Of a DNA stretch of 64,000 nt, positions 1 to 64,000 are shown piece after piece. Source of the stretch: Escherichia coli. Lineage in GTDB: Bacteria; Pseudomonadota; Gammaproteobacteria; Enterobacterales; Enterobacteriaceae. Location of the stretch: assembly GCF_029227855.1 (NCBI RefSeq), contig NZ_CP074356.1. One strand, 5' to 3'. How positions within the stretch are numbered: position 1 is the stretch's first letter; each line of letters begins with the position of its first letter. A model generated the notes under the pieces. That model saw only the letters and a list, made by a program, of their open reading frames with translations. It was not told where the DNA came from and did no database searches. Both the position numbers and the translations under genes were made by a program.

Positions 1-1520
1 AATACGGGTATTACATTCGTTTTCTTATTTATTACCCACGGTGGAGCGACAAATAGCTCCGGCAACATATCCGCAGTGGCGTATTCACATTCTTCAGCGA
101 CTAACTGAGTACGACATTCAGATAAGATGCCTGCCGCTTTAGCATTAACCCAGGGAATGACGTCAGTGACTAAATCTGGCGTGGCGGTAATCAGTTTGAC
201 AAGCGCTTTACGCCACTGTGCATCTTCATGTATTGCCAGTAAAGTTGCATAAGCGGCAAGAGCCGCAGCGGGATGTTTTTGACAGGCTTTGCTTAAGTAT
301 TCCAGGTGCTTTTTCTTGCCAATTACACCGAGGATCAGAATTTGAATCGCATCCGGGTGATTCGTTTTCCATAGCCATTTGACAAGATCTTCAGTCTCGC
401 TGATGCGCTCGAAGAGATAAGTGGGATTGTCAGAATGCTCTTCCGTAAACTCAAGAAGTATCCGGCTTACACCGCGCACCCCATTATTTGCCAGCAACAT
501 TGCCAGATAAGCGCGAAAATCATGATACAACGGTGGGAAGTCGTATTTTTCTGCTGTAGTCAGAGCGGCGTCATCGGTTACCACCAGTCTTAACCAGGTC
601 ATCGCCGGAACGTTTTGATCTGCATAACGTAGCGCCATAGCATTGGCAATATCCGGGCGTTCAGGGAGCAGTAACGCCGCAAAAGGTTGCCGTGCTGGGG
701 ATAGCGAGGGAATAGCAGCGAGAACTTTATCTACACAGCGTTGCCACTCATCTTCTGAAGCGAGTGAAAGATGATGACATAGACGTTGATGCCAGTTCGG
801 TAGTGATTCTGCTTTGAGATCAGGGGGAATAATGGTGGTGACGTCGGCTTTTACTGGTTTATATTTGAGTTGAAGAGCGAGAAGGGCGATTTCAACGGTA
901 GTTTCCAGACCACAGCGAATGACTAAGTCATCGACCAGTTCATCTGTAGAGTAAGAGTTCCATAAATTCCAGAGCAATGCCGCATCAGATTGTATACTTC
1001 CTGTTTGTTGATTATTCAGAATTCGCCTTTGTAACTCGGCAAACGCCAGCTGCCAGTTTTCAGGATAAGAGCGGTAATTATTGTCGGGGTCATATGCCCT
1101 GGTGTTATTCGCGATGCGCTTCCATATTTGGCCATCTTTGTACAGATAATTGATCTCTCTGGGGCGAGAGCGATGAGGAAAAGCAAATCGATTAATATCG
1201 CCAGTTACCGGAATGACTGCATCATCAGCCACCCATGGGCGTTTGTTTTTACTCTCAGGGGAGGTTTCAACTTCAGGAGTGGCTTTGGTGATGGGGGGGA
1301 TATGCACGTTTGCTAAAGCATTTTCCACATAGCCTTTTTTCGTTTTCTCTGCGATCAGCTTAAGCTCCGCTTTTGCCGCTGCCGCAGCATCCGCAAAACT
1401 TTTTACCTGGTTTTGCCCTTTGGTGCCAACTTTTCCCCAACAGATATGCAACTCGTTTCCCTGTTGCTCCACCGCCCAGAATTTATGTGATTTTTCGTCC
1501 TGAAAGATAAAGTGCCTCAT
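1..1520 (-). CDS. molR: MolR-like protein, N-terminal part with WGR-type domain; gene runs off the window start
   Basis: Manual minus-strand translation from the ATG at 1518-1520 gives MRHFIFQDEKSHKFWAVEQQGNELHICWGKVGTKGQ (WGR-like); the same frame is still open at positions 3-59 (..ELFVAPPWVINKKTNVIPV). Not in the ORF track because no stop lies inside the window. Internal frame continuity was not checked codon by codon. Confidence 0.55.
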   Translation of the reverse strand, partial: MRHFIFQDEKSHKFWAVEQQGNELHICWGKVGTKGQNQVKSFADAAAAAKAELKLIAEKTKKGYVENALANVHIPPITKATPEVETSPESKNKRPWVADDAVIPVTGDINRFAFPHRSRPREINYLYKDGQIWKRIANNTRAYDPDNNYRSYPENWQLAFAELQRRILNNQQTGSIQSDAALLWNLWNSYSTDELVDDLVIRCGLETTVEIALLALQLKYKPVKADVTTIIPPDLKAESLPNWHQRLCHHLSLASEDEWQRCVDKVLAAIPSLSPARQPFAALLLPERPDIANAMALRYADQNVPAMTWLRLVVTDDAALTTAEKYDFPPLYHDFRAYLAMLLANNGVRGVSRILLEFTEEHSDNPTYLFERISETEDLVKWLWKTNHPDAIQILILGVIGKKKHLEYLSKACQKHPAAALAAYATLLAIHEDAQWRKALVKLITATPDLVTDVIPWVNAKAAGILSECRTQLVAEECEYATADMLPELFVAPPWVINKKTNVIPV

Positions 1521-1619
1521 TCTGCATCCCTGTAATTTTATCCAGTTGAATGCTGATGCTACCAGTATTTATGCGGGTTAGAGAGAGACAAAATCGCAAG
1601 AAAACAACTTTAGGAATTT

Positions 1620-2330
1620 ATAAATAAATATCCTCCGGCATAGCCGGAGGTTTTTCAAATGCGCCTATAAGGCTCTCTTACCAGCCGCGCCCTAACAGGC
1701 GCACACGATCTGACATTTGCATCCAACTTCGTTACTTACGGCCCGTAAACGGGCTGCCCGGATAGGGAATCGATAACTGCTCTCCCATTTTATCCTCTTC
1801 AAGCTGGTGCTTTATGTAATCCTGTATCTTCGCCGTGTTCTTACCCACCGTATCGACGTAATACCCTCTGCACCAGAACTCCCTGTTCCTGTATTTGAAT
1901 TTCAAATCACCAAACTGCTCGTAAAGCATCAGACTGCTTTTCCCTTTCAGATATCCCATAAAGCCTGATACGCTCATTTTGGGCGGGATCTCCACAAGCA
2001 TATGGATATGATCTGCACAGCATTCAGCTTCCAGAATCCGTACACTTTTCCACTCACACAGCTTTCTCAAAATACAGCCTATTGCTCTACGCTTCTCTCT
2101 GTAGAACACCTGTCTTCGGTATTTTGGCGCAAATACTATGTGATATTTACAGTTCCATCGGGTGTGCGCTAAGCTCTTTTCGTTCCCCATTGGGACCCCC
2201 TTTTGATTTCTTGTTTGACACTTGCAGTTGCCAGACCGCAAGGTGTTTTAACAAATCAAAAGGGGTTTTAATAACTGGCTCAAAGCTGAAAGCTTTCCGG
2301 AACCCCCAGCCTAGCTGGGGGTTTTCTGTG
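1620..2330 (-). mobile_element. IS200 insertion sequence (IS200/IS605 family), ends approximate
   Basis: Carries a 152-aa HuH Y1 transposase gene; perfect palindrome aacccccagcctagctgggggtt at 2301-2323 plus a downstream aaaacccctttt / aaaaggggg pairing upstream of tnpA match the IS200 left-end structures; hairpin cctccggcatagccggagg at 1632-1650 near the other end. Boundaries inferred from the expected ~0.7 kb element size, not from alignment. Confidence 0.7.
1732..2190 (-). CDS. tnpA: IS200 transposase TnpA (HuH single-strand DNA transposase)
   Basis: ORF 1732..2241; start placed at the internal Met (MGNEKSLAHTRWNCKYHIVFAPKYRR..), giving 152 aa; HuH motif HIHMLVEIPP and conserved Tyr-containing C-terminal region. 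Confidence 0.85.
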   Translation of the reverse strand: MGNEKSLAHTRWNCKYHIVFAPKYRRQVFYREKRRAIGCILRKLCEWKSVRILEAECCADHIHMLVEIPPKMSVSGFMGYLKGKSSLMLYEQFGDLKFKYRNREFWCRGYYVDTVGKNTAKIQDYIKHQLEEDKMGEQLSIPYPGSPFTGRK

Positions 2331-2360
2331 CACAAGAAAAGGCGCTGTCGATACAGCGCC
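2331..2360 (-). terminator. Probable rho-independent terminator of metG
   Basis: Stem ggcgctgt/acagcgcc (2341-2360) followed on the minus strand by a T-rich run (complement of cacaagaaaa at 2331-2340), just downstream of the metG stop. Confidence 0.5.
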
Positions 2361-2371
2361 TTGAAAGGAGA

Positions 2372-4405
2372 TTATTTCACCTGATGACCCGGTTTAGCAC
2401 CGGCATCCGGGCTTAGCAGGAAAATATCTTTCCCGCCAGGACCGGCAGCCATCACCATGCCTTCGGAGATACCGAAGCGCATTTTACGTGGTGCCAGGTT
2501 AGCCACCATAATGGTGTGACGACCAATCAGTGCCTGCGGATCCGGGTAAGCAGAACGAATGCCGGAGAAGACATTGCGTTTTTCACCGCCGAGATCCAGC
2601 GTCAGGCGCAGCAGTTTGTCGGAACCTTCAACAAACTCTGCGTTTTCAATCAACGCCACGCGCAGGTCAACTTTGGCGAAGTCGTCAAAGGTGATGGTTT
2701 CCTGAATCGGATCATCTGCCAGTGGGCCAGTTACTGGCGCGGCAGTGGCTTTCACTTCTTCTTTAGAGGCTTCCACCAGTGCTTCAACCTGCTTCATGTC
2801 GATGCGGTTATACAGCGCTTTGAACGGATTCACTTTATGGCCCAACAGCGGTTGCTGGATACCATCCCAGGTCAGTTCCGTATTAAGGAATGCTTCTGCA
2901 CGCTCGGTCAGTTTCGGCAGTACCGGCTTCAGGTAAGTCATCAGCACGCGGAACAGGTTTATGCCCATCGAGCAAATTGCCTGCAGGTCGGCATCGCGGC
3001 CTTCCTGTTTTGCGACTACCCACGGAGCCTGTTCATCGACATAACGGTTAGCAAGATCAGCCAGCGCCATGATTTCGCGGATCGCTTTACCAAATTCGCG
3101 GCTTTCCCACGCTTCACCAATCACTTCAGCGGCATCAGTGAAGGTTTTGTACAGTTGCGGGTCAGCCAGTTCGCTTGCCAGCACACCGTCAAAACGCTTG
3201 TTGATAAAGCCCGCGTTACGGGAGGCCAGGTTAACCACTTTATTCACGATATCGGCATTCACACGCTGAACGAAATCTTCCAGGTTGAGATCGATATCAT
3301 CAATGCGCGAAGAGAGTTTCGCAGTGTAGTAGTAACGCAGGCTGTCGGCGTCAAAATGATTCAGCCAGGTGCTGGCCTTAATAAAGGTACCGCGAGACTT
3401 AGACATCTTCGCGCCGTTCACCGTCACATAGCCATGAACAAACAGGTTAGTCGGCTTGCGGAAGTTGCTGCCTTCCAGCATTGCTGGCCAGAACAGGCTG
3501 TGGAAGTAAACAATATCTTTGCCGATGAAGTGATACAGCTCGGCGGTGGAATCTTTCTTCCAGTATTCATCGAAGCTGGTGGTGTCGCCGCGTTTGTCGC
3601 ACAGATTCTTGAAGGAACCCATGTAGCCAATCGGCGCATCCAGCCAGACGTAGAAATATTTGCCCGGTGCGTTCGGAATTTCAAAACCGAAGTATGGCGC
3701 ATCGCGGGAGATATCCCACTGTTGCAGGCCAGATTCAAACCACTCCTGCATTTTGTTTGCCACTTGCTCCTGCAACGCGCCGCTGCGGGTCCATGCCTGC
3801 AACATTTCGCTGAAAGAGGGCAGATCAAAGAAGAAGTGTTCAGAATCACGCATTACCGGCGTAGCACCAGAAACCACCGATTTAGGCTCGATCAGCTCAG
3901 TCGGGCTGTAGGTCGCGCCACAAACTTCACAGTTATCGCCGTATTGATCCGGGGATTTACATTTCGGGCAGGTGCCTTTTACAAAACGGTCCGGCAGGAA
4001 CATGCCTTTTTCCGGATCGTACAGCTGAGAGATAGTGCGGTTTTTAATAAAACCGTTCTCTTTCAGGCGAGAATAAATAAGTTCTGACAACTGGCGGTTC
4101 TCTTCGCTGTGCGTCGAGTGATAGTTGTCATAGCTGATGTTAAAGCCTGCGAAATCAGTCTGATGCTCCTGACTCATTTCGCCAATCATCTGCTCCGGGG
4201 TGATACCAAGCTGCTGAGCTTTCAGCATGATCGGTGTGCCGTGGGCATCGTCGGCGCAAATGAAGTTGACCTCGTGGCCGCGCATTCGCTGGTAACGGAC
4301 CCAGACATCAGCCTGGATGTGCTCCAGCATATGGCCGAGGTGGATTGAGCCGTTAGCGTACGGCAGTGCGCACGTCACCAGAATTTTCTTCGCGACTTGA
4401 GTCAT
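2372..4405 (-). CDS. metG: Methionine--tRNA ligase
   Basis: 680-aa ORF with class I HLGH (HIGH) and KMSKS motifs; start placed at [12 protein letters not shown] to give 677 aa. Confidence 0.95.
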
Positions 4406-4536
4406 AGTAGGCATTACTTCTTAATAGTGAAAAGGGGTTAGATAGTACCAAATGGGAAAATGTTAAGTAAGTACTTCTCTATATTCTTCAGGTAAACTAT
4501 CAGCTGATGGTTTATCTATACAAAAAAGGAGTCGGG

Positions 4537-5646
4537 ATGAACGAACAATCCCAGGCCAAATCACCAGAAGCCTTGCGCGCAATGGTCGCCGGGACACTGG
4601 CCAATTTTCAGCACCCAACCCTGAAGCATAACCTCACCACGCTGAAAGCGTTGCACCATGTCGCCTGGATGGACGACACGTTGCATGTGGAACTGGTTAT
4701 GCCATTCGTCTGGCATAGCGCGTTCGAAGAGTTAAAAGAGCAATGTAGCGCCGAACTGCTGCGCATCACCGGGGCGAAAGCTATCGACTGGAAACTGTCG
4801 CACAATATCGCCACCTTAAAACGCGTGAAGAATCAGCCGGGAATTAACGGCGTGAAGAACATCATTGCGGTCAGCTCCGGTAAAGGCGGCGTGGGTAAAT
4901 CTTCCACGGCGGTAAACCTGGCGTTGGCACTCGCGGCGGAAGGGGCGAAAGTCGGCATTCTGGACGCCGATATCTACGGCCCATCAATCCCCACCATGCT
5001 GGGCGCAGAAAATCAGCGTCCAACTTCGCCGGACGGTACCCATATGGCACCGATTATGTCTCATGGACTGGCAACCAATTCAATTGGTTATCTGGTCACT
5101 GACGACAATGCGATGGTGTGGCGTGGTCCGATGGCGAGCAAGGCGTTAATGCAGATGTTGCAGGAAACCTTGTGGCCGGATCTCGACTATCTGGTGCTTG
5201 ATATGCCGCCAGGCACCGGTGACATTCAATTGACACTGGCACAAAACATTCCAGTAACTGGCGCGGTAGTGGTCACCACCCCGCAGGACATTGCGTTGAT
5301 CGATGCGAAAAAAGGCATTGTGATGTTCGAGAAAGTCGAGGTTCCGGTGCTCGGTATTGTCGAGAACATGAGTGTGCATATTTGCAGTAACTGTGGTCAC
5401 CATGAACCGATTTTCGGTACCGGTGGTGCTGAGAAACTGGCTGAAAAATACCACACACAGCTGCTGGGGCAGATGCCGTTACACATCTCCTTACGTGAGG
5501 ATCTCGATAAAGGCACGCCAACGGTTATCAGCCGTCCGGAGAGCGAATTTACCGCTATCTACCGCCAGCTGGCTGACCGCGTTGCAGCTCAGCTCTACTG
5601 GCAGGGTGAAGTCATTCCAGGCGAGATTTCCTTCCGCGCGGTCTAA
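4537..5646 (+). CDS. apbC: Fe-S cluster carrier ATPase Mrp/ApbC
   Basis: ORF 4507..5646; start placed at MNEQSQAK (369 aa); Walker A GKGGVGKSST and ParA/MinD-like fold motifs. Confidence 0.9.
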   Translation: MNEQSQAKSPEALRAMVAGTLANFQHPTLKHNLTTLKALHHVAWMDDTLHVELVMPFVWHSAFEELKEQCSAELLRITGAKAIDWKLSHNIATLKRVKNQPGINGVKNIIAVSSGKGGVGKSSTAVNLALALAAEGAKVGILDADIYGPSIPTMLGAENQRPTSPDGTHMAPIMSHGLATNSIGYLVTDDNAMVWRGPMASKALMQMLQETLWPDLDYLVLDMPPGTGDIQLTLAQNIPVTGAVVVTTPQDIALIDAKKGIVMFEKVEVPVLGIVENMSVHICSNCGHHEPIFGTGGAEKLAEKYHTQLLGQMPLHISLREDLDKGTPTVISRPESEFTAIYRQLADRVAAQLYWQGEVIPGEISFRAV

Positions 5647-5675
5647 CGCCTATTAACCATTCTGGTTATTCTTCA

Positions 5676-5717
5676 TACACCGCAGAGATGTTACATTGAT
5701 GCGGTGTATTTGTTTTT
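5676..5717 (+). terminator. Rho-independent terminator after apbC
   Basis: Inverted repeat tacaccgca (5676-5684) / tgcggtgta (5700-5708) followed by tttgttttt. Confidence 0.5.
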
Positions 5718-5908
5718 GCCGCATTAATGAACACTTATTTAATACTGCGAATATTCTGCGGACCTTCGTCCGAAACTCTACAAAGTCGATTGATCGTACA
5801 GGCAATGCTTCATTATCATCCTTCGTGGCTGTGTAGTGGATGTACAGCTATAGTTTGTTATGCACTCATTCTATCCAGGCATAACCTTTACTACAGGGAT
5901 AACGTTCA

Positions 5909-6190
5909 ATGAATAAGTATTGGCTGTCAGGAATTATTTTTCTTGCCTATGGATTGGCTTCTCCCGCATTCTCTTCAGAGACTGCCACATTAGCGATTAA
6001 TGGCAGGATCAGTCCCCCAACATGCAGTATGGCTATGGTTAATGGTCAACCTCAACAGCATTGTGGTCAGTTAACGTATGATGTTGATACCCGTCATCAG
6101 GTTTCTTCGCCAGTCAAAGGTGTAACGACAGAAGTGGTTGTTGCAGGTAGCGATAGCAAACGTCGAATCGTGTTAAATCGCTACGATTAA
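5909..6190 (+). CDS. yehE: Small secreted protein YehE (DUF2574-like)
   Basis: 93-aa ORF with N-terminal signal peptide (..AYGLASPAFSSE), located upstream of the yeh fimbrial operon. Confidence 0.6.
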   Translation: MNKYWLSGIIFLAYGLASPAFSSETATLAINGRISPPTCSMAMVNGQPQQHCGQLTYDVDTRHQVSSPVKGVTTEVVVAGSDSKRRIVLNRYD

Positions 6191-6486
6191 TTTGCCACCC
6201 TGGTTTTTTAATCGAATTTAGAAAGCTGAAATCATCCGTGTGAATGATTTCAGCTTTTTTATTGATATCAATAATACCATTTACAAAAATCTGCATTAAT
6301 TAATAGATGTGATAAATATTTAATATGCTTAAGTATTTGTTGTATTTATATTGCAATAGTTAATTTGTTTTAAATCAATAAAACAATATGTTTACATTGC
6401 TGCAACTTTTTTTTGATGTGAGAAATTTGTTTCCAAGAGATACAGACTCTTAACAACCAAAAATAAATTTTATTAAGGAACATATT

Positions 6487-7029
6487 ATGAAACGTTCAAT
6501 TATTGCTGCCGCTGTCTTTTCTTCTTTTTTTATGAGCGCTGGGGTATTTGCCGCAGACGTTGATACCGGAACATTAACCATTAAAGGGAATATTGCAGAA
6601 TCTCCGTGTAAATTCGAAGCGGGTGGCGATTCAGTAAGTATTAATATGCCAACTGTACCAACCACTGTCTTTGAAGGTAAAGCTAAATACTCGACCTATG
6701 ATGATGCAGTCGGTGTAACCAGCAGCATGTTAAAAATTAGCTGTCCGAAAGAAGTTGCTGGTGTAAAACTCTCGTTGATTACCAACGATAAAATAACCGG
6801 AAACGATAAGGCGATAGCCAGTAGCAACGATACCGTGGGGTACTATCTCTATTTAGGTGATAACAGCGATGTCCTGGATGTTTCTGCACCTTTTAACATT
6901 GAGAGTTATAAAACAGCGGAAGGTCAATATGCTATTCCGTTTAAAGCAAAATACCTGAAGCTGACAGATAATTCAGTGCAATCAGGTGATGTGTTATCTT
7001 CTCTGGTTATGCGTGTGGCGCAGGATTAA
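6487..7029 (+). CDS. yehD: Fimbrial major subunit (chaperone-usher pathway)
   Basis: 180-aa ORF, signal peptide (..SAGVFAADV), conserved Cys pair and size typical of type 1-like pilins; first gene of a subunit-chaperone-usher-adhesin array. Confidence 0.8.
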   Translation: MKRSIIAAAVFSSFFMSAGVFAADVDTGTLTIKGNIAESPCKFEAGGDSVSINMPTVPTTVFEGKAKYSTYDDAVGVTSSMLKISCPKEVAGVKLSLITNDKITGNDKAIASSNDTVGYYLYLGDNSDVLDVSAPFNIESYKTAEGQYAIPFKAKYLKLTDNSVQSGDVLSSLVMRVAQD

Positions 7030-7109
7030 TAAATAAAATTTCAAGTTTCTCCAGGTAATAAACATGGCCGCTATCCCCATGGCGGCCTTTTAATTTAAGA
7101 GGCATTAAG

Positions 7110-7784
7110 ATGAAAGGATTATTTGCTTTACTCATTTCTTCTATGGTCCTTCCTGCACATGCCGGTATTGTTATCTACGGGACGCGTATTATTTACCCGG
7201 CAGAAAATAAAGAAGTGATGGTGCAGTTGATGAATCAGGGAAACCGTTCTTCGCTGCTGCAGGCGTGGATTGATGATGGTGATACGTCGTTACCACCAGA
7301 AAAAATTCAGGTTCCTTTCATGTTAACGCCACCAGTGGAAAAAATAGGGGCAAATTCCGGGCAGCAAGTAAAAATCAAAATTATGCCGAATAAACTGCCC
7401 ACTAATAAAGAGAGCATTTTTTATCTAAATGTTCTGGATATTCCACCAAATAGTCCAGAGCAAGAGGGCAAGAATGCACTGAAATTTGCAATGCAAAACA
7501 GAATCAAATTGTTTTACCGGCCTGCGGGTATTGCACCGGTAAATAAAGCGACATTTAAAAAGTTACTGGTAAATCGCAGTGGCAATGGATTGGTGATAAA
7601 AAATGACTCAGCAAATTGGGTAACGATTTCGGATGTCAAAGCTAATAATGTCAAAGTCAATTATGAAACTATTATGCTTGCCCCCTTAGAAAGTCAGAGT
7701 ATTAATGTCAAAAGTAATAATGCGAATAACTGGTATCTGACCATTATCGATGACCATGGCAACTATATTAGTGACAAAATTTAA
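7110..7784 (+). CDS. yehC: Periplasmic fimbrial chaperone (PapD-like)
   Basis: 224-aa ORF with signal peptide and PapD-like sequence pattern (..GTRIIYPAENKEVMVQLMNQG..). Confidence 0.85.
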   Translation: MKGLFALLISSMVLPAHAGIVIYGTRIIYPAENKEVMVQLMNQGNRSSLLQAWIDDGDTSLPPEKIQVPFMLTPPVEKIGANSGQQVKIKIMPNKLPTNKESIFYLNVLDIPPNSPEQEGKNALKFAMQNRIKLFYRPAGIAPVNKATFKKLLVNRSGNGLVIKNDSANWVTISDVKANNVKVNYETIMLAPLESQSINVKSNNANNWYLTIIDDHGNYISDKI

Positions 7785-7799
7785 TTGCAGGAGCTGCCT

Positions 7800-10280
7800 A
7801 TGTTGAGAATGACCCCACTTGCATCAGCAATCGTAGCGTTATTGCTCGGCATTGAAGCTTATGCAGCTGAAGAAACCTTTGATACCCATTTTATGATAGG
7901 TGGAATGAAAGACCAGCAGGTTGCAAATATTCGTCTTGATGATAATCAACCCTTGCCGGGGCAGTATGACATCGATATTTATGTCAATAAGCAATGGCGC
8001 GGGAAATATGAGATTATTGTTAAAGACAACCCGCAAGAAACATGTATATCAAGGGAAATTATCAAGCGGTTAGGCATTAATACCGATAACTTTGCCAGCG
8101 GTAAGCAATGTTTAACATTTGAGCAACTTGTTCAGGGTGGGAGCTATACCTGGGATATCGGGGTTTTTCGTCTCGATTTCAGTGTACCGCAGGCGTGGGT
8201 GGAAGAACTGGAAAGTGGCTATCTTCCACCGGAAAACTGGGAGCGGGGTATTAATGCGTTTTATACCTCTTATTATGTGAGTCAGTATTACAGCGACTAT
8301 AAAGCGTCGGGTAATAGCAAGAGTACATATGTACGTTTTAACAGCGGGTTAAACTTACTGGGGTGGCAACTGCATTCTGATGCCAGTTTCAGTAAAACAA
8401 ATAACAATCCAGGGGTGTGGAAAAGCAATACCCTGTATCTGGAACGTGGATTTGCCCAACTTCTCGGCACGCTTCGCGTGGGTGATATGTACACATCAAG
8501 CGATATTTTTGATTCTGTTCGCTTCAGCGGTGTGCGGTTGTTTCGTGATATGCAGATGTTGCCTAACTCGAAACAGAATTTTACTCCACGGGTGCAGGGG
8601 ATTGCTCAGAGTAACGCGCTGGTAACTATTGAACAGAACGGTTTTGTGGTTTATCAGAAAGAGGTTCCTCCTGGCCCGTTTGCGATTACAGATTTGCAGT
8701 TGGCCGGTGGTGGAGCAGATCTTGATGTCAGCGTGAAAGAGGCGGACGGTTCGGTAACCACCTATCTGGTGCCTTATGCAGCGGTGCCGAATATGCTGCA
8801 ACCTGGCGTGTCGAAATATGATTTTGCGGCGGGTCGTAGCCATATTGAAGGGGCGAGCAAACAAAGTGATTTTGTCCAGGCGGGTTATCAGTATGGTTTT
8901 AATAACTTATTGACGCTGTATGGCGGATCGATGGTCGCGAATAATTATTACGCGTTCACTTTGGGGACTAGCTGGAATACACGCATTGGTGCCATTTCCG
9001 TCGATGCCACGAAGTCGCATAGTAAACAAGACAACGGCGATGTGTTTGACGGGCAAAGTTATCAAATTGCCTACAACAAATTTGTGAGCCAAACGTCGAC
9101 GCGTTTTGGTCTGGCGGCCTGGCGTTATTCGTCGCGTGATTACCGGACATTTAACGATCACGTTTGGGCAAACAATAAAGATAATTATCGCCGTGATGAA
9201 AACGATATCTATGACATTGCCGATTATTACCAGAACGATTTTGGCCGTAAAAATAGCTTTTCTGCCAATATGAGCCAGTCATTGCCAGAAGGCTGGGGTT
9301 CTGTGTCCTTAAGTACGTTATGGCGAGATTACTGGGGGCGTAGCGGCAGCAGTAAGGATTATCAGTTGAGTTATTCCAACAACCTGCGACGGATAAGCTA
9401 TACCCTCGCGGCAAGCCAGGCTTATGACGAGAATCATCATGAAGAGAAACGTTTTAATATTTTTATATCGATTTCCTTTGATTGGGGTGATGACGTTACG
9501 ACGCCTCGTCGGCAAATATATATGTCTAACTCAACGACGTTTGATGATCAGGGTTTTGCCTCAAATAATACGGGATTATCGGGAACCGTTGGAAACCGGG
9601 ATCAATTTAACTATGGGGTCAACCTGAGTCATCAGCATCAGGGAAATGAAACAACAGCTGGAGCGAATTTAACCTGGAACGCGCCGGTGGCAACGGTGAA
9701 TGGCAGTTATAGTCAGTCGAGTACTTATCGACAGGCTGGAGCCAGTGTTTCAGGGGGCATTGTCGCCTGGTCGGGTGGCGTTAATCTGGCGAACCGTCTT
9801 TCCGAAACGTTTGCAGTGATGAATGCGCCAGGAATTAAAGATGCTTATGTCAATGGGCAAAAATATCGCACAACAAACCGTAATGGAGTGGTGGTATACG
9901 ACGGAATGACACCTTATCGGGAAAATCACCTGATGCTGGATGTGTCGCAAAGCGATAGCGAAGCAGAATTGCGCGGTAACCGGAAAATTGCCGCACCTTA
10001 TCGCGGCGCGGTTGTACTGGTTAATTTTGATACCGATCAGCGCAAGCCCTGGTTTATAAAAGCGTTAAGAACGGATGGGCAACCATTAACGTTTGGTTAT
10101 GAAGTCAATGATATCCATGGTCATAATATTGGCGTTGTCGGCCAGGGAAGCCAGTTATTTATTCGCACCAATGAAGTTCCGCCATCGGTTAATGTAGCAA
10201 TTGATAAGCAACAAGGACTTTCATGCACAATCACCTTCGGTAAAGAGATTGATGAAAGTAGAAATTATATTTGCCAGTAA
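7800..10280 (+). CDS. yehB: Outer-membrane fimbrial usher
   Basis: ORF 7785..10280; start placed at MLRMTPLASAIVA (826 aa); size and signal peptide typical of FimD/PapC ushers. Confidence 0.85.
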   Translation: MLRMTPLASAIVALLLGIEAYAAEETFDTHFMIGGMKDQQVANIRLDDNQPLPGQYDIDIYVNKQWRGKYEIIVKDNPQETCISREIIKRLGINTDNFASGKQCLTFEQLVQGGSYTWDIGVFRLDFSVPQAWVEELESGYLPPENWERGINAFYTSYYVSQYYSDYKASGNSKSTYVRFNSGLNLLGWQLHSDASFSKTNNNPGVWKSNTLYLERGFAQLLGTLRVGDMYTSSDIFDSVRFSGVRLFRDMQMLPNSKQNFTPRVQGIAQSNALVTIEQNGFVVYQKEVPPGPFAITDLQLAGGGADLDVSVKEADGSVTTYLVPYAAVPNMLQPGVSKYDFAAGRSHIEGASKQSDFVQAGYQYGFNNLLTLYGGSMVANNYYAFTLGTSWNTRIGAISVDATKSHSKQDNGDVFDGQSYQIAYNKFVSQTSTRFGLAAWRYSSRDYRTFNDHVWANNKDNYRRDENDIYDIADYYQNDFGRKNSFSANMSQSLPEGWGSVSLSTLWRDYWGRSGSSKDYQLSYSNNLRRISYTLAASQAYDENHHEEKRFNIFISISFDWGDDVTTPRRQIYMSNSTTFDDQGFASNNTGLSGTVGNRDQFNYGVNLSHQHQGNETTAGANLTWNAPVATVNGSYSQSSTYRQAGASVSGGIVAWSGGVNLANRLSETFAVMNAPGIKDAYVNGQKYRTTNRNGVVVYDGMTPYRENHLMLDVSQSDSEAELRGNRKIAAPYRGAVVLVNFDTDQRKPWFIKALRTDGQPLTFGYEVNDIHGHNIGVVGQGSQLFIRTNEVPPSVNVAIDKQQGLSCTITFGKEIDESRNYICQ

Positions 10281-10295
10281 TAGTCAGGTGGTTCT

Positions 10296-11330
10296 ATGAA
10301 AATTCGCATAATGCTATTTATATTAATGATGATGGTTATGCCAGTGAGCTATGCAGCATGTTATAGTGAGTTATCTGTTCAGCACAATTTGGTTGTTCAG
10401 GGGGATTTTGCACTTAGTCAAACACAAATAGCGACATATGAGCATAATTTTAATGATTCGTCATGCGTGAGTACAAATACTATCACCCCTATGAGCCCGT
10501 CGGATATTATTGTTGGACTTTATAACGATACCATTAAATTAAATTTACATTTTGAATGGACCAATAAAAACAAAATCACGTTGTCAAATAATCAGACCAG
10601 TTTCACCAGTGGTTATTCGGTAACGGTGACACCTGCGGCCAGTAATGCAAAAGTGAATGTTTCTGCGGGGGGCGGCGGTTCAGTAATGATTAATGGTGTT
10701 GCAACATTATCCAGTGCTTCATCATCGACACGCGGGAGTGCTGCAGTACAATTTTTACTGTGTTTATTCGGTGGCAAGTCATGGGATGCATGTGTAAATA
10801 GCTACAGAAATGCATTGGCACAAAATGCAGGTGTCTATTCCTTTAATCTGACATTGTCATACAACCCGATAACCACAACCTGCAAACCGGACGATTTATT
10901 AATTACTTTAGAGAGTATTCCCGTTTCACAATTACCAGCCAAAGGTAACAAAGCAACAATAAATAGTAACAAAGGGGATATTGTTCTGCGTTGTAAAAAC
11001 TTATTAGGTCAACAAAATCAAACATCACGGAAAATGCAGGTGTATTTATCAAGTTCTGACTTGTGGGGCAGTAGTAACACGATCCTGAAAGGTGCGGAAG
11101 ATAATGGCGTAGGATTTATTCTTGAAAGTAATGGTTCGCCAGTCACACTTTTAAATATCACTAACAGCAGTAAAGGATATACAAATTTAAAGGAAGTTGC
11201 TGCGAAGTCAAAACTTACAGATACAACGGTTTCAATTCCGATAACTGCCAGTTACTACGTCTACGATACAAACAAAGTTAAATCTGGCGCACTGGAGGCA
11301 ACCGCATTAATCAACGTGAAATACGACTAA
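10296..11330 (+). CDS. yehA: Fimbrial adhesin-like subunit
   Basis: 344-aa ORF with signal peptide; terminal gene of the chaperone-usher operon. Confidence 0.75.
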   Translation: MKIRIMLFILMMMVMPVSYAACYSELSVQHNLVVQGDFALSQTQIATYEHNFNDSSCVSTNTITPMSPSDIIVGLYNDTIKLNLHFEWTNKNKITLSNNQTSFTSGYSVTVTPAASNAKVNVSAGGGGSVMINGVATLSSASSSTRGSAAVQFLLCLFGGKSWDACVNSYRNALAQNAGVYSFNLTLSYNPITTTCKPDDLLITLESIPVSQLPAKGNKATINSNKGDIVLRCKNLLGQQNQTSRKMQVYLSSSDLWGSSNTILKGAEDNGVGFILESNGSPVTLLNITNSSKGYTNLKEVAAKSKLTDTTVSIPITASYYVYDTNKVKSGALEATALINVKYD

Positions 11331-11385
11331 TAACAAGCAAGACGAGCAAGTGGCTAATAATAAAAATAATAAGGTGTCTGCATTT

Positions 11386-11413
11386 CCCCCTCTCTTCGAG
11401 GGGGCTTTTTTTT
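11386..11413. terminator. Bidirectional rho-independent terminator between yehA and rcnB
   Basis: Stem ccccctc / gaggggg (11386-11404) flanked by an A-run upstream and a T-run downstream. Confidence 0.5.
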
Positions 11414-11750
11414 AGCGATGATAAAAAATCTCACCGTCGTAGGCTTTAATGATTTTACCGTCGGTGTCGCTGATCAACACGTACGCGCCACCCATATAGG
11501 TCCAGTGTGTCCCGGCATCAGGCGCGGGCAGGTTACGTAACTGCCACTGCTTAATGTTGTACTCATCGGTGCGGTACATCTCTGGGACGGTATCGCCTGG
11601 TTTGAAATGCTTAAAGTCAGCAATGAAACTGCTTAACTCATACTTAGAAATTCCCGAGGTATTGGTCGAACCCGCGGTGGCTGGTGCGGCCCAGGCGGCA
11701 CTGGTAACCAGCAAAAGCACACCCAGCAACATCTTATTTTTAATGGTCAT
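11412..11750 (-). CDS. rcnB: Periplasmic nickel/cobalt homeostasis protein RcnB
   Basis: ORF 11412..11930; start placed at MTIKNKMLLGVLLLVTSAAWA (112 aa, signal peptide); immediately downstream of rcnA. Confidence 0.85.
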   Translation of the reverse strand: MTIKNKMLLGVLLLVTSAAWAAPATAGSTNTSGISKYELSSFIADFKHFKPGDTVPEMYRTDEYNIKQWQLRNLPAPDAGTHWTYMGGAYVLISDTDGKIIKAYDGEIFYHR

Positions 11751-11968
11751 AAACTCTCCACTTTGGGGATCTGTAATATCAGTCGCATATCTTTCCTGCC
11801 ATACAATATAACTGACAAGCGATATTTTGTTAGTGATCCCATGATTTCGTAAAAAGTGTAAATGAAAGGATGCCCTAAAAGCATCCTTAGCGAGCAGAGA
11901 GTCAGCGGAAATAGCTGATTTAAGAATCATCCTGGGCTGAAGATAACATGCAAGCCTAAAGGATTGAG

Positions 11969-12793
11969 TTATCGCATTATGCCCATGAAGCCATGTACGC
12001 CCATATACACACCAACTAAGCCAATCAACAGACTGGAAAAATAGGGAGCGCGTTTAGCGAGAGTGTTAAATCCGCTCCAGCGTTTTGCGACCTGCTGAAC
12101 GCTGATTGCTGCGCCAACGCCTACGGTGACAAGCGTTAACGCCAGGCCGAGGCTGAAACTGACGACCAGTGTTGCGCCCAGTGTCAGGGCTTTCAACTGA
12201 ATGCAAATCAACAGCACGGTAATTGCTGCCGGGCAGGGGATAAGGCCACCGGTTAAGCCAAATAGCAAAATTTGCCAGTTGGTGACCTCTCTACCATCAA
12301 AGCGTCGTTTAATGTCATTGGCATGGGCTCGTGCATGGGCATCCTGATACTCGCCATGTTCGTGATGGTGATGATGTCCATGGTCGTGGTGATCTTCGTG
12401 ATCGTGGTGATGATGCTCATGATCATGCTCGTGCATATTCTCCAGCCAGTTGCGTTCGCCGCGCCAGGTACGCCAGAACATCCAGAACGCGGTGCTAATA
12501 ATGATCACTGCGGAAATCAACTGGAGCCACGGTTCTGCTGATTGAGCAGTAAAGCGTTTGCTGATCACCATCCCGCCAAAGGCAATTAACCAGACCACTG
12601 CGGTATGCGAAATAGTTGCTGCCAGTCCAAGCATCACCGCCTGTTTAATGGTGCCTTTGATGGCGATGATAAACGCCGCCATCATCGTTTTTGAGTGCCC
12701 CGGTTCCAGGCCATGAAGCGCACCAAGTAAGATGGCGCTGGGGATGAAGAACCAGGCGTTTCCTTGCTGAAGAAGTGTTGTAAATTCGGTCAT
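11969..12793 (-). CDS. rcnA: Nickel/cobalt efflux transporter RcnA
   Basis: 274-aa membrane protein with an extremely His-rich loop (HEHDHEHHHHDHEDHHDHGHHHHHEHGE). Confidence 0.9.
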   Translation of the reverse strand: MTEFTTLLQQGNAWFFIPSAILLGALHGLEPGHSKTMMAAFIIAIKGTIKQAVMLGLAATISHTAVVWLIAFGGMVISKRFTAQSAEPWLQLISAVIIISTAFWMFWRTWRGERNWLENMHEHDHEHHHHDHEDHHDHGHHHHHEHGEYQDAHARAHANDIKRRFDGREVTNWQILLFGLTGGLIPCPAAITVLLICIQLKALTLGATLVVSFSLGLALTLVTVGVGAAISVQQVAKRWSGFNTLAKRAPYFSSLLIGLVGVYMGVHGFMGIMR

Positions 12794-12830
12794 GATAATA
12801 ATTCTTAGTATTAATTCGGCAATCTGATTC

Positions 12831-12865
12831 TACTCCCCCCCAGTACCTGATACTACCCCCCAGTA
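12831..12865. promoter_or_regulatory. Tandem RcnR operator motifs (TACT-C/G tract-AGTA) in the rcnA-rcnR divergent promoter region
   Basis: tactcccccccagta at 12831-12845 and tactaccccccagta at 12851-12865; matches the G/C-tract inverted repeat recognised by RcnR. Confidence 0.6.
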
Positions 12866-12913
12866 GATTAATAGTGCTATGATTTTTCATATTCTTGTTA
12901 ACCAGGTGTTGCC

Positions 12914-13186
12914 ATGTCTCATACAATCCGTGATAAACAGAAACTGAAAGCGCGTGCCAGTAAGATTCAGGGCCAGGTCGTGGCGCTCAAGAAAATGCTC
13001 GACGAACCGCATGAATGCGCTGCAGTATTACAACAGATTGCTGCTATCCGTGGCGCGGTAAACGGTCTGATGCGGGAAGTGATTAAAGGCCATCTGACGG
13101 AACACATCGTTCACCAGGGGGATGAGCTAAAACGTGAAGAAGATCTGGATGTCGTTCTGAAGGTGCTGGATTCTTATATCAAATAA
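12914..13186 (+). CDS. rcnR: Ni/Co-responsive transcriptional repressor RcnR (CsoR/RcnR family)
   Basis: 90-aa [24 protein letters not shown]..; divergent from rcnA. Confidence 0.9.
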
Positions 13187-13274
13187 TTTCACAACGTTAT
13201 TGTAATACCGCCGTTTTTCCCCGTTTACAACGCGTGCGCTGGACATTACCATCCTCCTCTGCGATTTATTATCG

Positions 13275-13400
13275 CAACCAAACGACTCGGGGTGCCCTTC
13301 TTTGTGAAGGCTGAGAAATACCCGTATCACCTGATCTGGATAATGCCAGCGTAGGGAAGTCACGGACCACCAGGTCATTGCTTCTTCACGTTATGGCAGG
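13275..13400 (+). promoter_or_regulatory. TPP riboswitch (THI element) in the thiM leader
   Basis: Conserved thi-box core ..ggggtgcccttc..gtgaaggctgagaaatacccgtatcacctgatctggataatgccagcgtagggaagtc.. immediately upstream of the thiM start; ends approximate. Confidence 0.8.
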
Positions 13401-13408
13401 AGCAAACT

Positions 13409-14197
13409 ATGCAAGTCGACCTGCTGAGTTCAGCGCAATCTGCGCACGCGTTACACCTTTTTCACCAACATTCCCCTCTTGTGCACTGCATGACCAACGA
13501 TGTGGTGCAAACTTTTACTGCCAATACCTTGCTGGCGCTCGGCGCATCGCCAGCGATGGTTATCGAAACCGAAGAGGCCAGTCAGTTTGCGGCTATCGCC
13601 AGTGCCTTGTTGATTAACGTTGGCACGCTGACGCAGCCACGAGCGCAAGCGATGAGTGCTGCCGTTGAGCAAGCAACACGATCACAAACGCCCTGGACGC
13701 TTGATCCGGTTGCGGTTGGTGCGCTCGATTATCGCCGCCGTTTTTGTCTGGAACTTCTGTCCCATAAGCCAACCGCCATACGTGGTAATGCTTCGGAAAT
13801 CATGGCATTAGCTGGCGTTGCTAATGGTGGACGGGGAGTGGATACCACTGATGCCGCAGCTAACGCGATACCTGCTGCACAAACACTGGCACGGGAAACT
13901 GGCGCAATCGTCGTGGTCACAGGCGAGGTGGATTATGTTACCGATGGTCATTGCACCGTTGGCATTCACGGTGGCGATCCGCTAATGACCAAAGTGGTAG
14001 GAACTGGCTGTGCATTATCGGCAGTTGTCGCTGCCTGTTGTGCGTTACCAGGCGATATGCTGGAAAATGTCGCATCTGCCTGTCACTGGATGAAACAAGC
14101 CGGAGAACGCGCAGTCGCCAGAAGCGAGGGGCCAGGCAGTTTTGTTCCACATTTCCTTGATGCGCTCTGGCAATTGACGCCGGAGGTGCAGGCATGA
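13409..14197 (+). CDS. thiM: Hydroxyethylthiazole kinase
   Basis: 262-aa ORF downstream of the TPP riboswitch; ThiM-like sequence. Confidence 0.9.
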
Positions 14198-14994
14198 AAC
14201 GAATTAACGCTCTGACGATTGCTGGTACTGATCCGAGTGGTGGTGCGGGGATTCAGGCCGATCTTAAAACCTTCTCGGCACTTGGCGCTTATGGTTGCTC
14301 AGTGATTACTGCACTGGTGGCGCAAAATACCCGTGGCGTACAGTCGGTGTATCGCATTGAGCCTGATTTTGTCGCCGCCCAGCTCGATTCGGTGTTCAGC
14401 GATGTGCGAATCGACACCACTAAAATCGGTATGTTGGCGGAAACCGATATTGTTGAAGCGGTGGCAGAACGGTTGCAACGTTATCAGATCCAAAACGTGG
14501 TACTCGACACCGTTATGCTGGCAAAAAGCGGCGACCCACTGCTTTCACCTTCGGCAGTTGCCACGCTACGCAGTCGATTATTGCCACAGGTTTCATTAAT
14601 AACGCCAAACTTGCCCGAAGCTGCCGCCTTGCTCGACGCGCCACACGCGCGCACCGAACAGGAAATGCTGGAACAAGGGCGATCGCTGTTGGCGATGGGC
14701 TGTGGCGCAGTGCTAATGAAAGGTGGTCATCTGGATGATGAGCAAAGCCCGGACTGGCTGTTTACTCGCGAGGGAGAACAACGATTTACTGCACCGCGCA
14801 TTATGACCAAAAACACCCACGGCACTGGTTGTACGCTCTCTGCGGCGTTGGCTGCACTACGCCCGCGCCATACAAACTGGGCTGACACCGTACAGGAGGC
14901 AAAAAGCTGGCTTTCATCGGCGTTAGCCCAGGCCGACACGCTGGAAGTTGGTCACGGTATTGGTCCGGTTCACCACTTCCACGCCTGGTGGTGA
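14194..14994 (+). CDS. thiD: Hydroxymethylpyrimidine / phosphomethylpyrimidine kinase
   Basis: 266-aa ORF, start overlaps the thiM stop (ATGA); PfkB-like ribokinase fold motifs. Confidence 0.9.
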
Positions 14995-15058
14995 GCACCG
15001 TACTATAGCTGCTTTGGTTATTGTCAGCCTTTGGCACTGACATTCAGGGATGAAACCA

Positions 15059-15877
15059 ATGCAGCTAAGAATCACCAGTCGAAAAAAACTCACCGCTTTA
15101 TTATGCGCTCTTAGGCTAATTTCCATCGTTGCGATTCATCCGCGTCAGACGGTGAATTTTTTCTATTCGACAGCAATTCAGATTAAAGACTACATCCACT
15201 TCTACGGTTATCGCCCGGTTAAATCTTTCGCTATTCGCATTCCTGCCAGTTACACCATTCACGGAATAGATGTTTCGCGCTGGCAGGAGCGAATCGACTG
15301 GCAGCGGGTGGCAAAAATGCGCGATAACGGTATTCGCTTGCAATTTGCCTTTATCAAGGCGACGGAAGGCGAAAAGCTGGTGGACCCCTATTTTTCGCGT
15401 AACTGGCAACTAAGCCGCGAAAATGGCCTGCTGCGCGGGGCGTATCATTATTTTTCCCCGTCGGTATCCGCTTCAGTTCAGGCGAGATTATTTCTGCAAA
15501 CGGTGGATTTCTCACAAGGCGATTTCCCTGCCGTGCTGGACGTAGAAGAACGGGGAAAATTATCGGCAAAAGAATTACGCAAGCGGGTAAGTCAGTGGCT
15601 AAAAATGGTCGAAAAAAGTACGGGGAAAAAGCCGATTATTTACTCAGGAGCCGTTTTTTATCACACGAATCTGGCGGGCTTTTTCAATGAATATCCGTGG
15701 TGGGTGGCTCATTACTATCAACGTCGTCCGGACAATGACGGCATGGCCTGGCGCTTCTGGCAGCATTCCGACCGTGGACAGGTAGATGGCATCAATGGTC
15801 CGGTGGATTTTAATGTGTTTAATGGCACGGTGGAGGAGTTGCAGACATTCGTTAATGGGATTAAAGAAACTCCTTAA
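15059..15877 (+). CDS. yegX: Glycoside hydrolase family 25 (lysozyme-like) protein
   Basis: ORF 15050..15877; start placed at MQLRITSRKK (272 aa); GH25-like pattern (..IHGIDVSRWQ..FAFIKATEG..). Confidence 0.7.
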   Translation: MQLRITSRKKLTALLCALRLISIVAIHPRQTVNFFYSTAIQIKDYIHFYGYRPVKSFAIRIPASYTIHGIDVSRWQERIDWQRVAKMRDNGIRLQFAFIKATEGEKLVDPYFSRNWQLSRENGLLRGAYHYFSPSVSASVQARLFLQTVDFSQGDFPAVLDVEERGKLSAKELRKRVSQWLKMVEKSTGKKPIIYSGAVFYHTNLAGFFNEYPWWVAHYYQRRPDNDGMAWRFWQHSDRGQVDGINGPVDFNVFNGTVEELQTFVNGIKETP

Positions 15878-15928
15878 ATAAGAAGCAGTGATATACTCCC
15901 ACCAGACTCCCTGGCAGGAAAAAGACAA

Positions 15929-16675
15929 ATGGAACAAGCGCATACCCAGCTGATTGCCCAACTGAACGAACGTATTTTAGCGGCGGATAACACGCCGCTT
16001 TATATTAAGTTTGCCGAAACGGTAAAAAATGCCGTGCGCAGCGGGGTGCTGGAGCATGGCAATATTTTGCCCGGTGAGCGTGATTTAAGTCAGTTAACCG
16101 GCGTTTCGCGCATTACGGTGCGCAAGGCGATGCAGGCGCTGGAAGAAGAGGGCGTGGTGACGCGTTCGCGTGGTTACGGTACGCAGATCAACAACATCTT
16201 CGAATACTCGTTGAAAGAAGCGCGAGGTTTTTCTCAGCAGGTGGTATTGCGCGGGAAAAAGCCCGATACACTATGGGTTAACAAGCGTGTCGTGAAATGT
16301 CCCGAAGAAGTCGCGCAGCAGCTAGCGGTCGAAGCAGGAAGTAATGTCTTTTTGCTTAAGCGTATTCGCTATGTCGATGAAGAAGCGGTATCAATTGAGG
16401 AATCGTGGGTTCCTGCGCATTTAATTCATGATGTTGATGCCATCGGAATTTCTCTTTATGACTACTTCCGCAGCCAGCACATTTACCCACAACGTACGCG
16501 TTCCCGCGTTAGCGCCCGGATGCCGGATGCCGAGTTTCAGTCACATATTCAGTTAGATAGCAAAATACCGGTGCTGGTGATCAAGCAAGTGGCGCTTGAC
16601 CAACAGCAACAGCCTATTGAGTACAGCATCAGCCACTGTCGCAGCGATCTATACGTTTTTGTGTGCGAGGAGTAG
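15929..16675 (+). CDS. yegW: GntR-family transcriptional regulator (HTH plus UTRA-type effector domain)
   Basis: 248-aa ORF; N-terminal GntR HTH (..LPGERDLSQLTGVSRITVRKAMQAL..). Confidence 0.8.
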   Translation: MEQAHTQLIAQLNERILAADNTPLYIKFAETVKNAVRSGVLEHGNILPGERDLSQLTGVSRITVRKAMQALEEEGVVTRSRGYGTQINNIFEYSLKEARGFSQQVVLRGKKPDTLWVNKRVVKCPEEVAQQLAVEAGSNVFLLKRIRYVDEEAVSIEESWVPAHLIHDVDAIGISLYDYFRSQHIYPQRTRSRVSARMPDAEFQSHIQLDSKIPVLVIKQVALDQQQQPIEYSISHCRSDLYVFVCEE

Positions 16676-17614
16676 TTCCTCGCGCGTTGGCGCACAATCA
16701 CCGCCCCGATGCCCGACAACCCACGACGCCACTGCATTGCCCAGTAATACGGCATCCGCCAGTGGCAGACCAGAGGCTAGCCCGGCAAGTACGCCACCTG
16801 CATGACTGTCGCCCGCCCCAATGGTGTCTACTACTTGCGTTGGAAATGCCGGAATGCAGCCAGAAGCGTCGTTGCTGAAATACCATGCGCCCTCTTTATC
16901 GAGACGAATGATCAACGGCGCGGCAAATTTCTCCTGCCATTGCTTGCCAAGTGTTGTTATCTCTGCGGATAAAGCAAAACGTTCGGCGGCAATCTCAGCC
17001 TCCTGACGATTGAGTGACACTAAAGGTCGACAGGCCATGATCCGCGCCAGCAATGCATCCGGGATATCGCCAATACGTGGGCCAAAATCGATAAACGGCG
17101 TCACGTCTTGCAGCTTTTCCAGCCATTCCACTAATAATTCGCCGCAGGGCGAGGCCAGTTGATAACCGGAAAAATAGAGCAGGCTGCCAGGCGCAACGGT
17201 TAATCGCGCCAGCCACTGGCGATTCCACTGATTTTCCACACCGCTGAATGACATAAAAGTGCGTTCGCCATCCGGCTCAACCAGCGCCAGACACCAGCCG
17301 TTATCACCTTCGGCGTTATCGATCAGGCTGATTAAGCCCTCTTTTGCCATCCGGTTGCGAATAATCTCCGCCCACACGCCCTGACCGAGCGGCAAGGCGT
17401 TACCCGCTTCGATGCCGAGGCGCTTTAACGCCACGGCAATATTCAGTGCGCAGCCGCCAACGTTAACGCTCTGCTGTTTCAGTTCGATATCGCACCCACG
17501 CCAGGGGAGGGCATAAGCGTCGGCGATCACATCAATGACCGCCGCGCCGACGACCATCACCGGCTGACGCGTGGCTAATTCAGGCAGCAGCGTGTGTAAT
17601 CGAGCGCCGCTCAT
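16649..17614 (-). CDS. yegV: PfkB-family carbohydrate/nucleoside kinase
   Basis: 321-aa ORF with the PfkB signature GAGDSHAGGVLAGL; 3' end overlaps the convergent yegW 3' end. Confidence 0.8.
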   Translation of the reverse strand: MSGARLHTLLPELATRQPVMVVGAAVIDVIADAYALPWRGCDIELKQQSVNVGGCALNIAVALKRLGIEAGNALPLGQGVWAEIIRNRMAKEGLISLIDNAEGDNGWCLALVEPDGERTFMSFSGVENQWNRQWLARLTVAPGSLLYFSGYQLASPCGELLVEWLEKLQDVTPFIDFGPRIGDIPDALLARIMACRPLVSLNRQEAEIAAERFALSAEITTLGKQWQEKFAAPLIIRLDKEGAWYFSNDASGCIPAFPTQVVDTIGAGDSHAGGVLAGLASGLPLADAVLLGNAVASWVVGHRGGDCAPTREELLLAHKNV

Positions 17615-18615
17615 ATCGCCTCCCGTTGTTGGCGATACTTCGCCAGCGCCGTGGCATAGCGGTTGAAATCAAGCTGATTTACCGCATCCAGTTCCGCCTT
17701 TAACGCAGGAACGATAGCGTTAATGCCATGCAACGCGCCGCAGATTGCCGTCGCCATAGCACCGATGGTGTCTGTATCGCCGCCAAGGTTAGCGCAGAGG
17801 ACGGCGCAACGGTTCGGATCGGTTTGTGCCAGTTCAACCAGCGCAATGGCGCACGGAACGGACTCAATAGTGCTGGTACCTGCGCCAACGACCTGGTAAA
17901 GCTGTTCGCTGGCGGATTCGGTGCCGTCGGCATTGCGCACAATTTTCAGCGCAATCTCCAGGCGCGCCGCCAGTGAGGCGCTGAAGGTAGTGATGCGTTT
18001 TTGTTGAGCATGTCGCGCAATTGAAGGCAGTGAATCAACAATTGCTGACCAGCTTTCTCCGTCAATGGCACGAGAAATCGCCCATGCGATGACTACCGCC
18101 CCCGCAACCGCCAGATCGGATTTATGTGTCGGGCTGGAGGCCAGCGCCACATCATCAATAAAGGAATCAACATCACGCGCCGGAAGCAAACAACCTAATG
18201 GCGAGACGCGCATCGCTGCGCCGTTGGTCACGCCGTTATTTTCCAGTTCAGCAACGGGTTTACCGTCGCGAATGGCGTTAAGCGCAATCTTCGAGGTCGG
18301 ACCTAGTACGTTTTTGTTAAAGGCGTCGAAACGCAGCGCCCAGTCGAGAATATTACGCCCAATCAGATCCGGATCGATCTTGCCTTTACGTTCCAGTAAC
18401 GCATCCGCCAGACACAGCGCCATCGAGGTATCGTCGGTGAATTCGGCGCGGTTAAAATAACAGGCCGCGTTATTCTCCTTTGGTCCAGGCAGAAAACGGT
18501 CAATCCAGCCAAAGTGTGCTTTAACGCGGCTGCGTGGCCAAAGCTCGGAGGGCATCCCCATCGCATCCCCTAACGCCTGCCCATAAAGAGCACCGAGAAT
18601 ACGTTCTGTTTTCAT
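17611..18615 (-). CDS. yegU: ADP-ribosylglycohydrolase-family protein
   Basis: 334-aa ORF; DraG/ARH-like motifs (..GALYGQALGDAMGMP.., ..GGDTDTIGAMATAI..). Confidence 0.8.
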   Translation of the reverse strand: MKTERILGALYGQALGDAMGMPSELWPRSRVKAHFGWIDRFLPGPKENNAACYFNRAEFTDDTSMALCLADALLERKGKIDPDLIGRNILDWALRFDAFNKNVLGPTSKIALNAIRDGKPVAELENNGVTNGAAMRVSPLGCLLPARDVDSFIDDVALASSPTHKSDLAVAGAVVIAWAISRAIDGESWSAIVDSLPSIARHAQQKRITTFSASLAARLEIALKIVRNADGTESASEQLYQVVGAGTSTIESVPCAIALVELAQTDPNRCAVLCANLGGDTDTIGAMATAICGALHGINAIVPALKAELDAVNQLDFNRYATALAKYRQQREAI

Positions 18616-19889
18616 TTAACTTCCCCTTGTGTCAACGCAATATCGCGATCATCGACCTTGATAGCCGTAATTTCGTTGTCGGATTCGCGGAAAAAAATCA
18701 TGAACAGCACGGCGATAATGGCAATCATCACCGCGCCAAAAGTCCACATCCCGGACCAGTTGAAAGTCAGTCCGTTTACCGGTTCCTGATAAGCGAACAT
18801 CTTTTCCATCATCACACCGCCAAGACGATAGCCGAGCAAACTGCCGAAGCCCTGGCAGCAGAGTGTGATCAGCCCCTGCGCGGCGGTACGCATATGCACG
18901 GGGGCTTTTTTATCGACATAGATGTAAGCGGTAACGTAGTAAAAATCGTAACTTACGCCGTGCAGCAAAATGCCGAGGAACAGTAACGCGTAGGTGAAAT
19001 ATTCATCCGCACTACCGTAAATAAAGAAGCCATAGCGGATCGCAGCGGTGACCAGACCAAGTAATAATACCTTTTTGATACCAAAGCGTTTGGTGAAAAA
19101 CGGCAATGCCAGCATAAAGAAGATTTCAGAGAACTGGCCGAGCGTCATCCAGCCAGTGGCGTTTTTCATACCGACTTCGGTCAGATAACCGTTGGCAAAG
19201 ATGTAATAGAACGCCAGTGGCATCGCAAACAGGAATGAACAGAAGAAAAAGACGAGGAAGTTTTTATCGCGCAGCAGGATCAGCGCATCCAGGCCGAGCA
19301 TGACTTTAATGTCCATTTTGCCGGTGCTTTTTGGCGGCGTGTCGGGCAGGAAAAACGCAAACACACCGAGCAGAGCAGAACTTCCGGCGGTAATCAGCAG
19401 CGGGATGTTAGTCGGAGAGATATCGGCATAACCCAGCATTTGCGGCAAAAATCCACATGCAAGACCGGAGGCAATCCAGCCGATAGTGCCCATCACACGA
19501 ATGCGTGGGAAATCACGCTCCACATCCGGCACGTTGGCAAAAGCGATACTGTTAGTCAGCGCAATGGTCGGCATATAGGTTAGCGAGTAGGCCAGCAGTA
19601 ACGGGAAGAACCCGGCAAAAGTGGTCTGTTGCGCAGCGAAATACATCAGCGCCGCACCAGCGAACATCAATACCGCCAGCACTTTCTGCGCCGAGAAAAA
19701 GCGGTCAGTGATGGAGCCAACCAGAATTGGCGACAGGATCGCCGCAATGGCGGTACAGGCATACGACCAGCCAATTTCTCCGGCACTAAAACCGCTTTTA
19801 CTTAACCACAACCACAATGGCACAAACCACGCGCCCCAGATAAACCATTCAACAAACATCATGAACGACAGCTTTGCTGTTGTTTTCAT
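18612..19889 (-). CDS. yegT: Nucleoside:H+ symporter-family MFS transporter
   Basis: 425-aa polytopic membrane protein; start of yegU overlaps its stop. Confidence 0.8.
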   Translation of the reverse strand: MKTTAKLSFMMFVEWFIWGAWFVPLWLWLSKSGFSAGEIGWSYACTAIAAILSPILVGSITDRFFSAQKVLAVLMFAGAALMYFAAQQTTFAGFFPLLLAYSLTYMPTIALTNSIAFANVPDVERDFPRIRVMGTIGWIASGLACGFLPQMLGYADISPTNIPLLITAGSSALLGVFAFFLPDTPPKSTGKMDIKVMLGLDALILLRDKNFLVFFFCSFLFAMPLAFYYIFANGYLTEVGMKNATGWMTLGQFSEIFFMLALPFFTKRFGIKKVLLLGLVTAAIRYGFFIYGSADEYFTYALLFLGILLHGVSYDFYYVTAYIYVDKKAPVHMRTAAQGLITLCCQGFGSLLGYRLGGVMMEKMFAYQEPVNGLTFNWSGMWTFGAVMIAIIAVLFMIFFRESDNEITAIKVDDRDIALTQGEVK

Positions 19890-20145
19890 CTTTTAATTCC
19901 TTCATGACAGGTAATGTAAGGTACGCGATGACAATACCATTTAATAATACCTTTTAAATACCTTTGCGGTGAAAACTTGACCGCGGTAACATTTTTTCTG
20001 ATGAATCGAGCCAACAGAAAACGCTGAAAAAACATCCAAAAGATGGAAAAACTCGCCTGTAACGATCAGGATTATGATTGCCCGCAAAAGGCGGGCCAGG
20101 ACAATCCATAGCCGATATCCAATCGGAATTTACGGGAGCATAGTA

Positions 20146-21198
20146 ATGACAGATATTGCGCAGTTGCTTGGCAAAGACGCCGACAACCTTTTACAGCACC
20201 GTTGTATGACTATTCCTTCTGACCAGCTTTATCTCCCCGGACATGACTACGTAGACCGCGTGATGATTGACAATAATCGCCCGCCAGCGGTGTTACGTAA
20301 TATGCAGACGTTGTACAACACTGGGCGTCTGGCTGGCACAGGATATCTTTCTATTCTGCCCGTTGACCAGGGCGTTGAGCACTCTGCCGGAGCTTCATTT
20401 GCCGCTAACCCGCTCTACTTTGACCCGAAAAACATTGTTGAACTGGCGATCGAAGCGGGCTGTAACTGTGTGGCGTCAACTTACGGCGTGCTGGCGTCGG
20501 TATCGCGGCGTTACGCGCATCGCATTCCATTCCTCGTCAAACTTAATCACAACGAGACGCTAAGTTACCCGAATACATACGATCAAACGCTGTATGCCAG
20601 CGTGGAGCAGGCGTTCAACATGGGCGCGGTGGCGGTTGGTGCGACTATCTATTTTGGCTCGGAAGAGTCACGTCGCCAGATTGAAGAAATTTCTGCGGCT
20701 TTTGAACGTGCGCACGAGCTGGGCATGGTGACAGTGCTGTGGGCCTATTTGCGTAACTCCGCCTTTAAGAAAGATGGCGTTGATTACCATGTTTCCGCCG
20801 ACCTGACTGGTCAGGCGAACCATCTGGCGGCAACCATAGGTGCAGATATCGTCAAACAAAAAATGGCTGAAAATAACGGCGGCTATAAAGCGATTAATTA
20901 CGGTTATACCGACGATCGCGTGTACAGCAAGTTGACCAGCGAAAACCCGATTGATCTGGTGCGTTATCAGTTAGCTAACTGCTATATGGGCCGCGCAGGG
21001 TTGATAAACTCCGGCGGTGCTGCAGGCGGTGAAACTGACCTCAGCGATGCAGTGCGTACTGCGGTTATCAACAAACGCGCTGGCGGAATGGGGCTGATTC
21101 TTGGACGTAAGGCGTTCAAGAAATCGATGGCTGACGGCGTGAAACTGATTAACGCCGTGCAGGACGTTTATCTCGATAGCAAAATTACTATCGCCTGA
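20146..21198 (+). CDS. fbaB: Fructose-bisphosphate aldolase class I
   Basis: ORF 20074..21198; start placed at [14 protein letters not shown] (350 aa). Confidence 0.9.
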
Positions 21199-21282
21199 TA
21201 CGCCTTATACGAACAGCACTACCCCGTATGACGGAAAAGGCGTTTACGTCGCATCCGGCATAAAAACACGCGCACTTTGCTA

Positions 21283-21312
21283 CGGCTTCCCTATCGGGAG
21301 GCCGTTTTTTTG
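21283..21312 (+). terminator. Probable terminator after fbaB
   Basis: Imperfect hairpin cggcttccc / gggaggccg followed by ttttttt. Confidence 0.4.
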
Positions 21313-21371
21313 CCTGTCATTCTGATTAATTTTCGAATTGTCGTTTTTGTGATCGTTATCTCGACATTTAA

Positions 21372-23571
<2,200 letters not shown>

Positions 23572-23580
23572 GGACGGTAT

Positions 23581-24033
23581 ATGACTAACCTGTTTGTTCG
23601 TAGCGGAATTTCTTTTGTCGATCGTAGCGAAGTTTTAACCCATATCGGTAATGAGATGCTCGCGAAAGGTGTGGTTCATGATACCTGGCCACAGGCATTA
23701 ATTGCCAGAGAAGCAGAATTCCCTACCGGGATAATGCTTGAGCAGCACGCCATTGCAATACCGCATTGTGAGGCGATTCATGCTAAGTCGTCAGCCATTT
23801 ATCTGTTAAGGCCAACAAATAAAGTTCATTTTCAGCAAGCGGATGATGATAACGACGTGGCGGTATCGTTGGTTATTGCGTTAATTGTGGAAAATCCGCA
23901 GCAGCAATTGAAACTTTTACGCTGTTTATTTGGCAAGTTACAACAGCCCGAGATCGTCGAGACACTAATCACTCTTCATGAAACCCAGTTAAAGGAATAC
24001 TTCACAAAGTATGTTTTAGATTCAGACGAATAA
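23581..24033 (+). CDS. gatA: PTS galactitol-specific EIIA component
   Basis: 150-aa ORF in the gat operon. Confidence 0.9.
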   Translation: MTNLFVRSGISFVDRSEVLTHIGNEMLAKGVVHDTWPQALIAREAEFPTGIMLEQHAIAIPHCEAIHAKSSAIYLLRPTNKVHFQQADDDNDVAVSLVIALIVENPQQQLKLLRCLFGKLQQPEIVETLITLHETQLKEYFTKYVLDSDE

Positions 24034-24063
24034 ATCCCTCTGTAACAATAAAAAGGACTATTT

Positions 24064-24348
24064 ATGAAACGCAAGATTATTGTCGCTTGCGGAGGCGCGG
24101 TTGCGACCTCTACGATGGCGGCGGAAGAAATTAAAGAGTTGTGTCAGAGTCATAATATTCCTGTTGAATTAATCCAGTGTCGGGTTAATGAAATAGAGAC
24201 CTATATGGATGGTGTGCATTTGATATGTACTACCGCCAAAGTTGACCGTAGTTTTGGCGATATTCCGTTAGTTCACGGCATGCCTTTTGTTTCTGGTGTC
24301 GGTATCGAAGCATTACAAAATAAAATTCTGACTATCTTACAGGGGTGA
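24064..24348 (+). CDS. gatB: PTS galactitol-specific EIIB component
   Basis: 94-aa ORF with N-terminal active-site Cys ([16 protein letters not shown]). Confidence 0.9.
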
Positions 24349-24351
24349 CCT

Positions 24352-25707
24352 ATGTTTTCAGAAGTCATGCGTTATATTCTCGACCTCGGCCCTACGGTGA
24401 TGCTGCCGATTGTCATCATTATTTTTTCTAAAATATTAGGCATGAAGGCAGGCGATTGCTTTAAAGCAGGTCTGCATATCGGGATTGGCTTTGTTGGCAT
24501 TGGCCTTGTGATTGGCTTAATGCTGGATTCCATTGGTCCGGCGGCGAAAGCGATGGCGGAAAATTTCGACCTGAATCTGCATGTGGTCGATGTCGGCTGG
24601 CCGGGCTCTTCACCAATGACCTGGGCGTCGCAAATTGCGCTGGTGGCGATTCCGATTGCGATTCTGGTTAACGTGGCGATGTTACTGACCCGTATGACGC
24701 GGGTGGTAAATGTTGATATCTGGAATATCTGGCATATGACCTTCACCGGCGCGTTGCTGCATCTGGCAACCGGTTCATGGATGATAGGGATGGCGGGTGT
24801 GGTAATTCACGCGGCGTTTGTTTATAAGCTCGGCGACTGGTTTGCCCGCGATACCCGAAATTTCTTTGAGCTGGAAGGCATTGCTATTCCGCACGGTACG
24901 TCGGCGTATCTGGGGCCAATTGCGGTGCTGGTCGATGCTATCATCGAGAAAATCCCAGGCGTTAACCGAATTAAATTTAGTGCCGATGATATTCAGCGCA
25001 AGTTTGGCCCATTTGGCGAACCTGTCACCGTGGGTTTTGTGATGGGGCTGATTATCGGCATCCTCGCGGGTTACGATGTCAAAGGTGTATTGCAGCTGGC
25101 GGTAAAGACGGCGGCAGTTATGCTGCTGATGCCGCGGGTGATTAAACCCATCATGGATGGTTTAACGCCCATCGCTAAGCAGGCCCGTAGTCGTTTACAG
25201 GCGAAGTTCGGCGGTCAGGAGTTCCTGATTTGCCTTGATCCGGCGTTGCTGCTGGGGCATACGGCGGTGGTATCGGCAAGCCTGATTTTTATCCCTCTCA
25301 CCATTTTAATTGCTGTTTGTGTTCCGGGTAATCAGGTGCTGCCGTTTGGCGATCTTGCAACTATCGGCTTCTTCGTGGCGATGGCGGTCGCGGTGCATCG
25401 TGGAAATCTGTTCCGCACCTTAATCTCGGGTGTCATCATTATGAGCATCACCCTGTGGATCGCGACGCAAACTATTGTTTTGCACACCCAACTGGCGGCT
25501 AATGCTGGGGCGTTAAAAGCCGGGGGTATGGTGGCTTCAATGGATCAGGGCGGTTCTCCCATTACCTGGTTACTGATTCAGGTTTTCTCCCCGCAAAATA
25601 TTCCCGGTTTCATTATTATCGGTGCCATTTATCTTACCGGTATTTTCATGACCTGGCGTAGAGCGCGCGGCTTTATTAAACAAGAGAAAGCCGTTCTCGC
25701 AGAATAA
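24352..25707 (+). CDS. gatC: PTS galactitol-specific EIIC permease
   Basis: 451-aa polytopic membrane protein. Confidence 0.9.
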   Translation: MFSEVMRYILDLGPTVMLPIVIIIFSKILGMKAGDCFKAGLHIGIGFVGIGLVIGLMLDSIGPAAKAMAENFDLNLHVVDVGWPGSSPMTWASQIALVAIPIAILVNVAMLLTRMTRVVNVDIWNIWHMTFTGALLHLATGSWMIGMAGVVIHAAFVYKLGDWFARDTRNFFELEGIAIPHGTSAYLGPIAVLVDAIIEKIPGVNRIKFSADDIQRKFGPFGEPVTVGFVMGLIIGILAGYDVKGVLQLAVKTAAVMLLMPRVIKPIMDGLTPIAKQARSRLQAKFGGQEFLICLDPALLLGHTAVVSASLIFIPLTILIAVCVPGNQVLPFGDLATIGFFVAMAVAVHRGNLFRTLISGVIIMSITLWIATQTIVLHTQLAANAGALKAGGMVASMDQGGSPITWLLIQVFSPQNIPGFIIIGAIYLTGIFMTWRRARGFIKQEKAVLAE

Positions 25708-25754
25708 TTTTTACCTGAGGGGGAGGTTATCCCCCTTAATAATCAGGAGTTTTT

Positions 25755-26795
25755 ATGAAATCAGTGGTGAATGATACTGATGGTATCGTGCGCGTTGCAG
25801 AAAGCGTCATTCCTGAAATTAAACATCAGGATGAGGTGCGGGTAAAAATTGCCAGCTCGGGATTATGTGGTTCCGATTTACCCAGGATATTTAAAAATGG
25901 TGCACATTATTATCCAATAACGTTAGGCCATGAATTTAGCGGCTATATTGATGCGGTGGGATCCGGTGTTGATGATTTACACCCTGGCGATGCGGTTGCC
26001 TGTGTGCCGTTATTACCCTGTTTTACTTGTCCAGAGTGTCTAAAAGGGTTTTATTCCCAGTGCGCAAAATATGATTTTATTGGCTCGCGGCGTGATGGTG
26101 GATTTGCTGAATATATTGTCGTTAAGCGAAAAAATGTCTTTGCTCTACCCACGGATATGTCTATTGAGGATGGGGCTTTTATTGAGCCGATTACCGTTGG
26201 CCTGCATGCTTTTCATTTAGCGCAAGGTTGTGAGAATAAAAACGTTATTATTATTGGTGCCGGAACCATTGGCCTGCTGGCAATTCAGTGCGCTGTCGCG
26301 CTGGGAGCAAAGAGTGTGACGGCTATCGACATTAGCTCAGAAAAACTGGCACTGGCAAAATCTTTCGGTGCGATGCAAACATTTAACAGCCTTGAAATGA
26401 GCGCGCCGCAAATGCAGGGCGTTTTACGCGAGCTGCGCTTTAATCAGCTTATCCTCGAGACGGCTGGTGTCCCGCAAACCGTCGAACTGGCGGTAGAGAT
26501 TGCCGGGCCTCATGCCCAGCTGGCGCTGGTGGGCACGTTGCATCAGGATCTGCATTTAACATCGACAACGTTTGGCAAAATATTACGTAAAGAGCTGACG
26601 GTTATCGGCAGCTGGATGAACTACTCCAGCCCTTGGCCGGGGCAGGAGTGGGAAACGGCGAGCCGGTTGCTGACAGAACGTAAGTTAAGCCTGGAGCCAT
26701 TAATCGCTCACCGTGGAAGCTTTGAAAGCTTCACCCAGGCGGTGCGTGACATCGCTCGTAATGCTATGCCGGGCAAAGTGTTGCTCATTCCCTGA
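25755..26795 (+). CDS. gatD: Galactitol-1-phosphate 5-dehydrogenase (Zn-dependent MDR)
   Basis: 346-aa ORF; GHEFSG Zn-ADH motif and GAGTIGL Rossmann motif. Confidence 0.9.
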   Translation: MKSVVNDTDGIVRVAESVIPEIKHQDEVRVKIASSGLCGSDLPRIFKNGAHYYPITLGHEFSGYIDAVGSGVDDLHPGDAVACVPLLPCFTCPECLKGFYSQCAKYDFIGSRRDGGFAEYIVVKRKNVFALPTDMSIEDGAFIEPITVGLHAFHLAQGCENKNVIIIGAGTIGLLAIQCAVALGAKSVTAIDISSEKLALAKSFGAMQTFNSLEMSAPQMQGVLRELRFNQLILETAGVPQTVELAVEIAGPHAQLALVGTLHQDLHLTSTTFGKILRKELTVIGSWMNYSSPWPGQEWETASRLLTERKLSLEPLIAHRGSFESFTQAVRDIARNAMPGKVLLIP

Positions 26796-26900
26796 AACCG
26801 CGGGCCAGCGTGATGCTGGCCCGGTATTGTGCAAAACAGATCATTCACCAATGGTCCCCCTTCGTTTACACTAGCCACAATTGAATATGGGTAAATGACG

Positions 26901-27674
26901 ATGAATTCATTCGAGCGAAGGAATAAGATCATCCAATTAGTGAATGAACAGGGAACCGTGCTTGTTCAGGATCTGGCGGGAGTATTTGCTGCCTCGGAAG
27001 CGACAATCCGTGCCGATTTGCGCTTTCTCGAACAAAAAGGCGTGGTTACGCGCTTTCATGGCGGTGCGGCGAAAATAATGTCCGGTAATAGTGAAACCGA
27101 GACCCAGGAAGTCGGGTTTAAAGAGCGATTTCAGCTCGCCAGCGCGCCAAAAAACAGAATAGCGCAGGCGGCAGTCAAAATGATCCACGAAGGGATGACC
27201 GTTATTCTCGACAGCGGAAGTACGACAATGCTTATCGCCGAAGGATTAATGACCGCCAAAAATATCACGGTGATTACCAACAGTCTCCCGGCAGCATTTG
27301 CCCTTTCCGAAAATAAAGACATTACTCTGGTCGTCTGTGGTGGGACCGTCCGCCATAAAACACGCTCGATGCATGGTTCCATTGCCGAGCGTTCATTGCA
27401 GGATATTAATGCCGATTTAATGTTTGTCGGTGCTGATGGTATTGATGCGGTTAATGGTATTACGACCTTTAATGAAGGTTATTCGATTAGCGGGGCGATG
27501 GTTACAGCCGCAAATAAAGTGATTGCCGTTCTCGATTCATCGAAATTTAATCGTCGCGGTTTTAATCAGGTACTGCCAATCGAAAAAATTGACATTATTA
27601 TTACCGATGATGCCGTGTCAGAGGTGGATAAACTGGCATTGCAGAAGACACGGGTGAAATTAATTACGGTGTAG
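26901..27674 (+). CDS. gatR: DeoR-family repressor of the galactitol operon (uninterrupted)
   Basis: ORF 26895..27674; start placed at MNSFERRNKIIQL (alternative start two codons upstream); DeoR HTH plus sugar-binding domain; reading frame is continuous. Confidence 0.85.
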   Translation: MNSFERRNKIIQLVNEQGTVLVQDLAGVFAASEATIRADLRFLEQKGVVTRFHGGAAKIMSGNSETETQEVGFKERFQLASAPKNRIAQAAVKMIHEGMTVILDSGSTTMLIAEGLMTAKNITVITNSLPAAFALSENKDITLVVCGGTVRHKTRSMHGSIAERSLQDINADLMFVGADGIDAVNGITTFNEGYSISGAMVTAANKVIAVLDSSKFNRRGFNQVLPIEKIDIIITDDAVSEVDKLALQKTRVKLITV

Positions 27675-27685
27675 TATTGCTCTGT

Positions 27686-27719
27686 ATGCCGGATAAAGTT
27701 TTTACACCGCATCCGGCAT
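27686..27719. repeat. REP-like palindromic element / terminator
   Basis: atgccggat (27686-27694) ... atccggcat (27711-27719). Confidence 0.4.
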
Positions 27720-27755
27720 TACGGATTCTCCCTGGTTCAAGAGAGAATAGTGTGA

Positions 27756-28655
27756 TTAACGCAACAATGGGCAATCTGGTGGTAATCGACAACGCAACGC
27801 CGCCGGAAGTATTTCAATATGAAAGTTTTGTCCGCTCAACGGTTCGCCATCAAGATTAAAAGTGATTTCGTGTGGGGCTTGTATATCAAACCACGACGAA
27901 GCGCCTTCGATAATATTCGGGTTATCTTCGTCAGATTTTAATGTTGATACGAGAGCCGGAAGAATTTCATCGCCGGTAAAAATGCGCAGTTGCAGCAAGC
28001 CATCGTTAATTAACGCGTTCGGGCACAATTGCTGACCGCCACCGGCCTGACGCCCGTTACCAATACCAATGACCAGGGCGTCACCTTGCCAGTGAAAGTT
28101 TTCACCGCGGATCTCACAACGGTCCGGTTGCAGAGTATCCATGCGCATTAAGCCATGAATGATGTAAGAGACGCCACCCAGCGCGGCTTTTAATTTTTCC
28201 GGCGTTTCTGTGGTAATACGCGTCCCAAATCCGCCTGTCGCCATATTAATAAAACAGGTTTGTTTGTTGACCTGCGCCATATCTATCGCAATGGCGTCAC
28301 CGGCAATTGCCAGTTTCAGCGCCTTATCCAGTGCCTCAGGAATCCTTACACTGGTGGCAAAATCATTGGCGGTTCCTAATGGCAAAATTCCTAGCGCGGG
28401 TATGTCATCCCCCTCACACTGAATCAACGCCGTAGAAACTTCATTAATGGTGCCATCGCCACCACCGGCAATCACCGTTGCGACGCCCAACTTCCGGGCC
28501 TCCTCTACATATCGTGCGGCATCGCCTTTCTCCCAGGTGACCCGCACATGGATCGTCATTCCTTCCTCACGCAACAGCATAATTGCTTCGCGCAATGGTA
28601 AATTGTCAGTACTTTTGCCATTAAGAATCAGTAAGCTGGCGGGAAATTCTGCCAT
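27756..28655 (-). CDS. yegS: Lipid kinase YegS (diacylglycerol kinase catalytic domain family)
   Basis: 299-aa ORF with DAGK-type nucleotide-binding pattern (..[13 protein letters not shown]..). Confidence 0.85.
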
Positions 28656-29069
28656 GATCGTATGTGCCTTTATGATTGGTCTGTAGATAGTGTATAGCAG
28701 AAAAGAAAAGGTGGAGTCAGAACAGGATGAAAGTCGGAGGATAAAAAATCAGTTCAAGTATGGAGGATTCAGTGGTTACCACCAGGAGCTTGCAATGGGG
28801 ACAGTGAATGTTAACGGTAGCCACCGGTAAATTTCAAAAAAGAGCATATACCTAATATTCAACTAAACAGTGGCATCTTCAATATACTATTAAAAATATA
28901 TTAACCCCCCCATGGGGTTACCCGGAAGGGCCTCCGTGTATGTAATTCCTACTTATGTAGGAAATGTTGTACAGAACATTTATTATAATCCTATTCAATT
29001 ATAATAATCATGCCATTATTATATTTAAACACCAGAGCGTGTCGTTGGTATTTAATGGGGGAAGGTGAG

Positions 29070-29387
29070 ATGAAAAAGATAGCTGCTATATCATTAATTA
29101 GTATTTTTCTTATGTCTGGTTGTGCTGTGCATAATGATGAAACAAGTATCGGTAAATTTGGTCTTGCATATAAAAGTAATATTCAGCGTAAACTCGATAA
29201 CCAATACTACACCGAAGCCGAAGCTTCTTTAGCCAGGGGCAGAATTTCTGGTGCAGAAAATATAGTAAAAAATGATGCAGCTCATTTCTGTGTTACTCAG
29301 GGCAAAAAAATGCAGATAGTTGACCTGAAGACAGAAGGTGCAGGATTACATGGCGTCGCTCGTCTGACATTCAAATGTGGAGAGTGA
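29070..29387 (+). CDS. yegR: Small lipoprotein-like protein YegR
   Basis: ORF 29010..29387; start placed at MKKIAAISLISIFLMSGC (105 aa; lipobox LMSGC). Confidence 0.7.
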   Translation: MKKIAAISLISIFLMSGCAVHNDETSIGKFGLAYKSNIQRKLDNQYYTEAEASLARGRISGAENIVKNDAAHFCVTQGKKMQIVDLKTEGAGLHGVARLTFKCGE

Positions 29388-29557
29388 GAATATTTTTTGG
29401 TAAGCGTCAAACATGCGCGTTCTGATTGTGCGTAGCCGGAACCTGTACGAGCACGATGCCGTTAAGTGAAAGGCATCGTGCTATGAAGGGGGATTCTATC
29501 GATGTGGTCAATGGAAGACGGTCACCTGGGATCAATCCGTCTCTATGGTTTATGCAC

Positions 29558-29584
29558 AAAAAATAAGCCCGTGTAAGGGAGATT
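29558..29584. other. Phage P2-type attachment core (attB) overlapping the CyaR 3' end; appears unoccupied
   Basis: Sequence aaaaaataagcccgtgtaagggagatt equals the P2 att core as recalled from memory; no ogr/P2-like genes flank it here. Confidence 0.45.
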
Positions 29585-29644
29585 ACACAGGCTAAGGAGG
29601 TGGTTCCTGGTACAGCTAGCATTTTATGGGTTATGTTTTTCAGC
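29558..29644 (-). ncRNA. cyaR: CyaR (RyeE) Hfq-dependent small RNA
   Basis: Minus strand reads GCUGAAAAACAUAACCCAUAAAAUGCUAGCUGUACCAGGAACCACCUCCUUAGCCUGUGUAAUCUCCCUUACACGGGCUUAUUUUUU, matching the CyaR sequence as recalled, including the terminal hairpin and U-tail. Confidence 0.8.
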
Positions 29645-29728
29645 GAAACAGATGATAACCTTAATAAATGCAGCTGTATGTGATCGGTTTCTAAGAATTT
29701 TCCATCCGGGAAAAATAATCGAAATTAA

Positions 29729-31090
29729 TCACTTACCGTGGGGGTTACGCGTGGTTTCCCCGGAGAAATTACGCATCAGCAGCGCGTAATTTAGCTCAAG
29801 ATCCTGCGGCACCGGGATCCACACAGTATAACCATCGCCCGGTGCGACCGGCATTGCTTCGCCTTTGGCGTTTTCCATGTGCTCAAGGGTAAAGTTAATG
29901 TTCCCTTGCGGCGTCATCAGCTCAAGGCTGTCGCCAACGGAGAATTTATTTTTCACCGCTACCGCCGCGAGGTCGCCCTTGCGCTCACTGGTAAACTCAC
30001 CAACAAACTGCTGGCGGTCAGAAACTGAATAACCGTATTCGTAGTTCTGATAATCGTCGTGAGTATGACGACGCAGGAAACCTTCGGTATAGCCACGATG
30101 CGCCAGACCTTCCAGGGTTTCCAGCAGGCTGGTATCGAATGGTTTTCCCGCAGCTGCGTCATCGATAGCTTTACGGTAAACCTGCGCGGTGCGTGCGCAA
30201 TAGTAGAAAGATTTGGTACGGCCTTCGATTTTCAGCGAATGCACGCCCATTTTGGTCAGGCGTTCAACATGGGCGATGGCGCGCAGATCTTTCGAGTTCA
30301 TGATGTAAGTGCCGTGCTCATCTTCAAACGCGGTCATATACTCGCCCGGACGCTGGGCTTCTTCGATCATAAACACTTTGTCGGTTGGTGCGCCGATCCC
30401 CAGCGTCGGTTCAACGTTTTGCACCGGAATCGGTTCGTACTTGTGTACGATGTTGCCGACGTCATCTTCTTTCCCTTCCTGGACGTTATACTCCCAGCGG
30501 CAGGCGTTGGTGCAGGTGCCCTGGTTCGGGTCGCGCTTGTTGATATAGCCAGAGAGCAGGCAGCGACCGGAGTAGGCCATGCACAGCGCGCCGTGAACGA
30601 AGATTTCGATCTCCATATCTGGCACCTGATTGCGGATCTCTTCAATCTCTTCCAGTGACAGTTCGCGAGAGAGGATCACGCGGGTCAGACCCATTTGCTG
30701 CCAGAATTTCACCGTCGCCCAGTTCACGGCGTTAGCCTGTACTGAGAGATGGATCGGCATTTCAGGGAAGTGCTCGCGCACCAGCATAATCAGCCCTGGA
30801 TCAGACATAATCAGCGCATCCGGCCCCATTTCCACCACCGGTTTCAGGTCACGGATAAAGGTTTTCAGCTTGGCGTTGTGCGGTGCAATGTTGACCACGA
30901 CATAAAACTTTTTCCCCAGCGCGTGGGCTTCATTGATGCCGAGCTGAAGATTTTCGTGGTTGAATTCGTTGTTGCGCACACGCAGGGAGTAACGCGGCTG
31001 GCCCGCATAAACAGCATCTGCGCCATAAGCGAAAGCGTAACGCATATTTTTCAGCGTTCCCGCCGGGGAAAGGAGTTCCGGTTTAAACAT
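29729..31090 (-). CDS. yegQ: Peptidase U32-family protein (tRNA hydroxylation protein TrhP / YegQ)
   Basis: 453-aa ORF with U32-family conserved Cys-rich region. Confidence 0.85.
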   Translation of the reverse strand: MFKPELLSPAGTLKNMRYAFAYGADAVYAGQPRYSLRVRNNEFNHENLQLGINEAHALGKKFYVVVNIAPHNAKLKTFIRDLKPVVEMGPDALIMSDPGLIMLVREHFPEMPIHLSVQANAVNWATVKFWQQMGLTRVILSRELSLEEIEEIRNQVPDMEIEIFVHGALCMAYSGRCLLSGYINKRDPNQGTCTNACRWEYNVQEGKEDDVGNIVHKYEPIPVQNVEPTLGIGAPTDKVFMIEEAQRPGEYMTAFEDEHGTYIMNSKDLRAIAHVERLTKMGVHSLKIEGRTKSFYYCARTAQVYRKAIDDAAAGKPFDTSLLETLEGLAHRGYTEGFLRRHTHDDYQNYEYGYSVSDRQQFVGEFTSERKGDLAAVAVKNKFSVGDSLELMTPQGNINFTLEHMENAKGEAMPVAPGDGYTVWIPVPQDLELNYALLMRNFSGETTRNPHGK

Positions 31091-31291
31091 AATTCTCTCG
31101 TTCTGATGACAGGTCAGATCCGCTTCACCTGATGAAGCGGCCAGGGGAGTGCCCCCACTTTAAGGGCGGGCATTGTAGCGCAATCGTCGGGGTTGGCTCC
31201 AGTGTAATTGTGATGAGCTTTTCGATGCCTGGCGTACAATTGACATCAGAATTGAGTATATTTACGACCGTGAATGTTAAGGAGTTAAAAC

Positions 31292-31897
31292 ATGTGGATG
31301 TTAAAGAAGGGATTCACTCTGGCTCTGTTGGTTCTGTTTTCTCTGCCCGCTACTGCCGGTCTTTCGCTGGAGGAGACTGCTCGCAAGGTGATTATCGGCT
31401 TTCAGCAAGAAGATGCTCAATTAATCAACTCATTAATTGATAAAAAAACGGGGTTGTATGTTCTTTTCCACCGTGGCGCTTCGATGGATGTCGAAAATTT
31501 TAAGTCAATTGATTTTAAAACGCCTGTTCCCGAGTATTTGCTGTGGCCTTCGGCAGGGGAGCATATTCCGCGAGATGAAGAGTTTGATAAGAAAACTATC
31601 CCGGAATTTGACTGTGAACGTGGCTGGAATAAGCACGGATATTTTATTAGCAGCAGCGATACACACCATAAAGTCAGCCGTAATTTGGTCTTCACGCAGA
31701 TGTTTGGTTCACCGCGAAACACTATTTCTGATGCGCAGATTGCCGCAGCGCGTCGAATGGAGTACGGGGCCGTGCGTGTGGTCGCTGCGCCAGAAAAGGG
31801 TAGCGACGGACTGGTATTTTATTTAAGTCAACTTTACGGTTATGACACTGACTGGTATCTGACGGTGGTGGATCAGATTGGTGATTGTGGGGCGTGA
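31292..31897 (+). CDS. Hypothetical secreted protein (signal peptide), unknown function
   Basis: 201-aa ORF; N-terminus MWMLKKGFTLALLVLFSLPATAGLS resembles a Sec signal peptide; no family motif recognised. Lies in a segment I do not recall at this position in K-12. Confidence 0.55.
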   Translation: MWMLKKGFTLALLVLFSLPATAGLSLEETARKVIIGFQQEDAQLINSLIDKKTGLYVLFHRGASMDVENFKSIDFKTPVPEYLLWPSAGEHIPRDEEFDKKTIPEFDCERGWNKHGYFISSSDTHHKVSRNLVFTQMFGSPRNTISDAQIAAARRMEYGAVRVVAAPEKGSDGLVFYLSQLYGYDTDWYLTVVDQIGDCGA

Positions 31898-31927
31898 TAA
31901 AGATTTATCCGCCCGCAAGCAGTGATG

Positions 31928-33328
31928 TTATTTGAAGGGAATGTAACCCCATAATCTGTTGTGAAGTTCCGGATTGCGGGTAAAAAGCGCCTGAAGTTGC
32001 TGACGCTGGGGAGCATTCGGTTGAATGCCTGAAAGATTGAAATTGCGTTGCCATATTGCGAGCTGTTTATCTGCAAATTCTTCAGTTAGCTTGTGTTGCG
32101 ATTGCAGAAGAAGAATTAAACCGTCCCATTTGTTCAAGTTAGGATACAACCGACAATATGCGCAAGCATGTTTAACTGACGGTGCGTTTTCCAGCAACTG
32201 ACGTATTTCCTCGAACGTGAGCGGAACTCGACACCATACACAGATGTTAACCATAAATCGAAGCCCGGAGGCGTCCGGGTTAGCCAGTGTGGTCAGAATA
32301 ATCCCTTTGACACCACCATCAGGATTGGCTTTCGCAAGAATATACATAGCGGCTAATCGCAGTGGGAATACATCCTGTAATAATCCCCATTCTGCCAGTT
32401 TTAAAATATTGGCATCATGAATGGAGTCCAGCCCGTATAAAGCTGCCCGGCGCTGTGAGGGAGTATATTCAGTCGAGGTGACAACATGACGCCAGAATTG
32501 CGCAACATCCATGACGTCATTAAGCATGTTTTTAGCGCGTAGACGGATCAACATATTGTTATCCAGCAGTAATGCGCCGTACAACTCCGGAGGAATTTCT
32601 ATAGCTCGGTCAGTAAGGCTAAACAACGTTGCTTGTCGAATACGCGGCCAGCGGTCTTTTAACAGACGAGTTAATACCGCTTCGCTTAACGGTAATTGTT
32701 GACGCAGCCAGTGGGTGACCGCCAGCATTCGTAACCCTTCGTCGGGCTGCTTGAGTATTAAAAGCAGCGAAGATTCATCATTAAAGTAGCCATATTCAAT
32801 CAGCGTTTGTAATACTGCGCGGGAGAGTTTTTTATCAGGGCAAGTAAGCCAACACGTTAATTGTGGACGGCTATTTTCTGTCAATAAAAATCTAAGTATC
32901 TCGTCTACAAATGCACGGTGATCGTAACGCTGGCATTGGAGAAGGTTACGTATCATGGGAAGATTAACGGCAAATGCCGCTGCATTCTTACCCTTCTTTA
33001 AATGACGTAACGCTATGGTTGCAGCAAGGCGAACCTCTTTTACCCAGTCATTAGCTGCAAGTAATAATTCTTCTATAGCTGCAACATCCTCTTTTTGTCC
33101 CAGACATTGCACGGCCTTTTCTCGTATATATCCATTGTGGTGATAGGTAAGCTGGCAAAGAACCAGAGTATTGTTGAGATCACAATCATGCGCTATATAA
33201 TTGCCTGGATCGGCTATCATCGCCTGGAGTTGTTGCTGGATAAGAAATAATTCACAGTCAACAGAATTATTCATTTCGACGTTAAACAAAACCCTGCGTG
33301 TAAATAATGTACGCAATCCTTTGAGCAT
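31928..33328 (-). CDS. Hypothetical HEAT/ARM-like repeat protein, unknown function
   Basis: 466-aa ORF; alpha-helical repeats resembling PBS-lyase HEAT repeats (..REKAVQCLGQKEDVAAIEELLLAANDWVKEVRLAATIALRHL..); convergent with the 201-aa gene. Confidence 0.55.
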   Translation of the reverse strand: MLKGLRTLFTRRVLFNVEMNNSVDCELFLIQQQLQAMIADPGNYIAHDCDLNNTLVLCQLTYHHNGYIREKAVQCLGQKEDVAAIEELLLAANDWVKEVRLAATIALRHLKKGKNAAAFAVNLPMIRNLLQCQRYDHRAFVDEILRFLLTENSRPQLTCWLTCPDKKLSRAVLQTLIEYGYFNDESSLLLILKQPDEGLRMLAVTHWLRQQLPLSEAVLTRLLKDRWPRIRQATLFSLTDRAIEIPPELYGALLLDNNMLIRLRAKNMLNDVMDVAQFWRHVVTSTEYTPSQRRAALYGLDSIHDANILKLAEWGLLQDVFPLRLAAMYILAKANPDGGVKGIILTTLANPDASGLRFMVNICVWCRVPLTFEEIRQLLENAPSVKHACAYCRLYPNLNKWDGLILLLQSQHKLTEEFADKQLAIWQRNFNLSGIQPNAPQRQQLQALFTRNPELHNRLWGYIPFK

Positions 33329-33410
33329 AATTTTCCTTATCAGTTATGAGGAGAAAACTCATTTCATGATTAATAATTTCTTGAGGGATAGTAACTCTGT
33401 GATGAGAGAA

Positions 33411-33445
33411 AATAAAGCCGGACGCCAACAACACGCGCCCGGCAT
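33411..33445 (-). terminator. Probable rho-independent terminator of yegP
   Basis: Minus-strand hairpin gccgggcgc ... gcgtccggc followed by tttatttt. Confidence 0.4.
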
Positions 33446-33450
33446 CGTAA

Positions 33451-33783
33451 TTACGTATTGTCTTTTACCGTCTGGCTTGTGCCATTGGCTTTAACGGAGG
33501 CAATTCCGGTTTCACGAGATTGCGCGGTGGCGTACATTTGGCTGGAGCCGATAATTTGATGATTGGCGGCTTTCAGATTGAAATAGAATTTGCCGTTGCT
33601 TGCCGTTTTTTTCTCATAGCGTTCTTCTTGCGGGCTGTTGCTACGCACCGACGCGATACCCTTTTCCGCAGAGGCTTTTGAGGTATACAGCTCGCTGGTG
33701 AGGATAGTCTCACCATTGCCCGCTTTTAGCACAAACCGGAACTGATTATCACTGCTCTTACTGAGTTCAAACCAACCAGCCAT
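33451..33783 (-). CDS. yegP: UPF0339-family protein YegP (tandem DUF1508 repeats)
   Basis: ORF 33451..33822; start placed at MAGWFELSK (110 aa); two internal repeats (..FRFVLKAGNGETI.. / ..FYFNLKAANHQII..). Confidence 0.8.
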   Translation of the reverse strand: MAGWFELSKSSDNQFRFVLKAGNGETILTSELYTSKASAEKGIASVRSNSPQEERYEKKTASNGKFYFNLKAANHQIIGSSQMYATAQSRETGIASVKANGTSQTVKDNT

Positions 33784-33962
33784 AATGACTCCTTGATTGA
33801 AATTGCGTATCGAAAACAGCATCTAAAGGTACTGTTTGCCAATTAAAGTATGAGCGATTTTCTGGTGCCTGCCAGGGCGGAGAGATCATGTCAGTTTGCT
33901 GACCATGCGTGGGATAATGTTGCCGGATCTGGTCTGAAGGCCATCTCCGGCAGGTAAAAATG

Positions 33963-34685
33963 TTAAACGATGCGGCAGGCGTCGGCTTCCCAGCGGTAAC
34001 CGACGCCGTAAACGGCACGGATAAAGGACTGTTCGGCGTCGAGAGATTCCAGCTTGCGACGCAGGTTTTTAATGTGGCTGTCGATGGTGCGGTCGGTTAC
34101 TACGCGGTAGTCGTCATAAAGATGATTGAGCAATTGCTCGCGGGAGAACACTTTTCCTGGTTCATGAGAGAGCGTTTTCAGCAGACGAAATTCCGCAGGC
34201 GTCAGGTCAAGCATTTTTCCGCGCCATGAAGCCTGAAAACGACCTTCGTCGATAATCAACGGGCTTTCAGCATCCTGTTGCTGCAACTCACGCTGCGGTT
34301 TGCAACGGCGCAAAATGGTTTTGACGCGCGCTACCACTTCCCGTGGGCTGTACGGCTTGCAGATATAATCATCTGCGCCAATTTCCAGCCCCAGCAGGCG
34401 GTCGATCTCTTCGATTTTTGCTGTCACCATCACGATCGGAATGTCAGAAAAACGACGAATTTCCCGACACAGCGTCAGGCCATCGGTGCCAGGGAGCATC
34501 AGATCCAGCAGGATCAGATCCGGTGGTGTCTGGCGCACATACGGCAGTACCTGATCGCCGTGGCTAATCAACGTTGGCGCATAGCTCGCAGCACGCAGAT
34601 AATCAATGAGTAACTGCCCCAGCTTCGGTTCATCTTCCACGATCAAAATACGCGGTGTGTTTTCGTCGATTGGTAACTCGGTCAT
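33963..34685 (-). CDS. baeR: Envelope-stress response regulator BaeR (OmpR family)
   Basis: 240-aa ORF; receiver domain (..ILIVEDE.., ..[10 protein letters not shown]..) plus winged-helix output domain. Confidence 0.9.
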
Positions 34686-36085
34686 ACTTCTCTCTGTAAA
34701 TCCCGTTCCAGCGGTAACTCTACTGTAATGCTTACCCCGCCAAAAGGCGAATGGGCAGCAATAATGCGGCCATTATGGGCTTCAACAATGTTCAGGCAAA
34801 TCGCCAGCCCCAGCCCGGAACCGCCGCTGGCGCGGTTGCGGGAGCCTTCGGCGCGATAAAAACGTTCAAACAATTTTTGTAGCTGATCGTCACTGACGCC
34901 CGGCGCGCTGTCGGCAAAGGTCAGTCGCACCGTTTTGTCGTGCTGCTCGGCAGAGATTTTCAGGCTGCCGCCGCTGTCAGTGTAGCGCAGGCTGTTTTCA
35001 AGTAAGTTATTGAATAACTGCATTAAACGGTCGCGATCGCCAAATACGGTAATACTGTCTGGCAGGGAGAATTGCAGTTTCAGGCCACGGCTGGCAAATC
35101 GTTCGCGAAATGCGCCGCCCGCTACTTCCAGCAGTGGGATCAAATCTACCGGTGCTTTTTGATAGGCGAGAGCGCCTTCATCAGACATCGACAACTGATG
35201 GAGATCGTCAACCAGTTTGGTCAGTGTACCGACCTCCGCCTGTAAAGACGCCACCGTCTCCGGCGTGAATTTACGCACGCCATCCTGAATGGCTTCCAGT
35301 TCACCGCGCAGCACCGCTAATGGCGTACGCAGTTCGTGAGAAATATCGGCCATAAAATCGCGGCGCATTTGCTGGTTTTTCTCCAGCGTGCTGGCGAGCT
35401 GGTTGAAGTCCTGCGCCAGTTTGCCCAGTTCATCTTCACTGGTGGGCGTCACGCGGGTTGTGAAATCGCCCGCCGCCAGTTTGTGCGTGCCGTCCACCAG
35501 CCGTTTGACCGGGGCCAACAGACCACGCGCCAGCAGAAAGGTGGCGAGCGCCGCGAGTAACGTTGCCAGGGCGACAATCAGCCAGCTGGTTTGCCGCTGT
35601 TGTTTATCGAAATTGATATCAGTATTGCGGGTCAGTCGCTCAACAGGGGAGGCAATCACCGCACCCACTTCCGCACCGTTGACCAGAATGGGTCGCCGTG
35701 TACCGTCAGGTGGAATCGGCGCTCGCGGACCAACCAGCACCTTGTTGTTTTGATCAACCACCCAGAACTGAGTACGCCAGCCGTGCGGCGGCATACCCGG
35801 GCCGGGTTTATCTTCCGAATTATCGTGTTCAAATGAACGCAGGATCTGAAAGACAAAGCGATCGTTGTTGCGCAGGAAGCGCCAGTTACCATGCTGCGCA
35901 TACTGCTCGCCAAGCGCATCACTTAACAGCTGTAATCGCTGTTCATTGCCGTGTTTGATGTAATCAATAAAGCCACGCTCAAAACTGATACGCACCGCCC
36001 AGTGCATACTGATCAGCAAGACAATGCAGGTGGCGAAAATCGCCAGAAACAGTTTGCCGGTAATACCAGGTCGCCAGAACTTCAT
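34682..36085 (-). CDS. baeS: Sensor histidine kinase BaeS
   Basis: 467-aa ORF; HAMP domain, H-box ISHELRTPL and ATPase G-boxes; stop overlaps the baeR start. Confidence 0.9.
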
Positions 36086-37497
36086 TGCGCGCTCCTTTTT
36101 CGCCGCGAAATAGCTACATTTTGATGCGTATCGTTCGGCACTCTGGCAAAGATGAACGCCGGAAGGGCGATGATAAACGCCATGCTAAACCAGGTGTACA
36201 TAAAGACGGTTTGTGTGGTGCCGCTGTCGACGCTGACATGCTGCGAACCAAAAAGCCCCAGCAACAGCCCGGCGATGGTGACGCCGATACTCATCGACAA
36301 TTGCATAATCATCGACAGCAGGCTGTTTCCGCTGCTCGCCAGATTGTCCGGGAGATCTTTCAGCGTCAGGGTGTTCATGGAGGAGAAACGGGTCGAGTTG
36401 ACCATCCCTTGTAAAAACAGGACGAACGGCAAAACGTAGTACCAGCCCAGCAGAGCAGTGGTCATAAACAACAGGGTGACCAGCGACAGACCCAGCGTGG
36501 TCGCCACCAGTACCCGACGGTAGCCAAAGCGATTCACCACCTGTACCATAATTCGCTTCATTCCCATGCTGCCAAGCACCATCGGGATCATCATCAGTCC
36601 GGCATGAAACGGTGAGAAGCCAAGGCCAATTTGCAGGAAAACCGGTGTCATAAAGGGCAACATGCCACTGCCAATACGTCCGGCAAAGCTCCCCGCCAGG
36701 CCCAGCGAAAAGGTACGAGTGCGGAACAGTTTCAGACTGAACAGGGCGCGGTTGTTATTTCTGGCGTGCAGCAGATAAAGCACCAGTGCCACCACGCCAA
36801 CTGCGACCAGGCCAGCAATCGCCAGCGGCGATAAACCTGTACCTTTACTGCCGTCCAGTGCCAGGGTTAATACCGCCATGCCAACCGCCAGCAATAAAAA
36901 GCCGGAAAGATCAAAGCGCCGCGTCTGCATGGTGTAGTTCGGCATTAACATCAGTGTGGCGATCGCGCCAATAATCCCCACCGGAATGTTGATCAAAAAG
37001 ATCCAGTGCCACGACGCGTATTCCACCAGCAGACCGCCGAGCGCCGGACCGAGCAGCGGACCGACCTGACCGGGTAACGTGACAAAGGTCATCGCCGCCA
37101 TATATTGCTCGCGCGGTACGATTTTCATCACCGTCAACCTGCCGACCGGCACCATCATCGCGCCGCCAACGCCCTGTAACGCGCGTGCCAGCAACAGTTC
37201 GTTCAGCGTGCCGGAAAGCGCGCAAAACAGTGAACCGAGAGTAAACAGCACGATGGCGGTAAAGAAAATATTGCGCACGCCGACTTTGTCCGCCAGCCAG
37301 CCGCTGGCGGGCAGCATCACCGCCACGGTCAGTACATAAGAGACAATGACCATGTGCATATGCAACGGACTTTCCCCGAGGCTTTGCGCCATTGAGGGAA
37401 GCGCGGTGTTAACGATGGTGGTGTCCAGCGACTGCATAAAGAAGCCGAAAGCCACAATCCACAATTGCCAGCGGGTGCTGTCGGGAAGATCTGTCAT
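36082..37497 (-). CDS. mdtD: MFS efflux transporter MdtD (IceT)
   Basis: 471-aa 14-TMS-like MFS protein; coupled to baeS. Confidence 0.9.
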
Positions 37498-40400
37498 TTA
37501 CTCGGTTACCGTTTGTTTAGGTTTACGCGAAAAACGCAGCCGCAGACGGTCGAAAAAGAGATACACCACCGGCGTGGTATACAGCGTCAGAAGCTGGCTC
37601 ATTACCAGACCGCCGACAATGGTGATCCCCAGGGGTTGGCGCAGCTCCGAGCCGTCACCGCCCGACAATACCAGCGGCAGCGCGCCAAACAGCGCCGCCA
37701 GGGTAGTCATCATAATCGGGCGAAAACGCAGCAGACAGGCCTGGAAAATAGCTTCCTGCGGCGTCAGGTTACCGTGCCGTTGGGCTTCAAGCGCAAAATC
37801 GACCATCATAATGGCGTTTTTCTTCACGATGCCGATTAATAGCATGATCCCTATCAGGGCGATTAGGCTGAACGGGGCATTGAACAGCTCCAGCGCCAAC
37901 AGCGCTCCAACGCCCGCCGAGGGCAGGGTGGAGAGAATCGTCAGCGGATGTACGTAACTCTCGTAAAGGATACCCAGCACGATATACACCGTGGCGATGG
38001 CGGCGATAATCAGGATCACCTGCGAGTTCATCGTCTCCTGGAACACCTGCGCCGTGCCGGCAAAACTACCGCGCACCGTCGAAGGCACACCAAGCTGGGT
38101 CATTGCGCGATCGATCGCCGCACTGGCGTCCGAGAGCGATTTCCCGGTCGGCAGGTTAAACGAAATGGTCGAGGCCGCCGATAATCCCTGATGATTCACC
38201 GACAGCGGAGCATTCGCCGGTTGCCATTTAGCGAAATACGACAGCGGGATCGCTTTTCCTTCGTTATTGATAACGAACATTTTTTCCAGCGCGCTGATGT
38301 CCTGGGTATAGCGCGGATCCACTTCCATCACCACTTTGTACTGGTTCATCGGCTGGTAAATGGTCGAGATTTGCCGCTGACCGAAGGCGTTATTTAACAG
38401 GCTGTTGGCGGCCTGCACGTCGATTCCCAGCCGCGCCATGGTGTCGCGGTCGTAAACCAGATTCATCTCCGCGCCGTTATCCTGCTGATCGGAGTTCACG
38501 TCCGCCAGTTCCGGCAACGTTGCCAGTTTTTTGCGGATTTTCGGCTCCCATTCGCGCAGTGCCGCCAGGTCGTCGGATAACAACGTGTACTGGTAACTGG
38601 CGTTCGACTGACGTCCGCCAACGCGAATATCCTGTACCGCCATCAGGAACAGATTCGCCCCCGGTTCTTTCGCCAGTTTTACGCGCAGACGGTCGATAAT
38701 TTGCTGCGCCGTTTCGCTGCGTTCGTCGCGTGGCTTGAGGGTGATAAACATCATCCCACTGTTCACCCGCGAACCGCCGGTAAAGCCGGTGACATTATCC
38801 ACCGCCGGATCGTCACGGATAATTTTCATAAAATCCTGCAACTTACCGCGCATCGCCTGAAACGAAATACTCTGATCCGCCTGTATCCCGCCCATCAACA
38901 CGCCGGTGTCCTGCTCCGGGAAGAAGGTTTTCGGGATCGAGATATATAGCCAGATATTCAGCGCAATGGTGCCAAGCAGCACCACGCCCACCAGACGGGT
39001 ATGATTGAGCACCCATTTCAGCGACTTGCCATAGCCTTGTTGCAGGGCTACCAACATGCGACCAAAACCACGCAGTCGCTTTTGCTCGCGCGGCTTGCTG
39101 GCTTTTAGCATCCAGCCGCACATCATCGGCGTTAGCGTCAGGGAAACCAGCAACGAAATACCAATGGCGACAGAAAGCGTCACGGCAAACTCGCGTAACA
39201 GTCTGCCCGGCAATCCGCCCATCAACAGCAGCGGCAGAAACACCGCCACCAGTGACAGACTCATCGACAGCACCGTAAAACCGACTTCGCGAGTACCTTG
39301 CAGTGCGGCCTGTAGTGGTTTTATCCCCGCTTCCAGGTGACGGGCAATGTTTTCCAGCACCACGATGGCGTCATCCACCACGAAACCAGTAGCAATAGTG
39401 AGCGCCATTAACGACAGGTTATTGAGACTGAATCCGCACAGGTACATCGCCGCAAACGTACCAATCAGCGAAACCGGCACCGCAACGGCGGGAATAATAG
39501 TGGCGCGACCCGAGCGCAGGAATAAAAACACCACCAGAATCACCAGCGCCACCGAGATAATCAGCGTTTGCTCGACTTCTTCCAGCGAGGCGCGAATGGT
39601 GGGGGAGCGATCCTGGGCAATTTGCAGATCAATCGCCGCCGGAATGGTCTCCTGCAACTCCGGTAATTTTGCCCGGATGCTGTCAACCGTCTGGATTATA
39701 TTGGCTTCCGGCAGCTTGCGGATCATCAGCAAAATAGCCGGTTTGGCGTTGGTCATCCCGGCGTTACGTACATCTTGTACAGAGTCGGTCACCGTCGCCA
39801 CATCGCCCAGACGAACCGCGCCGCCGTTGTTGTAATGAATAATCAACGGCTGATATTCAGCGGCGGTTTTCAGTTCATCGTTAGTCTGGATCTGCCAGCG
39901 GTGAGTATCATCTTCCAGCGCCCCCTGCGGTTTACGCACGTTGGCATTGCTGATGGCGGTGCGCACATCGTCCAGCGACACGCCCTGATTAAACAGCGCC
40001 TGCGGATTCAGCCCGACGCGTACGGCGGGCAGCGAGCTGCCGCCAACATCGACATCACCGACACCGTCGATTTGCGAAATCGTCGGAGCCAACTGCGTCG
40101 AGGCGAAATCGTACAGTTCACCCTGCGAATAAGTATCGGACGTCAGCGTCAGGATCATTATTGGCGCATCCGACGGGTTCGCTTTGCGATAGGTCGGACG
40201 GCTGGGCATCCCGCTAGGCAGCAAACTTTGTGCGGCGTTGATCGCCGCTTGCACATCGCGCGCTGCGCCGTTGATATCGCGGTCAAAATCAAACTGCAAA
40301 ATAATGCGCGTGCTGCCGAGCGAACTGCTGGAGGTCATTTCACTGACCCCGGCAATGCGCCCAAGCGAACGTTCCAGCGGCGTGGCAACGGAAGACGCCA

Positions 40401-40575
40401 TTGTTTCTGGTGACGCACCGGGCAGCGAGGCGCTGACCATAATCACCGGAAAATCGACCTGCGGCAGTGGGGCGACCGGCAGCATACGGAAGCCCAGTAT
40501 GCCGCACAGGGTAATGGCGACCGACAGTAAAATCGTCGCCACCGGGCGGTAAATGAAGAGGGCAAAAAACTTCAC
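37498..40575 (-). CDS. mdtC: RND multidrug efflux permease MdtC
   Basis: 1025-aa AcrB-family ORF. Confidence 0.95.
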
Positions 40576-43500
40576 TTACGCCTCCTCTTCATGGCGAGCA
40601 AAGCGACTTTTGGTCCACAATGCCAGGCGGTCGAACAGCAGATAAATCACCGGCGTGGTGAACAGCGTCAGCACCTGGCTGACAATCAGACCGCCGACCA
40701 TGCCGATACCTAACGGACGACGCAGTTCCGCGCCGACCCCGGTACTCAACATCAGCGGCAGCGCGCCAAGCAGAGCCGCCAGAGTGGTCATCAGGATCGG
40801 ACGAAAACGTAACAGACAAGCCTGGTAGATTGCCTCGCGCGGCGACATGCCTTGCTCGCGCTCAGCAGCCAGCGCGAAGTCGATCATCATGATGGCGTTC
40901 TTCTTCACGATACCGATCAGCAAAATAATGCCGATAATCGCAATCACATCCAGCTCGCTACCGGCAATCAGTAACGCCAGCAGTGCGCCGACCCCTGCGG
41001 TGGGTAGCGTCGAGAGAATGGTGATCGGGTGAATAAAGCTCTCGTACAGAATGCCGAGCACGATATACATCGCCACCACCGCCGCGACAATCAGCCAGAC
41101 AGTGCTGCCCAACGCCGACTGGAAGGCGAGGGTGCTGCCCTGGAACTGCGTGGTGATATCCACCGGCAGATTCAGCGTCTTTTCGGTGTCCATAATCGCC
41201 TGCACCGCATCGCCCAGCGAATAGTTATCCGGCACGTTAAAGGAGATGGTCGTTACCGGGAACTGATCCAGATGGTTGATGGAAAGCGGCGCAAAACGCT
41301 GCTCAATTTTGGCAATTGAGCTTAACGGCACCACTCCACCGTCGCTGCTGGTCAGGCGAATGGTATCCAGCGCCGCGAGGCCTGGGGTATTTTCGGTGTT
41401 GTGTTCCAGCACCACGCGATACTGGTTAGCCTGAGTATAAATAGTGGAAATCAGCCGCTGACCAAACGCGTTGTACAGGGCGTTATCGACATCCGCCATG
41501 CTGATCCCCAGACGGCTGGCGCTGTCGCGATCAACATTGACATACGCCACCAGCCCTTTGTCCTGCCAGTCGCTGGAGACATCAGATAGCTGTGGCAGCT
41601 GCTGGAGTTTTTCCATCAACTGTGGCACCCAGGTACTGAGCGCATCCAGTGACGTGGCCTGCAAGGTAAACTGGTACTGGGTGCGGCTGACCTGAGTATC
41701 GATGGTCAGGTCCTGCGTTGGTTGCAGGAAGAGATCGACGCCCGGCACTTTATCCACCGCCGTTTGCAGACGGGCGATGACTTTTTGCACCCGATCATCA
41801 CGTTCATCCAGCGGTTTGAGGTTGATCTGCAAACGCGCACTGTTCAGCGACGGGTTAGTGCCATCAACGCCAACAAATGAGGTCAGACTTTGCACTGCCG
41901 GATCCTGCAAAATCACGTCCGCGACCTGGCGTTGCCGCTGGGCCATATTGGCAAAGGAGCTGGATTGCGGTGCCTGCAAAGTGCCCTGAATAATGCCGTT
42001 ATCCTGTACCGGGAAGAAACCTTTCGGAATGAACACCCACAACAGCACGCTAAGCAGCAGCGTGCTGAGTGCCACGCTTAAGGTCAGCCACGGATGATTC
42101 AGCACTTTCGCCAGTCCACGACCATAGGCGGCGATTATCCTGTCGAACATTTTCTCCGAGGCTCGGGAGAAGCGATTCTGTTTACGCAGCGACTCCTGGC
42201 TGAGCATCCGCGCGCACATCATCGGCGTCAGAGTCAGCGACACCACGGCTGAGATCAAAATTGCTACCGCCAGGGTAATGGCAAACTCGCGGAACAGTCG
42301 CCCGACGATATCGCCCATAAACAGTAGCGGGATCAGCACTGCAATCAGCGAGAAGGTCAGCGAGATAATGGTAAAACCGATTTCACCTGCGCCTTTGAGC
42401 GCCGCCGCCAGCGGTTTTTCGCCTTTTTCGATATAGCGCGAAATGTTCTCGATCACCACGATGGCGTCATCGACCACGAATCCGGTGGCGATAGTTAACG
42501 CCATCAGCGTCAGGTTATTGATCGAAAAATCGAGAAACACCATGACTGCGAAGGTGCCGATTAACGACAGCGGCACTGCGACGCCAGGAATAATGGTCGC
42601 CGGAATATTGCGCAAAAACAGGTAGATAATCATGACTACCAGCGCGATAGCCATCATCAGTTCAAACTGGGTATCGTCGACCGATGCGCGGATGTTGGTG
42701 GTGCGGTCAGAAAGCACCGTCACTTTTACCGATTTCGGCAAACTCTCGGTGAGTTGTGGCAGCATCTGCCGGATGCTGTCGGCGGTGGAGATAATGTTAG
42801 CACCGGGCTGGCGCTGAACATTCATCACAATGGCCTGTTCTTTGTTCGCCCACGCGCCGAGCCAGCTGTTTTCTGCTCCTTGCTCTACGGTTGCGACATC
42901 GCCCAGACGAATCGGCGCGCCGTTCTGGTAGGCGATGATCAGCTGGCGATACTCTTCGGCGGATTGCATCTGGTCGTTCGCGGAAAGTGTGACCGCACGG
43001 GAAGGGCCGTCGAGGCTACCTTTTGCCGAGTTAACGTTAGCGCCGGTAATAGCGGTGCGCACGGTTTCGCTGGTCAGGCCGAGGGCGGCAATCGCCTGGG
43101 CGTTAAGTTTGACGCGAACAGCCGGACGCTGGCCGCCGGAAAGCGTCACCAGGCCGACGCCGGAAATCTGCGAGATTTTTTGCGCGACGCGGGTTTCCAC
43201 CATATCTTCCACTTGCGTCATCGGCATGGCGGTTGAGGTGACAGCGAGCGTCATGATTGGCGGATCTGCCGGGTTCACTTTGCTGTAAACCGGCGGGTTA
43301 GGCAGATCGCTCGGTAGCAGGTTGGTCGCAGCGTTAATCGCGGCCTGCACTTCCTGCTCGGCGACATCCAGCGGTAATGTTAGCTGGAACTGCAAAGTGA
43401 TAACTGACGCACCGCCGGAACTTTGCGACGACATCTGTTTCAGGCCGGACATCTGCCCGAACTGGCGTTCGAGCGGCGCGGTAACGGCAGAGGTCATGAC

Positions 43501-43698
43501 ATCCGGGCTGGCACCTGGGTAGAGGGTGACCACCTGAATGGTTGGATAGTCCACTTCCGGCAGCGCCGAAACGGGCAGGGCACGATAACCGATAATCCCG
43601 GCGAGTAAGATCGCCACCATCAGCAGCGTGGTGGCGACAGGACGCATAATAAACAGGCGCGATGGGCCGCCTGTGCTGCTCGGGGGTAACACCTGCAT
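40576..43698 (-). CDS. mdtB: RND multidrug efflux permease MdtB
   Basis: 1040-aa AcrB-family ORF immediately upstream of mdtC. Confidence 0.95.
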
Positions 43699-44945
43699 CA
43701 GGAGCGTGCTCCTTTTTTCGCGTATTCGCGGCTGGTGGCTTTCTCTTCCGGAGTGGTGGCGCTCTGGGCTTCCACTACTTCCACTTTCGCCCCTTCGGTC
43801 AGGCGATCAATGCCGTCTGTCACTACGCGGTCGCCCGCAGAAATACCTGCGCGGATCACCACTTTCTGACTGTCCTGAATGCCCGGCGTCACCAGATGTT
43901 TGCTGACCTTGTTTTCGCTATTCAGCACCCAGACAAAATGGCCTTCATTGCCCATTTGCAGGGCGGCGGTGGGGATCACCACGGCGTTTTGTTCGGTGTC
44001 GACTAACATACGCGCGTTAACAAACTGATTGGGAAACAGTGCATCATCCTGATTATTAAAGCGTGCTTTCACTTTAATCGTACCGGTAGTGGCATCGATT
44101 TGGTTATCGAGGCTTAACAGCGTGCCTTCACTTAATTTCTTCGAGTTGGTGCGATCCCAGGCTTCAACAACCAGCGGTTTTCCGGCTTTTTGCGCCTGTA
44201 CTACGGTAGCGATATCGCTTTCCGGCAGGGTAAAGACTAAATCGATAGGGTGCGTCTGGGTGATCACCACAATCCCGGTGGTATCACCACTGGAGATTTG
44301 GTTACCAACATCAACCTGCTTGAGACCAACGCGACCATCGACTGGTGCGGTGATGCGGCTCCAGTCGAGTTGCAGCTGCGCGCTGGCGACGCTTGCTTCA
44401 TCAGCCTTAATGGTGCCTTCGGTTTCACTGACCAGCGCCTGTTGGGCATCCAGCTCCTGACGAGATACGAGATTGGTTTTTACCAGTTGTTGATAACGCG
44501 CCAGGTCACGGCGGGCGTTGGCAAGCGTGGCTTTATCTTTTGCCAGTTGGCCCTGGGCTTGTGCTAATGCAACTTTGAACTGGCTTGGGTCAATTTCTGC
44601 CAGTAAATCGCCTGCTTTGACCTGCTGGCCTTCCTGGAAATGTAACGCTATCAGTTGGCCGTCCACGCGGCTGCGCACCGTAACGGTATTAGCGGCGGTA
44701 ATGGTGCCAAGCCCGGTGAGGTAACGCGGAACTGCCTGTTCTACGGCGGTCGCCGCCTGAACCGGGGCTAATGGGCCGGAACGCATACCACGGCGACCAC
44801 CCGCTGGCGATTGCTGCGCTTGTTTCGTCGCCCCTGGGGCTGCACTCCGGGAGTCATTGCGGCCTTGCCAGAACCAGAATGCGGCGATGGCGGCGATAAC
44901 CACCACGATTACGATTACCCAACGGGATTTATAACTGCCTTTCAT
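43698..44945 (-). CDS. mdtA: RND efflux membrane fusion protein MdtA
   Basis: ORF 43698..45092; start placed at [16 protein letters not shown] (415 aa). Confidence 0.9.
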
Positions 44946-44998
44946 CGTTAAGAGTTTCTCTTCCTGAAACGTTTCGCGGAATGATACTAGTGTAGCCA

Positions 44999-45016
44999 GC
45001 CAATAAGGGAGAAAAA
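44999..45016 (-). promoter_or_regulatory. Putative BaeR binding box upstream of mdtA
   Basis: Minus strand reads tttttctcccttattggc, close to the BaeR box consensus as recalled (TTTTTCTCCATDATTGGC). Confidence 0.5.
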
Positions 45017-45169
45017 TGGAGGAATTATGAAACACTATCGGGAATCGTCTGAATGGCGGGCACATTTGCGAGCACGCATCCAGTAATAACACATGAAACT
45101 ATTTTATCTACGCGTTAGCGATAGACTACGTGCATGGCGAAAGGAGGTAAGCCGATGATTTCAGCGGGA

Positions 45170-45310
45170 CGCTGAAACGGGAAAGCCCCTCCCGAGGAAG
45201 GGGCCATAAATAAATAAGGAAAGGGTCATGATGAAGCTACTCATCATCGTGGTGCTCTTAGTCATTAGCTGGCCAGCTTACTAAGACTACCAGGGCGGGG
45301 GAAACCCCGC
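45170..45310 (-). ncRNA. sib: Sib-family antisense sRNA (antitoxin) covering ibs copy 1; ends approximate
   Basis: Sib antitoxins are encoded fully antisense to ibs; minus-strand hairpin gcccctc/gaggggc at 45184-45204 followed by a U-rich stretch could be the 3' end. Confidence 0.5.
45228..45284 (+). CDS. ibs: Ibs-family type I toxin (18 aa, MMKLLIIVVLLVISWPAY)
   Basis: Small hydrophobic ORF preceded by aaggaaagggtc SD; matches the Ibs toxin family pattern. Below the ORF-track length cutoff. Confidence 0.75.
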   Translation: MMKLLIIVVLLVISWPAY

Positions 45311-45497
45311 TCTACCCTCACTCCTGAAAGTATGCCTTCACGATAAGATTGTCAATCTGCAGGCTTTGCAGTCTGCGATCCTGCCAGCAAATATTCTTTG
45401 CGAGACGTTACGCAATAATCACACTGGAAACTATTTTATCCGCAAGTCAGCGATAGACTGCATACAGGGCGAAAGGAGGTAAGCCGACGATTTCAGC

Positions 45498-45638
45498 GGG
45501 ACGCTGAAACGGGAAAGCCCCTCCCGAGGAAGGGGCCTTAAATAAGGAAAGGGTCATGATGAAGATACTCATCATCGTGGTGCTCTTAGTGATTAGCTAC
45601 CCAGCATACTAAGACTACCAGGGCGGGGGAAACCCCGC
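45498..45638 (-). ncRNA. sib: Sib-family antisense sRNA covering ibs copy 2; ends approximate
   Basis: Position inferred by repeat periodicity relative to copy 1. Confidence 0.45.
45556..45612 (+). CDS. ibs: Ibs-family type I toxin (18 aa, MMKILIIVVLLVISYPAY)
   Basis: Second repeat unit; same SD and ORF architecture. Confidence 0.75.
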   Translation: MMKILIIVVLLVISYPAY

Positions 45639-45826
45639 TCTACCCTCACTCCTGAAATTATGCCTTCACGATAAGATTGTCAATCTGCAGGCTTTGCAGT
45701 CTGCGATCCTGCCAGCAAATATTCTTTGCGAGTCGTTACGCAATAATCACAGAGGAAACTATTTTGTTCACGCGTTAGCGATAGACTGCATTCAGGGCGA
45801 AAGGAGGTAAGCCGACGATTTCAGCG

Positions 45827-45967
45827 GGACGCTGAAACGGGAAACCCTCTCCCGGAGAAGAGGGCTTTTAATAAGGAAAGGGTTATGATGAAGCACGTCA
45901 TCATACTGGTGATACTCTTAGTGATTAGCTTCCAGGCTTACTAAGAACACCAGGGGGAGGTGGAAAC
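45827..45967 (-). ncRNA. sib: Sib-family antisense sRNA covering ibs copy 3; ends approximate
   Basis: Position inferred by repeat periodicity. Confidence 0.45.
45885..45944 (+). CDS. ibs: Ibs-family type I toxin (19 aa, MMKHVIILVILLVISFQAY)
   Basis: Third repeat unit; variant C-terminus (FQAY). Confidence 0.7.
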   Translation: MMKHVIILVILLVISFQAY

Positions 45968-46164
45968 CTCTCCCTAACCCTCACTCCTGAAATTATGTCA
46001 CTCCGCCCTTAGTGTCAATCGACGGCTCTCCGTTCTTGCGAGGCGAATAGCAAAATTTTCTGCGCCGCCGGGCCTAATTCTGAAAGTTTCTTCGTTTGCT
46101 CTTATTTCATTATTGCAGTCGGTATGATACCGGACCTCAATAATTCTCTAAGAAAGGATTTCTT

Positions 46165-46824
46165 ATGAGCGAACAAATCACGTTTGCCACCAGCGATTTT
46201 GCCAGTAACCCGGAACCACGTTGCCCCTGCATTTTGCTGTTGGATGTTTCTGGTTCGATGAGTGGTAGACCTATTAATGAACTTAACGCCGGATTGGTTA
46301 CCTTTCGCGATGAGCTGCTTGCCGATTCGCTGGCCTTAAAAAGAGTGGAACTCGGTATTGTGACGTTCGGCCCGGTGCATGTGGAACAACCCTTTACCAG
46401 CGCCGCTAATTTTTTCCCGCCCATCCTGTTTGCCCAAGGCGATACACCAATGGGGGCCGCCATTACCAAAGCCCTGGATATGGTTGAGGAGCGCAAACGT
46501 GAGTATCGCGCCAATGGTATTTCCTATTATCGTCCGTGGATTTTCCTGATCACTGATGGCGCACCAACCGATGAGTGGCAGGCTGCCGCCAACAAAGTGT
46601 TTCAGGGGGAAGAAGATAAGAAGTTTGCCTTCTTTTCCATCGGTGTTCAGGGGGCGGATATGAAGACTTTGGCACAAATCAGCGTTCGTCAGCCTTTGCC
46701 ACTGCAGGGATTACAATTCCGTGAACTGTTTAGCTGGTTATCCAGTTCGCTGCGTTCGGTTTCCCGCTCCACGCCGGGAACGGAAGTTGTGCTGGAAGCG
46801 CCAAAAGGCTGGACGTCAGTGTGA
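46165..46824 (+). CDS. yegL: von Willebrand factor A (vWA) domain protein
   Basis: 219-aa ORF with MIDAS motif [11 protein letters not shown]. Confidence 0.8.
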
Positions 46825-47582
46825 GCTGGCGTCTGGTCTATGCATCAACCGTTGGAACGTCGCACATCAGCGCGGACTTGCCTTGCCAGGATGCCTGCCA
46901 GATGCAGGTTGCCTGGTTAAATGACCAGCAGCCATTATTGTCGGTATTTGTCGCTGATGGCGCAGGCAGTGTCTCGCAGGGTGGCGAAGGCGCGATGCTC
47001 GCCGTCAATGAAGCGATGGCTTATATGTCGCAAAAAGTGCAGGGCGGGGAATTGGGGCTTAATGATGTCCTCGCCACGGATATTGTGCTGACCATTCGTC
47101 AACGACTTTTTGCCGAGGCGGAAGCCAAAGAATTAGCGGTTCGCGATTTTGCCTGCACATTTCTGGGACTGATTTCATCGCCTGACGGCACCTTGATTAT
47201 GCAGATTGGCGATGGCGGCGTGGTGGTAGATTTGGGTCACGGTCTGCAATTGCCTCTCACGCCGATGGTGGGTGAATATGCCAACATGACGCACTTCATT
47301 ACCGACGAAGATGCCGTTTCCAGACTGGAAACTTTCACCAGCACTGGGCGTGCGCATAAAGTTGCAGCATTTACGGATGGTATTCAGCGACTGGCGTTAA
47401 ATATGCTGGATAATTCTCCGCATGTGCCTTTCTTTACCCCGTTTTTCAATGGACTGGCGTCAGCAACGCAGGAACAACTCGATTTATTACCTGAATTGTT
47501 AAAGCAGTTTTTGTCCAGCCCGGCGGTAAACGAGCGTACCGATGATGATAAAACGTTGGCACTGGCGCTGTGGTTACCATGA
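46821..47582 (+). CDS. yegK: PP2C-family Ser/Thr protein phosphatase
   Basis: 253-aa ORF; PP2C-like motifs (..[10 protein letters not shown].., ..IGDGGVVV..); GTG start overlapping the yegL stop. Confidence 0.8.
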
Positions 47583-49519
47583 AACCCACTTTATATACTG
47601 CTACTGGTGAGTGCGTTACGCCAGGCCGTGAACTGGGCAAAGGTGGCGAAGGCGCGGTTTATGATATCGAGGAGTTTGTCGATAGCGTCGCTAAGATTTA
47701 TCACACGCCGCCACCCGCCTTAAAACAGGACAAACTTGCCTTTATGGCTGCGACAGCTGACGCGCAGTTGTTGAATTATGTCGCCTGGCCGCAGGCAACG
47801 CTTCACGGTGGACGAGGCGGAAAGGTTATCGGTTTTATGATGCCAAAAGTTTCTGGTAAAGAACCGATTCATATGATCTATAGCCCGGCACATCGTCGCC
47901 AGAGTTACCCTCATTGTGCGTGGGATTTTCTACTCTATGTTGCGCGCAATATTGCTTCATCTTTTGCTACGATTCACGAGCACGGGCACGTCGTGGGTGA
48001 CGTAAACCAGAATAGCTTTATGGTAGGTCGCGACAGCAAAGTGGTGTTGATTGATAGCGACTCCTTTCAGATTAACGCTAATGGCACGTTGCATTTATGC
48101 GAAGTTGGCGTGTCGCATTTTACGCCGCCAGAGCTACAAACCTTGTCGTCATTTGTCGGCTTTGAACGCACAGAAAATCACGATAATTTTGGCCTAGCGT
48201 TGCTGATTTTTCACGTCTTGTTTGGTGGGCGGCATCCTTATTCTGGTGTGCCGCTTATCTCTGATGCGGGGAATGCACTGGAGACGGATATTGCCCATTT
48301 CCGTTATGCCTACGCGTCAGATAATCAGCGACGTGGTTTAAAACCGCCGCCACGATCTATTCCGCTGTCGATGTTACCGGGCGATGTTGAAGCCATGTTT
48401 CAGCAGGCATTCACGGAAAGTGGCGTGGCAACCGGGCGTCCGACGGCAAAAGCGTGGGTAGCGGCACTTGATTCTCTACGCCAACAGTTAAAGAAATGTA
48501 CCGTTTCGGCAATGCATGTTTACCCCGGTCATTTGACTGACTGCCCGTGGTGTGCGCTGGATAATCAAGGCGTTATCTATTTTATTGATCTCGGCGAAGA
48601 GGTCATTACCACCGGCGGTGATTTTGTGCTGGCGAAAGTCTGGGCGATGGTGATGGCGTCAGTAGCACCGCCAGCATTGCAACTGCCATTACCCGATCAT
48701 TTTCAACCGACCGGCAGGCCGCTTCCTTTAGGCCTGTTACGGCGTGAATACATCATTCTGATTGAGATCGCACTGTCAGCGTTATCGCTGTTGCTTTGCG
48801 GCCTTCAGACAGAACCGCGTTATATTATTTTGGTTCCTGTGCTGGCGGCTATCTGGATTATTGGCAGCCTGACAAGCAAAGCGTACCAAGCAGAAATCCA
48901 GCAACGCCGTGAGGCGTTTAATCGTGCGAAAATGGACTATGACCATTTAGTCAGCCAGACCCAACGGTTGGGCGGGCTGGAAGGTTTTATAGCCAAACGG
49001 ACGATGCTCGAAAAAATGAAGGACGAAATTCTTGGGTTACCGGAAGAAGAAAAGCGCGATCTGGCAGCACTTCAGGACACCGCAAGGGAACGGCAGAAGC
49101 AGAAGTTTCTGGAGGGATTTTTTATTGATGTTGCCTCTATTCCCGGCGTTGGCCCTGTGCGTAAAGCGGCGTTACGGTCCTTTGGTATTGAAACGGCGGC
49201 AGACGTTACCCGACGGAGCGTTAAGCAAGTGAAAGGTTTTGGTGATCATCTGACCCAGGCGGTTATCGACTGGAAAGCGAGTTGCGAACGCCGTTTTGTT
49301 TTCAGGCCGAACGAAGCGGTAACGCCTGCAGACAGACAAGCGGTAATGGCAAAAATGGCCGCCAAACGACATCGGCTGGAATCGGCGCTGACTGTCGGCG
49401 CGACAGAGTTGCAGCGATTCCGCCTTCATGCTCCAGCACGGACCATGCCGTTGATGGAACCGTTACGTCAGGCGGCAGAAAAACTGGCTCAGGCGCAGGC
49501 AGATTTAAGCCGCTGCTGA
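47579..49519 (+). CDS. yegI: Eukaryotic-like (atypical) Ser/Thr protein kinase with C-terminal extension
   Basis: ORF 47570..49519; ATG at 47579 overlaps the yegK stop (ATGA); Gly-rich loop LGKGGEGAVY, catalytic-loop-like HGHVVGDVNQNSF and DSDSF; predicted TM segment and helix-hairpin-helix-like C-terminus. Confidence 0.8.
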   Translation: MKPTLYTATGECVTPGRELGKGGEGAVYDIEEFVDSVAKIYHTPPPALKQDKLAFMAATADAQLLNYVAWPQATLHGGRGGKVIGFMMPKVSGKEPIHMIYSPAHRRQSYPHCAWDFLLYVARNIASSFATIHEHGHVVGDVNQNSFMVGRDSKVVLIDSDSFQINANGTLHLCEVGVSHFTPPELQTLSSFVGFERTENHDNFGLALLIFHVLFGGRHPYSGVPLISDAGNALETDIAHFRYAYASDNQRRGLKPPPRSIPLSMLPGDVEAMFQQAFTESGVATGRPTAKAWVAALDSLRQQLKKCTVSAMHVYPGHLTDCPWCALDNQGVIYFIDLGEEVITTGGDFVLAKVWAMVMASVAPPALQLPLPDHFQPTGRPLPLGLLRREYIILIEIALSALSLLLCGLQTEPRYIILVPVLAAIWIIGSLTSKAYQAEIQQRREAFNRAKMDYDHLVSQTQRLGGLEGFIAKRTMLEKMKDEILGLPEEEKRDLAALQDTARERQKQKFLEGFFIDVASIPGVGPVRKAALRSFGIETAADVTRRSVKQVKGFGDHLTQAVIDWKASCERRFVFRPNEAVTPADRQAVMAKMAAKRHRLESALTVGATELQRFRLHAPARTMPLMEPLRQAAEKLAQAQADLSRC

Positions 49520-49531
49520 GCCATTTTTCAA

Positions 49532-50884
49532 TTAACGAAACACCACTTCCGCCCAGCGTGCCAGCCCGGCGGTGACGGAGCCAAAGTCATCGCCGCCTGC
49601 AATCGGAATGCCCGGCAACTGTTCTGCCAGCGCTTTTTTAATCAGCGGCGAACGGGCGCTACCGCCGGTCAGGTAGATGACATCCGGTTTTTCCTGGGCG
49701 TTATCCAGCGCCAGTTGCACCTGTTCCAGAATCCGCATCAGTGGCTGGTTGAGGGCGCTTTCCAGCCCTTGCTGGCTAATCAGCGTAGCCAGTTCATCGC
49801 TGATAAACGGCAGTGAGGCGCGGGTTTCCGCTACGCTTGAAAGCGCAATTTTGCTCTCTTCTGCGCTACGTACCAGGCGATAGCTTAAACGCTGACGCCA
49901 GACTTTCTGTAACAGGGCCACTTTTTCCGGTTCGCGGGCATCGCGTACCAGATCGTTAAGCAGACGACCGTTGGCACTACTGTAGAAATCACTTTGCGCA
50001 GGTACGTCGTTGATGGCAACCGCATTCCACCACGGCAGAATCGGCAGGGCGATGCCTTTTTCGGTTTCGCCACCCATGCCCAGTAACGGCATCAGGTTTT
50101 TAAACGCCAGTGCGATATCCAGATCGTTACCGCCAATACGGCAACCACTGTGACCCAGCAGGCTGGCTTCACGATCGAGACGCGAACGCCACTGCGGCCC
50201 CATCAGCAGCAATGAACAGTCAGTCGTACCACCGCCGATATCCACCACCAGCACCCGTTTTTCTTCCTGCAAGGTGGCTTCGTAATCCAGCCCAGCCGCG
50301 ACCGGCTCGTACTGGAATACCACATCCTTAAACCCGGCACGCTTCGCCGCGCGTTCCAGAATCCCCTGCGCCTGGGTGTTTGCTTCATCGCCGCCCAGCC
50401 CCTGGAAGTTGATAGGGCGACCAATCACCGCCTGAGTAATCGCTTCTGGCAGCTGTGCCTGCGCCTGCTGGCGAATGTGCAACATCATTGCGCAGACCAG
50501 ATCCTCAAACAGCGCTACCTGCTGCGGTTTTAAGCCGCTGGCACCGAGGAACGATTTTGGTGATTTCACAAACCACACTTCTTCTGGATCATCAATGTAC
50601 TGTGCCAGTGAGGAAAGACCGAACTGCACGCTTTTCGCCGTAACATCGATATCTTCTTCGCGGTTATAACGAATCGCCCGACGCAACAGCGCCTGCGTTT
50701 CATCGTCGTCTGCCGGAACATCATGATGGCGGTACAGCCATTCGCTTACCGCTTCACGCGTTGGCGCGCAAAGCATTGAAGGCAGCAGCGTGCTGTCGTT
50801 TTCCATTTTCAGTAATTGCGGCTTACCGTCGCGCATGACCGCCACTGAACAGTTTGCTGTACCGTAATCAAAACCAATAAACAC
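49532..50884 (-). CDS. yegD: Hsp70-family (actin-like ATPase) protein YegD
   Basis: ORF 49532..50947; start placed at the GTG giving (M)FIGFDYGTANCSVAV (450 aa); DnaK-like phosphate-1 motif. Confidence 0.85.
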   Translation of the reverse strand: MFIGFDYGTANCSVAVMRDGKPQLLKMENDSTLLPSMLCAPTREAVSEWLYRHHDVPADDDETQALLRRAIRYNREEDIDVTAKSVQFGLSSLAQYIDDPEEVWFVKSPKSFLGASGLKPQQVALFEDLVCAMMLHIRQQAQAQLPEAITQAVIGRPINFQGLGGDEANTQAQGILERAAKRAGFKDVVFQYEPVAAGLDYEATLQEEKRVLVVDIGGGTTDCSLLLMGPQWRSRLDREASLLGHSGCRIGGNDLDIALAFKNLMPLLGMGGETEKGIALPILPWWNAVAINDVPAQSDFYSSANGRLLNDLVRDAREPEKVALLQKVWRQRLSYRLVRSAEESKIALSSVAETRASLPFISDELATLISQQGLESALNQPLMRILEQVQLALDNAQEKPDVIYLTGGSARSPLIKKALAEQLPGIPIAGGDDFGSVTAGLARWAEVVFR

Positions 50885-51017
50885 GAAATAATCCCCATGC
50901 CGGTGAAGAAGGGGCGTGACTTTAGCGAAATGTTGCCGTCGCGACAACCGGAATATGAAAGCAAAGCGTAGCGTCTGAATAACGTTTATGCTGAAAGCGG
51001 ATTAACAAGGAGATGCG

Positions 51018-51875
51018 ATGTATACCTTGAACTGGCAGCCGCCGTATGACTGGTCGTGGATGTTGGGATTTCTCGCCGCCCGTGCGGTGAACGGTGTGGA
51101 AACGGTCGCTGACGATTATTATGCCCGTAGTCTGGCGGTGGGCGAATGTCGCGGCGTGGTGACTGCTATTCCGGATATAGCCAGCCATACTCTGCACATA
51201 AATTTAAGTGCAGGTTTAGAACCCGTTGCCGCAGAGTGTCTGGCGAAAATGAGCCGCCTGTTTGATCTGCAATGTAACCCGCAGATTGTTAACGGTGCGT
51301 TGGGCAAGTTAGGCGCGGCACGGCCCGGATTGCGTTTACCCGGTTGTGTTGATGCTTTTGAGCAGGGCGTGCGGGCGATTTTAGGCCAGCTGGTGAGCGT
51401 GGCGATGGCGGCAAAATTGACCGCCAGAGTGGCACAGCTTTATGGCGAACGGCTGGATGATTTTCCGGATTATGTCTGCTTCCCCACGCCTCAGCGGCTG
51501 GCAGCAGCCGACCCGCAGGCATTAAAAGCGTTAGGTATGCCGTTGAAACGGGCAGAGGCGCTGATTAATCTGGCAAATGCGGCGCTGGAGGGCACCTTAC
51601 CAATGACAATTCCGGGCGACGTAGAGCAAGCGATGAAAACGCTGCAAACTTTTCCGGGTATCGGGCGCTGGACGGCGAATTATTTCGCCTTACGTGGCTG
51701 GCAGGCGAAAGATGTTTTCCTGCCGGATGATTATCTGATTAAACAGCGATTTCCGGGAATGACACCGGCACAAATCCGCCGTTATGCCGAACGCTGGAAG
51801 CCCTGGCGTTCTTATGCGCTGTTGCATATCTGGTATACGGAAGGCTGGCAACCAGACGGAACGGACGAATTGTAG
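51018..51875 (+). CDS. alkA: DNA-3-methyladenine glycosylase II
   Basis: 285-aa ORF; HhH-GPD motif region (..TFPGIGRWTANYFALRG..). Confidence 0.9.
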   Translation: MYTLNWQPPYDWSWMLGFLAARAVNGVETVADDYYARSLAVGECRGVVTAIPDIASHTLHINLSAGLEPVAAECLAKMSRLFDLQCNPQIVNGALGKLGAARPGLRLPGCVDAFEQGVRAILGQLVSVAMAAKLTARVAQLYGERLDDFPDYVCFPTPQRLAAADPQALKALGMPLKRAEALINLANAALEGTLPMTIPGDVEQAMKTLQTFPGIGRWTANYFALRGWQAKDVFLPDDYLIKQRFPGMTPAQIRRYAERWKPWRSYALLHIWYTEGWQPDGTDEL

Positions 51876-51896
51876 GCCTGATACGCCGCATCAGGC
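51875..51896. repeat. REP-like palindrome
   Basis: gcctgatacgccgcatcaggc between the convergent alkA and dgcE. Confidence 0.4.
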
Positions 51897-51912
51897 GATG
51901 GGGAAGCTCGCC

Positions 51913-54900
51913 TCAGTTAATCGCGAAATAACTGCTATTCACCAGCAAATCCAGCGGTTGGGCATCGGCAATCACATCGCCATAAATCAGATCGACGCCG
52001 ATGCCAGAAAGCGTATCCATCACCAGGGGTAAAACTACTGGCCCGGCGATGGTCTTCATCCCGAGCCGCTGAGCGTGCCCCTGAATGATCGTAATCAGCA
52101 TCTCATCCATCAAATTTCCCTGCACGTTGGCGCATAACTCACCATCAAGTAGTAGGTAATCTGCCATATTTGCTTTCAGCGAGTTGAAGATTTGCAGATC
52201 GCGGCCCACCTGACTGAATACGATCCGACATCCCGCCAGCCGCAGTTTTTGCACGCTTTCTGCGTGATCTAAAATCGCTTCTGCCGGAATAATCAGATGT
52301 AATAACCGTGGTGGTAAAGGGCTGTTTTCCAGCTGTTCAAGCAGTTCATTTACCAGTGTGGCGCTACTCAAACCGGCAACAGAAAGGGGGAGGGCGATGC
52401 TTATGCCTTTACTGGCAATCGCTTTTGCGGCCTGCTGGAAAAAATCGTGGAATACCCGTCGGTCAAGAGCATGGCTAAGTGCCGGATCGCTGAAGCTACG
52501 ACGAAATGTTTGTTCATCAATAATCTCGCCTTCGCAACTCCAGAGCTTAAGTGAAATCAGCCACAAATTACGTGCTTCCGGGATCCGCGGCGAAGCGACA
52601 CCGTGGGCGATCATCATCAACTGATTCTCTTTAATCATCCGCCACTGTTCATCAAGCGACATCGCCGCCCGTTCGCTATGTGCGGTAGCTTGCTGCGGTT
52701 CGTAAATCGTCACCCGGCCCCGGCCACCATTTTTGGAGGCATAACAGGCGATATCAGCCTGCGACATCACTTCAGCCGCCTGATGATTGTTGTCATCAAT
52801 CAAGGTAATCCCGGCACTGGCACCTACCCGATGTACACGTCCTTCCCAGATAAAGTGATAGTCATTCACGGCGCTGATAATGCGTGTAGCGATAAAACGC
52901 GCACTTTCGACATTACAATCTGGCAGCAGCAGACCAAATTCATCGCCACCGAGTCGCGCCAGCACGTCGCTGGAGCGCAGCATACTCAGCATCAACGACG
53001 CCAGTTCGCGCAGTAAAGCGTCGCCAGCGGCGTGCCCGGCGCTGTCATTCACCGCTTTAAAGCGATCAAGATCGATAAACACCAGTGCATGTCGCTGATG
53101 TGTACTGTTTACCGTTTGCAGCAGGATGCGTAGTTGCTTCTCAAAACTGGCGCGATTGGCGAGATGCGTCAGTGCATCATGGGAGGCGCTGTAGCTCAGC
53201 TGGCGCAGCATTTTGCGCGATTCGGTGACGTCCTGAATCACCAGAACCGAGCCTATATTGCTGCCGTCCAGAGTACTTAACGGCGTAATACTATAATGCA
53301 CGTCGTAGCTGCCGCCGCTCCGACAGTGCAACACCACATCTTGTTCAATCGCGGAACGTGAGGTGTCGGCACTGTAAATGTTCTCCATTAATGGTCCGTT
53401 GTCGCCAAAAGTAATATGCAACACCGTTAGGAGCGGAACACCTAATGCTTCTTCCTGCGTCCAGCCGCTCATCTTCTCCGCCACCGGATTCATAAAGGTA
53501 ATTTTCATCGCCATATCAATACAGACCACGGCTTCACCGATGGAGTCCAGCGTAATGTGCAGGCGCTCTTTTTCCTGAAACAATGCCTCGTTAAGCTGTT
53601 TCACTTCGGTCATATCCATATTAATGCCGAGCAGGCGTTCGACTTCGCCTTCTTTATTCAGTACCCGGTTAGCGAGGGCGCGGATATGGCGAATGCCGTC
53701 TTTCACGGTAATGCGAAATTCCAGTTTAAAGGGAGAGCGTGATTGCAATGAATCGCGAATCACTTTTTCGGCGTGCTGGCGATCTTCCGGCAGCACGCAC
53801 TCGTACCACACCTGCCAGTTCGGTTTGATATGCGGAGGAATTTCATACAGCTCGAACATCCGCTTATCCCAGCTAAAAATATTCGGCTTTAGCTCCCACT
53901 CCCAGATGCCAATCCCGCCCGCTTCGTTAGCCAGCGTGATGCGCTCCATCAGTTGCTGATTCACCTGTTCGGTGCGTTTTAGCTCGTTAATGTCTTCAAT
54001 CTGAGCGATAAAATAGAGCGGCGTGCCATCCGTGTGGCGTACCAGTGAGACGGCAAGCAACGCCCAGACAACATCGCCATTGCGGTTGTAGTAGCGTTTT
54101 TCCATTGAATAGGTGTTTATTTCACCGCTGATCAGCTTTTCAACCTGTTGCAGATCTTTATTGAGATCCTCCGGCCAGGTCAGTTGCTGAAAGGTGAGTC
54201 CGCGCAGTTCTTCCTGACTGTAACCGAGAAACTGGCAGAGTGCTTTGTTGGATTGCAGCCATTGCCCTTCGGTGCCCACTAATGCCATGCCGATGGCGGA
54301 ATATTCCATCGCGTTACGAAAACGGGTTTCGCTTTCGGAAATGTGTTTGCGTTCCGCACGAAAGGCATACATCACCATGGTCATGATGTTGGCGGGCAGC
54401 AGGATCAGCAAAAACGGTAGCCACGGCATATGGCTCATCAGGTATGTACGCGGCGTAGCAAGCAGGGAGGGATCAGCGGCCATCATCAGTGACACCATCA
54501 TCACCGTGGTAAGGAAGATCAAAAAGGCTTCCATTCGTGGCAGGCGCACGGCGCTCCACATCAACAGCACAATAATGAAAGTAAAAGGCCACGGCAGATA
54601 CAGCATCGAAAGCCAGCTTAACGTCAGTGTGATGGCTAACGTGAGCAGCGACTCAAAAAGCAACCGTGGGTTGCGATGGCGCAGCAGATAGTGTGGTTTA
54701 AATAACAACCCCAGCGGCACCAGTGCCAGTGCGCCGATGGATTCTGAAAGTACCCATATCAAAAATGCCCTGAGAGGATCGTCTCCGGGCGTCAGCAGGA
54801 CAACCAGAACACCCCCCAACAGAGGCGGAACAATGGCGCTGCCGAGTGCCAGACGCAGCCAGTCAGCCAGATTTTGCAATGGGTTATACCACGGCAGCAA

Positions 54901-55230
54901 TTTACGCAGTAGCACTGCCCCGACCACGGCTTCAACAATATTGATGGTCGTCCAGGTCATGTTCAGCGAGCTGGTGGAAAAAAGCAGGATGGATGCGGCG
55001 ATATTTCCCAGCGAGCAGCTCAGCGCAATCCCCGGCCACATGCGCCCGGCATGGCGATAAAACGCCACCATCATGATGGACGTCGGGAACCACAATGGGG
55101 CGAGTTGGGTGCCAAACTGCGAAAGCTCAAGCGAGAAAAGGGTAAAGATAAACGAGACTAAACCTAAACTGACCAGGTGAAGCAGCGGGTGGGGCAGGGC
55201 AATTAATACATGCTGTGATTGTTTGCTCAT
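51913..55230 (-). CDS. dgcE: Multidomain diguanylate cyclase DgcE (MASE1-PAS-GGDEF-EAL)
   Basis: 1105-aa ORF; N-terminal membrane MASE1-like region, PAS repeats, GGDEF motif (RLGGDEFGLLL) and a C-terminal EAL-like domain. Confidence 0.9.
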   Translation of the reverse strand: MSKQSQHVLIALPHPLLHLVSLGLVSFIFTLFSLELSQFGTQLAPLWFPTSIMMVAFYRHAGRMWPGIALSCSLGNIAASILLFSTSSLNMTWTTINIVEAVVGAVLLRKLLPWYNPLQNLADWLRLALGSAIVPPLLGGVLVVLLTPGDDPLRAFLIWVLSESIGALALVPLGLLFKPHYLLRHRNPRLLFESLLTLAITLTLSWLSMLYLPWPFTFIIVLLMWSAVRLPRMEAFLIFLTTVMMVSLMMAADPSLLATPRTYLMSHMPWLPFLLILLPANIMTMVMYAFRAERKHISESETRFRNAMEYSAIGMALVGTEGQWLQSNKALCQFLGYSQEELRGLTFQQLTWPEDLNKDLQQVEKLISGEINTYSMEKRYYNRNGDVVWALLAVSLVRHTDGTPLYFIAQIEDINELKRTEQVNQQLMERITLANEAGGIGIWEWELKPNIFSWDKRMFELYEIPPHIKPNWQVWYECVLPEDRQHAEKVIRDSLQSRSPFKLEFRITVKDGIRHIRALANRVLNKEGEVERLLGINMDMTEVKQLNEALFQEKERLHITLDSIGEAVVCIDMAMKITFMNPVAEKMSGWTQEEALGVPLLTVLHITFGDNGPLMENIYSADTSRSAIEQDVVLHCRSGGSYDVHYSITPLSTLDGSNIGSVLVIQDVTESRKMLRQLSYSASHDALTHLANRASFEKQLRILLQTVNSTHQRHALVFIDLDRFKAVNDSAGHAAGDALLRELASLMLSMLRSSDVLARLGGDEFGLLLPDCNVESARFIATRIISAVNDYHFIWEGRVHRVGASAGITLIDDNNHQAAEVMSQADIACYASKNGGRGRVTIYEPQQATAHSERAAMSLDEQWRMIKENQLMMIAHGVASPRIPEARNLWLISLKLWSCEGEIIDEQTFRRSFSDPALSHALDRRVFHDFFQQAAKAIASKGISIALPLSVAGLSSATLVNELLEQLENSPLPPRLLHLIIPAEAILDHAESVQKLRLAGCRIVFSQVGRDLQIFNSLKANMADYLLLDGELCANVQGNLMDEMLITIIQGHAQRLGMKTIAGPVVLPLVMDTLSGIGVDLIYGDVIADAQPLDLLVNSSYFAIN

Positions 55231-55547
55231 TACCGCTTTATCCGCAAGACCAGGTCGCCAGTATTCGTTTCTGTGTTTATGCTAGTACAAAAGTTTTACA
55301 TTTTATATGCGAATTGCTCATAAAGTGACGTAAAGGCGGATAATTTGCGCAACTTCGTATAACAATTTTTACCTTGCATTAAAACTGAACAACGTAATTT
55401 GCCACCGGGAATTATTCGTCAACAATTACTCTGAGCGCGCGGCAACGCTATTCGACTGGTATCAGGCGGATGAAATCCCTATAATTGCCGCGTTTGGCGC
55501 TTCGTCGCCCCCTTCCTAACATCCAGGTTAATCAGGTCGCTAAATAT

Positions 55548-56189
55548 ATGACTGATCAGTCTCATCAGTGCGTCATTATCGGTATCGCTGGCGCATCGGC
55601 TTCCGGCAAGAGTCTTATTGCCAGTACCCTTTATCGTGAATTACGTGAGCAAGTCGGTGATGAACACATCGGCGTAATTCCCGAAGACTGCTATTACAAA
55701 GATCAAAGCCATCTGTCGATGGAAGAACGCGTTAAGACCAACTACGACCATCCCAGCGCGATGGATCACAGCCTGCTGCTTGAGCATTTACAAGCATTGA
55801 AACGCGGCTCGGCCATTGACCTGCCGGTTTACAGCTATGTTGAACATACGCGTATGAAAGAAACGGTGACGGTTGAGCCGAAGAAAGTCATCATTCTCGA
55901 AGGCATTTTGCTGCTGACGGATGCGCGTTTGCGTGATGAACTTAACTTCTCAATTTTCGTTGATACCCCGCTGGATATCTGCCTGATGCGCCGCATCAAG
56001 CGTGACGTTAACGAGCGTGGGCGTTCAATGGATTCAGTGATGGCGCAATATCAAAAAACCGTGCGCCCGATGTTCCTGCAATTCATTGAGCCTTCTAAAC
56101 AATATGCGGACATTATCGTGCCGCGCGGCGGGAAAAACCGCATCGCCATCGATATATTGAAAGCGAAAATAAGTCAGTTCTTTGAATAA
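55548..56189 (+). CDS. udk: Uridine/cytidine kinase
   Basis: ORF 55485..56189; start placed at [22 protein letters not shown] (213 aa; Walker A). Confidence 0.9.
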
Positions 56190-56280
56190 GCTTGATAAAT
56201 TGTGTACCGTTCAGTGATAACCTGGTATGCCCTTGACGTAATTGGCGTTAAGGGAGTGATGCGCGAAAGGAGAAAATGCC

Positions 56281-56862
56281 ATGCGTCTGTGTGACCGAGA
56301 TATTGAAGCCTGGCTTGATGAAGGCCGTTTGTCGATCAACCCACGTCCGCCAGTGGAGCGTATTAACGGCGCGACGGTGGATGTACGCCTGGGCAATAAA
56401 TTTCGTACCTTCCGTGGTCACACGGCAGCGTTTATCGATCTGAGCGGTCCCAAAGATGAAGTGAGCGCCGCGCTTGACCGCGTGATGAGCGATGAGATCG
56501 TTCTCGATGAAAGCGAGGCGTTCTATCTTCACCCAGGAGAGCTGGCGCTGGCGGTGACGCTGGAGTCGGTGACGCTGCCAGCCGATCTGGTGGGCTGGCT
56601 GGACGGGCGTTCCTCATTGGCGCGTCTGGGGCTGATGGTGCACGTCACCGCGCACCGCATCGATCCGGGCTGGTCTGGCTGCATTGTGCTGGAGTTCTAC
56701 AACTCCGGTAAGCTGCCGCTGGCGCTGCGTCCGGGCATGTTAATTGGTGCGCTGAGCTTTGAGCCGCTTTCCGGCCCGGCGGCGCGACCATACAACCGCC
56801 GCGAAGATGCGAAATATCGCAACCAGCAGGGCGCGGTAGCCAGCCGAATCGATAAAGACTAA
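56281..56862 (+). CDS. dcd: dCTP deaminase
   Basis: 193-aa [20 protein letters not shown].. Confidence 0.9.
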
Positions 56863-56883
56863 TTCAGGCCCATTGAGGATACC

Positions 56884-58737
56884 ATGAGACGATTTCTGAC
56901 GACGCTGATGATACTCCTGGTCGTGCTGGTGGCCGGGTTATCTGCGTTAGTGTTGCTGGTGAATCCGAATGATTTCCGCGACTATATGGTCAAGCAAGTT
57001 GCTGCACGTAGCGGTTATCAATTGCAGCTCGACGGGCCACTGCGTTGGCACGTCTGGCCGCAGCTTAGTATCCTCTCCGGGCGAATGTCTCTCACTGCCC
57101 AGGGCGCGAGCCAGCCACTGGTTCGCGCAGACAACATGCGTCTGGACGTGGCGCTTTTACCACTGCTGAGTCATCAACTGAGCGTTAAGCAGGTGATGCT
57201 AAAAGGGGCAGTGATTCAACTGACGCCGCAGACGGAAGCGGTGCGCAGTGAAGACGCTCCGGTTGCACCGCGCGACAATACCTTGCCGGATCTGTCAGAC
57301 GATCGCGGATGGTCGTTTGATATATCCAGTCTTAAGGTGGCGGACAGCGTGCTGGTGTTCCAGCATGAAGATGACGAGCAGGTGACAATCCGCAATATTC
57401 GCCTGCAAATGGAACAAGATCCCCAACATCGTGGTTCATTTGAGTTCTCCGGGCGGGTTAATCGCGATCAGCGCGATCTCACGATATCCCTTAACGGTAC
57501 GGTAGATGCTTCTGATTATCCGCATGATTTAACGGCGGCTATTGAACAAGTTAACTGGCAGTTGCAGGGTGCAGATTTACCAAAACAAGGTATTCAGGGG
57601 CAGGGGAGTTTCCAGGCCCAGTGGCAGGAGTCACATAAACGCCTTTCATTTAACCAAATTAGTTTGACCGCCAATGACAGTACGCTGAGCGGGCAAGCAC
57701 AGGTCACGCTGACAGAGCAACCGGAATGGCAGCTGAGACTGCAATTTCCGCAACTGAATCTTGACAACCTCATCCCGCTTAATGAAACAGCGAACGGTGA
57801 GAACGGTACCGCGCAGCAAGGGCAGAGCCAATCAACGTTGCCGCGCCCGGTCATTTCTTCGCGTATTGATGAACCGGCCTATCAGGGACTGCAAGGCTTT
57901 ACGGCTGATATTTTGTTGCAGGCCAGTAACGTGCGCTGGCGCGGAATGAATTTTACAGATGTTGCCACGCAAATGACCAACAAGTCGGGTTTGCTGGAAA
58001 TTACTCAACTGCAGGGCAAACTTAACGGTGGACAGGTTTCACTGCCGGGCACGCTGGACGCGACATCAATAAATCCGCGGATAAACTTCCAGCCACGGCT
58101 GGAAAACGTTGAGATTGGTACCATTCTGAAGGCGTTTAACTATCCGATTTCGTTGACCGGAAAGATGTCACTGGCTGGTGATTTCTCCGGTGCTGACATA
58201 GATGCCGACGCATTCCGCCATAACTGGCAAGGACAGGCACATGTCGAAATGACCGACACGCGCATGGAAGGGATGAACTTCCAGCAGATGATTCAGCAAG
58301 CGGTAGAACGTAATGGTGGTGATGTGAAGGCCGCTGAAAACTTCGATAACGTAACGCGTCTTGACCGCTTTACCACCGATTTGACGTTGAAGGATGGCGT
58401 CGTGACGTTAAACGACATGCAAGGTCAATCGCCCATGCTGGCGCTTTCCGGGGCTGGTACGTTGAATCTGGCGGAGCAAACCTGTGACACCCAGTTTGAT
58501 ATTCGGGTCGTGGGGGGCTGGAACGGGGAAAGTAAACTGATTGATTTCCTGAAAGAAACGCCAGTACCGCTGCGGGTTTATGGCAACTGGCAGCAACTCA
58601 ATTACAGCCTGCAAGTGGATCAGTTACTGCGCAAACATCTACAGGACGAAGCGAAACGTCGCCTGAATGACTGGGCCGAGCGGAATAAAGATTCCCGCAA
58701 TGGCAAAGATGTGAAGAAGTTGCTGGAGAAGATGTAG
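56884..58737 (+). CDS. asmA: Outer-membrane assembly protein AsmA
   Basis: 617-aa ORF with N-terminal membrane anchor. Confidence 0.85.
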   Translation: MRRFLTTLMILLVVLVAGLSALVLLVNPNDFRDYMVKQVAARSGYQLQLDGPLRWHVWPQLSILSGRMSLTAQGASQPLVRADNMRLDVALLPLLSHQLSVKQVMLKGAVIQLTPQTEAVRSEDAPVAPRDNTLPDLSDDRGWSFDISSLKVADSVLVFQHEDDEQVTIRNIRLQMEQDPQHRGSFEFSGRVNRDQRDLTISLNGTVDASDYPHDLTAAIEQVNWQLQGADLPKQGIQGQGSFQAQWQESHKRLSFNQISLTANDSTLSGQAQVTLTEQPEWQLRLQFPQLNLDNLIPLNETANGENGTAQQGQSQSTLPRPVISSRIDEPAYQGLQGFTADILLQASNVRWRGMNFTDVATQMTNKSGLLEITQLQGKLNGGQVSLPGTLDATSINPRINFQPRLENVEIGTILKAFNYPISLTGKMSLAGDFSGADIDADAFRHNWQGQAHVEMTDTRMEGMNFQQMIQQAVERNGGDVKAAENFDNVTRLDRFTTDLTLKDGVVTLNDMQGQSPMLALSGAGTLNLAEQTCDTQFDIRVVGGWNGESKLIDFLKETPVPLRVYGNWQQLNYSLQVDQLLRKHLQDEAKRRLNDWAERNKDSRNGKDVKKLLEKM

Positions 58738-58761
58738 GTTACCAGGTGACTTGTCCTGTAG

Positions 58762-58793
58762 GCCTGATAAGACGCCTGAAGCGTCGCATCAGG
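58762..58793. repeat. REP-like palindrome
   Basis: gcctgataagacgcctgaagcgtcgcatcaggc downstream of asmA. Confidence 0.4.
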
Positions 58794-59029
58794 CGTTCGT
58801 GGCGGCACCATTATATTCTGAATATGTAAGATCGAAGGCTGTTCCGTTCACTTGATGTTCCTCGTTACTATGTAACGCTCAAGCCGGTGAACGTGCCAGG
58901 GTGGCTCAATCTCCACCACCCTGGCAACCCGGGCCCACACCCCCGCTGTGATGTCCGTTTACCACAGACAACGCTTCATTGCTGAAGTTATAAGGCGTTA
59001 CGCAGCATCGGGTAAAATGACCGATACCA

Positions 59030-60613
59030 TCACACCTCGTACTCCATCTCGCCATCCTTATGCAGCGGAATAATCTGCACCTTCTGCACGCGATGGCTTT
59101 CCACCTGCAACGTTTTGAGCAAGTAATCCCCTACCTGAACTTCTTCGCCAGGTTTTGGAATACGCTGCAAATATTCCATCAGCAGCCCGGCAATGGTGTG
59201 ATATTCGCGTTTCTCATCCAGCGGTAGCGGCACATATTGCACCAGATCTTCCAGCGGCATATGACCATTCGCCGTCCAGGAACCGTCCGCATTTTTCTGA
59301 ATATCATGGCGGGCGTCGATCTCTTCCACTTCGTTCGGTAAGTTACCGGCAATGGTTTCTGTGACGTCACTTAATGTCACAATCCCTTCCACTGAACCAA
59401 ACTCATCCACCACAAAAGCAAAGTGCGTGCGGGCATTACGGAACTGCTCCAGGGCTGGTAACAACGGCAAGGTTTCCGGGAACACCAGCGGCTGGCGAAT
59501 CAACACCCGCAGGTTGAGCGGTTCGCCGCGCAGTGACTGTTGTAGCAGGTCGATAACGTGAACAACACCGAGCAAATCTTCTGCGTCATCACCGTCGGTA
59601 ACCACCAGCCGCGTATGCTGATTTCGCTCCAGCAACTGGCGGATCTCGTCTTCCGGCGCGTTGAGATCGATATGCTCAATATCGTGGCGCGACGTCATAA
59701 TGCTGCTGACGGTACGCTGATTAAGATTAAGGACCCGCTCAATCATCCGCCGTTCCTGCGGGTTAAAGATCTGCTGGTTACCATGATCCACCAGCATGGA
59801 CGCGGTTTCGGCGTCCAGTTCCGCATCTTCTTTTTGCCCGCTAAGCAGGCGCATTACCGCTTCGGTAGTCCGCTGGCGCAGCGTCTGGTTAGCGGAAAGA
59901 AAACGTCGCCGGTTAAAGATAGCCAACTGATTGAGCGCCTCGATCATCACCGAGAAACCAATGGCAGCGTACAGGTAGCCTTTCGGAATGACGAAGCCGA
60001 AACCTTCCGCCACCAGGCTAAAGCCAATCATCAACAGGAAACTTAAGCAGAGTATGACGATGGTCGGGTGGCTATTAACAAACTGAGTTAACGGCTTGCT
60101 GGCCATCAACATCAGGCTGATAGCGATAACGACGGCGGCCATCATGACCAGTAAATGGTCGACCATTCCGACGGCGGTAATCACCGAGTCGAGTGAGAAG
60201 ATGGCGTCCAGCACCACAATTTGCGTCACCACCCCCCAGAACTTCGCACCTTTGCGTTGCGTGGGGTTATTGCTGTCTTTCCCTTCCAGCCGTTCGTTCA
60301 ACTCCATCGTGGCTTTGAACAACAGGAAGAAACCACCAAACAGCATGATTAAGTCGCGGGCGCTAAAGGTAAACGAGCGGAAGCTGAACAGTGGTTGCGT
60401 CAGGGTGACCAGCCAGGAGATTGACGCCAGCAGTAACAGGCGCATTAACATTGCCAGCAGCAGCCCGGTAACTCGTGCGCGGTCACGCTGCTTCGGCGGT
60501 AGTTTTTCGGCGAGGATGGCAATAAAGACCAGGTTATCAATGCCGAGGACCAGTTCGATCACAATCAGCGTGATTAACCCGGCCCAGATAGACGGATCGG
60601 CAATCCATTCCAT
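59030..60613 (-). CDS. yegH: TerC-family membrane protein with CBS pair and CorC/HlyC domain
   Basis: ORF 59030..60652; start placed at [13 protein letters not shown] (527 aa). Confidence 0.8.
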
Positions 60614-61071
60614 AGTAAGTACAAAACCTATTCGTTGTATGACAAATGTCACAATTCGATCATGGATAAATCAGGGCAAAAATGCAATGTTACGGCACTA
60701 TTTATCTCACATTATTTGAGGATTATAACATCGCATTATCCCTGAATTAAAAGTGGTAATAATAAAATATTATTTAAGAAATATCGCATATAGATACGCC
60801 GTATTAAATATTGTCAACATAAAGAAACTCCTAAAAAATACCACACATGACACTTAATATAATTCTTAAAAATAGCCAATTGCCGATTTGTTACCTTGCC
60901 TGCAATTCCGTTAGCTGTAACACTTCCTCCTGCATTATTGTAGAGCTAATATTCAATTACCATAATGCCACCTTATATCTGGAAAATTAATATCCGGAAT
61001 AACGCTTTTTCATAAACGACTGCGTTAGAAAATCTAAGCTAAATCAGTGTATTGGTAGCTAAAAAGCCAGG

Positions 61072-61083
61072 GGCGGTAGCGTG
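61072..61083 (+). promoter_or_regulatory. ops element (RfaH recruitment site) within a JUMPstart-like leader upstream of wza
   Basis: Exact ggcggtagcgtg in the long AT-rich leader about 180 bp upstream of the wza start. Confidence 0.6.
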
Positions 61084-61261
61084 TCTGGATGCCTGAAAGA
61101 CCAGTCTGAATTATTCTTTCAATAGCCTGCGGATGAAATCAATTTTTTTAGGACTGATGCCAGTTAAATTTTTATTCAATTAACTGCAAGGTAAATGTGC
61201 ATGGCGACATTGCTATTAATAGTGCACAGGATAATTACTCTGCCAAAGTGATAAATAAACA

Positions 61262-62401
61262 ATGATGAAATCCAAAATGAAATTGATGCCATTATTGGTG
61301 TCAGTAACCTTGATAAGCGGTTGCACAGTACTTCCGGGCAGCAATATGTCTACGATGGGTAAAGACGTCATCAAACAGCAGGACGCTGATTTCGATCTCG
61401 ACAAAATGGTGAATGTTTATCCGTTGACCCCGCGCCTGATTGATCAATTACGCCCACGCCCCAACGTAGCGCGCCCCAATATGACGCTGGAAAGCGAGAT
61501 CGCGAATTACCAGTATCGCGTCGGGCCGGGGGACGTTCTTAATGTCACCGTCTGGGATCACCCGGAGCTCACCACGCCAGCCGGTCAGTACCGCAGCTCC
61601 AGCGACACCGGCAACTGGGTACAGCCTGACGGCACCATGTTCTACCCGTATATCGGCAAGGTTCACGTCGTGGGGAAAACGCTCGCTGAAATCCGCAGTG
61701 ATATTACCGGGCGCTTAGCGACGTACATCGCTGATCCGCAGGTGGACGTTAATATCGCCGCCTTCCGCTCACAAAAGGCCTATATCTCCGGTCAGGTGAA
61801 TAAATCCGGTCAACAGGCGATCACCAACGTGCCACTGACCATTCTCGATGCCATCAACGCCGCAGGTGGCCTGACCGACACCGCTGACTGGCGCAACGTG
61901 GTGCTAACACACAATGGTCGTGAAGAACGCATTTCTTTGCAGGCGCTGATGCAAAACGGCGACCTCAATCAGAACCGACTGCTTTATCCTGGCGATATTC
62001 TCTACGTGCCGCGTAATGATGATCTGAAAGTGTTTGTGATGGGTGAAGTGAAAAAACAGAGCACCCTGAAAATGGACTTTAGCGGCATGACCCTGACTGA
62101 AGCCCTGGGCAATGCTGAAGGCATCGACATGACCACCTCCAACGCCAGCGGCATCTTTGTCATTCGTCCGCTGAAAGGCGAGGGCGGGCGTAACGGCAAG
62201 ATTGCCAATATCTATCAGCTGGATATGTCCGATGCCACGTCGCTGGTGATGGCGACAGAATTCCGCCTGCAACCTTATGACGTGGTGTATGTCACCACCG
62301 CACCGGTTTCCCGCTGGAACCGTCTGATCAATCAGTTGCTGCCAACTATTAGCGGTGTCCGTTACATGACGGATACAGCCAGCGACATTCATAACTGGTA
62401 A
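61262..62401 (+). CDS. wza: Colanic acid / group 1 capsule export outer-membrane lipoprotein Wza
   Basis: 379-aa ORF with lipoprotein signal (..LISGCTVLP). Confidence 0.9.
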
Positions 62402-62406
62402 TCGTC

Positions 62407-62850
62407 ATGTTTAACAACATCTTAGTTGTCTGCGTCGGCAATATTTGCCGTTCCCCGACGGCGGAACGCTTACTGCAACGTTATCACCCGGAGCTAAAAG
62501 TGGAGTCCGCTGGACTCGGCGCGCTGGTCGGAAAGGGCGCTGATCCTACCGCTATCAGCGTCGCCGCAGAACATCAACTGTCTCTGGAAGGTCATTGCGC
62601 ACGGCAAATCAGCCGCCGTCTGTGTCGCAACTACGACCTGATTCTGACCATGGAAAAGCGCCATATCGAACGCTTATGCGAGATGGCACCGGAGATGCGC
62701 GGCAAAGTGATGCTGTTTGGTCACTGGGATAACGAATGTGAAATCCCCGATCCGTATCGCAAAAGCCGGGAAACGTTTGCAGCGGTGTACACATTACTTG
62801 AACGGTCTGCCCGCCAGTGGGCGCAGGCATTGAACGCAGAGCAGGTATAA
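62407..62850 (+). CDS. wzb: Low-molecular-weight protein-tyrosine phosphatase Wzb
   Basis: 147-aa ORF with the CX5R P-loop (VCVGNICRSP). Confidence 0.9.
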   Translation: MFNNILVVCVGNICRSPTAERLLQRYHPELKVESAGLGALVGKGADPTAISVAAEHQLSLEGHCARQISRRLCRNYDLILTMEKRHIERLCEMAPEMRGKVMLFGHWDNECEIPDPYRKSRETFAAVYTLLERSARQWAQALNAEQV

Positions 62851-62852
62851 GA

Positions 62853-64000
62853 ATGACAGAAAAAGTAAAACAACATGCCGCTCCGGTAACGGGCAGTGAT
62901 GAAATCGATATTGGTCGCCTGGTCGGCACCGTCATTGAAGCGCGCTGGTGGGTGATTGGCATCACCGCCGTATTTGCCCTCTGTGCCGTGGTTTACACCT
63001 TCTTCGCCACGCCGATTTATAGTGCCGACGCACTGGTACAAATCGAGCAAAACAGCGGCAATTCGTTAGTGCAGGACATTGGTTCGGCATTAGCCAACAA
63101 ACCGCCAGCATCGGACGCCGAGATCCAGTTGATTCGTTCGCGTCTGGTGCTTGGTAAAACGGTGGACGATCTCGACCTCGATATTGCAGTGAGCAAAAAC
63201 ACGTTCCCGATTTTCGGTGCGGGCTGGGATCGCCTGATGGGACGCCAGAACGAGACGGTAAAAGTGACCACCTTTAACCGCCCGAAAGAGATGGCGGATC
63301 AGGTGTTTACGCTTAATGTGCTGGACGATAAAAACTACACTCTGAGCAGCGATGGCGGCTTTAGCGCCCGTGGGCAAGCGGGCCAGATGCTGAAAAAAGA
63401 AGGCGTCACACTGATGGTTGAAGCCATTCACGCCAGCCCGGGCAGTGAGTTTACCGTCACCAAATACTCCACGCTGGGGATGATCAACCAACTGCAAAAC
63501 AGCCTGACGGTAATGGAGAACGGCAAAGACGCAGGCGTACTGAGCCTGACTTATACCGGTGAAGATCGCGAACAGATCCGCGACATTCTTAACAGCATCG
63601 CTCGTAACTATCAGGAACAAAATATTGAGCGCAAATCGGCGGAAGCGTCGAAAAGCCTCGCTTTCCTCGCGCAACAGTTACCGGAAGTACGTAGCCGCCT
63701 TGATGTTGCCGAAAACAAACTGAATGCCTTCCGTCAGGATAAAGATTCTGTTGATCTGCCGCTGGAAGCGAAAGCGGTGCTCGATTCGATGGTGAACATC
63801 GACGCGCAGTTGAACGAACTGACCTTTAAAGAGGCGGAAATCTCCAAGCTGTACACTAAAGTTCACCCGGCGTACCGCACGCTGCTGGAGAAACGGCAGG
63901 CGCTGGAAGACGAAAAAGCCAAACTGAACGGGCGTGTAACGGCGATGCCGAAAACCCAGCAGGAAATTGTCCGTCTGACCCGCGATGTCGAGTCTGGTCA
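62853..64000 (+). CDS. wzc: Tyrosine autokinase / co-polymerase Wzc, N-terminal part; gene runs off the window end
   Basis: ATG at 62853 opens a frame (MTEKVKQHAAPVTGSDEIDIGRLVGTVIEARWWVIGITAVFALCAV..) with no stop before the window end. Confidence 0.85.
   Translation, partial: MTEKVKQHAAPVTGSDEIDIGRLVGTVIEARWWVIGITAVFALCAVVYTFFATPIYSADALVQIEQNSGNSLVQDIGSALANKPPASDAEIQLIRSRLVLGKTVDDLDLDIAVSKNTFPIFGAGWDRLMGRQNETVKVTTFNRPKEMADQVFTLNVLDDKNYTLSSDGGFSARGQAGQMLKKEGVTLMVEAIHASPGSEFTVTKYSTLGMINQLQNSLTVMENGKDAGVLSLTYTGEDREQIRDILNSIARNYQEQNIERKSAEASKSLAFLAQQLPEVRSRLDVAENKLNAFRQDKDSVDLPLEAKAVLDSMVNIDAQLNELTFKEAEISKLYTKVHPAYRTLLEKRQALEDEKAKLNGRVTAMPKTQQEIVRLTRDVESG

Follow-up and report, generated by a model that had tools for sequence, protein, structure and literature searches.

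An intact IS200C copy directly 3′ of the metG terminator in Escherichia coli

Results

We examined the metG-molR intergenic region in a stretch of 64,000 nucleotides of Escherichia coli DNA, here referred to as the window. Positions 1623-2333 (711 bp, minus strand) almost certainly hold an intact IS200C, placed 3′ of the T-run of the metG terminator, which would have arrived by the single-strand route of its family and which likely has a small effect on molR. IS200C, the ISfinder name that NCBI PGAP uses, is the E. coli isoform of IS200; within the IS200/IS605 family, IS200 is the minimal member and has tnpA only. The copy itself is an ordinary, already known and annotated element. RefSeq annotates tnpA as its sole gene in the clinical isolate JNEC-KY178 from Japan, to which the window shows 99.991% identity (5 mismatches and 1 gap). 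The element is identical or more than 98% identical over all 711 bp to the annotated IS200C copies of many E. coli genomes and encodes the same TnpA; it is no different from them, and the insertion site alone is unusual.

Identification and boundaries of the element

The junctions were fixed by direct string comparison of the window with K-12 MG1655, at which the site is empty and reads GCGCCTTTTCTT^TATAAATTCC (with longer flanks, ...GGCGCTGCATCGACAGCGCCTTTTCTT^TATAAATTCCTAAAG...). IS200C is inserted exactly at the caret, and the occupied site in the window reads ...GCGCCTTTTCTT/GTGCACAG...GGAGGATATTTATT/TATAAATTCC..., with slashes at the junctions. In short form, CTT^TAT in K-12 corresponds to CTT/GTG...ATT/TAT in the window, and no target duplication was found, as in the IS200 group. 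Position 2333 is thus its left end and position 1623 its right end. The junction has a 2-nt TT ambiguity, such that a 709-bp element with a 2-bp duplication is a formal alternative.

The 711 bp between the junctions agree with the size of around 0.7 kb of IS200-group elements with tnpA only. Other ORFs within the element are short (53-100 aa) and overlap tnpA or the left end. No tnpB-sized ORF was detected within the 711 bp, and the absence of a second gene sets the element apart from the IS605 group, which has tnpA together with tnpB or iscB. Neither of the termini, GTGCACAG... and ...ATATTTATT, is an inverted copy of the other; instead of terminal inverted repeats, subterminal hairpins are found at both ends, a 10-bp palindrome at the left and an 8-bp hairpin at the right.

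The first-pass annotation, made from the sequence alone, had claimed a complete IS200 in 1521-2371, and the transposase profiles, the left-end features and the empty site in K-12 all support it. Its extents stood in part. The segment 1600-2340 that it named comes close to the true element, while 1521-2371 is the entire metG-molR intergenic region. Comparison with the empty K-12 site, the check that it had proposed, defined the exact ends given above, with the 2-nt ambiguity.

The transposase

The tnpA gene (1732-2190, minus strand, read from 2190 to 1732) encodes a Y1 (HUH) transposase of 152 aa, as had been read from the sequence beforehand, and this assignment was confirmed by Pfam, NCBIfam and structure alignment. 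TnpA matched Pfam PF01797 (Y1_Tnp) with 128.7 bits (cutoff 23, E=1.7e-37) and the NCBIfam equivalog NF033573 (transpos_IS200) with 145.9 bits (cutoff 55). Its HUH motif, DHIHMLV, aligns with DHIHLFV, and its catalytic tyrosine motif, RGYYV, with RSYFV of the solved structures PDB 2ec2 and 2f4f; both are also kept in the alignment to the transposases of IS608 and ISDra2. The counterpart in the near-identical JNEC-KY178 is WP_000526113.1, named in RefSeq as 'IS200/IS605-like element IS200C family transposase'.

We also considered two other readings in place of a mobile IS200: intergenic sequence native to the site, or a REP-associated tyrosine transposase (RAYT) that has been domesticated. The Y1/HUH fold is common to RAYTs, and TnpA had a weak match to the NCBIfam model REP_Tyr_transpos. 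This match, of 31.4 bits, is far under the cutoff of 80, as opposed to the transpos_IS200 score, which is well above its own cutoff. The flanks of tnpA are the ends of the IS and the metG terminator, with REP arrays absent, and the same 711 bp with identical ends are present at many unrelated loci and on plasmids. As for native sequence, the site in K-12 is cleanly empty and tnpA matches the IS200 profiles, so that the first-pass annotation's own counter-case, native K-12 sequence with no transposase homology, did not hold. Given the empty site, the conserved ends at other sites and the profile scores, both readings were rejected, and their probability is practically nil.

Ends and regulatory features

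The left end of the IS200C copy carries a perfect palindrome (2301-2323, minus strand, nt 11-33 from the left end; RNA fold) with a 10-bp stem and a 3-nt loop. Its sequence, CCCCCAGCTAGGCTGGGGG, occurs once in the window against 0 occurrences expected by chance. In Salmonella IS200 the palindrome at nt 12-34 is a bidirectional Rho-independent terminator (PMC4513863, PMC5435999), which stops about 85% of incoming transcripts (PMC5435999). The palindrome at 2301-2323 is presumably also the left hairpin bound by TnpA.

A stem-loop in the 5′UTR (2197-2265, minus strand, nt 69-137 from the left end; RNA fold) pairs the Shine-Dalgarno sequence of tnpA, AAGGGGG at 2202-2196, the G-run of which is paired by the 3′ arm. 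The sequestering fold has a free energy of -61.9 kcal/mol with z = -4.3. The Shine-Dalgarno stem-loop of Salmonella IS200 is at nt 69-138 (PMC4513863), and the positions of both terminator and stem-loop agree with the published Salmonella map within 1 nt. Rfam RF01405 (STnc490) matches 2323-2200 with 146.4 bits (gathering score 56, E=1.3e-31). These folds, the Rfam match and the single occurrence of the palindrome in the window substantiate the left-end palindrome and the ribosome-binding-site-sequestering stem that had been noticed at first reading.

The RF01405 match is on the tnpA-sense strand of 2200-2323, while art200/STnc490, as published, is an RNA antisense to the 5′UTR of tnpA (PMC4513863); the model appears to describe the 5′UTR strand. 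Two further Rfam matches, RAGATH-24 and MIR8001, were under their gathering scores and were taken as chance.

A putative gene for the antisense RNA art200 (STnc490) was placed at around 2181-2271 on the plus strand by transferring coordinates from the Salmonella map. Salmonella art200 has 5′ ends at nt 153/154, is about 90 nt long and is complementary to the 5′UTR together with the initial three codons (PMC4513863). A -35-like TTTACA for the putative gene is present at 2146-2151. By the RF01405 match, the fold and the map positions, the left end holds the regulatory module of the IS200 group, with terminator palindrome, Shine-Dalgarno stem and art200 region.

At the right end, a subterminal hairpin with an 8-bp stem (1632-1650, minus strand, read from 1650 to 1632) was identified by folding and terminator scan, and it is followed by the terminal ATATTTATT (1631-1623). 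It scored as terminator-like on both strands, was kept in all six E. coli copies examined, and should stop tnpA transcripts. With the full self-repressing set known from Salmonella IS200 and a terminator-like right end, the IS200C copy is expected, by analogy, to be transcriptionally insulated and nearly silent. IS200 is notoriously dormant and transposes extremely rarely (PMC4513863).

The founding member of the group, Salmonella IS200, likewise has a single tnpA, the terminator, the Shine-Dalgarno stem and the art200/STnc490 region; it was compared through the published map, and its length is 707 bp, against 711 bp here by our definition of the junctions. IS1541 of Yersinia is 87.5-87.7% identical to IS200C over the full length in Y. 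pestis and has an identical left-end palindrome, and it likewise lies directly after hairpin and T-run sequences. It differs in around 12% of its sequence, and Y. pestis carries it at very high copy number, with some of the copies in tandem. More distantly, IS608 and ISDra2 of the IS605 group share the Y1/HUH TnpA fold family (E of about 1e-16 to 1e-19 against the structures that have been solved), subterminal hairpins, and insertion 3′ of a short sequence with no duplication. In contrast to them, tnpB is absent here, and the target is a T-run beside a hairpin rather than TTAC or TTGAT.

Genomic neighbourhood and expected effect on molR

The metG gene, encoding methionine--tRNA ligase, is at 2372-4414 on the minus strand (RefSeq start 4405; Pfam tRNA-synt_1g E=3.8e-166, and RefSeq annotation). 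Its native intrinsic terminator (2334-2362, minus strand; terminator scan and fold) consists of a GC-rich hairpin at 2362-2339 and the T-run TTTTCTT at 2340-2334. The terminator is present in K-12 without the IS, its T-run is the insertion target, and IS200C starts at the next base. On the other side of the element are 102 bp of intergenic DNA (1521-1622, minus strand), with one position different from K-12, and then the 5′ part of a WGR/DUF4132 gene, 'molR' (1-1520, minus strand; Pfam WGR E=1.9e-18), which begins at 1520 and continues beyond the edge of the window. The molR-like gene is intact in JNEC-KY178 (1265 aa, WP_001215556.1), while the 'molR' of K-12 is now annotated as yehF and the pseudogene yehH; a pseudogene is also found in one of the IS-bearing strains. 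As metG, its terminator, tnpA and the molR-like gene are all on the minus strand, the first reading was right both in placing the element between metG's terminator and the start of molR and in giving tnpA and molR the same strand.

That reading had further suggested that the left-end hairpin blocks read-through and so could alter molR expression. A stronger form of this idea is that the insertion acts as a regulatory change with a function and shifts molR expression substantially. The Salmonella palindrome does halt about 85% of incoming transcripts (PMC5435999). In addition, the promoter scan detected no sigma-70 consensus promoter in 1400-2500, including the 102 bp upstream of molR, and manual reading of these 102 bp gave poor promoter candidates only; with no recognisable promoter in what remains upstream, molR might depend on read-through from metG. 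A regulatory role is plausible, but it is weakened by the metG terminator, which lies upstream with hairpin and T-run unchanged, and by the proximal 102 bp, which are intact. Moreover, target preference fully accounts for the position without the need for selection, and in K-12, as in one carrier of the insertion, molR is a pseudogene. A substantial change of molR expression is therefore improbable.

Rather than such a change, we expect from the arrangement of these features an added insulation of molR and a 711-bp displacement of the DNA beyond -102, with no obvious change. IS200C would place two further terminators in the interval from metG to molR and would keep the proximal 102 bp. Its left-end terminator is in series with the metG terminator, the right-end hairpin should stop tnpA transcripts and the 102 bp are intact, all of which makes the expected effect on molR smaller.

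Two other regions of the window were recorded. Three diverged repeats with 83-89% identity lie in tandem between mdtA and yegL (45065-45997), and in each of them a gene for an Ibs type I toxin is annotated (45227-45283, 45555-45611 and 45884-45943). The annotations of two genes between trhP and yegP (31291-33327) go no further than 'hypothetical protein' for one and 'HEAT repeat domain-containing protein' for the other.

Occurrence in E. coli and the five carriers of the site

IS200C-like DNA was found in 3094 of 5426 complete E. coli genomes, at 10,728 places, with a copy covering at least 80% of IS200C in 2063 genomes; 1227 plasmid records had an IS200C match. E. coli MCJCHV-1 has a copy with 100% identity to the 711-bp element of the window, and alignment of six sites showed the element repeated with conserved ends and differing flanks, as in the IS200 group. 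The metG-molR site, on the other hand, is occupied in 5 of the 5426 genomes. The insertion had been taken at first to mark a lineage different from K-12. The K-12 site is indeed empty, but an element present in 3094 of 5426 genomes marks no lineage by its presence, and it is the site that is rare. To our knowledge E. coli K-12 lacks IS200 genome-wide, and here K-12 was compared at the metG-molR locus; text searches of the literature found no explicit statement on K-12 lacking IS200.

In comparisons with positions 1-4100 of the window, divergence of the IS and divergence of its flanks do not go together among the five carriers. The IS of 2022H047 differs from that of the window at 0 of 711 positions, while metG and molR differ by around 6-8%; 2022H048 had the same 96.7% match, and the alignment covered 2022H047. 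Conversely, FDAARGOS_1279 and elppa5 differ from the window at 5-7 of 711 positions in the IS and encode a different TnpA protein, while molR differs at 1 of 1520 positions and both intergenic parts at none, apart from an extra T at the right-end junction of FDAARGOS_1279. This discordance suggests recurrent insertion or recombination, and by these alignments the element of the five carriers probably reached this one nucleotide in at least two separate events, perhaps in three.

It is rather unlikely, but far from negligible, that the same-site copies arose instead through homologous recombination, by import of an IS-bearing segment, or through gene conversion between IS copies, and not by repeated transposition into a hot spot. 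The metG of FDAARGOS_1279 and elppa5 switches sharply from 0% to around 4-5% divergence from window position ~2653 onward, so that on this comparison the 3′ part of metG holds a recombination breakpoint relative to these two strains. In 2022H047 the 102-bp and 38-bp intergenic flanks are also much less diverged than the neighbouring genes. Both observations favour recombination. The extra T at the right junction of FDAARGOS_1279 speaks against it, as does the site itself, which shows exactly the architecture of hairpin and TTTNTT that IS200-group elements occupy elsewhere.

That the copy is an immobile relic, intact-looking but unable to transpose and inherited vertically in one lineage, is unlikely. 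Such a view would agree with the extreme rarity of IS200 transposition (PMC4513863) and with the occupation of the site in just five genomes. However, the ORF, the catalytic residues and both ends are intact, and identical copies are found elsewhere. The unchanged IS of 2022H047 between flanks that are ~6-8% diverged and the near-identical flanks of FDAARGOS_1279 and elppa5 around an IS with 5-7 differences both speak against one old insertion passed on by simple vertical descent. Separate arrivals at the metG terminator are the simplest reading.

Insertion after terminators

At all six aligned E. coli sites, after metG, fdnI, tcyJ, htpX, rph and a plasmid ORF, the element is oriented like the upstream gene, with its left end directly after a GC-rich hairpin and T-run. 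Scanning one genome per species for exact matches to the left-end palindrome gave at least 120 loci, and the matches listed include Y. pestis, Vibrio, Brenneria, Dickeya, Edwardsiella and Pluralibacter, as well as metagenome-assembled genomes (MAGs) of Mailhella, Oxalobacter and Bacillota. Among the matches listed, 84 of 118 unique left-end flanks from other taxa (71%) end in a strict hairpin and T-run. The same structure was found at 0.7% of positions drawn at random from these loci, at 94 of 1055 TTTNTT/G motifs (8.9%) elsewhere in the loci and the window, and, within the window, at 6 of the 52 TTTNTT motifs that are intergenic. The consensus of the 118 flanks among the matches listed is TTTT-N-TT, followed by the G-T of the element. 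Target choice is non-random, and the metG-molR copy is where it is because IS200-group elements nearly always abut a terminator-like hairpin and T-run.

The exact 23-nt left-end palindrome was also present in MAGs from distant phyla (Bacillota, Desulfovibrionaceae, Saccharibacteria, Elusimicrobiaceae and Oxalobacter), mostly at contig ends, which could reflect wide horizontal spread or mis-binned contigs.

In Y. pestis, head-to-tail tandem copies of IS1541 were observed, at which the second copy is inserted directly after the right-end hairpin and ATATTTATT of the first (locus L077, 2403-3113; locus L079, 1330-2040). Insertion at this point indicates that the right end of the element resembles its target. 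GAAAA is present 5′ of both the left-end and the right-end hairpins and, by analogy with IS608, could be a guide sequence.

Discussion

The proposed arrival of IS200C at the metG-molR site follows the mechanism of its family, a single-strand 'peel and paste' transposition. The Y1/HUH TnpA would bind the subterminal hairpins of the left and right ends, would excise one strand as a circle and would insert it 3′ of a short target sequence. The GC skew of the window is +0.023 on the plus strand, and together with the K-12 map it suggests that the IS200C top strand is on the leading-strand template, in what is a single case. The orientation favoured by IS608 and ISDra2 would then differ from that of this copy.

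As a tentative proposal, to which we give somewhat less than an even chance, IS200-group transposases may, beyond a T-rich cleavage motif, recognise whole intrinsic terminators (GC-rich hairpin and TTTNTT) as single-strand targets that mimic their own right end (hairpin and ATATTTATT), with GAAAA as the guide, and the metG terminator may be a recurrent hot spot. Terminator-like sequences upstream of IS200/IS605 elements have been reported, in aggregate only (preprint, bioRxiv 10.1101/2025.07.22.666184), and an IS1541 between pheL and pheA is an incidental case (PMC3082878). In the part of the literature that was covered, we found no explicit mechanistic account of terminator targeting by IS200 or IS1541. 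Group IIC introns also insert just 3′ of the stem-loops of intrinsic terminators (PMC7923331); these are unrelated retroelements, and the likeness is in target choice only.

As a strain marker the metG-molR insertion is rare (5 of 5426 complete genomes) but probably recurrent. It also provides a natural example, with an empty-site control, of IS200 landing immediately after an intrinsic terminator, a placement which leaves the host unharmed and shields the element from outside transcription. If the proposal is true, terminator mimicry would explain why IS200, IS1541 and their relatives are found after terminators across phyla, and, if not yet described, it would give a testable rule for how the least understood IS200/IS605 family member recognises its targets.

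Follow-up and report, generated by a model that had tools for sequence, protein, structure and literature searches.

Evidence for an intact yehDCBA chaperone-usher fimbrial operon with a Yeh-type adhesin behind a composite AT-rich leader in Escherichia coli

The window, the 64,000-nucleotide stretch of E. coli DNA analysed here, very probably contains the chromosomal yeh (yehDCBA) chaperone-usher fimbrial operon, fully intact and in the form that carries the Yeh-type adhesin (Table 1). Within our own analysis this reading rests on gene content, intactness, composition, hairpins, the conservation pattern and identity to characterised orthologues. Control by H-NS, SlyA, ArcA and CsrA, fimbriation and pectin binding come from the literature on those orthologues, and we infer that their regulation and function carry over unchanged to the window strain. 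Since that literature already describes silencing, ArcA and CsrA control, fimbriae and gut colonisation, the reading is supported rather than new.

Table 1. Features of the yeh locus (window positions)
Feature	Position	Strand	Details
yehE, signal-peptide protein	5909..6190	+	93 aa; Pfam DUF2574 E 1.6e-51
AT-rich yehE-yehD spacer	6191..6486	.	296 bp, 24.3% GC
yehE intrinsic-terminator-like hairpin	6220..6265	+	16-bp stem, 8-nt loop, U-run
Variable distal AT-rich segment	6266..6334	.	59% identity to O157:H7 haplotype
Conserved core over K-12 ArcA-P box	6366..6408	.	Four direct repeats, 11-bp spacing
Length-polymorphic T-tract, T8	6407..6414	+	Comparison among genomes
Escherichia-invariant block	6415..6456	+	42/42 in O157:H7 and E. 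albertii
yehD Shine-Dalgarno AAGGA	6475..6479	+	Sequence
yehD, major pilin (YehA in UTI89 nomenclature)	6487..7029	+	180 aa; Pfam Fimbrial
GC-rich yehD-yehC hairpin	7066..7087	+	9-bp stem, -15.7 kcal/mol, z = -3.4
yehC, PapD-like periplasmic chaperone	7110..7784	+	PapD_N E 7.5e-41, PapD_C E 5.4e-8
yehB, outer-membrane usher	7800..10280	+	PapC_N, Usher E 2.4e-193, PapC_C
yehA, two-domain tip adhesin (YehD in UTI89 nomenclature)	10296..11330	+	344 aa
Operon intrinsic terminator	11386..11413	+	7-bp GC stem then T8

The four genes occupy positions 6487-11330 of the + strand, and none has an internal stop in the ORF listing. A sequence-only reading had proposed a subunit-chaperone-usher-adhesin array of four intact frames. 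The order is borne out by Pfam and NCBIfam domains and by the K-12 annotation, and re-translation gave neither frameshift nor internal stop, with ORF lengths equal to those of K-12, O157:H7 and NDM_12_14482. The K-12 yehDCBA locus is 96-97% identical to that of the window at the nucleotide level. To that of the closest genome, JNEC-KY178, it is essentially identical (one indel, one SNP), and the PGAP annotation of JNEC-KY178 gives yehE, D, C, B and A as all intact.

As expected of the secreted pilin of a chaperone-usher operon, YehD has a signal-like N-terminus, two cysteines and a Pfam Fimbrial match of 31.2 bits (cut-off 25.6); it is 99% identical to K-12 YehD and 100% identical to WP_000830468.1. 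YehC, for which a 224-aa ORF is the sole possible reading, is PapD-like in its two Ig-like domains and its anchoring residues, which in mature numbering are Arg8 and Lys115, the latter within RIKLFYRP and equivalent to Lys112. The subunit-anchoring role of such residues is established for PapD. The N-terminal, pore and C-terminal domains of an usher are all present in YehB, where the Usher match spans the full profile (1-549) and NCBIfam PRK15217 scores 1749 bits (cut-off 933). YehB is 826 aa long from the annotated ATG (7800), as in K-12, or 831 aa from a TTG (7785). YehA scores 675 bits against NCBIfam PRK15252 (cut-off 395), and its gene divides into a receptor-binding part (10356-10874) and a pilin part (about 10875-11327), the Pfam Fimbrial match covering residues 184-344 in the C-terminal half. 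Residues 21-193 are identical to the crystallised pectin-binding domain PDB 9N4G at 169 of 173 positions (E 6e-107), the substitutions in mature numbering being T21S, M25I, N74K and L138F, the last in the flap. S49, W143 and Y150 (S69, W163 and Y170 of the precursor) are retained, and on this homology and these residues YehA is a Yeh-type adhesin.

Following the established chaperone-usher pathway, Sec would export the YehD pilins and the YehA tip adhesin, YehC would fold and cap the subunits, and YehB would polymerise them into a thin, flexible fibre of the gamma-4 type, the usher clade to which Yeh belongs with Yad, Stc and Abp (PMC12778044, PMC7098969). Thin flexible fibres have been seen by electron microscopy with a five-gene construct from O157 Sakai, and the O157 allele conferred adhesion to HeLa cells (PMC7098969). 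The UTI89 Yeh adhesin binds pectin, and Yeh has a role in gut colonisation (PMC12778044); by homology, the helical-flap receptor-binding domain of the window variant may bind pectin as well.

Of 5,426 complete E. coli genomes, 5,224 (>96%) carry the locus at a coverage of at least 80%. We consider it extremely improbable that yeh is a decaying relic which is 'cryptic' because it no longer functions. Expression is low in laboratory K-12, and IS1 insertions and frameshifts are scattered among some strains and Shigella, as such decay would predict. The relic reading is contradicted by dN/dS values of 0.02-0.09 for yehD, yehC and yehB across deeply diverged haplotypes (0.02-0.07 for yehD alone), which show a maintained function under strong purifying selection. 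It also conflicts with an intact, full-length operon in about 97% of complete genomes, with regulatory DNA conserved across genera and with published phenotypes. One such deeply diverged haplotype is the O157:H7 locus, which as a whole has a dS of 0.67-1.24, the flanks being at 0.08-0.10.

The spacer upstream of yehD is the other conspicuous feature of the locus. Its GC content of 24.3% compares with 42.5% in the operon, 50-54% in the flanking genes and 50.6% in the window as a whole; only 0.07% of the 296-bp stretches in the window are as AT-rich, and the one lowest in GC begins at 6204. Leader and operon thus have the composition of an H-NS-silenced locus. In other lineages and genera the spacer measures 275-299 bp. 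The sequence-only reading had described an AT-rich leader of about 300 bp typical of H-NS-silenced cryptic fimbriae. Length and composition stand, but the first ~75 bp are the yehE 3' end and its terminator, so the yehD control region is reduced to ~220 bp (6264-6486, 21.5% GC). Silencing agrees with the AT-richness and with K-12, where yehDCBA is described as a cryptic chaperone-usher operon of the H-NS regulon, is raised 3.6-fold on SlyA over-production (PMC5797941) and lies inside an extended protein-occupancy region that is silenced (PMC11230228); 'cryptic', however, undersells an operon under strong purifying selection (dN/dS 0.05-0.09).

The leader is in fact made up of three parts: the yehE terminator, an AT-rich stretch that varies, and a core with conservation beyond the genus. 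The terminator hairpin folds at -19 kcal/mol (z = -6.5), which none of 200 shuffles matched, and compensatory changes preserve its pairs in K-12, O157:H7, E. albertii and C. farmeri. Beyond it, the variable segment is 39-56% identical to other lineages outside Escherichia, a divergence which fits a composition-driven (H-NS-type) rather than a sequence-specific constraint. A search for the 10-bp high-affinity H-NS motif was uninformative. The core agrees at 41 of 43 positions with the K-12 ArcA site AAGTTGCCGCAATGTAAACACATTGTTTTATTGATTTAAAACA (reverse complement; supplement of PMC3798270) and has the direct repeats at 11-bp spacing of an ArcA-P box, the ChIP peak being from K-12 and from one replicate. 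In that study ArcA repressed yeh, as judged by ChIP-seq and a 5.4-fold derepression, and the yeh site is listed as 'no TSS' (PMC3798270). Over the block 6335-6406, identity is 96% to O157:H7 and 82% to C. farmeri and contig L015, despite YehD being only ~30% identical in the latter two.

Downstream of the T-tract, the 42-bp invariant block is kept at 41 of 42 positions in E. whittamii and is conserved in Escherichia but not outside it; between the window and O157:H7 it is unchanged though the adjacent genes have dS of 0.7-1.2. The block is probably the -10 region and the start of the 5' UTR. Consensus promoter scans gave only weak and ambiguous candidates. The GGA of the yehD Shine-Dalgarno sequence falls, by homology, at the position where CsrA binds the EHEC yeh 5' UTR.

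Besides the T-tract, the window has only one other homopolymer of at least 8 nt. The tract is T7 in JNEC-KY178, T6 in K-12 and most strains examined and CT5 in O157:H7, and the exact sequence context of the T8 tract occurs in none of the 5,426 genomes. Because the tract is 2 bp longer than in most strains, where spacing is otherwise conserved, the T8 allele may be expressed differently. It is decidedly unlikely, in our estimate, that the tract is a site of mutational tuning or phase variation which alters promoter geometry, through either the length of the spacer or the run that is transcribed first, with T8 as a low-expression or OFF state. Such a role is suggested by the absence of any other indel relative to the closest genome over 50 kb, by the independent recurrence of T6, T7 and T8 on three or more haplotype backgrounds, and by an AAC-N9-GTG spacing held in three Citrobacter-like lineages and most Escherichia. 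Moreover, the ArcA box and candidate -35/-10 elements border on the tract; given T6, TTGCKG-17-TGaGAAATT is the top-scoring proximal candidate, and T8 would bring its spacer to 19. Against this, 6-8 T is short for efficient slippage and homopolymer length errors are frequent in assemblies, and the position of the tract relative to the promoter is a guess.

We give still less credence, indeed almost none, to control by a classical phase switch, either a fimS-like invertible element or a pap-like Dam/Lrp GATC system. An imperfect 15-nt inverted repeat (6257-6271 and 6369-6383) does flank 97 bp of the leader, but such repeats are expected in DNA of 22% GC. A synthetic inverted form of the segment reached at most 82.8% full-length match in any of the 5,426 genomes, GATC sites are absent from 6191-6486, and no recombinase gene was found adjoining the locus.

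Under the operon reading, transcription would begin within the ~220-bp, 21% GC region 3' of the yehE terminator, which H-NS-type nucleoid proteins would normally silence, SlyA being the proposed antagonist. Binding of ArcA-P to the conserved direct-repeat array may add further repression, and CsrA would target the ribosome-binding site within the 5' UTR. In EHEC the native yeh promoter yields a single transcript. Ethanolamine induces the locus and CsrA promotes it, and CsrA shifts the yeh 5' UTR in gels in a GG-dependent manner (PMC11287998). The proposal of conditionally expressed adhesion made by the sequence-only reading is borne out by orthologue literature on ethanolamine, CsrA, ArcA, visible fimbriae and a pectin-binding adhesin. 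Between yehD and yehC, the GC-rich stem is kept in every Escherichia locus compared, without the U-run in the O157 lineage, and is a candidate attenuator or mRNA stabiliser. The transcript would end at the hairpin and T8 downstream of yehA, a terminator which serves yeh and not the convergent rcnB, since its U-run is on the + strand only.

Whether the unit has four genes or five depends on yehE, which lies between apbC and the pilin gene in all loci compared (Escherichia spp., Citrobacter farmeri, C. freundii and contig L015). We regard it as possible, while leaning against it, that the unit is yehEDCBA and that YehE, as a periplasmic protein of 71 residues when mature whose N-terminal strand and C-terminal motif resemble those of pilins, aids Yeh pilus biogenesis, perhaps as a chaperone-bound terminator, an anchor or a modulator of assembly. 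Constant proximity to the pilin gene, across the 275-299-bp range of spacers, points this way, as does an hhalign match between residues 1-45 of the YehE family and 1-47 of the YehD family (probability 96%, E 3.9e-9) with a weak Pfam cross-match; that region, however, includes the signal peptide. The C-terminus of YehE (...G-x11-Y-D) resembles that of YehA, and its dN/dS of 0.25-0.45 is below 1. The sole construct reported with visible Yeh fimbriae began at the yehE ATG (PMC7098969), one study calls 'yehEDCBA' an operon (PMC11230228), and some YehE homologues carry the IMG label 'type 1 fimbria pilin'. On the other side, the strong terminator with its covarying stem sits between yehE and yehD. 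Homology to a pilin over the whole Ig-like fold was not found: Pfam matched DUF2574 alone and not Fimbrial, phmmer against 1.8 billion proteins gave no full-length pilin and BLASTP gave no match to YehD. AlphaFold models are of low confidence both for YehE alone (pLDDT 59) and for a YehC-linker-YehE fusion (pLDDT 53), in which the chaperone part was itself unfolded. As cited at second hand, the K-12 operon raised biofilm formation from a constitutive promoter, which counts against a need for yehE if the gene lay outside that promoter.

A more specific proposal, which we consider doubtful, is that YehE is a pilin-derived 'mini-subunit' which could act on YehC and YehB in the periplasm, for instance by terminating, anchoring or modulating pilus assembly. 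It would have kept the signal peptide, a donor-strand-like N-terminal motif and the first cysteine, lost the middle of the Ig fold, and kept a pilin-type C-terminal strand (Gly-14 and penultimate Tyr), and it would be co-inherited with Yeh/Stc-type operons across Enterobacteriaceae. If true, this would be a chaperone-usher accessory of a kind not described before.

Yeh resembles type 1 fimbriae (fimAICDFGH) and P pili (pap) in being assembled by a chaperone and an usher, in its two-domain tip adhesin and in the hairpin 3' of its major-subunit gene. Unlike them, the preferred four-gene operon is minimal, without adaptor or minor subunits and without a fimS-type invertible or GATC/Lrp switch, and its adhesin has an alpha-helical flap which is absent from FimH and PapG (PMC12778044). 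Salmonella Stc (stcABCD) and the Citrobacter operons have been placed at the yeh locus position and in the usher clade of Yeh (PMC3559732). The Citrobacter loci examined have the metG-apbC-DUF2574-pilin-chaperone-usher-adhesin-rcnB order of the window, while identity to the window is ~30% for the pilin, 33-47% or undetectable for the adhesin and 62-75% for the usher. K-12 yehDCBA (b2111-b2108), which is UTI89 yehABCD encoding the Yeh pilus, shares the locus (apbC-yehE ... rcnB), genes, lengths and adhesin type. The window differs from K-12 in T8 instead of T6, two SNPs in the ArcA box and a yehC readable as 224 aa only, and from the 9N4G adhesin in the four receptor-binding-domain substitutions. 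The Yhl ('Yeh-like') pilus adhesin (PDB 8V9V) and the O157:H7 yeh locus share with the window the chromosomal position, the five-gene layout and the conserved core of the leader, but the adhesin is only 36% identical to the window YehA, its last ~27 residues being nearly identical. The receptors differ, colonic epithelium for Yhl and pectin for Yeh (PMC12778044). A single locus carries either a Yeh-type or a Yhl-type adhesin, the two being alternative cassettes.

The region carries an E. coli adhesin operon that is core-associated and already known; it had been correctly called, and the call itself is not new. Among 5,426 complete E. coli genomes, the best match to 5600-11500 is JNEC-KY178, a near-identical genome separated from the window by four SNPs and one indel across 50 kb, in which PGAP calls yehE, yehD, yehC, yehB and yehA intact, with apbC and rcnB flanking. 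The layout also matches that of K-12 MG1655 (b2112-b2108), to which nucleotide identity is 96–97% per yeh gene. By megablast with 5600-11500 as query, the yeh locus was found in 5,423 of the 5,426 genomes, with query coverage of at least 80% in 5,224 of those. The subunit-chaperone-usher-adhesin array described in the sequence-only reading was confirmed as four co-oriented ORFs with fitting domains; NCBIfam agrees with the Pfam calls, the usher and adhesin models scoring far over their cut-offs, and each gene is preceded by a Shine-Dalgarno-like sequence. The four frames are also intact as claimed, having no internal stops and the same lengths as in K-12, NDM_12_14482 and O157:H7.

Features of the yeh locus in window coordinates
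Feature	Position	Strand	Description
yehE terminator hairpin	6220-6265		folds at -19 kcal/mol, z = -6.5
Variable AT-rich stretch	6266-6334		59% identity to O157:H7
Conserved core	~6335-6406		96% identity to the O157:H7 haplotype
42-bp block	6415-6456		42/42 in O157:H7 and E. albertii; 41/42 in E. whittamii
yehD	6487-7029	+	180 aa; Pfam Fimbrial
GC-rich hairpin 3' of yehD	7066-7087
yehC	7110-7784	+	224 aa; Pfam PapD_N+PapD_C
yehB	7785-10280	+	831 aa from TTG; annotated ATG at 7800 gives 826 aa; Pfam PapC_N+Usher+PapC_C
yehA	10296-11330	+	344 aa; Pfam Fimbrial on residues 184-344 only
Operon-end hairpin, then T8	11386-11413

Immediately past metG, the near-identical genome JNEC-KY178 carries an IS200C transposase gene that separates metG from a DUF4132 gene (window 1732-2190 by homology); in K-12, yehF instead adjoins metG. 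At about 45065-45997 the window has three type I toxin genes of the Ibs type in tandem (ibs/sib), as repeats 83–89% self-similar in the comparison with JNEC-KY178. Many 159–174-aa YehD variants of Shigella flexneri are annotated 'type 1 fimbrial protein, partial', suggesting that the yeh operon may be eroding in Shigella.

The hairpin between yehD and yehC has a conserved stem and, in the O157 lineage, no U-run. Attenuation or stabilisation is a likelier role for it than full termination, which agrees with the report of a single transcript in EHEC (PMC11287998). The yehC annotated in K-12 (239 aa) begins within this hairpin (locus L002, 7600-7700). The window (7055-7125) has one more C in the loop of the hairpin, so that the 239-aa frame is lost and the 224-aa ORF alone remains; this favours the 224-aa start, which has an AAGAGG ribosome-binding site.

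The very AT-rich leader of about 300 bp noted earlier was borne out by measurement, the yehE-yehD spacer (6191-6486) being 296 bp at 24.3% GC against 50.6% for the window; the lowest-GC 296-bp stretch of all 64 kb starts at 6204. The leader is a composite of several elements. Its first is the yehE terminator, in which pairing of the stem is kept by compensatory changes across strains and genera. Past the variable stretch, the conserved core retains 82% identity in Citrobacter farmeri and in a non-Escherichia contig (L015), where the pilins are only about 30% identical. The K-12 yehD ArcA-P box, four direct repeats described in the ArcA study (PMC3798270), aligns at 6366-6408 with 41 of 43 positions the same, and the two SNPs of the window fall within or beside the weakest repeat. 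The published ArcA box is thereby placed on a part of the leader that is conserved across genera. The 42-bp block is kept despite synonymous divergence (dS) of 0.67–1.24 between the window and O157:H7 in adjacent genes; its conservation was not found beyond Escherichia, Citrobacter included. Ahead of yehD, the ribosome-binding site AAGGA contains the GGA needed by CsrA in EHEC (PMC11287998).

Searches for further regulatory features returned little. An Rfam scan of 5500-12000 (E <= 1) gave no match. By consensus, promoter-like sites were fewer than in shuffles, and the several candidates from a PWM scan were weak, none of them a clear promoter. The H-NS motif TCGATAAATT, allowing up to two mismatches, occurs 86 times in the window where about 68 occurrences are expected; no more than two lie in or near the leader, so the motif was uninformative. 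Two kinds of switch were considered. An invertible element was rejected, as a synthetic inverted query of the inverted-repeat-flanked segment detected the inverted form in none of the 5,426 genomes; no recombinase gene lies near the yeh locus. A Dam-dependent switch was rejected because the leader contains zero GATC sites.

Between the conserved core and the 42-bp block lies a T-tract (6407-6414) that is T8 in the window, T7 in JNEC-KY178, T6 in K-12 and CT5 in O157:H7. The exact 74-nt context of this tract in the window is absent from all 5,426 genomes. Length variants repeat on unrelated backgrounds: T8 occurs on a K-12-like background in strain CM2010-0578/1, T7 in O55:H7, and T6 together with the window's own SNP in O169:H41. 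Since length variants recur and the flanking nine-base spacing from the ArcA box to a GTG motif is conserved (it is kept in three Citrobacter-like lineages), the comparison suggests that the tract may be a hot spot at a spacing-sensitive position, although neutral change or errors of assembly could also account for the pattern. Recurrent length change at such a hot spot could account for differences in yeh expression between strains.

Divergence of the operon from O157:H7 is concentrated in yehE, yehD, yehC and yehB, the genes with the dS range quoted for the 42-bp block; in the flanking apbC and rcnB, dS is about ten times lower (0.08–0.10). The dN/dS ratios are 0.05–0.08 for yehD, yehC and yehB and 0.25 for yehE. 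Purifying selection preserves the operon in each of two deep haplotypes. The pattern points to a yehE-yehB haplotype of the O157:H7 type (window 5909-10280) that is ancient and has been either introgressed or balanced. Mosaics are seen in Escherichia sp. MOD1-EC7003, E. albertii and E. whittamii.

Comparing adhesin sequence variation among strains, as had been proposed, separates two classes, a full-length Yeh-type adhesin in 4,605 of the 5,426 genomes and a Yhl-type ('Yeh-like') adhesin in 650, with a median copy number of one adhesin per genome and 36% protein identity between the types. Across the aligned 171 residues, PDB 8V9V ('YhlD') is identical to the adhesin that O157:H7 carries at its yeh locus. 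NDM_12_14482 carries a Yhl-type adhesin despite a window-like backbone (more than 99% identity in yehD, yehC and yehB, about 98% in yehE), one breakpoint falling at the yehB stop (about 10260-10280) and the other some 85 nt ahead of the yehA stop. Sharp recombination breakpoints bound an adhesin cassette at window 10260-11245. E. albertii and E. whittamii have a Yeh-type adhesin on the other backbone rather than on that of the window. Because these three mix backbones and adhesin types, the adhesin behaves as an exchangeable cassette, with Yeh and Yhl as alternatives at one locus, a reading that alters how prevalence figures are to be read.

Directly upstream of the operon, yehE (5909-6190) encodes a 93-aa DUF2574 protein. 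Its position is constant in E. coli, E. albertii, E. whittamii, Escherichia sp., C. farmeri, C. freundii and contig L015; the locus search with the YehE alignment gave Escherichia only, the other genera being added by exact-protein look-ups. Further homologues occur in E. fergusonii, Salmonella, Klebsiella and Superficieibacter. In a profile-profile comparison, YehE positions 1-45 matched YehD positions 1-47 (probability 96%, E 3.9e-9) over the signal peptide, a TLTI-G-I motif and the first cysteine, and the YehE C-terminus (G-x11-Y-D) resembles that of YehA and a pilin F-strand motif. Whole-length pilin homology was not detected by Pfam, BLASTP or phmmer: BLASTP of YehE against YehD gave no match, and phmmer against 1.84 billion representatives returned only DUF2574 proteins of about 90 aa, plus spurious repeat-protein hits. 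AlphaFold models were unreliable and too poor for a fold search (pLDDT 59 for YehE alone and 53 for a YehC-linker-YehE fusion with an 11-row paired alignment). Yeh fibres were first seen with a Sakai construct, which begins exactly at the yehE ATG (PMC7098969). YehE is an always-present neighbour and a candidate partner of the operon.

The observations on the T-tract, the ArcA box, the 42-bp block, the cassette and YehE are leads, not findings, and the operon matters little beyond bookkeeping because its annotation is correct and it is known. The first reading of it as H-NS-silenced, cryptic and conditionally expressed fimbriae is right, from the literature on orthologues, and is not new since that work already covers the operon. 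SlyA over-production raises yehDCBA 3.6-fold, the operon being listed as cryptic and in the H-NS regulon (PMC5797941), and the region that contains yehDCBA is silenced and shows extended protein occupancy (PMC11230228). ArcA represses it directly, with 5.4-fold derepression (PMC3798270). In EHEC, yeh is a single transcription unit with its own ethanolamine-induced promoter and a 5' UTR bound by CsrA (PMC11287998). When Yeh is induced, thin flexible fibres form and adhesion to HeLa cells is seen (PMC7098969). The receptor-binding domain of K-12 YehA (UTI89 YehD) has been crystallised (PDB 9N4G) and has an alpha-helical flap; the adhesin binds pectin and the pilus aids gut colonisation (PMC12778044). 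Residues 21-193 of the window YehA share 169 of 173 positions with 9N4G (E 6e-107), keeping S49, W143 and Y150 and differing by T21S, M25I, N74K and L138F. More broadly, Yeh is a core-associated fimbrial type common to Salmonella, where it is Stc, and Citrobacter (PMC3559732).

Follow-up and report, generated by a model that had tools for sequence, protein, structure and literature searches.

The 120-bp gap separating the divergently oriented rcnA and rcnR genes of Escherichia coli holds two near-identical inverted repeats built around a C/G tract, and thereby raises the question of whether these repeats are the sites at which RcnR represses nickel and cobalt efflux. Here, the question was addressed in a stretch of 64,000 nucleotides (hereafter, the window), where the intergenic region, delimited by open reading frames, annotation and its match to K-12, occupies positions 12794-12913 and contains both promoters together with the operator that they share. 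Our analysis indicates that the two motifs are almost certainly tandem type 1 RcnR operator sites, common to the divergent rcnA-rcnB and rcnR promoters. This operator is already known, down to its exact sequence, and the interpretation given to it by the first-pass annotation is correct.

Profile searches identified the genes on both sides of the gap. On the plus strand, rcnR (12914-13186) encodes a CsoR/RcnR-family repressor of 90 aa that responds to Ni(II) and Co(II); it scores 197.3 bits against the NCBIfam equivalog NF011613 (cutoff 138), matches PF02583 (E 3.5e-21) and is identical to the K-12 protein. Its residues H3, C35, H60 and H64 reproduce, at the W-X-Y-Z positions, the H-C-H-H metal-ligand signature of RcnR (PMC11672702), and a RASK motif (PMC3902906) is present at residues 14-17. 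On the minus strand, rcnA (11969-12793) encodes a 274-aa Ni/Co efflux permease of the NicO family (NF007454, 560.6 bits, cutoff 195; Pfam PF03824, E 3e-69), in which 17 of the 27 residues of a cytoplasmic loop (residues about 120-146) are histidines. Downstream of rcnA and on the same strand, rcnB (11412-11750) encodes a periplasmic protein of 112 aa that is accessory to efflux, as indicated by Pfam PF11776 (E 7.7e-19), the RefSeq annotation and a signal-like hydrophobic segment at the N-terminus; the NCBIfam profile search returned no match for this protein. A 172-aa version of rcnB in the mechanical ORF list was rejected as over-extended at its 5' end, the annotated protein having 112 aa. 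RefSeq names rcnR, rcnA and rcnB as the profiles do, and the circuit described by the first-pass annotation, with the sites lying between divergent rcnA and rcnR genes, a His-rich RcnA loop and a periplasmic RcnB, was thus recovered in each of its parts. The surrounding gene order is yehA, rcnB, rcnA, rcnR, a TPP riboswitch, thiM and thiD, the riboswitch (Rfam RF00059, 71 bits; 13278-13374, plus strand) beginning about 90 bp past the rcnR stop codon. As far as a scan of 12600-13100 reached towards the riboswitch, it detected no terminator-like site.

Within the gap, site 1 (TACTCCCCCCCAGTA, 12831-12845) reads TACT-C7-AGTA on the plus strand and TACT-G7-AGTA on the rcnA strand, whereas site 2 (TACTACCCCCCAGTA, 12851-12865) reads TACT-A-C6-AGTA and TACT-G6-T-AGTA, respectively. 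The two sites differ by a single base (93% identity) and start 20 bp apart, a register set by the 5-bp spacer CCTGA (12846-12850). Direct reading of the sequence placed both sites at exactly the positions assigned to them by the first-pass annotation, and the range that it had given for the promoter region coincides exactly with the interval separating the start codons of rcnA (12793, minus strand) and rcnR (12914). Its description of the pair as TACT-C7-AGTA motifs holds for site 1 but not for site 2, whose core is an A followed by C6; it is for this reason that the motif is written TACT-G6-N-AGTA in the literature, a recognition pattern that both sites fit, as had been claimed. In each site, the TACT and AGTA arms stand 7 bp apart with an unbroken run of at least six G (C on the opposite strand) between them, which places both in the type 1 class, and the two lie in tandem inside the divergent rcnA-rcnR gap. 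A search for TACT-N7-AGTA on both strands of the 64-kb window returned these two matches only, and a search for TACTGGGGGGNAGTA that allowed up to two mismatches led to the same two places only, both on the minus strand with 0 mismatches. We also considered a larger inverted repeat (12819-12834 and 12862-12877, 75% complementary) as one palindrome extending over both sites and rejected it; since conservation drops beyond both 15-mers, with the exception of a few adjacent bases, it is a by-product of two adjoining palindromic sites.

The DNA in question is the one on which RcnR binding has been studied. Over the 151 bp that span the gap, the window agrees with E. coli K-12 MG1655 (NC_000913.3) at 151 of 151 positions, the operator included, and the two RcnR proteins agree at all 90 residues. 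The K-12 operator with its two TACT-G6-N-AGTA sites goes back to Iwig & Chivers (2009, J Mol Biol 393:514) and Blaha et al. (2011, Biochimie 93:434), whose findings on this identical sequence, namely binding by apo-RcnR and release by Ni(II) or Co(II), are taken here as relayed by PMC7055735, PMC3902906 and PMC7105576, each of which cites the 2009 study. Among these, PMC7055735 names the motif, cites Blaha et al. (2011) for an operator common to rcnA and rcnR, and cites Iwig & Chivers (2009) for DNA recognition and wrapping. To judge by the citing papers, from which the binding data are drawn, EMSA, footprinting and reporter results on this exact sequence are already published. In PMC3902906, the E. 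coli operator is further presented as two type 1 sites in tandem, each bound by one tetramer (1:1), with minor-groove contacts at the TACT/AGTA arms and A-form character in the G-tract, and PMC7105576 reuses the two-motif operator as a synthetic cobalt-inducible part and reports dissociation induced by Co or Ni. The locus is therefore the textbook E. coli Ni/Co efflux circuit, its operator having been mapped biochemically on identical DNA between 2009 and 2011, and is minor as a discovery; it is nonetheless a small and real cis-regulatory element that can be recognised from raw sequence at exact coordinates.

The operator is also widespread within the species. The 1.8-kb locus was matched in 5369 of 5426 complete E. 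coli genomes, and of the 5368 matching E. coli records, 5024 show an identity of at least 99% over the 120-bp intergenic region. The window as a whole is E. coli chromosomal DNA and is 99.99% identical to E. coli JNEC-KY178. RcnA shares 270 of its 274 residues with the K-12 protein, the changes relative to K-12 being G122E, Y124H and H134D in the His-rich loop and, outside it, I215L. The RcnA polymorphism thus sits in the loop (residues 122-134; window 12355-12430), the rest of the protein being otherwise invariant apart from residue 215.

Across genera, constraint falls on the two sites. The comparative set consisted of 80 loci from an RcnR scan, taken from one genome per species, with Escherichia, Citrobacter, Salmonella, Raoultella, Kosakonia, Rahnella, Hafnia, Erwinia, Edwardsiella, Morganella and one Vibrio among them. 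Divergent rcnA lies upstream of rcnR in 76 of the 80, with intergenic lengths that cluster at 118-125, 140-143 and 100-102 bp. Both sites occur in the strict 20-bp register, with a 5-bp spacer, in 65 loci. The pattern by which these tandem loci were selected fixed only the TACT and AGTA arms and left the seven central columns free; in these unselected cores, C7 was found at site 1 in 64 of the 65 and AC6 at site 2 in 56. Mean information reached 1.99 and 1.93 bits in the two sites, against 0.41-0.54 bits in the flanks of the same loci, where the mean major-allele frequency over 35 bp was 0.52-0.55, so that the sites are clearly more constrained than the neighbouring intergenic DNA. The spacer keeps its length but for the most part not its sequence (AAAAA, TCAAA, CCAAA and others; mean major-allele frequency 0.70). 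As judged from this alignment, the loci show that the 20-bp register is conserved as strongly as the sites themselves. The 80-locus footprint lends independent support to the published motif.

These figures bear directly on whether the pair could be a chance or neutral 20-bp duplication in AT-rich intergenic DNA that plays no regulatory role. The pair does resemble a 20-bp direct repeat, loci with a single site are probably shorter by about one such unit, and dinucleotide-preserving shuffles of the window, which gave a mean of 0.18 TACT-N7-AGTA matches, reached two matches in 2 of 100 cases; yet the shuffles did so without the G/C tract, the adjacency or the rcnA-rcnR location, the cores are near-invariant in 65 loci of many genera while their flanks vary, and published binding studies name these sites (PMC7055735, PMC3902906, PMC7105576), with footprinting also published according to the citing literature. 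We consequently give a chance origin practically no weight.

The pattern is not without exceptions. Since 15 of the 80 loci deviate from the strict tandem arrangement, two sites are the usual arrangement but not an obligatory one. Single-site loci were found in Enterobacter sp. CC120223-11, Erwinia psidii and Edwardsiella anguillarum. Three loci have intergenic regions of 100-102 bp, about one 20-bp unit below the main cluster; these are probably the single-site loci, which suggests the gain or loss of one 20-bp unit. In Morganella, site 1 is an extended palindrome, TATACT-C7-AGTATA, and site 2 is degenerate. In Salmonella enterica subsp. arizonae (TACTCCCCCCTAGTA), site 2 is shortened to a 6-nt core, and Escherichia sp. 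MOD1-EC7003 has a 21-bp register. Tract length varies as well, with C6 in site 1 of Citrobacter sp. R56 and of E. coli O111:H8 08-4455 and C8 in site 1 of Enterobacter sp. R1, and E. coli SMN152SH1 carries a C-to-A change within the tract of site 2. These rare tract variants may have an alternative source in homopolymer sequencing error.

The most drastic exception was found in Escherichia whittamii Sa2BVA5 (positions 1330-1481 of locus L012), where about 150 bp equivalent to window 12762-12913 are absent. The deletion takes away codons 1-11 of rcnA together with the two promoters and the two RcnR sites, and its junction lies between the short direct repeats CCAGGCGTT (window 12753-12761) and CCAGGTGTT (12901-12909). 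Such a deletion would deprive rcnA of its start codon and rcnR of its promoter. As it was seen in a single genome, it may be specific to the strain or an assembly artefact.

The variation in site number and tract length between species is unlikely to carry functional meaning. It is improbable, in our estimate, that site number (one, or two 20 bp apart) and tract length (C6, C7 or C8) represent adaptive tuning of the set-point for Ni/Co de-repression, or slippage-driven switching. Still less credible is the stronger proposal that the C/G tracts are mainly slippage-prone contingency tracts, in which changes between C6, C7 and C8 switch the operator and produce heritable variation in Ni/Co efflux. 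The C6 and C8 forms of site 1 in E. coli O111:H8, Citrobacter and Enterobacter, and the shortened site 2 of subsp. arizonae, are what this proposal could draw on, but such variants are rare, given the near-uniform intergenic region of E. coli and the almost universal C7 of the tandem loci, differences of a single base in a homopolymer are typical of assembly error, and a run of seven is short for efficient phase variation.

That the sites serve mainly a different regulator, such as the paralogue FrmR or a different CsoR-family protein, can be set aside with near certainty: RcnR and FrmR are close paralogues that both use G/C-tract operators (PMC11672702), and the regulator of the window does score 76.5 bits on the FrmR model NF008464, but this is below the FrmR cutoff of 133 whereas its RcnR score is well above the RcnR cutoff, it has H-C-H-H rather than the P-C-H-x signature of FrmR (PMC11672702), with Ser at residue 2 followed by His3 and no N-terminal Pro, and the sites occur together with rcnR in at least 76 of the 80 loci.

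With RcnR as the cognate regulator, the position of the sites relative to the promoters could be considered. Just outside site 1, the bases ATTC have a major-allele frequency of 0.8-0.9, compared with about 0.5 elsewhere in the flank. Joined to the first two bases of site 1, they form the hexamer TAGAAT on the rcnA strand (12832-12827), and this flank conservation points to a candidate -10 element of the rcnA promoter (12827-12832, minus strand) that overlaps the edge of site 1. On the other side, 10 bp downstream of site 2, TGCTATGAT (12875-12883, plus strand) is a candidate extended -10 element of the rcnR promoter; it is moderately conserved, and its cross-genus consensus is TGCTATAAT. Site 2 would then lie within the -35 region of this candidate promoter. 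If both -10 elements are right, we infer that the two promoters stand back to back with the operator sites occupying the interval between them, and that the sites reach into the -10 element of PrcnA and into the -35 region of PrcnR, a layout that fits the published statement of one operator repressing both genes. A simple sigma-70 scan returned two matches, and neither TAGAAT nor the candidate rcnR element was among them. Both of its matches were rejected: from the rcnA -10 at 12800-12795, transcription would begin at or inside the rcnA start codon, and the plus-strand promoter, with a -10 ending at 12927, lies inside rcnR.

The operator works by the mechanism already published for RcnR. Without excess metal, one apo-RcnR tetramer occupies each site, contacting the TACT/AGTA inverted repeats and reading the A-form-like geometry of the continuous G/C tract. 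As the site starts are 20 bp apart, or about two helical turns, both tetramers lie on approximately the same side of the helix. RcnR is also said to make non-specific contacts with some 50 bp of flanking DNA and to wrap it. Placed between and over core elements of both promoters, the tetramers would block RNA polymerase; both rcnA-rcnB and rcnR are kept repressed. As Ni(II) or Co(II) accumulates in the cytoplasm, the metal is bound at H3, C35, H60 and H64 and the affinity for DNA falls; RcnR then dissociates, allowing transcription of rcnA-rcnB for efflux and of rcnR for autoregulation. In this scheme, the sequence, the gene identities, the identity with K-12 and the conservation come from our analysis, the binding, stoichiometry and release come from the literature, and the -10 elements with their overlap are our own proposal.

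Several further features were observed elsewhere in the window. Three tandem type I units of Sib antitoxin RNA and Ibs toxin lie at 45213-46018 (Rfam SIB_RNA, 140-149 bits each) and are mutually 83-89% identical; K-12 presumably has two units at this position, sibA and sibB. Between trhP (yegQ) and yegP, the segment 31292-33328 carries genes for a 201-aa hypothetical protein (plus strand) and a 466-aa HEAT-repeat protein (minus strand), the latter with a weak PADLOC match to HEAT-ARM_XIII (E 8.7e-7), and this gene pair may constitute a small insert of a variable or defence-related kind. We take K-12 to have no genes between yegQ and yegP and to carry ogrK/yegZ elsewhere in the neighbourhood; ogrK/yegZ is absent from the version of the neighbourhood found in the window. 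Beside metG, an IS200C transposase gene is inserted together with the Hfq-binding RNA STnc490 (1733-2323, minus strand; Rfam RF01405, 146 bits). The CyaR sRNA (RF00112; 29561-29646, minus strand), which adjoins trhP, and the JUMPstart element (RF01707; 61045-61083, plus strand) upstream of wza-wzb-wzc are both expected for this chromosomal region.

Structurally, the operator can be placed among the known systems of this regulator family. With E. coli K-12, the window shares gene order and orientation in addition to the sequence of the operator, and the four RcnA residues are the only difference. In Salmonella enterica, the rcnA operator-promoter described by Osman et al. (PMC5709419) likewise has divergent rcnR and rcnA genes and a tandem G/C-tract operator; its RcnR binds DNA with the same stoichiometry of two tetramers per DNA (2:1), and the metalated form binds at least 90-fold more weakly (PMC5709419). 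Both sites are exactly as in the window in S. enterica subsp. diarizonae, whereas the flanking intergenic sequence has diverged in the species and site 2 has the 6-nt core mentioned above in subsp. arizonae.

The same module is also carried by plasmids. In the IncHI2-type rcnR-rcnA module, found in the pco/sil/mcr-9 neighbourhood, both sites and the 20-bp register are identical to those of the window and RcnR is about 92% identical, but the spacer is AAATA in place of CCTGA and the flanks have diverged; the match to the intergenic region amounts to 79% identity over an aligned stretch of 78 bases in which both sites lie. In PLSDB, an RcnR with 90-95% identity is encoded by about 411 plasmids, and on the 314-kb E. 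coli plasmid p21AR0133A (L003:2087-2895), where the module adjoins pcoS, the rcnA gene is split and carries a pseudogene annotation. Two more distant loci, with RcnR homologues of 58-62% identity, were left out of the footprint statistics. On a Ralstonia solanacearum megaplasmid (L004:1935-1955), divergent rcnA and rcnR genes flank a single TATACTCCCCCCTAGTAT site (TATACT-C6-TAGTAT), and on a plasmid of Halomonas sp. HAL1 (L005:1920-1975), two related sites have interrupted tracts (ATACTGCCCCCTAT... and ATACTATCCTCCAGTAT) and an RcnR-like gene is followed by the CDF exporter gene dmeF in place of rcnA.

Finally, the sites can be set against the type 2 operators of CsoR from Streptomyces lividans and Bacillus subtilis, whose regulators likewise belong to PF02583 and whose operators are also G/C-tract pseudopalindromes with (A)GTA dyads and an A-form tract (PMC3902906). 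Type 2 operators are built from two short G/C tracts 2-4 bases apart, have about 11 bp between their AT-rich arms and accommodate two tetramers per site. Neither site of the window has this architecture: each consists of one continuous, unbroken tract of six to seven C with 7 bp between the arms, an arrangement that binds one tetramer per site (PMC3902906).

Follow-up and report, generated by a model that had tools for sequence, protein, structure and literature searches.

The TPP riboswitch upstream of thiM in Escherichia coli is among the best-characterised riboswitches. A crystal structure of its aptamer was reportedly obtained by Edwards in 2006. The K-12 element (RF00059) has been studied as a 165-nt construct (Winkler 2002, Rentmeister 2007), and a crystal structure of its aptamer was also described by Serganov (2006). 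TPP binding, probed structures, in vivo repression and Rho dependence are all established for the K-12 sequence (PMC1920254, PMC5499598). In the chemical and enzymatic probing of the TPP-free RNA by Rentmeister et al., nt 71-86 paired with nt 125-108, nt 92-103 folded into a hairpin whose loop is ACCA, and the SD nucleotides 126-129 were unpaired or modified (PMC1920254). Bastet 2017 then described a repression of translation that leads to termination by Rho within thiM codons 20-34, with a rut region near +200, Rho termination sites at +231, +237 and +262, and a stem-loop that is required for regulation (PMC5499598).

Here we analysed 64,000 nt of an E. coli chromosome (NZ_CP074356.1 in GCF_029227855.1), hereafter the window, and found that it carries an intact and ordinary E. 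coli thiM TPP riboswitch, an element that is already known. With a probability of roughly 97%, we read positions 13260-13411 as the thiMD 5′ leader with this riboswitch, acting by SD sequestration and then by Rho termination. As the thiM riboswitch is so well characterised and is both present and intact here, it can be annotated with confidence, although it adds little significance to the window itself. The label of an expected housekeeping cis-regulator, given to it in a preliminary description made from the sequence, is apt; the element is the known K-12 riboswitch save for two bases of an unpaired loop.

That description had placed a TPP riboswitch before thiMD at 13275-13400 and had suggested a covariance-model scan as the check. 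The scan was run and bears the description out: RF00059 matches over its full model (1-105) at 13278-13374 on the plus strand with 71.2 bits, well above the curated gathering score of 54.3 bits. The E-value was 5e-12 for the 64-kb window (both strands, 4227 Rfam families) and 2.7e-14 when 13150-13500 was scanned alone, and a permissive Rfam scan of both strands of 13150-13500 returned neither a second family nor a minus-strand match at E ≤ 1. The 51-nt thi-box core quoted in the description has a single exact occurrence in the window, at 13311-13361. The riboswitch lies 35 nt 5′ of the thiM ATG, on the same plus strand, in the 5′ UTR of a thiamine gene. The choice of thiM as the regulated gene was also right: an ORF starts with the ATG at 13409, thiD comes next, and RefSeq annotates identical DNA in the same way. 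Indeed, in a strain with 100% identity over 13187-13420, RefSeq places a "TPP riboswitch" (thiM) at the equivalent position, and the same identity was seen in several complete E. coli genomes. The neighbourhood is that of the E. coli chromosome, with yehB, yehA, rcnB, rcnA (minus strand), rcnR, thiM, thiD, yegX and yegW.

Thermodynamics alone would not identify this leader RNA. The MFE z-scores are -1.93 for the plus strand and -1.35 for the minus strand and do not discriminate between them, so that the plus strand was assigned from the covariance-model match and the gene context. The modest score of the leader is expected of an RNA with two competing folds.

Other RNA elements were found elsewhere in the window. 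Three tandem copies of the Sib antitoxin RNA (RF00113) occupy 45213-46018 on the minus strand (140-149 bits, with a spacing of about 330 nt). STnc490 (2200-2323, minus strand, 146 bits), CyaR/RyeE (29561-29646, minus strand, 101 bits) and a JUMPstart element (61045-61083, plus strand, 57 bits) all score above their Rfam gathering scores.

The leader can be followed from its predicted start. A sigma-70 consensus scan predicts a promoter-like site of thiMD at 13224-13252 (+), with a TTTACA -35, a 17-nt spacer and a TACCAT -10 (9 of 12 matches), which would place the transcription start at about 13260 and give a 5′ UTR of about 149 nt. This agrees with the numbering of Bastet 2017, derived from the transcription start, in which codon 9 begins at nt 174 and the AUG is hence at +150 (PMC5499598). 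At the 5′ end of the predicted transcript, before the aptamer, both the MFE and the centroid fold contain a small hairpin of 6 bp, UGCGAU-UUAUU-AUCGCA (13260-13276, +). Its sole difference from K-12, at 13270, sits in the loop (U here, C in K-12), and the hairpin is left undiscussed in the two thiM papers PMC1920254 and PMC5499598.

Within the Rfam limits, the core of the aptamer (13284-13361, +) is a three-way junction of helices P1 to P5. P1 pairs 13284-13287 with 13358-13361, P2 13288-13293 with 13318-13324, P3 13294-13300 with 13306-13311, P4 13330-13333 with 13352-13355, and P5 13336-13339 with 13346-13349; in the window, each of these 23 pairs is either canonical or G-U. P3 ends in the terminal loop UUUGU (13301-13305), which is UGCGU in K-12. 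Two parts of the thi-box are invariant in all 15 Enterobacterales leaders that we compared: J3/2, whose CUGAGA at 13311-13316 is the pyrimidine-sensing part, and the P4/P5 segment ACCUGAUCUGGAUAAUGCCAGCG at 13329-13351. Nucleotide N of the literature numbering corresponds to position 13273+N of the window. G13313 in J3/2 is therefore G40, and the G40A mutant is unable to bind the ligand (PMC5499598).

Folding of the leader gave two alternative structures that share the anti-SD strand UUGCUUCUUCA (13378-13388, +). When 13278-13425 is folded without constraint, the MFE is -44.3 kcal/mol, and the 3′ half of the aptamer, made of the 3′ strands of P5, P4 and P1 (13344-13359), acts as an anti-sequestor, with 13344-13352 and 13354-13359 paired with 13381-13398. 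In this fold the hairpin GACC-ACCA-GGUC (13365-13376, paper nt 92-103, probed with its ACCA loop) closes and caps the ON-state helix, the anti-SD strand is paired with 13354-13362, and the SD is open. The free MFE of the window thus reproduces the probed TPP-free structure of K-12 (PMC1920254). When the aptamer is enforced, the energy is -36.2 kcal/mol and the anti-SD strand pairs within 13394-13405, UUGCUUCU (13378-13385) being paired with the SD region AGGAGCAA (13398-13405). The SD GGA is unpaired with a probability of 0.81-0.85 in the free ensemble, a value that falls to 0.00 once the aptamer is enforced. The GGAG (13399-13402), six bases 5′ of the ATG, is thus hidden in the aptamer-enforced fold, in agreement with the earlier claim that the SD of thiM lies in the expression platform. 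As the anti-SD strand takes part in both the anti-sequestor and the sequestor helix, the two helices are mutually exclusive. On these folding energies, the gap of 8.1 kcal/mol between the two folds would have to come from ligand binding, tertiary contacts or co-transcriptional folding. Family membership, the two exclusive folds and the conservation of the sequestering helix across relatives, described below, were all computed here.

These structures suggest how the switch would work in the window. When TPP is scarce, 13344-13359 would pair with 13381-13398, leaving the SD GGAG free and allowing thiM and thiD to be translated. The two genes encode a hydroxyethylthiazole kinase of 262 aa (thiM, 13409-14197, +) and, as the second gene of the operon, a hydroxymethylpyrimidine/phosphomethylpyrimidine kinase of 266 aa (thiD, 14194-14994, +), both supported by the ORF and RefSeq; the thiD start overlaps the thiM stop by 4 nt (ATGA). 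When TPP is bound, the P1-P5 aptamer would be stabilised and the anti-SD strand released to pair with AGGAGCAA, thereby blocking ribosome binding. The untranslated mRNA would then expose a C-rich region at about 13454-13481 on which Rho could load, and termination at about 13490-13521 would lower the thiMD mRNA as well.

The elements of this second layer can be placed in the window by position. The stretch of thiM at 13454-13481 (+) is rich in C and poor in G (43% C, 4% G) and is the same as in K-12; it probably corresponds to the published rut region, and the sites +231, +237 and +262 would fall at about 13490, 13496 and 13521. A scan also found a stem-loop with a 10-pair stem and an 8-nt loop over thiM codons 25-34 (13482-13509, +), whose only difference from K-12, at 13498, is in the loop. 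With the rut region identical to that of K-12 and the stem-loop differing only in its loop, the Rho elements are intact, and the two-layer K-12 mechanism would be expected to apply unchanged.

One could also imagine that control is mainly transcriptional, with TPP directly exposing a Rho site or forming a terminator and with translational control secondary or absent. TPP does lower the thiMD mRNA, Rho termination has been mapped to the early thiM coding region (PMC5499598), and in the window a stem-loop is followed by a T-rich run at 13482-13519. However, the sequence scan found no site resembling an intrinsic terminator from the aptamer to the start codon, the platform is a textbook SD-sequestering hairpin, and PMC5499598 concludes that Rho termination results from the repression of translation, with the Rho elements in the ORF and not in the riboswitch. 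We therefore consider a mainly transcriptional mechanism very improbable and retain SD sequestration followed by Rho termination.

Over 13274-13426 the window is identical to K-12 MG1655 (L004) except at 13302-13303, which are TT here and GC in K-12. The two riboswitches share their locus, gene order and aptamer helices, as well as the anti-SD/SD platform and the ON-state helix. The two positions that differ, nt 29-30 in the literature numbering, belong to the 5-nt P3 loop, which Rfam models as insert columns, and nt U28-U32 of this loop were unpaired by probing (PMC1920254). Of 5426 complete E. coli genomes, 5424 have the aptamer; 983 genomes match that of the window at ≥99%, and 4404 fall in the 95-99% band, which holds the K-12-type allele. 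In thiM leaders of other genera of Enterobacterales, the loop form of the window, CUUCUUUGUGAAG (UUUG), is the commonest, and for this reason the loop of K-12 is probably derived. The UUUG allele is also common in ST131-type strains.

The differences from K-12 are unevenly spread around the riboswitch. Of the 153 nt of the riboswitch stretch, 2 are changed, as against 8 of 35 in the intergenic region just upstream of it and of the promoter (13187-13221). In thiM, 49 nt (6.2%) and 15 aa are changed, compared with 1.6% and no aa changes in thiD and 1.8% in rcnR. It is possible that the uneven divergence of thiM reflects recombination near an integration hotspot (see below).

Given the two bases that differ from the characterised K-12 aptamer, and a thiM that is unusually diverged when set against thiD, one may ask whether the aptamer has decayed and regulation has been lost. 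Yet the P3-loop differences fall in unpaired nucleotides and in variable insert columns, the UUUG form is the commonest in other genera, and 983 E. coli genomes share the aptamer. In addition, the window aptamer and the K-12-type copy have the same Rfam score (71.2 bits), and the thiM ORF is full-length. Loss of function is thus exceedingly unlikely, and by its sequence the window allele, two P3-loop bases apart from K-12, would be expected to behave like the K-12 riboswitch.

We compared the leader with those of relatives by using 15 Enterobacterales thiM leaders (Escherichia, Citrobacter, Enterobacter, Superficieibacter, Mixta, Pantoea and Acerihabitans), chosen by an exact 22-mer. The RNAalifold consensus consists of P1-P5 and a CUUCU:AGGAG helix that is kept in 13 to 15 of the 15 leaders, the anti-SD CUUCU being invariant or nearly so. 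Double changes occur in 3 of the 28 consensus pairs, and the aptamer, anti-SD and SD are nearly invariant in this 22-mer-selected set; at the level of sequence, support for the sequestering helix is conservation, not covariation. Both strands of the hairpin between P1 and the anti-SD vary among genera (GAUGCC/GGCAUC, GACAC/GUGUC), as read by eye. In ensemble folding, a clear SD switch was seen in the three Escherichia leaders only, the result being ambiguous and inconsistent in the other genera; for these, the conserved helix is what we rely on.

The 22-mer itself, the P4/P5 core CCTGATCTGGATAATGCCAGCG, was found exactly in at least 120 species-representative genomes (loci L014-L133), from Omnitrophota, Bacteroidota, Bacillota, Chloroflexota, Spirochaetota, Burkholderiales and other groups. 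Such exact conservation is unusually deep for non-coding DNA and makes the core an attractive integration target.

Some E. coli genomes match only part of the aptamer, beside phage genes. With the 97-nt aptamer as the query, 235 of the 5424 matching genomes had two places of match, and 87 were without any copy covering ≥80% of it. The aptamer is uninterrupted in the window and in K-12; in other E. coli genomes it serves as two distinct attB sites, with repeats flanking insertions that bear an integrase.

The first site is already known from published PICI work. Its attB core AGAAATACCCGTAT, unoccupied in the window, lies at 13314-13327, in J3/2 and the 3′ strand of P2, with junctions in three loci (L139, L140 and L002). 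The attL reads ...GGCTG, core, TTTCTCATTTAG, and the attR ...TTAGTA, core, CACCTGATC. The element, a PICI-type satellite of about 11 kb, codes for an integrase of 406 aa, a repressor, a primase, a protease/major-head fusion and a small terminase. Its integrase was found in 76 of 5426 complete E. coli genomes, and the rcnR-thiM location was seen at the loci inspected. This 14-mer also appears in Table S1 of Fillol-Salom et al. 2018 (PMC6092414), where it is given as the att site of the PICI EcCI224 with the location "frmR-thiM"; the word "riboswitch" has zero occurrences in the main text of that paper. Integration at this site splits the aptamer and leaves a thiM-side remnant of 36.9 bits. In the folded thiM leader of such a lysogen, the ON-state helix was kept and the SD was paired with arbitrary upstream sequence of the element. 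This family destroys the riboswitch, and thiMD should thereby lose its link both to TPP and to its native promoter.

The second site is used by islands that carry part of the aptamer with them. Its attB has the minimal repeat AATGCCAGCGTAG at 13342-13354 and is likewise unoccupied in the window; attL/attR junctions were seen in L003, L005-L012 and L144. The junctions fall directly after GCCAGCGTAG (13354-13356), and the identity of the islands to the leader can extend back to as far as 13275. The islands measure 7.7-13.5 kb, and the first gene after attL, on the thiM strand, codes for a tyrosine integrase (PF00589) of 435-452 aa, of which five variants compared were 70-94% identical. Relatives of this integrase are encoded by 173 of the 5426 complete E. 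coli genomes, again with the rcnR-thiM location at the loci inspected. The cargo is variable: one class carries an HNH endonuclease, an HTH protein and a resolvase, among others, and another class has an AAA_15/AAA_21 ATP-dependent nuclease together with an E-type capsid gene and a tape-measure gene. The att repeat ranges from 13 nt (AATGCCAGCGTAG; L006) to about 71 nt, imperfect, in YJR and 82 nt, perfect (13275-13356), in CREC-544. The aptamer copy supplied by the YJR island has its own P3 loop, and the longer classes have a full aptamer of 71.2-75 bits on the thiM side. In CREC-544, the integrase-side aptamer also scores above the Rfam threshold (61.3 bits), with 67 nt between it and the start codon of int; here two TPP riboswitches are annotated by RefSeq, one of them upstream of the integrase gene.

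No report of the second site as an attachment site was found in the literature searched, where the sole relevant item was the PICI supplement (PMC6092414), and neither the aptamer DNA nor the integrase protein of this site was found among the INPHARED phage genomes. We had considered a single prophage with a 41-nt core (13314-13354), a reading suggested by two partial matches, H18 (query 7-168) and H20 (query 128-234). It was rejected, as L139 and L140 show that the boundaries 13314 and 13354 belong to two elements with unrelated integrases. The IMG/VR contig L134 was likewise rejected as an attP, as a site-1 attR and then a site-2 attL stand in tandem on it.

Related insertions were seen in other genera. 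In Enterobacter sp. BIGb0383 (L086, 9554-11960), direct repeats of the aptamer, each about 80 nt long, flank an insert of 2.1 kb 5′ of thiM, with the same right-hand junction. The insert contains no integrase and three small hypothetical ORFs on the opposite strand, and is probably what remains of a site-2-type island in a genus other than Escherichia. In a Mixta genome, an integrase fragment lies 5′ of the thiM riboswitch.

In site-2 lysogens, int lies directly downstream of the host thiM promoter and of a near-complete TPP aptamer. As the attP of the island must contain this aptamer segment too, the excised form would also have it in front of int. One could therefore imagine that expression of the integrase, and hence excision and integration, responds to TPP through a hybrid riboswitch, but we regard this as improbable. 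Two candidate structures for such a switch were considered. In the attL leader of CREC-544, folding pairs AAACGACUC with GGGUCGUUU at the ribosome-binding site of int, a helix that might have stood in for P1 and made int responsive to TPP. Its 3′ partner, however, lacks conservation in the A23, ExPEC and YJR/SCU-316/A11 classes, and the helix forms with or without the aptamer enforced, so that it was retained only as an idea of low probability. A conserved hairpin, CUCUUUUUG...CAAAAAGGG, also precedes int and could be taken for an SD sequestor, but binding sites for recombination proteins in the putative attP arm would explain its conservation equally well.

More generally, if such a TPP response of the integrase is true, the thiM aptamer would be an integration hotspot with two sites, used and also restored by mobile elements. 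Two unrelated integrase families have their crossovers at two different sites in one aptamer of about 80 nt, and wild strains supply a natural set of thiM-riboswitch knock-outs and hybrids. That the conservation of the region is due to something else, either to a minus-strand ORF that overlaps it (13378-13127, 83 aa) or to the use of the two att cores inside the aptamer by mobile elements, is scarcely credible, as the ORF is unannotated in RefSeq and unsupported, and the aptamer core is kept without these elements across phyla that range from Omnitrophota to Bacillota, with at least 120 species genomes containing the exact 22-mer. The att sites would thus exploit the conservation of the aptamer rather than cause it, and the thiM TPP riboswitch is retained as the reading of the leader.

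Compared with other TPP riboswitches, the element in the window is of the translational type. According to passages of PMC5499598, PMC11487190 and PMC10578472, the thiC and thiB/tbpA riboswitches of E. coli share its aptamer class and ligand and also control translation initiation, and a passage of PMC4841613 places thiC additionally under direct transcriptional control. Their P4/P5 sequences and platforms are unlike those of thiM, and the exact 22-mer core occurs once in the window. The terminator-type TPP riboswitches of Bacillus and Neisseria have the same aptamer fold and ligand but work through an intrinsic terminator/antiterminator, whereas the thiM leader of the window has no terminator between the aptamer and the start codon, and its platform hides the SD.

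The two attachment sites can also be set against described integrative elements. The att core of EcCI224 is identical to 13314-13327 and to the junction repeats of L139 and L140, the window being without the element. Elements that integrate at tRNA, tmRNA and icd genes carry a replacement segment in their attP (principle; PMC10111431). The site-2 islands likewise carry 13-82 nt identical to their target, and the larger classes rebuild a full-scoring aptamer at thiM. However, their target is a cis-regulatory riboswitch and not an RNA or protein gene, and the side that they replace is the 5′ side, so that the native promoter is displaced from thiM and the integrase gene comes to lie downstream of it. 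The aptamer segment carried by the site-2 islands would thus extend the principle of a target-restoring attP to a cis-regulatory RNA.

Follow-up and report, generated by a model that had tools for sequence, protein, structure and literature searches.

What compound does the yegW-yegTUV locus of Escherichia coli handle, and what does it do with it? A first-pass annotation of the window (the whole 64-kb stretch of chromosome analyzed here) had described a regulator flanked by a glycosidase and a coupled transporter-glycohydrolase-kinase unit and had read the ensemble as an uptake-and-phosphorylate pathway. We called ORFs from the window sequence and matched them to the RefSeq genes of a strain with 100% identity; together with Pfam, these upheld all five genes and their domain assignments, as follows.

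15059..15877, plus strand: yegX, GH25 muramidase-like (ORF call and Pfam Glyco_hydro_25)
15929..16675, plus strand: yegW (ggaR), GntR/HutC-type repressor with an N-terminal winged helix and a C-terminal UTRA effector domain
16649..16675, no strand: 27 nt shared by the converging coding ends of yegW and yegV, from ORF coordinates
16649..17614, minus strand: yegV, the operon's last gene, a kinase of the PfkB/ribokinase family
17611..18615, minus strand: yegU, PF03747 ADP-ribosylglycohydrolase fold, a predicted metal-dependent glycohydrolase of the MJ1187-like subfamily
18612..19889, minus strand: yegT, the operon's first gene, an MFS permease of the nucleoside:H+ symporter family

The region is part of the core chromosome of E. 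coli, being covered to at least 80% in 5416 of 5426 complete genomes. As described earlier, yegVUT runs convergent to yegW, with ends that share the 27 nt listed above, and the yegV-yegW pair appears on a list of candidate excludons (PMC12288877). Both of the reported start-stop overlaps were also found, as 4-nt ATGA overlaps at the yegT/yegU and yegU/yegV junctions, each with a purine-rich stretch on its 5′ side. These overlaps suggest co-translation of yegTUV; what has been demonstrated is co-transcription, as a single 3.3-kb mRNA (PMC10819704).

The proposal that YegW controls yegTUV is correct and was published in 2024 by Saito et al., who renamed YegW as GgaR (PMC10819704). Using ChIP-chip, EMSA, Northern analysis, and RT-qPCR, they established repression of yegTUV, with the yegT promoter as the single genomic target of GgaR plus a weaker site within yegT, and approximately 30-fold derepression in a yegW deletion (PMC10819704). 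Because DNA binding, ligand release, and expression control are thus already published, this part of the earlier reading is not new; the published work used neither a promoter reporter nor a nucleoside or riboside induction screen. The domains of YegW are those of the HutC subfamily of GntR regulators, with GntR at the N terminus (Pfam PF00392, residues 29 to 87, 7.3e-16) and UTRA at the C terminus (PF07702, residues 108 to 242, 5.1e-36), and the NCBIfam PhnF and HutC models align over its full length with scores under their cut-offs. YegW shares this architecture with NagR, TreR, FrlR, and PhnF, HutC-subfamily repressors of sugar and phospho-sugar catabolic operons, and like them is a local single-operon repressor with effector release (PMC10819704), whereas its candidate operator consists of direct GGTAT repeats with inverted copies. 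We propose this operator motif from conservation and occurrence statistics; the elements upstream of and inside yegT are listed below.

19910..19965, minus strand: candidate YegW/GgaR operator O1, three direct GGTAT repeats, AAAGGTATTTAAAAGGTATTATTAAATGGTAT, then inverted GTACC and TACC
19064..19082, minus strand: candidate secondary operator O2, GGTATCAAAAAGGTATTAT, inside the yegT ORF at nt 808 to 826
19944..19973, minus strand: sigma-70-like promoter candidate for yegTUV, -35 TTCACC, 18-nt spacer, -10 TATTAT
19972..19995, no strand: CRP-like imperfect palindrome, TGTTA-N6-TCAAG, an inverted repeat immediately upstream of the -35

O1 overlaps the -10 hexamer of the promoter candidate, falls within the 190-bp probe that GgaR bound (PMC10819704), and is the window's sole cluster of at least three such pentamers inside 45 nt. 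Among the Enterobacterales examined, the sequence upstream of yegT keeps these repeats, though a few, Gilliamella and Hafnia among them, show them less clearly; in Vibrio they take the form GGTAT..GGTAT..ATACC..GTACC. The spaced motif GGTAT-N6-GGTATTAT occurs twice in the window, in O1 and in O2, where 0.03 occurrences are expected. O2 lies within a probe covering nt 571 to 869 of the yegT ORF, which GgaR bound at higher protein concentration, and also beneath the second ChIP peak (PMC10819704). Judged by sequence, the GGTAT-repeat candidate operator would account for both published GgaR binding sites. The yegTUV promoter candidate matches the consensus at 9 of 12 positions, with such sites as numerous in total as chance predicts, and gains weight because its position overlaps the operator repeats. 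The palindrome is kept as GTTAnnnnGnTCAA in enterobacterial yegT upstream regions and may be the site that CRP Genomic-SELEX placed in the fbaB/yegT spacer (PMC3105977).

By score, YegT belongs to the nucleoside permeases (654 bits on NCBIfam TIGR00889, cut-off 446; Pfam Nuc_H_symport PF03825, 1.8e-183), and its crystal structure is PDB 8ZOJ. U, A, C, and G were not bound in ITC (PMC11979927), and uridine, cytidine, xanthosine, and gemcitabine were not transported, making YegT, with PsuT, one of two E. coli nucleoside-family carriers without detected canonical nucleoside transport (PMC11241209). YegT has the same ribose-contacting residues as NupG, R136, T140, and E264, and differs from it at most of the base-contacting positions, with Q261 common to both (contacts from PMC8042404).

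YegV is a PfkB-family kinase (Pfam PF00294, 4.9e-56), and its translation shows the NRQE (NxxE) and DTIGAGD (DTxGAGD anion-hole/catalytic-base) motifs. Its top NCBIfam model is ribokinase (TIGR02152), and we rejected identity with RbsK because its 83 bits are far under the equivalog cut-off of 299.65. YegU has a full-length ADP_ribosyl_GH domain (PF03747, 3.2e-66) that contains both metal-binding motifs, TDD and GGDTDT, as well as the catalytic Glu; its best solved relatives are MJ1187 (1T5J), which is the closest and is uncharacterized, and ARH3. In an alignment, D34, E41, T76, D77, D78, D314, D316, and T317 of ARH3 correspond to D17, E24, T60, D61, D62, D280, D282, and T283 of YegU; seven of these eight catalytic or metal positions show no variation or at least 90% conservation in the YegU family, and E24, the Glu41 equivalent, is the majority residue. 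We take ARH3 D314, D316, and T317 to be metal ligands; the roles of the other five are given in PMC8319183. The adenine-stacking F143 and Y149 of ARH3 (PMC8319183) align with YegU N126 and V129, and ARH3 S148 sits in an insertion absent from the YegU family. YegU thus appears to be without the adenine-binding residues of ARH3, in a sequence alignment that runs across a loop. We rejected YegU as a protein ADP-ribosylhydrolase of the DraG, Tri1, or ARH3 type, with equivalog scores under the cut-offs (NCBIfam DraG TIGR02662, 79 bits, cut-off 337; Tri1 NF041672, 69 bits, cut-off 490) and the adenine site not kept.

Across genomes, transporter, kinase, and glycosidase are coupled. We surveyed the neighborhoods of 80 loci with a YegU homolog, counting a kinase if it lay within 5 kb, and found a YegV homolog at that distance in 68, from many phyla. 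At less than 60% identity, YegU and YegV were adjacent in 35 of 42 loci, spanning Firmicutes, Negativicutes, Betaproteobacteria, and Vibrio. PfkB and ARH domains are fused in 13 of 14 long YegU-like representatives, and as both domain orders occur, the fusions do not fix the order of reaction. A GntR/UTRA regulator stands alongside the module in 55 of the 80 loci and is also found in ECF- and ABC-linked metagenomic loci. The transporter is swapped among five classes: NHS-MFS (33 loci), NCS1 (17), the PnuC family (14), ECF, and ABC. The PnuC-type gene scores 96 bits, with a curated PnuC cut-off of 42, and reaches 137 bits when compared with the nicotinamide-riboside carrier 4QTN; Pnu carriers are facilitators, and trapping depends on a kinase (PMC5749112). 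Twelve of the 80 loci hold a YegU homolog without a PfkB gene, five of them enterobacterial loci with U and W only, which fits either a hydrolase acting on unphosphorylated substrate or paralogs with another job. Nothing in the neighborhood pins down the substrate, because no aglycone-processing enzyme is kept in the module neighborhoods and a riboswitch search for the module found none.

On this evidence, yegW-yegTUV is probably a repressor-gated unit for the uptake and breakdown (or salvage) of a ribose-containing small molecule that is no canonical nucleoside. An unusual ribose-linked compound from the environment is the most likely substrate; for its aglycone, our leading guess, prompted by the loci with PnuC, is a pyridinium or nicotinamide-riboside-like compound. 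The core of the uptake logic first proposed for transporter, glycohydrolase, kinase, and repressor is supported, by published regulation, adjacency, fusions, the accompanying regulator, and transporter swaps; yegX drops out of it. Published work shows that YegW/GgaR, on the GGTAT-repeat region over the yegT promoter and on the weaker internal site, holds the three-gene mRNA off until an effector frees the DNA. In our model, YegT would import the riboside, seeing the ribose as NupG does and a different aglycone, and YegV would phosphorylate it, probably at the ribose 5′-OH, also trapping it in the cell. YegU, as a two-metal ARH-fold enzyme, would then break the molecule at C1′, leaving ribose-5-phosphate and the aglycone. 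Induction probably comes from the phosphorylated intermediate or a close analog, ADP-glucose then being a mimic; the riboside model explains the ADP-glucose effector and the glycogen phenotype only indirectly. A further point against the model is that characterized ARH enzymes act on alpha-linked ADP-ribose conjugates (PMC8319183), whereas the linkage of ordinary nucleosides is beta. The searchable literature yielded no enzymology of YegU or YegV, and their substrate, phosphorylation site, and reaction order are all inferred.

The same logic of nucleoside-type transporter, PfkB kinase, and glycosidase is found in E. coli psuT (yeiM), psuK (yeiC), and psuG (yeiN). PsuG, a pseudouridine-5′-phosphate glycosidase, acts on the 5′-phosphate to give ribose-5-phosphate and base, and pseudouridine kinase and glycosidase are fused in some organisms. 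The parts differ, however: the glycosidase fold is ARH (PF03747) in YegU but IndA-like in PsuG, the transporter is NHS-MFS for YegT but CNT for PsuT, and YegV was rejected as a pseudouridine kinase (NF007355, 19 bits, cut-off 540). The trapping arrangement described for Pnu systems (PMC5749112), such as PnuC with NadR and PnuT with thiamine kinase, has a counterpart in the 14 clostridial loci that couple a PnuC-family facilitator to a YegV-like kinase in one operon. In contrast to the Pnu systems, the kinase here belongs to the PfkB type and a glycohydrolase comes after it, so that the riboside would be taken apart and not built into a cofactor; the E. coli carrier, moreover, is NHS-MFS. A broader conjecture, which we consider rather doubtful, is that YegV and YegU form a widespread uncharacterized route in gut and host-associated bacteria by which a pyridinium or unusual riboside is phosphorylated and then cleaved in ARH fashion, with nicotinamide riboside, nicotinic-acid riboside, or an alpha-riboside as candidate substrates. 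If the nicotinamide-riboside version is true, the E. coli NMN glycohydrolase activity, whose gene was "not yet identified" as of 2005 (PMC1249556), would belong to YegU; the route, if true, would also give the ARH fold its first assigned role in the catabolism of small-molecule nutrients.

The same proteins could also act in the reverse order, YegU splitting the riboside imported by YegT into free ribose and aglycone and YegV then phosphorylating the freed sugar as a ribokinase dedicated to it, in parallel to the Rih nucleoside hydrolases and RbsK. We hold this to be unlikely, while leaving it some room: ribokinase is the top family match of YegV, and 12 of the 80 loci have no PfkB gene beside YegU, but E. 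coli already has RbsK and the YegV score falls far short of the ribokinase cut-off. ARH-family substrates, furthermore, bear a phosphate at the ribose 5 position, and the nearest catabolic precedent, PsuK then PsuG, phosphorylates first. PnuC-type facilitators are likewise normally paired with a kinase for the transported molecule itself (PMC5749112). Quite improbable, in our view, is the literal GgaR model, by which YegW senses ADP-glucose and YegT, YegU, and YegV import, make, or convert it as a glycogen-accumulation device, although ADP-glucose and glycogen are the only published functional link of the unit (PMC10819704, PMC6195507). ADP-glucose at 10 to 100 μM took GgaR off DNA in vitro and ADP and glucose had no effect, glycogen rose 2- to 3-fold in a yegW deletion, and high glucose raised yegTUV mRNA 3-fold (PMC10819704); a yegV deletion on ADP-glucose medium was glycogen-deficient (PMC6195507). 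However, those three compounds made up the effector panel, the 3-fold glucose induction compares with 30-fold at full derepression, and the PnuC, NCS1, and ECF carriers of orthologous modules handle small vitamins, bases, and ribosides, not nucleotide sugars. YegU, moreover, does not keep the residues with which ARH3 stacks on adenine, and the examined loci, whose neighbors are partly annotated, showed no glg genes close to the module. Overexpression of a kinase and a phosphoribosyl hydrolase could itself disturb nucleotide pools, for instance through a fall in AMP, an inhibitor of GlgC, and the glycogen and slow-growth phenotypes may be side effects of this.

Family membership, the weak NCBIfam likeness to DraG and Tri1, and a match to a PHROG family annotated as ADP-ribosylglycohydrolase would suit a YegU that removes ADP-ribose from protein or nucleic acid in signaling or conflict, as DraG, ARH1, and Tri1 do. 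We find this scarcely credible, given that YegU is partnered, in fusions too, with a sugar kinase and stands with small-molecule importers and a metabolite-sensing repressor; it shares the fold of ARH3, DraG, and ARH1, but its family-model scores are far below the cut-offs and, by alignment, the adenine-stacking residues of ARH3 are missing. PADLOC defense-system models gave zero matches for all five proteins, and no ADP-ribosyltransferase was seen near the module in the partly annotated neighborhoods. It is also very hard to believe that yegX, counted as a cluster member in the first-pass annotation, cuts the pathway's transported substrate out of peptidoglycan or another glycan. Its product is a GH25 protein (Pfam Glyco_hydro_25, 1.9e-54) encoded next to the module in E. 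coli, but its relatives are phage endolysins (PHROG endolysin families, 2e-46), it accompanies the YegU-homolog module in 1 of 80 loci, and GgaR does not bind there (PMC10819704). Rather, yegX is a gene inserted between thiD and yegW specifically in E. coli and not a member of the module: thiD abuts yegW with a gap of 36 to 80 nt in at least 14 other enterobacterial genomes of the scan, whereas in E. coli this gap is 935 nt and is occupied by yegX.

The locus comprises five genes, whose coordinates come from our ORF list and from the RefSeq annotation of an E. coli strain that matches a 6-kb query for the locus at 100% identity and that supplied the gene names:

15059-15877, + strand: yegX (Pfam match Glyco_hydro_25)
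15929-16675, + strand: yegW (GntR and UTRA)
16649-17614, - strand: yegV (PfkB)
17611-18615, - strand: yegU (ADP_ribosyl_GH)
18612-19889, - strand: yegT (Nuc_H_symport)
16649-16675: 27-nt convergent coding overlap of yegW and yegV

Genes, coordinates, and all five domain assignments of the first-pass annotation agree with the ORF list, RefSeq, and Pfam, as do its start-stop overlaps at yegU/yegT and yegV/yegU (both ATGA, each with a purine-rich stretch 5′ of it). thiMD lies upstream, and fbaB is divergent to yegT. The window is E. coli chromosome, and 5,416 of 5,426 complete genomes of the species match the 6-kb query at ≥80% coverage. YegT scores above the curated cut-off of the NCBIfam nucleoside-permease family (654 versus 446 bits); against NCBIfam equivalogs, YegV (ribokinase, 83 versus 300; pseudouridine kinase, 19 versus 540) and YegU (DraG, 79 versus 337; Tri1, 69 versus 490) fall far under the cut-offs. 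The reading of yegX-yegW-yegVUT as a candidate catabolic module for a modified nucleoside or sugar is sound, but it is only partly new, its regulatory half having been published in 2024, and it does not extend to yegX.

YegU and YegV act in one pathway, as Rosetta-stone evidence from fusions in both orders indicates. A YegU search of 1.84 billion representative proteins returned 231 relatives at E ≤ 1e-30, and among the best 150 of these are 14 long proteins of 599 to 845 residues. Thirteen contain both PfkB and ADP_ribosyl_GH (7 with the kinase domain leading, 6 with the hydrolase domain leading); the other is an ARH duplicated in tandem. Metagenomic contexts show four gene orders: ARH, PfkB, NCS1 transporter, and nucleoside phosphorylase; ECF transporter followed by a PfkB-ARH fusion; the latter pair preceded by a GntR/UTRA regulator; and GntR/UTRA regulator, ARH-PfkB fusion, and ABC transporter. 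The same coupling extends across lineages: when each species was represented by a single genome (80 loci, partners counted within 5 kb of the YegU homolog), a YegV homolog, called by tblastn or ORF clustering, is present in 68 loci. At <60% identity the count is 35 of 42, including Lachnospiraceae, Dialister, Sutterella, Bacilli, lactobacilli, Aeromonas, and Chromobacterium. A YegW-like regulator occurs in 55 of the 80.

Clustering of 1,306 neighboring ORFs gave, as conserved families, only YegU, YegV, YegW, and transporters, with no conserved aglycone-processing enzyme; PNP_UDP_1, phosphopentomutase-like, DeoC, and GMP-reductase-like neighbors are occasional and not recurrent. The PfkB-ARH fusion of comparison locus L008 is followed, at 10589-13875, by genes for a phosphopentomutase-like metalloenzyme, an NCS1 carrier, and a DeoC-family aldolase, and the NCS1 carrier of locus L005 has a PNP/UDP-family nucleoside phosphorylase after it; such pentose-phosphate and nucleoside enzymes are in keeping with a pathway that yields ribose, though they do not recur. 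An Rfam scan of 14 loci without a YegW-like regulator turned up no riboswitch 5′ of the U-V operons; its hits were an SRP RNA and, at a distance, a TPP element. A YegX homolog adjoins the module in 1 of the 80 loci, that of E. coli itself. Among the enterobacteria scanned, at least 14 genomes besides E. coli have a thiD-yegW gap of 36 to 80 nt; in E. coli it is 935 nt and is occupied by yegX. This rare linkage, together with thiD-yegW adjacency elsewhere without yegX, rules out yegX as a pathway member. Its relatives are phage GH25 endolysins, and no binding of the regulator YegW (GgaR) was found near it (PMC10819704).

The transporter of the module differs by lineage, spanning five carrier classes (NHS-MFS, NCS1, PnuC, ECF, and ABC). 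YegT is present in 33 of 80 loci (Enterobacterales, Vibrio, Gilliamella), an NCS1 carrier takes its place in 17, and in 14 clostridial loci the carrier is of the PnuC family and makes up, with U and V, a compact operon of three genes (U-V-PnuC). The PnuC-type protein scores 96 bits against a curated PnuC cut-off of 42 (PF04973 at 4e-35) and aligns full-length, WxxWxxxN motif included, with the Neisseria mucosa nicotinamide-riboside carrier 4QTN (137 bits). Pnu carriers are facilitators, and trapping of the transported vitamin requires a cytoplasmic kinase (PMC5749112). The crystal structure of YegT is available (8ZOJ); ITC by the group that solved it detected no binding to uridine, adenosine, cytidine, or guanosine (PMC11979927), and a separate group found no transport of uridine, cytidine, xanthosine, or gemcitabine (PMC11241209). 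YegT keeps unchanged the residues that touch ribose in a docking model of NupG (R136, T140, and E264); of those that touch the base, it shares Q261 and has substitutions at Q225, N228, and Y318 (PMC8042404).

In a profile alignment, YegU residues D17, E24, T60, D61, D62, D280, D282, and T283 match ARH3 D34, E41, T76-D78, and D314/D316/T317, the last of which we take to be the second metal motif. ARH3 D34, E41, T76, D77, and D78 are essential by mutagenesis (PMC8319183). Across 40 family members the aligned YegU positions are invariant or at least 90% conserved, except E24, which is the majority residue; from this conservation YegU is very likely a working two-metal glycohydrolase. The residues with which ARH3 holds adenine are not kept: F143 corresponds to YegU Asn126, Y149 to Val129, and S148 falls in a three-residue insertion absent from the YegU family. 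This alignment across a loop argues for a substrate without an ADP moiety and disfavors ADP-glucose and ADP-ribosyl conjugates. YegV has the NxxE and DTxGAGD motifs of PfkB type.

The YegW DNA-binding and ligand-release assays proposed in the first-pass annotation are for the most part covered by Saito et al. 2024 (PMC10819704). ChIP-chip places GgaR at one peak in the entire genome, in the fbaB/yegT spacer, and at a less strongly bound additional site within yegT; in EMSA it binds the 190 bp 5′ of yegT and, when more protein is added, ORF nt 571-869. A single 3.3-kb yegTUV transcript is seen on Northern blots only without YegW, and RT-qPCR puts the derepression at ∼30-fold (all PMC10819704). 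Upstream of yegT we find GGTAT three times as a direct repeat, then GTACC and TACC in inverted orientation, overlapping a sigma-70-like -10 hexamer. This pattern, AAAGGTATTTAAAAGGTATTATTnAnTGGTAT-N9-GTACC(T)TACC, is seen again with minor differences 5′ of yegT in the Enterobacterales regions examined, takes the form GGTAT..GGTAT..ATACC..GTACC in Vibrio, and is not evident in a few yegT upstream regions, e.g., in Gilliamella and Hafnia. The 64-kb window has exactly two copies of GGTAT-N6-GGTATTAT, where 0.03 would be expected, one in the promoter and one in the second GgaR-bound fragment:

19944-19962: motif copy in the yegT promoter (in candidate operator O1, 19910-19965)
19064-19082: motif copy in the yegT ORF, nt 808-826, within the second GgaR-bound fragment (candidate operator O2)
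19972-19995: conserved CRP-like imperfect palindrome just 5′ of the yegT -35

We therefore propose O1 and O2 as candidate GgaR operators that would account for both published binding sites. Promoter and terminator scans gave counts at chance expectation and no credible terminator; the sole promoter candidate kept is the one overlapping the operator repeats. The CRP-like palindrome, a reported FNR ChIP peak at the yegT promoter of E. coli, a CRP Genomic-SELEX site in the fbaB/yegT spacer (PMC3105977), and anaerobic induction of yegT in Shigella (PMC4229854) hint at catabolite and anaerobic control in addition to YegW. The yegW-yegV pair is among the candidate excludons of a 2025 RNA-seq survey (PMC12288877), and it is conceivable that, at the coding overlap, repressor gene and target operon interfere with each other in antisense.

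Published experiments show that yegTUV is a single operon repressed by YegW and that an effector releases YegW; for the enzyme steps, we infer that YegT would import a riboside bearing an unusual aglycone, YegV would phosphorylate it, and YegU would cut the glycosidic bond to give ribose-5-phosphate and the aglycone. This order, kinase before hydrolase, we put at slightly better than even, because Pnu-type carriers require a kinase that acts on their cargo, because ARH-family substrates are ribose-5-phosphate derivatives, and because phosphorylation precedes cleavage in pseudouridine utilization, a precedent that it would match. The reverse order, in which YegU releases ribose for YegV to phosphorylate, has perhaps a quarter of our belief; the 12 loci with YegU and no PfkB gene count in its favor and against phosphorylation first. 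As to the substrate, an alpha-riboside is one option, since the ARH enzymes characterized so far are alpha-specific. Our leading guess, held at low probability, is a nicotinamide-riboside-like compound, for which the PnuC link speaks along with the ability of ARH3 to cut the nicotinamide-ribose bond of alpha-NAD+ (PMC8319183).

The main published alternative takes ADP-glucose as the GgaR signal and ties the operon to glycogen. ADP-glucose at 10 to 100 μM does free GgaR from DNA, an effect we regard as real, and ADP or glucose does not; the yegW mutant has 2- to 3-fold more glycogen and grows poorly in glucose minimal medium (PMC10819704), and an earlier screen found a yegV deletion to be glycogen deficient on ADP-glucose medium (PMC6195507). 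However, the effector test comprised three compounds only, induction in vivo amounted to 3-fold within a 30-fold range, and orthologous modules use carriers other than those for nucleotide sugars. Instead, ADP-glucose may mimic an effector containing ribose-5-phosphate, and the glycogen and growth phenotypes may stem from a constitutive kinase and phosphoribosyl hydrolase acting on nucleotide pools.

The system is best described as a variant of the transporter-kinase-glycosidase theme of nucleoside utilization. A search of the accessible literature found no YegU or YegV assay and nothing tying PF03747 to PfkB, PnuC, or nucleoside operons. The fusions in both orders, the swapping among five carrier classes including PnuC, the operator motif, the loss of adenine-binding residues in YegU, and the exclusion of yegX are new here, and together they make the substrate question directly testable, narrowing "function unknown" to a range of ribosides, a reaction order, and operator questions. 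The four genes are among the remaining y-genes of E. coli K-12, with the regulator characterized and the transporter structure solved. Nearly all E. coli have the module, and re-tooled forms occur in Lachnospiraceae, Dialister, Sutterella, Vibrio, lactobacilli, and bee-gut Gilliamella, so the substrate is probably common in host-associated habitats. Once identified, the compound would show what a large part of the ADP-ribosylglycohydrolase family does in metabolism, test ADP-glucose as a genuine GgaR signal, and decide whether the glycogen phenotype arises directly or indirectly.

Several further observations concern the locus and its relatives. thiMD is immediately 5′ of yegX/yegW, and thiD-yegW adjacency is kept in many Enterobacteriaceae with no evident functional link; a TPP riboswitch is annotated 5′ of thiM (window 13278-13374; 4779-4875 in L001, the identical RefSeq record). 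The ORF list starts yegX 9 nt (15050 versus 15059) and fbaB 72 nt (20074 versus 20146) upstream of RefSeq. A foreign origin was considered and rejected, composition across 13 to 21.5 kb being without anomaly, as was a defense system, with zero PADLOC matches for the five proteins. Near end-to-end PHROG matches (YegX C terminus, phrog_23704, 1e-81; YegU, phrog_6572, 9e-100; YegV, phrog_15334, 1e-141) probably reflect near-identical copies swept into prophage-derived protein sets and do not in themselves show phage origin. Five loci from Brenneria, Edwardsiella, and Serratia (L038, L041, L043, L044, L052) carry a YegU homolog (62 to 66% identity) and a YegW-like regulator (36 to 47%) with YegV and YegT absent nearby, and may represent a paralogous system with other partners. 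In two ECF-linked loci without PfkB, a PurM/AIR-synthase-superfamily gene (PF00586, 1.7e-07, weak SelD/ThiL similarity; L086 3663-4529, L090 9153-9965) occupies the position expected of the kinase, flanked on one side by the regulator or S-component and on the other by the YegU homolog, and may be a non-orthologous kinase replacement. Locus L011 has an additional ARH gene. Adjoining the V-U pair at two more loci (L081 2682-5249, L091 6732-8876) is a protein of 714 to 855 aa with a long extra C-terminal region and a GWDTDCN motif, whose resemblance to the ARH metal-binding motif suggests a second, larger ARH-like enzyme of the same cluster.

Follow-up and report, generated by a model that had tools for sequence, protein, structure and literature searches.

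In Escherichia coli, the repressor gene yegW and the sugar kinase gene yegV are transcribed towards each other and end inside one another. This arrangement raises the questions of whether the shared DNA is more than an accident of gene packing, where the transcripts of the two genes end, and whether one gene can interfere with the other. An earlier note on this DNA had pointed to a convergent overlap at this place and suggested that it could produce transcriptional interference or antisense pairing between the mRNAs of the regulator and the kinase. The window referred to below is the whole stretch of DNA analysed, 64,000 nucleotides of contig NZ_CP074356.1 (E. coli, RefSeq assembly GCF_029227855.1); positions without further specification are those of the window, and the + strand is that of yegW.

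Based on the ORF list, Pfam searches and the K-12/PGAP annotation, yegW (ggaR) extends over 15929..16675 on the + strand and encodes a GntR/HutC-type repressor of 248 aa with a GntR HTH and a UTRA domain. On the - strand, yegV (16649..17614) encodes a PfkB-family sugar kinase of 321 aa and is the last gene of the yegTUV operon; the upstream genes are yegU (17611-18615; ADP-ribosylglycohydrolase family) and yegT (18612-19889; nucleoside:H+ symporter family), assigned by the same means. The neighbours yegT/yegU and yegU/yegV are joined by 4-bp overlaps, and the gene order is that of E. coli, thiMD-yegX-yegW / yegV-yegU-yegT-fbaB. The Pfam matches (E-values from 1e-16 to 1e-56) comprised GntR and UTRA in YegW and PfkB in residues 19-309 of YegV. 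A published study of GgaR (PMC10819704), in which the GgaR protein and the yegTUV mRNA were both detected by experiment, describes yegTUV as a single mRNA of about 3.3 kb that is repressed by GgaR and silent in the wild type, and as the only target of this repressor. The copy number of GgaR is given there as about 10 per cell in the abstract and 20-30 in the results; the overlap of yegV and yegW is not discussed.

The sequence and the ORF list bear out the 27-bp convergent overlap of yegW and yegV at 16649..16675. The stop codons of yegW (16673..16675, + strand) and yegV (16649..16651, - strand) are situated as the earlier note had claimed, and both are TAG. Read on the + strand, the overlap encodes YegW L241-E248 and the stop (LYVFVCEE-stop); read on the - strand, it encodes YegV L314-V321 and the stop (LLLAHKNV-stop). 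The yegW stop is the antisense of the CTA codon of YegV Leu314, and the yegV stop that of the CTA codon of YegW Leu241. As 27 can be divided by three, the frames of the two genes stay in register, with codon positions facing each other as 1/3, 2/2, and 3/1. An artefact of start-site annotation was ruled out, because a 3′-3′ overlap is set by stop codons alone and these are unambiguous. The same overlap is present in the annotation of MG1655, with yegV at 2181096..2182061 and yegW (product "GgaR") at 2182035..2182781, and in the PGAP annotation of a strain that is 100% identical to the window across the 1.9 kb around the overlap.

Both partners are real protein genes on opposite strands that share their 3′ coding ends, including both stops. 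Homologues in the PDB align nearly end to end with YegW and YegV. YegW aligns with the NagR/YvoA structure up to residue 245, where CRSDLYVFV (YRGDRYTFV in the homologue) makes up the final UTRA strand, and YegV aligns with KDG kinase and ribokinase up to residues 313-316, where PTREELLL (PYREDLEV) makes up the C-terminal PfkB helix. The 27 bp therefore code for the regular structural ends of both proteins, not for tails arising from recent loss of a stop codon. A perfect 7-bp palindrome (GCGAGGA-GTAGT-TCCTCGC, 16665..16683) lies across the yegW stop and results from Glu (GAG) codons of one strand facing Leu (CTC) codons of the other. It was rejected as a terminator, as neither strand offers a U-tract and as it lies inside the yegV coding sequence and is missing in Pectobacterium and Leminorella, which retain the 27-bp overlap. 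It exceeded uniform synonymous recodings in stability (mean percentile 0.20-0.23), but against a biased null, and the palindrome is probably incidental.

Conservation of the junction was surveyed within E. coli and across species. The region was found in 5423 of 5426 complete E. coli genomes, and a 45-bp stretch at the junction was 100% identical in 5280 of these 5423; the surrounding 1.9 kb showed just 95-99% identity in most E. coli genomes. Using YegV as the query and one genome per species, 71 loci were obtained, 68 of which had both genes. The two genes were convergent in all 68, and the overlap was exactly 27 bp in 64 of the 68, in genera ranging from Escherichia, Citrobacter, Enterobacter, and Lelliottia to Pectobacterium, Mangrovibacter, and Leminorella, with YegV identity down to 63%. 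Conservation of both junction and overlap indicates that the arrangement is not a chance, strain-specific feature.

Per-column counts over the distinct orthologous sequences showed how the shared codons vary. Thirteen of the 27 columns of the overlap were invariant, and mean column identity at yegV third positions was 0.97 in the overlap versus 0.62 in the flank that codes for YegV only. The yegW stop appeared as TAA/TTA in 42 of 65 sequences and the yegV stop in 14 of 65, the latter never as TGA. Both stops alternate between TAG and TAA only, each matched by CTA or TTA in the partner, so that stops and Leu codons co-vary. The YegW tail, SDLYVFVCEE-stop, is nearly invariant, and the YegV tail, LLLAHK(N/D)V-stop, varies at H, K, and N. 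The variable sites of the overlap are synonymous sites of YegW, and the YegV residues follow them (N/D/H, K/E, and H/D/N/Y). YegW sets the variation that is permitted, with the YegV tail residues (H/K/N to D/E/H) tracking its synonymous changes. As nearly any substitution or indel would harm both proteins, the arrangement stays at 27 bp across Enterobacterales.

A few loci depart from this rule. In Citrobacter amalonaticus S646, a tandem duplication of the junction has given each gene its own copy; the Leu codon of YegW is CTG there, and yegV, whose stop is gone, has been extended. In C. sedlakii, a 69-bp insert carries two hairpins and a new YegV tail; among the matches listed, the resulting 320-aa form of YegV made up a protein cluster with 28 members, found on 14 contigs. 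Neither C. sedlakii nor this one strain of C. amalonaticus needs the overlap. A Yokenella locus lacked 1 bp within the overlap, a change that frameshifts the two genes together and may be a sequencing error, and a Pectobacterium locus had a frameshift upstream in yegV, with the junction retained.

The best 120 matches of the protein homologue search comprised close relatives only, and the more distant gene contexts were taken from a representative search. A relative with 60% identity in YegV had a 14-bp overlap in another phase and with other tails. In a relative with 49% identity, yegTUV and a GntR-UTRA gene converge with a 35-bp spacer that holds a perfect 8-bp GC hairpin, and in a relative with 42% identity the GntR gene is located upstream and co-directional. 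Other distant YegV relatives from the representative search had no adjacent GntR gene. As convergence occurs in distant relatives that do not have the 27-bp overlap, it is older than the overlap; the 27-bp state is a derived compaction that was later frozen.

The complementarity that the antisense pairing proposed in the earlier note would require follows from the overlap itself. Full-length yegW and yegTUV mRNAs are complementary over at least 27 nt, which is forced by the overlap of the coding sequences, and because the coding regions overlap, an intact mRNA of either gene cannot stop before entering the partner gene. Transcript data agree. [quoted passage not shown] Overlap at 3′ ends is common in E. 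coli, with 276 of 370 (75%) convergent operons overlapping in their 3′ RNA by a mean of 286 nt (PMC4161252), and head-on collisions of polymerases at stem-loops have been proposed as an aid to termination (preprint 10.1101/2022.10.23.513370).

With no intergenic DNA remaining, the signals for the 3′ ends must sit inside the partner gene. A consensus scan found no intrinsic terminator-like site at the junction, none on the - strand from the yegV stop to 15000, and none on the + strand from the yegW stop until 19863; this promoter/terminator scan performed at chance level, calling 9 terminator-like sites where 8.3 were expected. No Rfam match was obtained at E ≤ 1 for 15000-20500, and neither yegV nor yegW is mentioned in the accessible parts of the supplements to an E. 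coli 3′-end mapping study (Adams et al. 2021, PMC7815308).

Folding of the yegV-sense strand revealed a candidate. A stem-loop at 16567..16613 (- strand) consists of 20 pairs in two 10-pair runs, separated by a 1×1 internal loop and closed by a 5-nt loop. It begins 36 nt past the yegV stop, inside codons 209-230 of yegW (LDSKIPVLVIKQVALDQQQQPI), and is directly followed on its 3′ side by a U-rich tract, AUUUUGCUAUCU (16555..16566, - strand), the predicted 3′ end of the yegTUV mRNA (about 2,182,144-2,182,155 in K-12); hairpin and tract together span 36-95 nt past the stop. In the window, the minimum free energy of the fold was -26.6 kcal/mol on the - strand (z -3.67, with 0 of 200 shuffles as stable) and -17.5 kcal/mol on the + strand (z -0.36). 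The K-12 sequence gave -28.8 kcal/mol (z -4.61) and -22.4 kcal/mol (z -2.05), respectively. A stable GC-containing stem (-25.7 to -28.8 kcal/mol, with z values of -3.7 to -4.6) is thus found downstream of the yegV stop, clear of a terminating ribosome. Among all 60-nt windows of the locus on the same strand, however, it reaches no higher than the top 1.7%. The U-tract, too, is a modest one: E. coli has 4 consecutive U, and the first 10 nt beyond the stem contain 5.6 U on average (range 3-7 in 63 sequences). It is weaker than the canonical tract of about 7-9 nt, and the simple consensus scan did not call the hairpin.

Of 64 orthologous loci that were folded, nearly all had the hairpin, with energies between -15.9 and -40.0 kcal/mol. 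When 65 sequences were aligned without gaps and the 63 distinct ones counted, 93.4% of the paired cells could pair, versus 20-60% in slid registers. There were 204 G-U cells and 10 A-C cells, and the yegV-sense fold was the stronger one in 57 of the 63. In a recoding test over 62 species, the YegW protein was held fixed for each species and codons were resampled from the gene's own usage. Real hairpins averaged -27.6 kcal/mol and recodings -16.9 kcal/mol, a difference of about 10.7, and the real hairpin fell within the top 5% in 52 of the 62 species, which are related and hence do not amount to 52 independent tests. Ten other segments of yegW gave values of 0.3-0.85 in this test. The hairpin thus carries both a strand bias and a signal at synonymous sites of yegW.

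Much of this could be read as a frozen accident with no RNA function, in which the compaction is too costly to undo, the hairpin is a by-product of YegW residues (PVLVIKQ versus ALDQQ(Q/H)RP) and codon usage, and both transcripts have diffuse Rho ends. Column conservation does explain most of the pairing, for a column-shuffle control paired at 92.5%, barely under the observed value. Compensatory changes are few as well (6 cells in 3 pairs, mostly from a single Pectobacterium event, G-C to U-A), equally stable hairpins occur elsewhere inside yegV, and the chance frequency of terminator-like sites in the scan suits this reading. By-products of protein sequence and codon usage are, however, what the recoding test holds constant, and the hairpin exceeds them while the ten yegW segments, and seven segments in yegV, are flat. 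The excess of G-U over A-C cells, with its strand bias, and the position of the U-rich tract directly after the stem also speak against an accident, as does a lineage that has an intergenic hairpin and no obvious internal one. C. sedlakii, in which intergenic hairpins were gained, has a weaker internal hairpin (-20.8 kcal/mol), which is suggestive, though a single case. We consider an accident of this kind unlikely.

The same inverted repeat (16567-16613) might instead act on the + strand, in translation or decay of the yegW mRNA, or as DNA, as a GgaR operator or roadblock, given that HutC-type regulators bind palindromes. Recodings were, on the whole, less stable than the real + strand fold as well (which lay in the top 5% in 32 of 62 species, at a mean percentile of 0.115), its z value in K-12 is the -2.05 given above, and the arms hold TGGTCAAG/CTTGATCA, with GGTCAAG occurring also upstream of yegT. 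Yet the G-U pairs systematically weaken the + strand version, and the region is translated on that strand. As to a role as DNA, ChIP-chip located GgaR in two places only, the spacer between fbaB and yegT and the interior of yegT (PMC10819704), and the 9-mer occurs in the window at chance frequency (20 found, 15 expected). The repeat was rejected as a GgaR operator on these two grounds, and action on the + strand or as DNA is altogether very improbable. Nor does the site have the properties of a bidirectional terminator: the hairpin is 5-9 kcal/mol weaker on the + strand, where it lies inside translated yegW, and the junction palindrome has no U-tract.

The reading that we prefer for the hairpin and tract (16613 to 16555) is that they probably serve as the yegTUV terminator or as a 3′-protective stem-loop. 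The 3′-end signal of the operon would be written antisense into codons 209-230 of yegW and be kept there by biased synonymous codons, with G-U pairs that leave it stable in the RNA of the operon but weaken it in the yegW mRNA, which is translated. The yegTUV mRNA would be terminated or stabilised at its 3′ end near 16555-16566, so that its complementarity with the yegW mRNA would extend over about 115 nt.

For yegW itself, a counterpart hairpin inside yegV was sought and rejected: the recoding test was flat across the last 440 nt of yegV, revealing no selected RNA structure there (0.37-0.67 in seven segments, both strands). The RNA following the yegW stop is C-rich and G-poor, and its first 100 nt (16676..16775, + strand, antisense to yegV) have a C content of 0.41-0.42, a G content of 0.22, and a C/G ratio of 1.9, which exceeds the window's 95th percentile (1.73), as in a putative Rho loading (rut) region. 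Transcription of yegW would accordingly be ended by Rho loading on this untranslated RNA, and on the evidence of its composition yegW transcripts probably end in this way. Taken as a whole, the yegV-yegW overlap is a genuine one between two functionally linked genes, and it is likely to be ancient and frozen, locked at 27 bp by dual coding, with a probable 3′ signal of yegTUV inside yegW and a probable Rho-dependent end for yegW.

Whether the overlap also regulates is a separate matter. It might have been selected as an excludon or feedback switch, in which derepressed transcription of yegTUV cuts repressor synthesis, by polymerase collision or by RNase III cleavage of the duplex, so that induction becomes self-reinforcing or hysteretic, and transcription of yegW dampens yegV in turn. 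The convergence and overlap of a regulator with its sole target would fit such a switch, and convergence extends from Escherichia to Pectobacterium and is seen again in the relative with 49% identity. The presence of yegV-yegW in the core list of ExcludonFinder (PMC12288877) and the absence of an intergenic terminator in the consensus scan are in line with it, and convergent transcription is given as the basis of bistability in prgQ/prgX of Enterococcus, according to a citation in PMC4161252. However, the level of GgaR was constant across the conditions tested, in all of which yegTUV was still repressed (PMC10819704), and 3′ overlaps as frequent as 75% of convergent E. coli operons have no known function (PMC4161252). 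In C. sedlakii both genes are kept with a hairpin-bearing spacer between them, and in the relative with 42% identity the regulator lies upstream and co-directional. Operon transcription, moreover, would be halted by the hairpin some 115 nt into yegW, which resembles insulation more than interference. As to duplex processing, p19 capture of dsRNA yielded no information on convergent pairs.

Selection of the overlap as a switch is on balance unlikely. By its position, the embedded hairpin would limit rather than promote operon transcription into yegW and would shield most of yegW from operon read-through. The regulatory effect of the overlap under normal repression is probably small, if there is any; a feedback role, in which induction of the operon lowers repressor synthesis, is conceivable. 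The most far-reaching version, that yegW holds the antisense terminator of its sole target operon and that the head-on overlap of about 115 nt couples induction to less repressor, as a positive-feedback or hysteresis device across Enterobacterales, we regard as a distinctly long shot.

The arrangement has practical consequences, since editing either yegV or yegW alters the other. Recoding of the yegV stop from TAG to TAA was indeed overwritten by a yegW oligonucleotide (PMC3458525). A standard deletion of yegW of the Keio design would take out the candidate yegTUV terminator, so that published effects on yegTUV mRNA and phenotypes of ΔggaR would not be cleanly trans effects. The locus offers a compact example of a candidate strand-specific terminator inside the coding sequence of a neighbour, and of what may be selection for RNA structure on synonymous sites of yegW, possibly on a variable Gln-rich loop of YegW. 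Natural controls are available in C. sedlakii, with its insertion, and in C. amalonaticus, with its duplication.

As a class, overlaps like this are ordinary, and that of yegV and yegW is already known. E. coli has 663 overlapping gene pairs, 75 of them convergent, and gene order is better conserved in overlapping pairs than in non-overlapping neighbours (PMC4161906). Like other convergent overlapping pairs, yegV and yegW are real genes on opposite strands with common 3′ coding ends and stops within codons of the partner. They differ in that the overlap is fixed at 27 bp order-wide and links a repressor with the terminal gene of the one operon that it targets, and in that the shared codons specify canonical fold elements instead of stop-loss extensions.

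Convergent excludons and overlapping 3′ UTRs in Listeria, S. aureus, and E. coli likewise involve opposite-strand neighbours with overlapping transcripts. Excludons are marked by mutually exclusive expression and RNase III processing, whereas in yegV-yegW the overlap is coding-on-coding and not UTR-on-UTR, and the likeness extends to transcript overlap only. Intrinsic and bidirectional terminators between convergent genes, as mapped by SEnd-seq, share with the yegTUV candidate a stem-loop and U-rich RNA downstream of the last gene, and a stem-loop in nascent RNA is reported to position the collisions of convergent polymerases (Wang et al., preprint 10.1101/2022.10.23.513370). The yegTUV candidate differs from those terminators in lying inside the translated coding sequence of the partner and in being strand-biased by G-U pairs and not symmetric; it has a modest U-tract and a predicted activity.

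A parallel in layout is prgQ/prgX of Enterococcus faecalis pCF10, where a repressor gene and the operon that it controls are transcribed towards each other, which allows induction of the operon to silence the repressor (Chatterjee and co-workers, 2011, as cited in PMC4161252). The yegV-yegW genes, in contrast, overlap at their 3′ ends, and any such effect between them is hypothetical. In pCF10 it is at the 5′ ends that the two promoters face each other, across 223 bp, and silencing has reportedly been demonstrated. What is added here is a candidate strand-specific terminator inside a repressor gene, the order-wide conservation of the overlap, and its explanation by dual coding.

Natural variants were found in which the 27-bp tail-to-tail overlap of yegW and yegV (16649-16675) is rearranged. 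At locus L009 of Citrobacter amalonaticus S646, the junction and the adjoining 3' end of yegW are present as a tandem duplication (L009:3940-4080), and thus the overlap is resolved, with one copy used by yegW and the other by yegV. At this locus YegW Leu241 is encoded by CTG, and the yegV stop is lost, with reading continued for 9 further codons. The overlap is retained in two other C. amalonaticus genomes (L019 and L062). In Citrobacter sedlakii, a 69-bp insert containing two hairpins lies between the two genes (L020:3958-4035); YegV ends there in a new tail, REQLLVSLKR*, and traces of the former one can still be read within yegW. The hairpin internal to yegW, which is the candidate terminator of yegTUV on the opposite strand, is weaker in this species (-20.8 vs about -26 kcal/mol in relatives). 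Yokenella regensburgei ATCC 49455 has a 1-bp deletion in the overlap (L030:3940-3985; GCACACAAAAACG to GCAACAAAAACG), which shifts the frame of both genes simultaneously, adding 5 residues to YegV and making YegW approximately 75 codons longer; this deletion could be an error of the draft assembly.

The closeness of the two TAG stops has been encountered experimentally. During TAG-to-TAA genome recoding, the oligonucleotide for the yegW stop, located 24 bp away, reverted the converted yegV stop to wild type, and re-conversion of the latter was unsuccessful in one repeat attempt (PMC3458525). Per-column counts of orthologous sequences over 16649-16675 showed natural TAA/TTA variants at both stops.

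Within 16555-16675, deleting yegW according to the standard Keio design, which we take to be that of strain JW2088, would eliminate the hairpin that is the candidate terminator of yegTUV; depending on where the deletion ends, the last codon of yegV and its stop may be lost as well. The JW2088 background was the source of the measurements of the 3.3-kb yegTUV mRNA and of the ΔggaR phenotypes, and yegTUV mRNA was only "somewhat reduced" upon complementation from a plasmid (PMC10819704). Because of this modest reduction, cis effects of the yegW deletion on the yegTUV results are possible.

A second terminator-like hairpin, AGCGGCG-GATAACA-CGCCGCT, lies on the plus strand, yegW's own strand, 50 nt into the coding sequence (15979-15999), and is followed by TTATATTAAG (tail to 16009). 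Escherichia and most Citrobacter retain the stem, which is missing from Enterobacter, Pectobacterium and others; the U-rich tail is Escherichia-specific. This hairpin has probably arisen by chance; alternatively, it could serve attenuation of yegW, which is very weakly expressed.

Within the yegTUV operon, yegT-yegU (18612-18615) and yegU-yegV (17611-17614) each overlap by 4 bp, and a stop-start overlap of this size is the usual arrangement for translational coupling inside an operon. Just upstream of the yegT start (19889), the region 19920-19962 carries, on the minus strand, three direct GGTAT repeats (19962, 19951, and 19938) and a GTACC (19924), adjoined by an inverted repeat, GCGGT-N9-ACCGC, at about 19969-19987. 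The 190-bp probe that was bound by GgaR (PMC10819704) spans each of these sequences, and they are therefore candidate operator elements.

YegV itself varies within E. coli. Some genomes encode a variant of 291-295 aa with approximately 91% identity (protein clusters P0005-P0013), and one genome (hit H12) matched over just 69% of the 1.9-kb region, with its kinase annotated without the gene name yegV. Among distant homologues, one of 603 aa (P0143) has its PfkB-like part at residues 296-593, preceded by approximately 295 extra N-terminal residues. Distant YegU-YegV pairs (L076, L077, L079, L080, and L081) adjoin nucleoside/nucleobase transporters of the NHS or NCS1 family, one of them additionally adjoining a PNP_UDP_1 phosphorylase and an amidohydrolase. 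These gene contexts hint that the substrate of the YegU/YegV pathway is nucleoside-like.
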